The notes under the pieces were generated by a model that ran no database searches, had not been told where the DNA came from, and saw only the letters and a list, made by a program, of their open reading frames with translations. Positions 1-6,147 of a stretch of DNA of 6,147 bases are shown in pieces; positions within the stretch are counted from its first letter, which is position 1; the number at the start of each line of letters is the position of its first letter. Origin of the DNA: a virus (Duplodnaviria; Heunggongvirae; Uroviricota; Caudoviricetes); the IMG/VR virus record IMGVR_UViG_2671180637_000023, one strand, 5' to 3'. A program made the position numbers and the translations under genes.

Positions 1-262
1 CAGTCCGGAACAATTTGAAAACCAGAACCTCGCTTAGGCCTGTGTCCATATTACGTGGGTAGGATCAAACCTCATGCTATTTTCGCTTATATGCCTCTAA
101 AGGCATGGCACTTAAATAGATAAAAGCACCACAAAAGCATAAAAAAACCACACAGTAAAACCGCAATATGAAACAATAACAGATAATTAAACCAAAAACA
201 GATAGCGCATTGTGATAATCATTCAATACTAAACAAAATATAAACAGTGGAGCAATATGTAA

Positions 263-329
263 TTGACTCATTAAGTTAGATATAAAAAATACATATTCAA
301 TCATTAAAACGATTGAATGGAGAACTTTT
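263..329 (+). promoter_or_regulatory. ompT 5' control region: candidate sigma70 -35 TTGACT (263-268), A/T-rich -10 area (~281-297), Shine-Dalgarno GGAG (319-322) 7 nt before the ATG
   Basis: Seen in sequence: TTGACT hexamer, then an A/T-rich stretch with no unambiguous -10 at ideal spacing, then GGAG before ATG at 330. The exact promoter cannot be fixed without mapping the transcription start. Confidence 0.3.
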
Positions 330-1283
330 ATGCGGGCGAAACTTCTGGGAATATTCCTGACAACCCCTATTGCGATCAGCTCTTTTGCTTCTACCGAGAC
401 TTTATCGTTTACTCCTGACAACATAAATGCGGACATTAGTCTTGGAACTCTGAGCGGAAAAACAAAAGAGCGTGTTTATCTAGCCGAAGAAGGAGGCCGA
501 AAAGTCAGTCAACTCGACTGGAAATTCAATAACGCTGCAATTATTAAAGGTGCAATTAATTGGGATTTGATGCCCCAGATATCTATCGGGGCTGCTGGCT
601 GGACAACTCTCGGCAGCCGAGGTGGCAATATGGTCGATCAGGACTGGATGGATTCCAGTAACCCCGGAACCTGGACGGATGAAAGTAGACACCCTGATAC
701 ACAACTCAATTATGCCAACGAATTTGATCTGAATATCAAAGGCTGGCTCCTCAACGAACCCAATTACCGCCTGGGACTCATGGCCGGATATCAGGAAAGC
801 CGTTATAGCTTTACAGCCAGAGGTGGTTCCTATATCTACAGTTCTGAGGAGGGATTCAGAGATGATATCGGCTCCTTCCCGAATGGAGAAAGGGCAATCG
901 GCTACAAACAACGTTTTAAAATGCCCTACATTGGCTTGACTGGAAGTTATCGTTATGAAGATTTTGAACTCGGTGGCACATTTAAATACAGCGGCTGGGT
1001 GGAATCATCTGATAACGATGAACACTATGACCCGGGAAAAAGAATCACTTATCGCAGTAAGGTCAAAGACCAAAATTACTATTCTGTTGCAGTCAATGCA
1101 GGTTATTACGTCACACCTAACGCAAAAGTTTATGTTGAAGGCGCATGGAATCGGGTTACGAATAAAAAAGGTAATACTTCACTTTATGATCACAATAATA
1201 ACACTTCAGACTACAGCAAAAATGGAGCAGGTATAGAAAACTATAACTTCATCACTACTGCTGGTCTTAAGTACACATTTTAA
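330..1283 (+). CDS. ompT: Outer membrane protease OmpT (omptin family, protease VII)
   Basis: 317-aa ORF whose translation I recognise as E. coli OmpT over its whole length. 20-aa signal peptide MRAKLLGIFLTTPIAISSFA, then mature STETLSF. Catalytic residues present at precursor positions D103/D105 (MVDQD) and D230/H232 (NDEH), which are mature D83/D85/D210/H212. Ends in the C-terminal aromatic residue typical of beta-barrel OMPs (...LKYTF). SD GGAG upstream. Confidence 0.97.
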   Translation: MRAKLLGIFLTTPIAISSFASTETLSFTPDNINADISLGTLSGKTKERVYLAEEGGRKVSQLDWKFNNAAIIKGAINWDLMPQISIGAAGWTTLGSRGGNMVDQDWMDSSNPGTWTDESRHPDTQLNYANEFDLNIKGWLLNEPNYRLGLMAGYQESRYSFTARGGSYIYSSEEGFRDDIGSFPNGERAIGYKQRFKMPYIGLTGSYRYEDFELGGTFKYSGWVESSDNDEHYDPGKRITYRSKVKDQNYYSVAVNAGYYVTPNAKVYVEGAWNRVTNKKGNTSLYDHNNNTSDYSKNGAGIENYNFITTAGLKYTF

Positions 1284-1299
1284 GAACGCCAACTAAAAT

Positions 1300-1328
1300 T
1301 TCCCCGAGGTGAAAATCGCCCCGGGGAA
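1300..1328. terminator. GC-rich hairpin between convergent ompT and appY (candidate terminator)
   Basis: TTCCCCG-AGGTG / CGCCCCGGGGAA pairs into a ~11-bp stem (one mismatch, one G-U) with a 5-nt loop, 17 nt after the ompT stop. No U-tract immediately 3' on the + strand; a short A-tract precedes it on +, which is a T-tract on the - strand. Not a textbook intrinsic terminator. Confidence 0.35.
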
Positions 1329-1532
1329 TAACTAGCCATTTCAATGTAACAATTAACCCTTAAAATAAACCCAGAAGGTTATTAACTAAATCACATAGAA
1401 AACCATCAATTATAGTATGTATAAAATAGGCGACAGCAACCCAATTACAAATTAATGGTTCCAGAATATCACATCAGAAAAAACGCTGTATAATATTATA
1501 ATTAACATGTAGACAACTTGTAATAAACATTA

Positions 1533-2282
1533 TCAGTCAATTGTTTTGTTTATTCCATCTGTGACGCCGATTATTTTCTCAAAATAATGAGATGGCGTGA
1601 CACCATAATAATCTTTAAATGCACATATGAAATATGAAGTACTGTTATAGCCACATTTCTGGGCTACGACATTGATAGAATAAGAGTTTGAAGTTATGAG
1701 TTTTTTTGCATACCTCATCCTAGTATCTCTCAATATTTCAGTAAATGACGTTCCTTCATCCCTTAATCTTTTTTTCATTAAACTTTCACTCGTATAAATC
1801 AATTCCGCAATATCTTTTAAATGCCATTGTCGCTCAATATTAAAACTGATTATTCCAGTAATTTTACAGGTGAATGTATTTATATTTGTTAGTATAAAAG
1901 AATTTACACTTTCGCGTTTTTTGAACATGGCAAGTAAGGATATACATAGTCTTTCTTTTAACCAAAGGGAGTATGAGTCTGCTATTTTAATCCCTTCAAA
2001 CAGAGAAAAAACAAGCGATAATGGAGGTTCCTCTTCAGCAATATAGCCATTCTTATCAAGAGTAAATTTGCCAGGCAGCTCATTATTCACGTCGATAAAA
2101 AAGGATAAACATGTTTTCTTATCTATATCAACAATTCTTAGTTTAGAGGGGCATACTGGTAACTCCCTTCTAATTTTGTCGCTTACAATAAACAATGAAT
2201 TTTTTTTGAACGAGATAACTCTCCTGTTTATAATTAAATCAAATGATTGACAGATGAAAACTACGGAGCAAACATAATCCAT
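1533..2282 (-). CDS. appY: AraC/XylS-family transcriptional activator AppY
   Basis: 249-aa ORF. N-terminus [21 protein letters not shown] and overall sequence recognised as E. coli AppY. C-terminal dual helix-turn-helix of the AraC family (...[46 protein letters not shown]). SD AGGTG 4 nt before the ATG. Coding sequence conspicuously AT-rich (by eye roughly 30% GC), consistent with horizontal origin. Confidence 0.95.
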
Positions 2283-2828
2283 CTTGCACCTATCATAAAA
2301 TTAAAACAAGTTGATAGCAGTCAAATAACAACCAATTAAATACACAATCATAATCAGGATGATGTGCATTTATATTTTTATACACAAAATTATAGTTTGC
2401 AAATTTTAATAAATTTCATTTAAGATTAAATTATTATATGTATATTGTTTTTTATTCTAACGTATTTCAAAGTTACATTTTTCAACGCTTACTATACTTT
2501 TTATTAACATAAACTCACTACAACGCACCTGAAACCTCTTGCTATATATATGTCAACCGTTTGAATTTAAAATAAAAAGAGTATCATTTTTACTTGCATT
2601 TCTTATCAAGTCACATTCAACAACAGTAAAAAAAACATTATTAGAACCATTCAATTAACAAAAAACCAACATCCAGCTTGCTTAATTTTTCTTTATTAAA
2701 CGATATTGAAAATCAATTGATAAAATACATCTAAACAACCTTTTGGGGCGCAAAAGCATAACATCAAACAAACAAATAACACACCGAAAAAACTCACAAT
2801 TAATAACCTATGATATACATACTGTTTA
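2283..2828 (-). promoter_or_regulatory. Long, extremely AT-rich appY upstream/leader region (promoter(s) and probable nucleoid-protein silencing target)
   Basis: ~550 bp with no ORF of 60 aa or more on any frame, very low GC, many A- and T-tracts. It sits directly upstream of appY on its coding strand. Individual -10/-35 elements cannot be assigned confidently because the whole region resembles promoter sequence. Confidence 0.45.
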
Positions 2829-3089
2829 TTATGGTTGAATAAGCCACTCGATATCTGGTGCTACGGAAGTGTCCACACGGTTTAGCAGCACCCGATACTT
2901 TTTTCAGGCTTCCAGCAACGATCTTTCTTCCTCCGTTGCGATTTCCAGATCTACAGCATCCTGCAGTGGCGCAATATACTCACTGAATTCCTGGATGTAG
3001 AACTGTGTGGTGACGGTCTTCCAGCTATTCGGCTCCTGCTGTATTGAAGCATACCAGGCTATTTCAATATCGCTATGCTGCGGCAGCAT
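2829..3089 (-). pseudogene. tfaX: Tail fibre assembly protein remnant (tfaX-like), interrupted by an in-frame TGA
   Basis: ORF 3089..2904 (61 aa) ends ...[23 protein letters not shown] then TGA. The same frame continues [24 protein letters not shown] to a TAA at 2829-2831. The intact tfa in this window reads ...[44 protein letters not shown] at the homologous position, so the TGA replaces a Trp codon (TGG to TGA). The N-terminal 38 aa do not match lambda-type Tfa, so the fragment is chimeric or truncated. Confidence 0.8.
2843..2983. repeat. Direct repeat copy A (tfa 3'-end homology, within tfaX remnant)
   Basis: By-eye alignment with 3892-4032 gives roughly 85% identity over ~140 bp, including a 40-bp identical core (2924-2963: TTTCTTCCTCCGTTGCGATTTCCAGATCTACAGCATCCTG). 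Confidence 0.85.
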
Positions 3090-3145
3090 TTAACCCCTTG
3101 TAATTCATTGCCATAATTGATTTAATTCACAAATAAAACTATAAC

Positions 3146-3814
3146 ATGGTGAAATTAATGAAAAAAAACACAGATGATGGGGCTAAAATTTACACACCAC
3201 TTACCCTAAAGCTTTATGACTGGTGGGTTTTGGGAGTATCAAATCGGCTTGCATGGGGATGTCCTACAAAGGAACACCTTCTTCCACACTTTCTGGAACA
3301 TTTAGGTAACAACCATCTGGATATTGGTGTTGGAACTGGGTTTTACCTTACTCACGTACCTGAGAGTAGTCTGATATCTTTAATGGATTTGAACGAAGCT
3401 AGCCTGAACGCGGCATCTACAAGGGCTGGGGAATCAAAAATTAAACATAAAATTAGCCATGATGTTTTTGAACCTTATCCCGCGGCGTTACATGGTCAAT
3501 TTGATTCCATTTCCATGTTTTACCTTCTTCACTGCCTGCCTGGAAATATATCTACAAAAAGCTGTGTAATACGCAATGCGGCGCAGGCCTTAACTGACGA
3601 TGGAACTCTATACGGAGCCACAATTCTTGGCGATGGAGTTGTGCACAATAGCTTCGGTCAAAAACTGATGCGCATTTACAATCAGAAAGGCATCTTTTCA
3701 AACACAAAAGATTCCGAAGAAGGCTTAACACATATACTCTCAGAGCATTTCGAGAATGTTAAAACCAAGGTTCAAGGTACTGTAGTAATGTTTTCCGCTT
3801 CAGGGAAAAAATAG
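3146..3814 (+). CDS. ybcY: Class I SAM-dependent methyltransferase, substrate unknown (ybcY-like prophage cargo gene)
   Basis: 222-aa ORF. Glycine-rich SAM-binding motif I LDIGVGTGF, an acidic residue at the end of the next strand (ISLMDLNE), and a downstream hydrophobic motif (DSISMFYLLHCLP), typical of the Rossmann-fold small-molecule/RNA/protein methyltransferase class. No DNA-methyltransferase target-recognition or DPPY/NPPY-type motif seen. No SD before the ATG at 3146; the ATG at 3158 is preceded by GGTGA, so the true start may be 3158. Gene symbol inferred from position between tfa and tfaX next to appY, as in K-12 DLP12 from memory. Confidence 0.75.
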   Translation: MVKLMKKNTDDGAKIYTPLTLKLYDWWVLGVSNRLAWGCPTKEHLLPHFLEHLGNNHLDIGVGTGFYLTHVPESSLISLMDLNEASLNAASTRAGESKIKHKISHDVFEPYPAALHGQFDSISMFYLLHCLPGNISTKSCVIRNAAQALTDDGTLYGATILGDGVVHNSFGQKLMRIYNQKGIFSNTKDSEEGLTHILSEHFENVKTKVQGTVVMFSASGKK

Positions 3815-3821
3815 CATCCAA

Positions 3822-3854
3822 CCGCAGCACGTTCTTGCTTAAGACGTGCTGCGG
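3822..3854. terminator. Perfect 11-bp inverted repeat between convergent methyltransferase and tfa (candidate bidirectional terminator or protein-binding palindrome)
   Basis: CCGCAGCACGT (3822-3832), 11-nt loop, ACGTGCTGCGG (3844-3854). It lies in the 54-bp gap between the methyltransferase stop (3814) and the tfa stop (3869). No U-tract directly adjacent on either strand. Confidence 0.35.
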
Positions 3855-3868
3855 CATAATCCCAATGA

Positions 3869-4453
3869 TTACTCCCTGACAGGGTTCGTAGGCCACTCAA
3901 TATCAGGTGCAGTTGATGTATCAACACGGTTCAGCAACACCCGATATTTTTTCCAGGCTTCCAGCAATGAGGTTTCTTCCTCCGTTGCGATTTCCAGATC
4001 TACAGCATCCTGAAGCGGCGCTATATGCTCACTGGCTACCTGCATCAGGCTGTTTTTTGTTTCTTCCGCCTCCCGGATCCGGAACAGTTTTTCTGCTTCC
4101 GTATCCTTCACCCAGTCTGTGCCGTTCCACTTCTGAAACTCCCCTTCCGGGGATAACCAGGTAACATTTTCCGGTAATGAGCCGAGTTCAGAAATAAATA
4201 ACGCGTCCCCTGATGCCACGTCATAAACTGTTTTACCCCGATGGTCTTCAACAAGATGCCACGATGCCTCATCACTGTTGAAAACAGCCACGAAGCCTGC
4301 CGGAATATCTGGCGGTGCAATATCGGTACTGTTTGCTGGCAGACCTGTATGAGGCGGAATATATGCGTCACCTTCACCAATAAATTCATTAGTTCCGGCC
4401 AACAGATTATAAATTTTTATGGTCTGTGGTTGTTCACTCATTCTGAATGCCAT
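3869..4453 (-). CDS. tfa: Phage tail fibre assembly protein (lambda Tfa family chaperone)
   Basis: 194-aa [77 protein letters not shown]..., recognised as the lambda/Rac/e14 Tfa family. SD GAGG 8 nt upstream. Its start codon overlaps the stf stop (TAATG at 4451-4455). Confidence 0.93.
3892..4032. repeat. Direct repeat copy B (3' end of intact tfa)
   Basis: Partner of 2843-2983; 40-bp identical core at 3973-4012. Confidence 0.85.
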
Positions 4454-5688
4454 TATGCAAGCCTCACAATATAGTTAAATGCGATGTTTTTGACGGTGTT
4501 TTCCGCGTTACCAGCAGCGTTAACGGTGATGGTGTGTCCATGTGAACCAATCGCAACGGAGTGCGTATGAGCACCAATACCGACAGTATGTGCATGTGCG
4601 CCTGCGCTTGCAGCAGTGCCGGACAGCGAGTGGGTATGAGCACCATCTGATGATGTCTTCCCTGCATTACGAGTCTGGCCACTACCGCTTGTTGTGCTCA
4701 TAATCCCCGCGCTTAGATTTGAAATCGCGGTATAACCATTAGGGAAAATGCTCGTGTTCGTGCCACCAAATGCACCGGAACTCTTGTGTTGGTGCGCACC
4801 GGCACTATTTGCAGTCCCGCTAATACTATGGGTATGCGCCCCGGTGTTATTCGTGGATTTGGTTCCGTAATCAAACGACGATGTGTTTTTCGTCCCCAAA
4901 TCCGTACTGGATGCGCTGGCGCTGTGGGTGTGCGATTTAATGCCGTCCTGTTCCTGAGACAATACGGCACGACCACTGGCGGGTTTGCCCTTAATCGTCC
5001 AGCCACGCATATCAGGGATCACGCCTGACGGATAAGCGACTGCAAGTTTCGGGTATGCAGATTTGTCAAAAGTCTGCCCCTGCATCAGGGCATAGCCAGA
5101 CGGAACGGTATCTGATGGCCACGGGATTGGTGCGCCAGGCGGATAAAACTGCTCTGATGGCGTATAGAGTGAATAAACTGTACCGTCCGTTAACCCTTCC
5201 GGCTTATTAGCTGAATATGCTGGTGACGTATGAATCGTCACGCTGGCATTACTGGTATAATCCCATTGAATATTTACACCAGTCGCATAATTTCCGATTG
5301 CAACGTAAATATCGTAAGTATCACCAGATGTATTGACCCAGGCAAAATTTGTAAACCCTGTCGATGTGCGCTGCCATAAAGCACCAGTAATCCCCTTCGG
5401 ATTACCATTACCTGCACGCAAAACAAGTTCAGATATACCTGCCTGTTGAGGTGACCCCACGTTAAATCCCGCGCCACCAATCAACGTAATTGAAACAACA
5501 GAACTCGCCTGTGGCATGGTTACCGTTGCTAATTTGAACCAACCAGCACCACCGCTGAATAACATTGTTGTTGAGTTAAGCGTACCAATATCTTTCGGCG
5601 TCAGTGTTATATCCGCTGAAAGCGCCTTACCATTCACCTTACGGGCAGAAGGTACCCGACCATTCGCATTATCATTAGCTGCTTTCAC
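4453..5688 (-). CDS. stf: Side tail fibre protein Stf, C-terminal portion only (5'-truncated gene; receptor-binding distal region with HxH repeats)
   Basis: 411-aa ORF from a GTG at 5686-5688; the frame stays open upstream to 5760, immediately after the lom remnant stop, with no convincing SD, so this is an N-terminally deleted fragment of a ~1000-aa class gene. The C-terminus ...[40 protein letters not shown] and the collar-like motif [20 protein letters not shown] are characteristic of lambda/Rac Stf-type fibres. Six HxH motifs lie between residues 252 and 385. Stop overlaps the tfa start. Confidence 0.88.
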
Positions 5689-5756
5689 TGCTTTCGGTGT
5701 CGCGGCAAGCGTTTCAGATGCGCTGTTGGTTGCACTACTGAGCTGGACAATTCCTT

Positions 5757-6086
5757 TTATTCATTCACGCGCACAGACGGCCCCGCCATCACGCTGAACC
5801 AGCGGTTACGCACGGAATCTTCATGCCAGCGGGTATCGCTGTAACGGGTAAGCTGGCGATTCTTGTCTCCTGCATAGCTGAATGACGTCACCAGCCCCAG
5901 TGTGTCCGTAAACTCATAACGGTATTTCACGTTAATCCCGTTCAGATCATCACTGCCGGGAACGTTCGTCCGGGCATGAAGATACCCCGCGCTCAGCGTG
6001 GACTGATGTTCAGACGCCCATGCAGGCGCACCGGATACGGCCAGACAAATGGCTGCGGACAAAATGGCGGCACAAACTTTACGCAT
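5757..6086 (-). pseudogene. lom: lom remnant: N-terminal 109 codons of an Ail/Lom-family outer membrane protein, truncated
   Basis: MRKVCAAILSAAICLAVSGAPAWA signal peptide, then [85 protein letters not shown], recognised as the lambda Lom N-terminus (full length about 200 aa). The frame ends at TAA 5757-5759 where full-length Lom continues, so an intact 8-stranded barrel cannot form. SD GAGAGG 6092-6097. Confidence 0.88.
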
Positions 6087-6108
6087 AATTACCTCTCGCT
6101 TTTCTGCA

Positions 6109-6134
6109 ATAAAAAAGGCGCCATTTCTGGCGCC
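6109..6134 (-). terminator. Rho-independent terminator upstream of lom (on - strand), terminating transcription coming from the tail gene side
   Basis: On the - strand: GGCGCC-AGAAAT-GGCGCC hairpin (6134..6117) immediately followed by TTTTTTATT (6116..6108). The lom SD and ATG follow about 20 nt later. Confidence 0.6.
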
Positions 6135-6147
6135 CGTATATGGGTTA

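Follow-up and report, generated by a model that had tools for sequence, protein, structure and literature searches.

The AT-rich DNA upstream of appY in a DLP12-type prophage is very probably an H-NS-silenced promoter island, as in Escherichia coli K-12

The spacer between tfaX and appY in E. coli K-12 is known in the literature as the appY-associated promoter island. It is PI1 of Shavkunov et al. (2009; PMC2731890), who defined such islands as regions of at least 300 bp with at least eight PlatProm starts, on either strand, per 100-bp sliding window. In vitro, RNA polymerase forms several heparin-resistant open complexes on the K-12 DNA, at about -190, -155 and -90 and also inside appY, as demonstrated by gel shift, permanganate footprinting and run-off transcription (PMC2731890). 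Transcription from the island runs both ways in vitro, while appY mRNA was undetectable in vivo by primer extension (PMC2731890). Panyukov and Ozoline (2013) list the island as PI 582438_1016; according to the part of Table 1 that covers it, it is foreign by several predictors and H-NS-bound in all three compiled ChIP-chip sets, those of Grainger, Kahramanoglou and Oshima (PMC3661553), and it is the longest among the 78 islands of the table part examined. Repression of appY by H-NS goes back to Atlung 1996, as cited in PMC7054387 and PMC3798270, and SELEX with the RpoD holoenzyme recovered the spacer as a site that carries an H-NS flag (PMC3946193). It is disputed whether the silence is due to H-NS or to the excess of promoters: appY promoter mutations that raised expression left in vitro H-NS binding undiminished (Bykov et al., 2020; PMC7054387), while Fuqua and Wagner (2024) contest the reading that excess promoters silence (PMC11661796). 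All experimental evidence on this spacer comes from K-12.

Acquired regulators and operons that are silenced by H-NS and have a dedicated antagonist share with appY a long AT-rich tract, H-NS occupancy and near-silence in standard growth. The same xenogeneic silencing and anti-silencing systems also share relief by a response regulator bound far upstream (ArcA for appY) and spurious bidirectional initiation.

The DNA analysed here (the window, 6,147 nt) comes from a DLP12-type lambdoid prophage, of which it represents the tail-fibre end, and it is reversed with respect to MG1655. According to the ORF map and the RefSeq records of K-12 and close relatives, it contains the following features.

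330-1283, + strand: ompT
1533-2282, - strand: appY, 249 aa, with the ATG at 2282-2280
2283-2828, no strand assigned: AT-rich intergenic, very probably regulatory DNA upstream of appY (the spacer), the intergenic part of the published tfaX/appY promoter island
2829-3089, - strand: tfaX remnant, the 3' part of a tail-fibre-assembly gene and the distal border of the AT-rich block
2904-3089, - strand: tfaX ORF call; the tfa homology extends down to 2829
3146-3814, + strand: intact ybcY-like methyltransferase gene
3869-4453, - strand: tfaD
4453-5688, - strand: tail-fibre gene

The distal border of the spacer agrees with the tfaX pseudogene annotation of strain 510016 (RefSeq), which starts at the base equivalent to window 2829. 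The remnant and the 3' end of tfaD share 87.5% identity. Reckoned to the tfaX ORF call instead, the spacer would measure 621 bp (2283-2903).

Two observations concern other parts of the window. In Rfam, family IS009 (RF02111) is listed as an RNA gene; it has matches in the 3' coding part of tfaD (3912-4110, - strand; 222.7 bits against a gathering score of 117) and in the tfaX remnant (2863-3066, - strand; 108.9 bits). Since both matches lie on the sense strand of tail-fibre-assembly coding sequence, this family may model conserved protein-coding DNA rather than RNA. Separately, a 109-aa ORF (5757-6086, - strand) that follows the tail-fibre ORF (4453-5688, - strand) has a signal-peptide-like start, MRKVCAAILSAAICLAVSG..., and looks like a Lom/Ail-type outer-membrane protein; the junction around 5689-6086 looks like a deletion or recombination scar.

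The earlier note had described a gap of about 550 bp upstream of appY as extremely AT-rich and free of ORFs, and this description holds. The spacer is 546 bp long (A 226, C 93, G 44, T 183) and has a GC content of 25.1%, compared with 41.5% in the whole window, 31.7% in appY and 47.9% in the tfaX remnant; the GC content of E. coli is about 51%. The window's 100-bp minimum, 12% GC, is reached at about 2368. Homopolymers of A or T of at least four bases occur at 3.5 per 100 bp, as opposed to 1.5 in ompT. No frame of the spacer is free of stop codons for more than 43 codons. This is not beyond chance, as the longest stop-free run in dinucleotide shuffles is 59 +/- 14 codons and reaches at least 43 in 94% of them. 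The remarkable traits of the spacer are its length and extreme AT content, and not the absence of ORFs. The strand asymmetry that had been pointed out is also real. The + strand contains 8% G and 17% C, its GC skew over 2500-2800 is about -0.46, and all 80-nt windows within 2441-2840 have more C than G. Segment 2740-2800, given earlier as an A/C-rich example, has 30 A, 15 C, 7 G and 9 T, and part of this is explained by one simple tract.

2765-2776, + strand: (CAAA)3, with one unit deleted in 3 of the 9 sequences aligned

Throughout its 546 bp, the spacer is 99.1% identical to that of K-12, and its neighbours, tfaX and appY, are identical in kind. The two sequences differ at five places, by four substitutions (2318, 2444, 2462, 2496) and by one additional A/T in the run 2628-2635. 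The two loci share their position, the -35 and -10 hexamers of the dominant promoter and the ArcA repeats. By contrast, the prophage beyond tfaX differs, the window carrying an intact ybcY and a tail-fibre gene. The ybcY-like gene encodes a class I SAM-dependent methyltransferase of 222 aa; intact in the window and in several strains, it is a pseudogene in K-12 MG1655. As the spacer is 99.1% identical to the listed K-12 island, we count it as a promoter island as well. The island coordinates were transferred by arithmetic from the appY ATG (582904 in K-12, 2282 in the window), and the mapping was verified on the ArcA site.

Approximately 1733-2748, no strand assigned: PI 582438_1016 (K-12 U00096.2), from the part of PMC3661553 Table 1 that lists it; its ends lie at about -466 (upstream of the appY ATG) and about +549 (within appY)

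We thus consider it very probable that the spacer is the upstream regulatory region of the horizontally acquired appY, silenced by H-NS as a promoter island in the manner known from K-12.

Horizontal acquisition is indicated by the annotation of the prophage as DLP12, by the patchy distribution among genomes and by carriage on phages. Of 5426 complete E. coli genomes, 835 contain the spacer and 837 the appY CDS; the two adjoin in every locus fetched. Nearly all full-length copies of the spacer are at least 98% identical. A distant blastn search of E. coli genomes, phages and plasmids returned only copies of at least 98% identity and no diverged homologues. Two phage records (Kati and PhiR68_2) and four "plasmid" records carry the spacer too. 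Among the GTDB species representatives, AppY was found in no species except E. coli, save on one metagenome-assembled contig, DEQI01000113.1 (3.3 kb, "Planococcaceae bacterium UBA3370"). Its appY region is 99.7% identical to the window and is most likely bin contamination.

In the alignment of nine sequences, the constant block spans window positions 61-2939 and contains ompT, appY, the spacer and 111 bp of the tfa remnant. Its left edge lies at window 61 in all strains, while the prophage modules to the right vary by strain. The block lies beside an integrase and a tRNA-Pro gene in phage Kati, a typical position for cargo. Insertion sequences have entered the region repeatedly, in strain 510016 among others: IS3 in ompT, IS1 in ybcY and IS1B twice, once within the spacer (strain VTB97584v) and once in appY (another strain).

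Silencing by H-NS requires extended AT-rich tracts, and 546 bp at 25.1% GC have the base composition of a target of xenogeneic silencing. Because of this composition, the spacer is, according to published work on K-12, a preferred H-NS substrate. The high-affinity 10-mer of H-NS, TCGATAAATT, is to our knowledge not needed for binding. It is not enriched here: allowing at most two mismatches, the whole window has seven matches, compared with 11.1 +/- 3.3 in shuffled sequence, and only two of the seven fall within the spacer. The suggestion that this DNA is a target of H-NS-type silencing is right but not new: binding in all three K-12 ChIP-chip sets appears in the relevant part of the island table (PMC3661553), and repression of appY had already been published. 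The spacer is a known, ordinary regulatory region under xenogeneic silencing.

Promoter-like motifs follow the same pattern. Hexamers of the form TANNNT occur at 9.5 per 100 bp. The neighbouring genes have 2.5-5.2, which makes the spacer two to four times as dense in them, but shuffles of the region reach the same density, so that there is no excess over composition. Full -35/-10 matches in the spacer are also not in excess (3, compared with 4.0 +/- 2.1 in shuffles). Since the K-12 spacer is full of -10-like hexamers, RNA polymerase binds and opens its DNA at many places on both strands, as published work has shown. A-tracts show a weak 11-bp helical phasing signal (z 2.6, uncorrected for the six periods tested). 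Searches for repeats and tandem repeats in the spacer gave only short matches at chance level. In the simplest reading, the behaviour of the spacer follows from its base composition.

The published appY starts and the elements close to the gene map to the window as follows.

2374-2402, - strand: dominant appY promoter in reporter plasmids, with -35 TTGCAA (2397-2402) and -10 TAAAAAT (2374-2380) (PMC7054387, PMC4469952)
Approximately 2363-2367, - strand: appY start at -81 to -85, reporter plasmid (PMC4469952)
2395-2396, - strand: RegulonDB appYp start at -113/-114 from 5'-end RNA-seq (PMC4469952, PMC7054387), transferred by arithmetic
2307, - strand: sigma-S-dependent in vitro start at -25, as given in the passage of PMC7054387 that cites Maciag 2011 (PMC3141248), transferred by arithmetic
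2287-2291, - strand: Shine-Dalgarno-like AGGTG, 4 nt upstream of the ATG, read in the sequence

Both hexamers of the dominant promoter are read directly in the window sequence. According to the authors, each appY start was detected only through a special approach (PMC4469952). An intergenic probe gives a sigma-S run-off signal (PMC3141248). The mapped starts are at a distance of 25-114 nt from the ATG (PMC4469952, PMC7054387), so that about 430 of the 546 bp remain as upstream DNA outside any leader; this gives no support to the idea of a long leader in the earlier note. Nor is there a sign of a riboswitch or another structured leader: the leaders are 25-114 nt long and have no Rfam match and no unusual fold, the 143-nt segment with the appY leader and start folding at z -0.52 relative to dinucleotide shuffles. 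Most of the spacer is upstream silencing and anti-silencing DNA.

The best-defined input in this upstream DNA is that of ArcA.

2617-2672, - strand: ArcA site with five direct repeats phased by 11 bp (K-12 582515-582569; PMC3798270 supplementary tables)

The site corresponds to -275 to -221 relative to the -114 start and lies about 335-390 bp upstream of appY. Park et al. (2013) reported an ArcA ChIP peak with this five-repeat site and a 4.6-fold decrease of appY expression in an arcA mutant, and proposed that ArcA acts at appY by anti-repression of H-NS (PMC3798270). The first 37 nt of the site match the window exactly at 2636-2672. In the remaining part, the run 2628-2635 has eight A in the window and seven in all eight other sequences compared; because of this extra A/T, repeats 4 and 5 are spaced by 12 bp instead of 11.

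Other inputs have been published too, so the notion of a region with many regulators was correct and already in print. In genomic SELEX, RcdA has the spacer as its top target (PMC3535384), DpiA represses appY according to a citation in PMC7054387, and sigma-S acts on appY (PMC7054387, PMC3141248). The RcdA palindrome TTGTGTACAttTGTACACAA (PMC3535384) does not occur in the window, even with three mismatches allowed. The source itself is inconsistent on this point: the text of PMC3535384 puts TTGTGTACAttTGTACACAA in the tfaX-appY spacer, and the legend to its Figure 1 gives the 22 clones to the ybjJ-rcdA spacer. No mapped site falls within the distal part, 2700-2828.

This raises the question whether most of the spacer, especially 2700-2828, is a functionless, decaying leftover of acquisition, with only the proximal ~115 bp being of importance. 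The spacer is indeed more variable than appY: identity of at least 99% is seen in 85% of genomes for the spacer and in 93% for the appY CDS. Among the nine aligned sequences, 25 of 546 columns of the spacer vary (9 of them by indels), compared with 10 of 750 and no indels in appY, a comparison that is biased because the sequences were picked for divergence in the spacer. The indel columns of the spacer fall in homopolymers or simple tracts. Moreover, ORF lengths, promoter-like sites, TANNNT hexamers and folding energy are all at the level of shuffles. On the other hand, the ArcA ChIP site, with the 4.6-fold drop of appY without ArcA, lies 335-390 bp upstream, well beyond the proximal part (PMC3798270), and the spacer is covered by SELEX peaks of RcdA and RNA polymerase (PMC3535384, PMC3946193) and, in the part of the island table that lists it, by H-NS ChIP signal (PMC3661553). 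Given also that a long AT-rich tract is what silencing by H-NS needs, it is highly unlikely that most of the spacer lacks function.

The earlier note had further suggested that the spacer might hide a small RNA or a small protein. The first part of this suggestion touches upon RNAs that have been described in K-12.

Approximately 2427, 2496 and 2507, + strand: starts of weak RNAs directed away from appY towards tfaX, at -145, -214 and -225 (PMC4469952)

These divergent RNAs were seen by primer extension with a dual-reporter plasmid and by qRT-PCR on the chromosome, and the authors suggested "a novel RNA" (PMC4469952). An unannotated + strand small RNA gene that starts at about 2427-2507 and has a function of its own could account for them, and there is a near-consensus -10 hexamer, TATACT, at 2493-2498 (+ strand), placed to serve the reported -225 start. 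This hexamer is itself polymorphic, with A or G at 2496: it is TATACT in the window, phages Kati and PhiR68_2 and strain KW21, and TATGCT in K-12 and four others. The starts are published; none of the other marks of a discrete gene was found. Rfam gave nothing within 2283-2828 at E-values up to 10, so no curated family is represented. A scan of both strands over 2100-3200 found no terminator-like site. Nine overlapping segments of 115-150 nt, which cover the leader and both strands of the rest and thereby the + strand of 2427-2849, are not folded more stably than dinucleotide shuffles (z -0.6 to +1.1). Covariation cannot be tested, as the homologues diverge too little (at least 98% identical).

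The presumed body of such an RNA is interrupted by indels (2477, 2543-4, 2628, 2659 and 2765-8) in strains that are 98-99% identical, and the MG1655 RefSeq record has no annotation here. No constant 3' end is possible beyond 2939 because the DNA downstream differs between prophages. Both orientations are indeed transcribed, given the published weak divergent RNAs (PMC4469952); a hidden small RNA gene seems very unlikely to us. As a separate matter, we considered a hairpin at 2740-2756 as the terminator of the tail-fibre operon and rejected it, as it has six pairs (two of them G-C), no proper T-run and two internal polymorphisms.

The + strand RNAs resemble the pervasive transcripts that arise from AT-rich, H-NS-bound DNA and are held in check by H-NS and Rho; both have weak starts, on the + strand inside the island in the present case, and the + strand RNAs would be C-rich, G-poor and untranslated. 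Untranslated, C-rich and G-poor RNA is the kind on which Rho acts, and for this reason the + strand RNAs are probably ended by Rho. In the literature, we found no report of Rho dependence at the appY locus and no usable Hfq/RIL-seq or bicyclomycin data on appY.

For a small protein, the spacer offers the following reading frames.

2301-2369, - strand: speculative 22-codon upstream ORF (MHIILIMIVYLIGCYLTAINLF) in the appY leader, with an ATG start and no Shine-Dalgarno sequence
2438-2512, + strand: 24-codon ORF that starts 11 nt after the reported -145 divergent start
2539-2658, + strand; 2553-2654, - strand; 2696-2797, - strand; 2743-2838, + strand: four distal ORFs of at least 30 aa, each frame-broken in some of the nine sequences

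A small protein or a regulatory upstream ORF could be encoded by either of the first two. The 22-codon ORF starts with ATG, is wholly contained in the -113 leader, stops 18 nt short of the appY ATG and is unbroken in each of the nine sequences, and the 24-codon ORF begins shortly after the -145 start. Still, neither is preceded by a Shine-Dalgarno sequence, nor is any other ATG-started small ORF in the spacer, and hydrophobic peptides rich in I, L, F and Y, such as these, are the default product of AT-rich DNA. The 22-codon ORF shows three changes, one silent and two that alter an amino acid; one strain carries a frameshift in the 24-codon ORF, whose remaining changes all alter an amino acid. 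The larger distal ORFs are broken by indels in strains that are 98-99% identical, and those at 2539-2658 (+ strand) and 2553-2654 (- strand) are full-length in the window alone, owing to its unique extra A. Codon periodicity is absent from the spacer (period-3 z 1.5, compared with 3.2 in appY, 4.9 in ybcY and 14.9 in ompT). Comparison of the small-ORF peptides with Pfam and PHROGs gave nothing significant, and the three "hypothetical protein" calls made here in phage Kati are the same fragile ORFs or use the same start codon. We regard a small protein from this spacer as extremely unlikely.

A more speculative version of these ideas is that either the 22-codon ORF (2301-2369, - strand) is translated and couples ribosome traffic to appY translation or mRNA survival, or the + strand promoters at about 2427-2507 give rise to a non-coding RNA with a function or to a long leader that extends to the intact ybcY (3146-3814, + strand). 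We treat this as a long shot.

The preferred reading, a regulatory region silenced by H-NS, may be put together as follows. DLP12-type lambdoid prophages would carry, at their tail-fibre end, an AT-rich block of cargo made up of ompT, appY, the spacer and 111 bp of tfa remnant, and within this block the spacer would have the highest AT content. As published for K-12, H-NS would cover the AT-rich tract and keep appY nearly silent, and productive appY mRNA would originate at a few starts, none of them more than about 115 nt from the ATG. Under anaerobiosis, ArcA bound about 335-390 bp upstream would raise appY expression, with RcdA and sigma-S as further positive inputs and DpiA as a negative one, again as published for K-12. 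ArcA probably antagonises H-NS, by displacing or restructuring it, rather than recruiting polymerase. The weak + strand RNAs would be products of spurious divergent initiation and not gene products. Being 99.1% identical, the allele in the window is expected to behave like that of K-12.

The appY locus has served as a model for promoter islands and for the control of a prophage-borne regulator by H-NS and ArcA since 1996-2009, and there is little new in the present copy in this respect. What the window adds is small natural variants, namely one additional base within the ArcA site and an improved -10 hexamer for a divergent start.

Follow-up and report, generated by a model that had tools for sequence, protein, structure and literature searches.

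The window, meaning the whole stretch of 6,147 nucleotides that was analysed, carries a methyltransferase gene between two pieces of tail-fibre-assembly (tfa) sequence, within the following set of features:

330-1283, plus strand: ompT (Omptin by Pfam)
1533-2282, minus strand: appY (AraC-type by Pfam)
2829-3089, minus strand: truncated tfa remnant of 87 codons with a TGA inside at 2904-2906; its N-terminus is absent according to RefSeq
3090-3145, no strand: spacer of 56 bp between the tfa remnant and the methyltransferase gene, with a predicted divergent promoter (SELEX hexamers found in the window)
3146-3814, plus strand: intact ybcY allele, class I SAM-dependent methyltransferase by profile, motif and predicted fold, 222 aa as annotated
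3822-3854, no strand: hairpin where the methyltransferase and tfa genes converge (MFE -23.9 kcal/mol)
3869-4453, minus strand: full-length tail-fibre-assembly gene, equivalent to tfaD, 194 aa (Caudo_TAP, 3.7e-45; phrog_105, 9e-101; RefSeq)
4453-5688, minus strand: C-terminal part of stf with tail collar and fibre repeats (Pfam Collar and Phage_fiber; comparison with locus L001)
5757-6086, minus strand: first 109 codons of lom (ORF list and Pfam scan)

The resulting gene order at the right prophage end is lom'-stf-tfa-MTase-tfa'-appY-ompT. The closest chromosomal match to the window, with 99.2% identity, has the same order and adjoins envY-ybcH-nfrA, and the RefSeq comparison finds this same order and neighbourhood in K-12. 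As both the order and envY-ybcH-nfrA are shared, the window represents the right end of a DLP12-type lambdoid E. coli prophage, a placement already proposed in an earlier note made from the sequence alone. It resembles the K-12 DLP12 ybcY/tfaD'/tfaX' region in its locus and in the succession of ompT, appY, tfa remnant, methyltransferase and tfa, its DNA being 98.4% identical over positions 2601-4307. The two tfa pieces correspond to tfaD' and tfaX' of K-12, the remnant being the K-12 tfaX pseudogene. Unlike the K-12 copy, which is frameshifted according to RefSeq annotation, ybcY is intact in the window; moreover, the window tfa is full length and is followed by stf and lom remnants, whereas that of K-12 is truncated and joined to a terminase fragment.

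The lom gene ends after codon 109, where it is fused to the C-terminal part of stf (window 5666-5759). The missing DNA, about 1.7 kb by comparison with the closest relative (L001), consists of lom's 3' half plus some 1.4 kb from the 5' part of stf, and therefore this prophage is left without an intact side tail fibre gene. Just upstream of lom, the minus strand holds a GC-rich hairpin followed by a T-run at 6107-6140 (GGGCGCCAGAAATGGCGCC TTTTTT), which looks like an intrinsic terminator ending gene J, as would be expected if lom were a moron of its own. A 30-nt inverted repeat (1401-1430 and 2807-2836, 77% complementary) flanks appY and its AT-rich upstream region (23-30% GC), and may be a sign that appY was inserted separately or a chance product of AT-rich DNA. 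A 45-codon ORF on the minus strand (3759-3896), annotated as hypothetical by RefSeq and as a nucleocapsid protein in K-12, overlaps the 3' end of the methyltransferase gene and the hairpin that follows it, and is probably a spurious call.

The methyltransferase gene of the window is the intact allele of ybcY, a gene that is already named and annotated. The methyltransferase of a near-identical locus is RefSeq WP_000239881.1, the annotation of PhiR26_1 uses the name ybcY as well, and this name is in use in the literature (PMC6854850). The earlier note had described an ORF of 222 aa at 3146-3814; the gene is real, but its true start is probably the ATG at 3158, which would give a protein of 218 aa. 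Met5 is where each of the 43 aligned homologues starts, the functionally unannotated PHROGs family phrog_2132 aligns with residues 5-222, and a candidate ribosome-binding site, GGTGA (3148-3152), lies 5 nt upstream of ATG 3158. A genomic SELEX study of K-12 with the RpoD holoenzyme lists two signals for the ybcY/tfaX spacer, a constitutive ybcY promoter (TTGATT-17-TATAAC) and a binding site for H-NS (PMC3946193), the latter suggesting silencing. The promoter evidence is thus in vitro and refers to the K-12 allele, while the window contains the predicted hexamers, TTGATT at 3117-3122 and TATAAC at 3140-3145, separated by 17 nt. As this -10 box directly abuts the annotated ATG at 3146, the promoter also makes a 218-aa product starting at 3158 the probable one. 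A consensus scan gives TTAACC-16-CATAAT (3090-3117) as an alternative promoter candidate. At the other end of the gene, the hairpin at 3822-3854 has a z score of -5.67, and 0/200 shuffled sequences fold equally well. It has no adjacent T-run on the plus strand and was not called by the terminator scan; it is a possible bidirectional terminator.

Profile, motif and fold all assign the ybcY product to the class I SAM-dependent methyltransferases. It passes four Pfam gathering cut-offs (Methyltransf_12, 37.6 for a cut-off of 30; Methyltransf_23, 28.8 for 27; Methyltransf_25, 27.7 for 27; Methyltransf_11, 24.6 for 21.2), and the motif I residues D59-x-G61-x-G63-x-G65, together with D81 at the acidic end of strand 2, are invariant in 44/44 sequences. 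The AF2 model (pLDDT 90.3) predicts a single 218-aa domain whose seven strands form the seven-stranded Rossmann-like sheet of class I methyltransferases. The profile searches that the earlier note had called for confirm this class, but no NCBIfam subfamily lies above its cut-off, CpaM and RquA reaching about 17 bits for cut-offs of 175-180. The family is widespread in Enterobacterales at identities of 56-90%, with 2,296 matches in all, and its conserved motifs are YDWWV, HLDIGVGTG, DLN, HD, YLLHCLPG, GAT and YNxKGIFSN. The invariant YDWWV, HCLPG and YNxKGIFSN were not seen in an above-cut-off NCBIfam family or in a close PDB relative. The best structure matches in the PDB are a bacterial phosphatidylethanolamine (PE) N-methyltransferase, JHAMT, phosphoethanolamine methyltransferases and natural-product methyltransferases, and the PDB sequence-profile matches are JHAMT and UbiG. 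Compared with PE N-methyltransferase 8ys9, JHAMT 7ec0, UbiG 4kdr and MM_2633 3dtn, the protein shows 12-21% identity and a TM score of about 0.6, and no single family stands out.

The gene is enclosed by the only strong direct-repeat family found by the repeat search of the window, 2840-2996 and 3889-4045. The two copies are 157 nt long, 84% identical and spaced by 1049 nt, and they share an identical core of 40 nt (2924-2963 = 3973-4012), for which the chance expectation in 6.1 kb is about 1e-17 by our own arithmetic. In the MAFFT pairwise alignment their similarity breaks off sharply at about 2997/4046. Two direct repeats with a 40-bp identical core had been noticed by eye at 2843-2983 and 3892-4032; the core and the position agree with the repeat search and MAFFT, while these limits were slightly short. 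As had also been seen, both repeats derive from tfa 3' ends, since Caudo_TAP matches both ORFs (3.7e-45 and 7e-7), and between these ends, which lie on the minus strand, there is one methyltransferase gene of opposite orientation. In the remnant ORF (2904-3089, minus strand), the Caudo_TAP match of 7e-7 covers profile positions 74-105 and residues 30-61; phrog_2341 matches with 1.4e-41, and phrog_105 aligns to residues 28-61. Only the last 58 or so codons of the remnant (2829 to about 3002) are tfa-derived, residues 1-27 being not tfa-like. The TGA of the left copy at 2904-2906 stands where the right copy reads TGG, and RefSeq describes the remnant as a tail fiber assembly protein that lacks its N-terminus and contains an internal stop.

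Of 5,426 complete E. coli genomes, 3,846 (about 71%) contain the unique core of the cassette (2997-3868), in up to 4 copies each, and in 2,839 records its identity reaches at least 99%. The unique core is also found in 15 phage records, including ev243 and PhiR26_1. The latter is a viable phage with E. coli MG1655 as recorded host and the order J-lom-stf-tfa-ybcY-tfa'-hydrolase-ompT, in which tfa-ybcY-tfa' is arranged as in the window. The slot is occupied in 1,488 genomes that have the flanks of the window. Many genomes match positions 2843-4034 alone, that is, from repeat to repeat; in a prophage adjoining potB the match covers 2843-4014, and in an O157 prophage 2860-3860. Most genomes contain several tfa copies, at a median of 3 places, which makes tfa 3' ends mosaic in any case. 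Between the window and phage ev243, the potB-locus prophage or the O157 prophage, the ybcY ORF differs at 1-2 of 669 positions (0.1-0.3%), and the flanking repeats differ by 10-18%.

This divergence is not evenly distributed within the repeats, which were split at the 40-bp core and compared half by half. In the left repeat (2840-2996), every context compared has the same sequence in the cargo-side half (register 2940-3002; 100% identity), whereas the outer half (2843-2923) is 70-83% identical and varies with the resident prophage. In the right repeat (3889-4045), identity between contexts is 84-96% in the cargo-side half (the register of 2843-2923) and 16-43% in the outer half, which varies with the fibre module. 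One half of each repeat is therefore linked to the cargo and the other to the resident sequence. Such a pattern would arise from repeated crossovers in tfa homology and not from the simple descent of one ancient insertion, the 40-bp core (2924-2963) being the probable preferred zone of crossover.

The earlier note had suggested that the gene be looked for as present or absent exactly at the repeat boundaries, and had predicted that recombination across the repeats would delete it. A synthetic sequence with the precise deletion expected from a crossover in the 40-bp core was built and searched in the 5,426 complete genomes, and several of them match its junction in one piece at 100% coverage. 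With a 452-nt junction query and a coverage of at least 80%, which is out of reach for occupied sites (a 905-nt query mixed occupied and empty ones), a precise single-copy empty site was found in 10/5,426 genomes, at the same chromosomal locus, although these 10 could include never-occupied alleles, as the direction of the event, gain or loss, is not readable from the sequences. The five empty-site genomes that were inspected have appY, a single tfa of 576 bp, stf and lom at the DLP12 locus, and the methyltransferase gene is absent. According to the informative sites, their single tfa is a chimera, of left type distally and of right type proximally. The switch from left to right type occurs after about 2923 in two genomes, about 2890 in one and about 2870 in two, which amounts to at least three switch points. 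The test of presence or absence at the repeat boundaries is thus positive. In L017 and L018 (locus 4329-4904), the left-type TGA lies in the sole tfa copy, where RefSeq flags an internal stop; as the crossover brought this codon into the only copy left, loss of the cargo can also inactivate tfa.

Junctions to other fibre modules also fall within the repeats. ATCC 8739, which lacks the cargo, and ev243, which carries it, have a common junction to another fibre module, at the same register (2939 = 3988 - 1049) and inside the 40-bp core. At 3988 in ev243 and at 4014 in B18271, illegitimate joins connect the repeats to unrelated fibre modules, and therefore non-homologous module replacement also shapes this locus.

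The model proposed here is that ybcY belongs to a moron cassette downstream of the stf operon, whose tfa ends act as portable homology arms for exchange and loss; we give it a probability of about 0.72. In this model ybcY would be transcribed alone, on the opposite strand, from a sigma-70 promoter in the 56-bp spacer, with a strong hairpin after the gene. At either end of the cassette lies a direct copy of roughly the last 150 bp of tfa, the right one being the end of a working gene and the left one a truncated remnant. A RecA- or Red-type crossover inside these ends would delete the cargo and leave one chimeric tfa, while other crossovers would reassort the near-invariant cargo with upstream fibre modules and downstream b-region DNA, which would account for the spread of the cassette to about 71% of E. 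coli genomes. The empty sites, the switch points, the junction shared by ev243 and ATCC 8739 and the contrast between cargo-linked and resident-linked halves argue for homologous exchange within the tfa ends as the process behind gain, loss and reassortment of the cassette. Homologous recombination as the maker of these junctions, the original capture and the expression of the intact allele are what we infer from these patterns. The earlier idea of capture by homologous recombination in a moron hotspot consequently holds for later exchange and loss through the repeats, which is as far back as the sequences allow the history to be traced.

It could be argued instead that the repeats are passive scars, an stf-tfa-ybcY block having replaced most of an older tail-fibre module illegitimately and left the old tfa 3' end behind, so that homologous recombination had no part in acquiring the gene. 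The illegitimate joins to unrelated fibre modules inside the repeats of ev243, ATCC 8739 and B18271 are in line with such an origin, and so are the first 27 residues of the remnant, which are not tfa-like. As a general explanation it is unlikely, as it leaves unexplained the constant cargo-side and variable outer repeat halves, the near-identical cassette core between flanks that diverge by 10-18%, and the chimeric single-copy sites with several switch points. It may well fit the first event, though not the later spread; given the joins within the repeats, the first capture may have been a module replacement that left an old tfa end.

The exchangeable cassette has the features of a moron, a concept due to Juhala and Hendrix and exemplified in lambda by lom and bor. 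Like lambdoid morons, it is an extra gene, set between conserved late genes with an orientation and a predicted promoter of its own; some collinear relatives have it and others lack it, its composition differs from that of its neighbours, and its slot also swaps fibre modules. The GC content is about 41% across the methyltransferase gene, 47-53% across tfa/stf and 23-33% on the appY side, so that the gene is less GC-rich than the tail-fibre DNA, as had been noted before. Cargo hotspots adjoining tail fibre or tfa genes have been described in other phages (10.1101/2024.10.15.618418). The slot in the window differs from lambdoid morons and these hotspots in being bounded by a duplicated tfa 3' end as homology arm, and no explicit description of such a slot for ybcY was found in the literature.

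Related loci carry further cargo. In O157:H7 (L007 6003-8803), an extra 2.8 kb between window positions 3860 and 3890 separates ybcY from the full tfa and encodes a general stress protein, two ferritin-like proteins and a manganese catalase, from which it follows that the ybcY slot accumulates several morons. The viable phages ev243 (L002 2831-5455) and PhiR26_1 (L029 474-3098) have ompT and a 494-aa ORF between the tfa remnant and the integrase end; this ORF is an alpha/beta hydrolase by ev243 annotation, and appY takes its place in the window. As these viable phages carry ompT, ompT itself is phage cargo. In L006 (AVS0947; 4856-5088), appY and the tfa remnant are deleted, which brings ompT to within about 230-270 bp of ybcY. 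A deletion of appY and the tfa remnant has been reported in strains including UPEC CFT073, UTI89 and 536, in a context linked to low omptin activity (PMC6854850).

A further alternative concerns the gene rather than its mobility, namely that ybcY is a decaying pseudogene or functionless passenger, kept because it sits at a rarely deleted spot in defective prophages. The frameshift of the K-12 copy would agree with this, as would the H-NS site at its promoter (PMC3946193) and the lack of a phenotype of the K-12 ybcY mutant in a Hha toxicity assay (PMC2408971). Nevertheless, intact ybcY forms a 99%-identity cluster of 6,589 members, its motifs are invariant across Enterobacterales, viable phages carry it, and dN/dS values with respect to the Citrobacter, Salmonella and Enterobacter homologues are 0.10-0.20. 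The sequence comparison thus indicates that the protein is under purifying selection, and these dN/dS values mean that the ORF is not a decaying fragment, which makes the passenger explanation improbable. The outcome that the earlier note would have taken as fatal, a degraded fragment of a larger known gene, is likewise contradicted by dN/dS.

A DNA methyltransferase that shields phage DNA from restriction, or acts epigenetically, could also be considered, given that phages often encode orphan DNA methyltransferases. However, neither the (D/N/S)PP(Y/F/W) and PCQ motifs of DNA methyltransferases nor a target-recognition domain is present in the 222-aa sequence, and the predicted fold is of the small-molecule type, in agreement with the initial impression that the motifs are unlike those of DNA methyltransferases; such a role is very improbable. 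PADLOC gave no defence assignment for ybcY. Most likely the enzyme methylates a small molecule, a lipid or a protein in the lysogen. Finally, although Gin/Cin/Pin-type switches typically show duplicated tfa and fibre ends, the tfa ends are hardly conceivable as the relic of such an invertible tail-fibre switch, as the copies are direct rather than inverted and a recombinase is absent from the window and the neighbouring loci examined.

The genomic neighbourhood does not point to a reaction. No conserved operon was found around the more distant, stand-alone homologues of Salmonella, Enterobacter, Yersinia and Erwinia, and the closer relatives of ybcY lie in or near prophage or island cargo (DinI, PerC, Mig-14 with tfa, Cdt/OspG). 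A BioC/BioH-like pairing of methyltransferase and esterase was considered and rejected, the phage alpha/beta hydrolase and the Erwinia carboxylesterase being unrelated (E = 0.87). The mentions of ybcY found in the literature are confined to its use as a locus marker, an entry in the SELEX promoter list and a mutant lacking a phenotype, and no substrate or function was found there. A possible reaction is phosphatidylethanolamine N-methylation, hinted at by the resemblance in fold to PmtA and by an aromatic helix at the N-terminus, and by analogy with JHAMT the product might conceivably be a carboxyl methyl ester. That YbcY-family enzymes are lysogenic-conversion methyltransferases modifying a host envelope lipid or a small metabolite is a speculative idea with low odds. 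If it were true, a widespread prophage-encoded host modification would have been overlooked in model strains, ybcY being present in about 71% of E. coli and broken in K-12.

Earlier work already covers ybcY, the tfa pseudogenes beside it and morons as a concept, and in this respect the cassette is an ordinary moron. The present analysis adds its prevalence, the cargo-linked and resident-linked repeat halves and the chimeric empty sites, which will not surprise a phage genomicist. The locus provides a clean and quantifiable case of prophage cargo being moved, reassorted and deleted by way of a conserved gene end, the tfa 3' end, that works as a homology arm. The cargo itself is a conserved methyltransferase, found in most E. 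coli strains and under purifying selection, which probably owes its neglect to the frameshift in the K-12 copy; for the same reason, K-12 is a natural null for complementation.

Follow-up and report, generated by a model that had tools for sequence, protein, structure and literature searches.

The window, by which we mean the whole 6,147-nt stretch of DNA that was analysed, corresponds to a complete draft contig (CYEI01000057.1, assembly GCA_001285545.2) read as its reverse complement and constitutes the right-hand end of a lambdoid prophage at the locus that is called DLP12 in K-12. Positions are those of the window unless they carry the prefix wr, which denotes the reverse-complemented window (wr position p is window position 6148 - p). 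Anti-Shine-Dalgarno (anti-SD) values are the predicted pairing of the 22 nt upstream of a start codon with the 16S 3' end. The following features were recognized:

330-1283, plus strand: ompT (gene list)
1533-2282, minus strand: appY (gene list)
2904-3089, minus strand: tfaX remnant (gene list)
3146-3814, plus strand: class I SAM methyltransferase, homologue of ybcY (gene list)
3869-4453, minus strand: tfa, tail fibre assembly (chaperone) gene, 194 aa, intact (ORF list; Pfam PF02413, E = 3.7e-45; anti-SD -5.6 kcal/mol)
4453-5760, minus strand: 'stf, 3' remnant of the side tail fibre gene (translation, blastn against locus L003, Pfam)
4453-5688, minus strand: tail-fibre ORF of 411 aa, read from a GTG (ORF list)
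5647-5757, minus strand: single retained copy of the phage tail fibre repeat (Pfam PF03406)
5757-6086, minus strand: lom', truncated Ail/Lom outer-membrane beta-barrel gene, 109 codons plus TAA (ORF list; Pfam PF06316)
5758-5759, minus strand: deletion junction (blastn blocks and base-by-base view against L003)
6116-6135, minus strand: terminator-like G+C-rich hairpin followed by a T run (consensus scan: 8-pair stem with 6 G-C pairs, then TTTTTATT)

An earlier note on this DNA had described a Lom-like reading frame that stops at codon 109 and abuts a stf frame open from position 5760, and both descriptions proved accurate. The minus-strand ORF at 6086-5757 encodes 109 aa ending in SVRVNE and terminates with a TAA at 5759-5757, and the stf frame runs from an ATA at 5760 to a stop at 4455-4453, which is overlapped by the ATG of tfa (TAATG); a TGA in the stf frame at 5763-5761 directly precedes this open stretch. 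The join itself lies between window positions 5759 and 5758 and reads GAAT|AAAAGG on the minus strand (at greater length GTGAATGAAT|AAAAGGAATTGTCC, with GAATAAAAGG as the spanning sequence). Window 5759 (T) corresponds to lom nt 328, with which the codon for Trp-110 begins, and window 5758 (A) to stf nt 1659, the third position of codon 553. Only 6086-5759 (328 nt) of the lom' ORF derives from lom, and its TAA was made by the join from one lom base and two stf bases. The two genes are joined out of frame, with the stf frame at +1 relative to that of lom.

When the whole window was compared by megablast with 5,426 complete E. coli genomes, some complete chromosomes were found to cover 99% of it in two pieces, with approximately 2 kb of extra sequence between them. 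The best comparator was locus L003 of E. coli M25631H (NZ_CP123059.1), which carries the same locus intact, with the gene order gpJ, lom (199 aa, annotated as an Ail/Lom protein), stf (987 aa, annotated as a prophage tail fiber N-terminal domain-containing protein), tfa, methyltransferase, tfa remnant, appY, ompT and envY. In blastn alignments, wr1-389 matched L003 3001-3389 at 96.9% identity and wr390-6087 matched L003 5384-11077 at 99.16% identity. The missing block, L003 3390-5383, amounts to 1994 bp and is composed of lom nt 329-600 (272 nt), the 64-nt spacer between lom and stf, and stf nt 1-1658. The window is therefore collinear with an intact relative, is matched by it on both flanks and lacks one contiguous block, which are the attributes of a deletion scar. 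The earlier proposal that a deletion had removed the 3' half of lom and the 5' part of stf was borne out by this alignment to an intact lambdoid prophage, from which exactly 1994 bp are missing. The arrangement that had been named as speaking against it, a native lom of 109 codons followed by a naturally short stf, was not found among the intact relatives examined (L002, L003, L017 and lambda), every one of which carries full-length genes.

The bases flanking the two breakpoints were then compared with their intact counterparts in L003, where the parental lom reads GTGAATGAAT|GGTTCAGC and the parental stf reads GCACA|AAAAGGAATTG. The earlier note had suggested looking for microhomology at the junction; the base-by-base view against L003 revealed none, with 0 shared bases on either side of the join and no filler bases. 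The lom motif GAATGG is common to three E. coli prophages (L002, L003 and L017), lambda lom being too diverged and without GTGAATGAAT, and AA[AG]GG is present on the retained side of the stf breakpoint in all four intact relatives (L002, L003, L017 and lambda). A natural stf allele with a T before AAAAGGAATTG, which would give microhomology, was found in 0 of 185,579 species-representative genomes. L003, the closest intact relative, is not the direct parent, as the 3' end of its J differs and the 5' half of its lom is only 96.9% identical; the bases of the relatives point to a join that would have formed with zero microhomology.

Taken with the alignment, the junction is very probably a scar left when one illegitimate (homology-independent) deletion removed approximately 2 kb from a lambda-like prophage that an E. 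coli lineage carries at the DLP12/ompT locus. Such a deletion would have begun within lom codon 110, reached as far as the last base of codon 553 in stf and left a flush join, and it would also have taken the ribosome-binding site and start codon of stf, which are situated in the 64-nt spacer and the stf 5' end. Its enzymology may have been that of end-joining, or of a topoisomerase- or replication-slippage-type error. Deletion between quasi-sites of a serine invertase (Pin/Cin type) was considered and rejected, as this reaction needs a shared 2-bp core and the left (GAAT|GG) and right (CACA|AAAAGG) sites share none.

The window coincides with an entire draft contig whose ends are the terminus of an IS3-family element and the J-lom spacer, most E. 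coli genomes have more than one copy of lom and stf (median 2 places per genome), and not one of 5,426 complete E. coli genomes shows the join; all three facts would suit an assembly artefact, namely a chimeric short-read contig or scaffold that skips the repeated lom and stf sequences of a genome that is in reality intact. This explanation is nonetheless highly improbable. For a de Bruijn mis-join a common (k-1)-mer would be needed, yet lom and stf have no bases in common at the join. The same join was moreover recovered from three other sequences: the contig of a second isolate, one metagenome contig, and one contig assembled from raw reads. The second isolate contig, L009 (CYBQ01000073.1; L016 in IMG/VR), differs from the window at 4 positions in 6147 nt. 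The metagenome contig, L012, is a 7,607-nt MEGAHIT k141 contig (ERZ27269966) that has an identical junction; it begins in J, of which it holds the C-terminal 460 codons, and continues over lom', the join, stf', tfa and the methyltransferase to appY. The third, L014, is a Logan k=31 contig from run ERR178191 that matches wr360-2165 at 100% identity; its first 30 nt lie in lom', and it continues across the join. Since these three sequences come from different software and data, the join is real; the junction is present in the DNA of the organism and not in one assembly alone.

Nor does the preferred single deletion have to give way to a more complicated history, although there are observations that would suit one. 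The lom' side of the join (the 5' half of lom) is only 96.9% identical to L003 as against 99.2% for the stf side, lom 5' alleles have been exchanged around an unchanged scar in the mosaic contig L012, and a contraction of the stf repeats (3 x 132 nt) could have been an event of its own. These would be compatible with two successive deletions, or with illegitimate recombination between the lom and stf genes of different resident prophages followed by gene conversion. We nevertheless consider formation of the join in more than one step to be unlikely. The three repeat copies of L003, of 132 nt each, start at 5124, 5256 and 5388, and the third is the one retained in the window; the deletion ends 4 nt before the GGAATTGTCCAG core of this third repeat, and it is this third repeat, as opposed to the first or second, that the stf sequence on the right-hand side of the join matches. 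Since the genes and flanking sequences of the window line up, in the same order, with those of an intact prophage at this chromosomal site, a single deletion explains the join with the fewest assumptions, and one event rather than two successive deletions is inferred.

The exchange seen in L012 is sharply bounded. This contig is identical to the window over wr286-wr4695, and all of its 46 mismatches fall within wr71-285; the mismatch tract (L012 1460-1674, window 5863-6077) comprises the 5' 215 nt of lom' and changes 18 residues of Lom'. The confinement of the mismatches to the 5' part of lom' indicates that the lom 5' allele was swapped by homologous recombination in one of the two lineages, with the scar left unchanged.

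Six further draft contigs (L004-L008 and L011) end exactly at lom nt 328 and were rejected both as signs of an assembly fork at the join and as a wider spread of the scar. They had been retrieved with an exact-sequence look-up of the 109-aa product, which returns only those exact 109 residues. The contigs originate from different projects and represent a Qin-site prophage in which lom and stf are intact in complete genomes (L017), and they differ from the window in the 3' end of J and the adjoining spacer, as well as at five synonymous sites of lom. Partial Loms of 73-155 aa are common at contig ends, where they terminate at many positions, and the end shared by these six contigs probably reflects the point at which lom paralogues part in the k-mer graph (last paralogue-specific SNP plus k-1).

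The deletion took the 3' 45% of lom. Pfam profile PF06316 (Ail_Lom) matches residues 1-109 of Lom' at E = 2.4e-65 (220 bits, cutoff 23), such that Lom' clearly belongs to the family but, covering positions 1-109 of a profile of 199, is not a full-length barrel; the intact Lom of L003 covers positions 1-199 and its C-terminal strand ends in GVGYKF. Lom' probably comprises the signal peptide and approximately half of the 8-stranded barrel, without the C-terminal strands. In outer-membrane protein assembly, membrane insertion fails when a barrel lacks its C-terminal strands. Lom' would accordingly be unable to form a barrel, and lom' is a gene fragment whose function would have been lost.

Upstream of lom, the strong terminator-like hairpin at 6116-6135 is located between the end of J, which is outside the window, and the lom ribosome-binding site. 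The same hairpin was observed upstream of lom in L003, L004 and L012, with compensating changes in its stem, and it suggests that lom may be transcriptionally separate from the tail operon.

The loss from stf was larger, with 56% of the gene deleted from its 5' end, and the remnant corresponds to residues 554-987 of an intact 987-aa Stf. The intact protein of L003 is laid out as an N-terminal phage_tail_N domain (PF08400, residues 1-134), a region rich in Ala, Ser and Thr, three PF03406 repeats, a collar and a distal region. In the remnant, Pfam searches recovered the domains Phage_fiber_2, Collar and Phage_fiber (PF03406 at residues 2-38, PF07484 at 209-256, and PF03335) and no phage_tail_N domain. 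What has been kept is thus the distal part of Stf, namely a fibre repeat, the collar and the C-terminal receptor-binding region, followed by tfa (PF02413). The earlier note had described the lost portion of stf as a collagen-like shaft, a description that is inaccurate because residues 135-552 of L003 Stf are rich in Ala (34%), Ser (20%) and Thr (13%) and contain no G-X-Y run of at least 3 triplets; the lost portion actually consists of the N-terminal tail-attachment domain, the Ala/Ser/Thr-rich region and two of the three fibre repeats. When the Ur-lambda tail tip was solved by cryo-EM, the part of the fibre that was resolved comprised residues 1-94 of Stf, of which twelve copies assemble there; the N-terminal domain anchors the fibre to the tail tip (PMC12617516). 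A protein started at the GTG at 5688 would be without this N-terminal domain. Deprived of its start codon, its Shine-Dalgarno sequence (SD) and its anchoring domain, Stf' would be the product of a pseudogene, and tfa, though kept intact, would have been deprived of its translational coupling partner. The consequence of the deletion would be a loss of function of both lom and stf, with stf' as a pseudogene.

The earlier note also held that the stf frame has no proper start before a weak GTG, which we can confirm. The first in-frame ATG, GTG or TTG is the GTG at 5688, for which the anti-SD pairing is -0.1 kcal/mol, as against -7.1 kcal/mol for lom, the -5.6 kcal/mol listed above for tfa and -9.3 kcal/mol for the intact stf start; the remnant therefore has no stf start of its own with a ribosome-binding site. 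A consensus scan of the minus strand over 4300-6147 gave no sigma-70-like promoter. With neither an SD nor a promoter, expression of the remnant would be unlikely. A product look-up returned no record of the 434-aa product that starts at the junction. The only route by which stf' could be expressed is transcription from upstream of lom followed by re-initiation 69 nt past the lom' stop. In lambda, lom is expressed in lysogens. The lom SD is good, the GTG is in frame, and the stf' frame and tfa are uninterrupted (about 435 and 194 codons, respectively), so that one may imagine a functional remnant in which Stf' and Tfa are made in the lysogen via lom read-through and re-initiation, for instance as a receptor-blocking anti-phage protein. 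There is a precedent in StfE2, the chimeric Stf of the cryptic prophage e14, which was reported to block T2 adsorption (PMC12529663). We regard a functional remnant as very doubtful indeed, given the poor GTG, the lack of a promoter-like site and the rarity of the scar allele. After the join, moreover, the remnant differs from L003 by one synonymous and two non-synonymous changes, which give no sign of purifying selection, three substitutions being too few sites to test and affording no power for dN/dS. By analogy with StfE2, low-level re-initiation at the GTG might conceivably yield a free fibre tip in the lysogen that masks a surface receptor and excludes other phages, but the chance of this is slight in the extreme. 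The idea starts from the arrangement that the join has made, in which lom is immediately followed by the half of Stf that binds the receptor and by the chaperone Tfa.

The junction is most probably an ordinary pseudogene scar of prophage erosion. The earlier note had read it as a datable scar of prophage decay, and as a deletion scar it stands. Laboratory lambda has no side fibres, owing to a frameshift in stf (orf-401/orf-314), and is viable (PMC12617516); because lom and stf are accessory in this way, the scar alone is no proof of a defective or dead prophage, and it most likely represents the loss of two accessory functions.

Among the closest known systems is phage lambda (18965-22557), in which lom, stf and tfa follow J in the same order as in the lineage of the window. 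The distal part of stf and tfa of the window align with lambda at 82-92% nucleotide identity, and the right breakpoint corresponds to approximately lambda 20729 in orf-401, just before the single KGIVQLSS repeat of lambda. In both the window lineage and laboratory lambda stf is inactivated whilst J remains, although the lesion is a 1-nt frameshift of stf in laboratory lambda (PMC12617516) and a 1994-bp deletion hitting both stf and lom in the window. The lom allele of the window is also far from that of lambda, only 59 nt being aligned by blastn, and lambda has one fibre repeat where L003 has three.

DLP12 of K-12 (nohD-aaaD'-'tfaD-ybcY'-tfaX-appY-ompT) occupies the same locus as the window with the same right-hand genes, matches wr1841-6087 at 99.0% identity and is likewise a lambdoid prophage eroded by deletion. 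Its deletion is, however, independent and larger, in that aaaD' (a terminase remnant) is joined to tfa at approximately codon 49 and lom and stf are gone, whereas in the window lom', 434 codons of stf and the whole of tfa survive, with J still present upstream in related contigs. A further state at the ompT locus is represented by L020, L023 and L024, which share 99.4-99.8% identity with the window on the downstream side of wr494 and in which nohD (Nu1, the terminase small subunit) is joined to stf at wr494. In L023 (795-2501) this nohD-stf join, 104 nt downstream of the junction of the window, is in frame and gives a 568-aa ORF with Nu1 and collar/fibre domains; there is no gene call across the join in L020, and L024 is cut at the contig start. 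An independent lom'-'stf join was found at the Qin site in L001 (6062-7703; NZ_CP062895.1 and five sister pig isolates), where lom nt ~170 is connected to a point before stf repeat 2 with 2 nt of microhomology (TA), a join that also makes a TAA. Truncated or interrupted stf or lom genes are present in the K-12 prophages e14, Rac and Qin as well. The differing lom and stf deletion alleles indicate that homology-independent erosion of these genes is recurrent, lom and stf being frequent targets of this type of deletion.

In public assemblies, rearranged and truncated versions of the stf allele of the window were also observed (P0017, P0025 and P0030, in the cluster of the 411-aa ORF); stf variants include an internal deletion joining TTKKGI to TMPQASS and the alternative N-termini MTRPTIPSARK and MMPPCPRLKAAYD.

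The scar adds one state to an erosion series of the DLP12/ompT prophage, which now comprises the intact form, lom'-'stf, nohD-'stf and the aaaD'-'tfaD form of K-12. In annotations, the 109-aa 'Lom' and the 411-aa 'phage protein' should both be regarded as fragments. The current understanding of prophage decay is unchallenged, and the value of the finding is mainly one of bookkeeping. The exact junction was present in 0 GTDB species representatives and 0 JGI metagenome contigs, and in IMG/VR only in the contig of the second isolate; a literature search yielded nothing specific on the lom'-'stf scar of the window. The exact Tfa allele of the window is similarly recorded on only 7 contigs. Having base-exact endpoints, this lineage-specific deletion could serve as a clonal marker.

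Several minor features of the window lie outside the junction. The ybcY-like methyltransferase gene (3146-3814, plus strand) is an intact ORF of 222 codons, its counterpart being annotated as a pseudogene in K-12 and frameshifted in L003. A 143-nt segment of the tfa 3' end occurs twice in direct orientation at ~86% identity (window 2843-2985 and 3892-4034), one copy inside tfa and the other inside the tfaX remnant, with the oppositely oriented methyltransferase gene between them. At the contig end, an IS3-family terminus occupies window 1-67, and 93 nt across the end of the second isolate contig that corresponds to the IS end of the window are a 100% match to loci annotated as 'IS3 family transposase' (median 3 places per genome). 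Similarity of the window to K-12 and L003 ends at window 61, ~268 nt upstream of the ompT start, and this break, together with the IS3-family terminus, indicates an IS insertion between ompT and envY in the lineage of the window.
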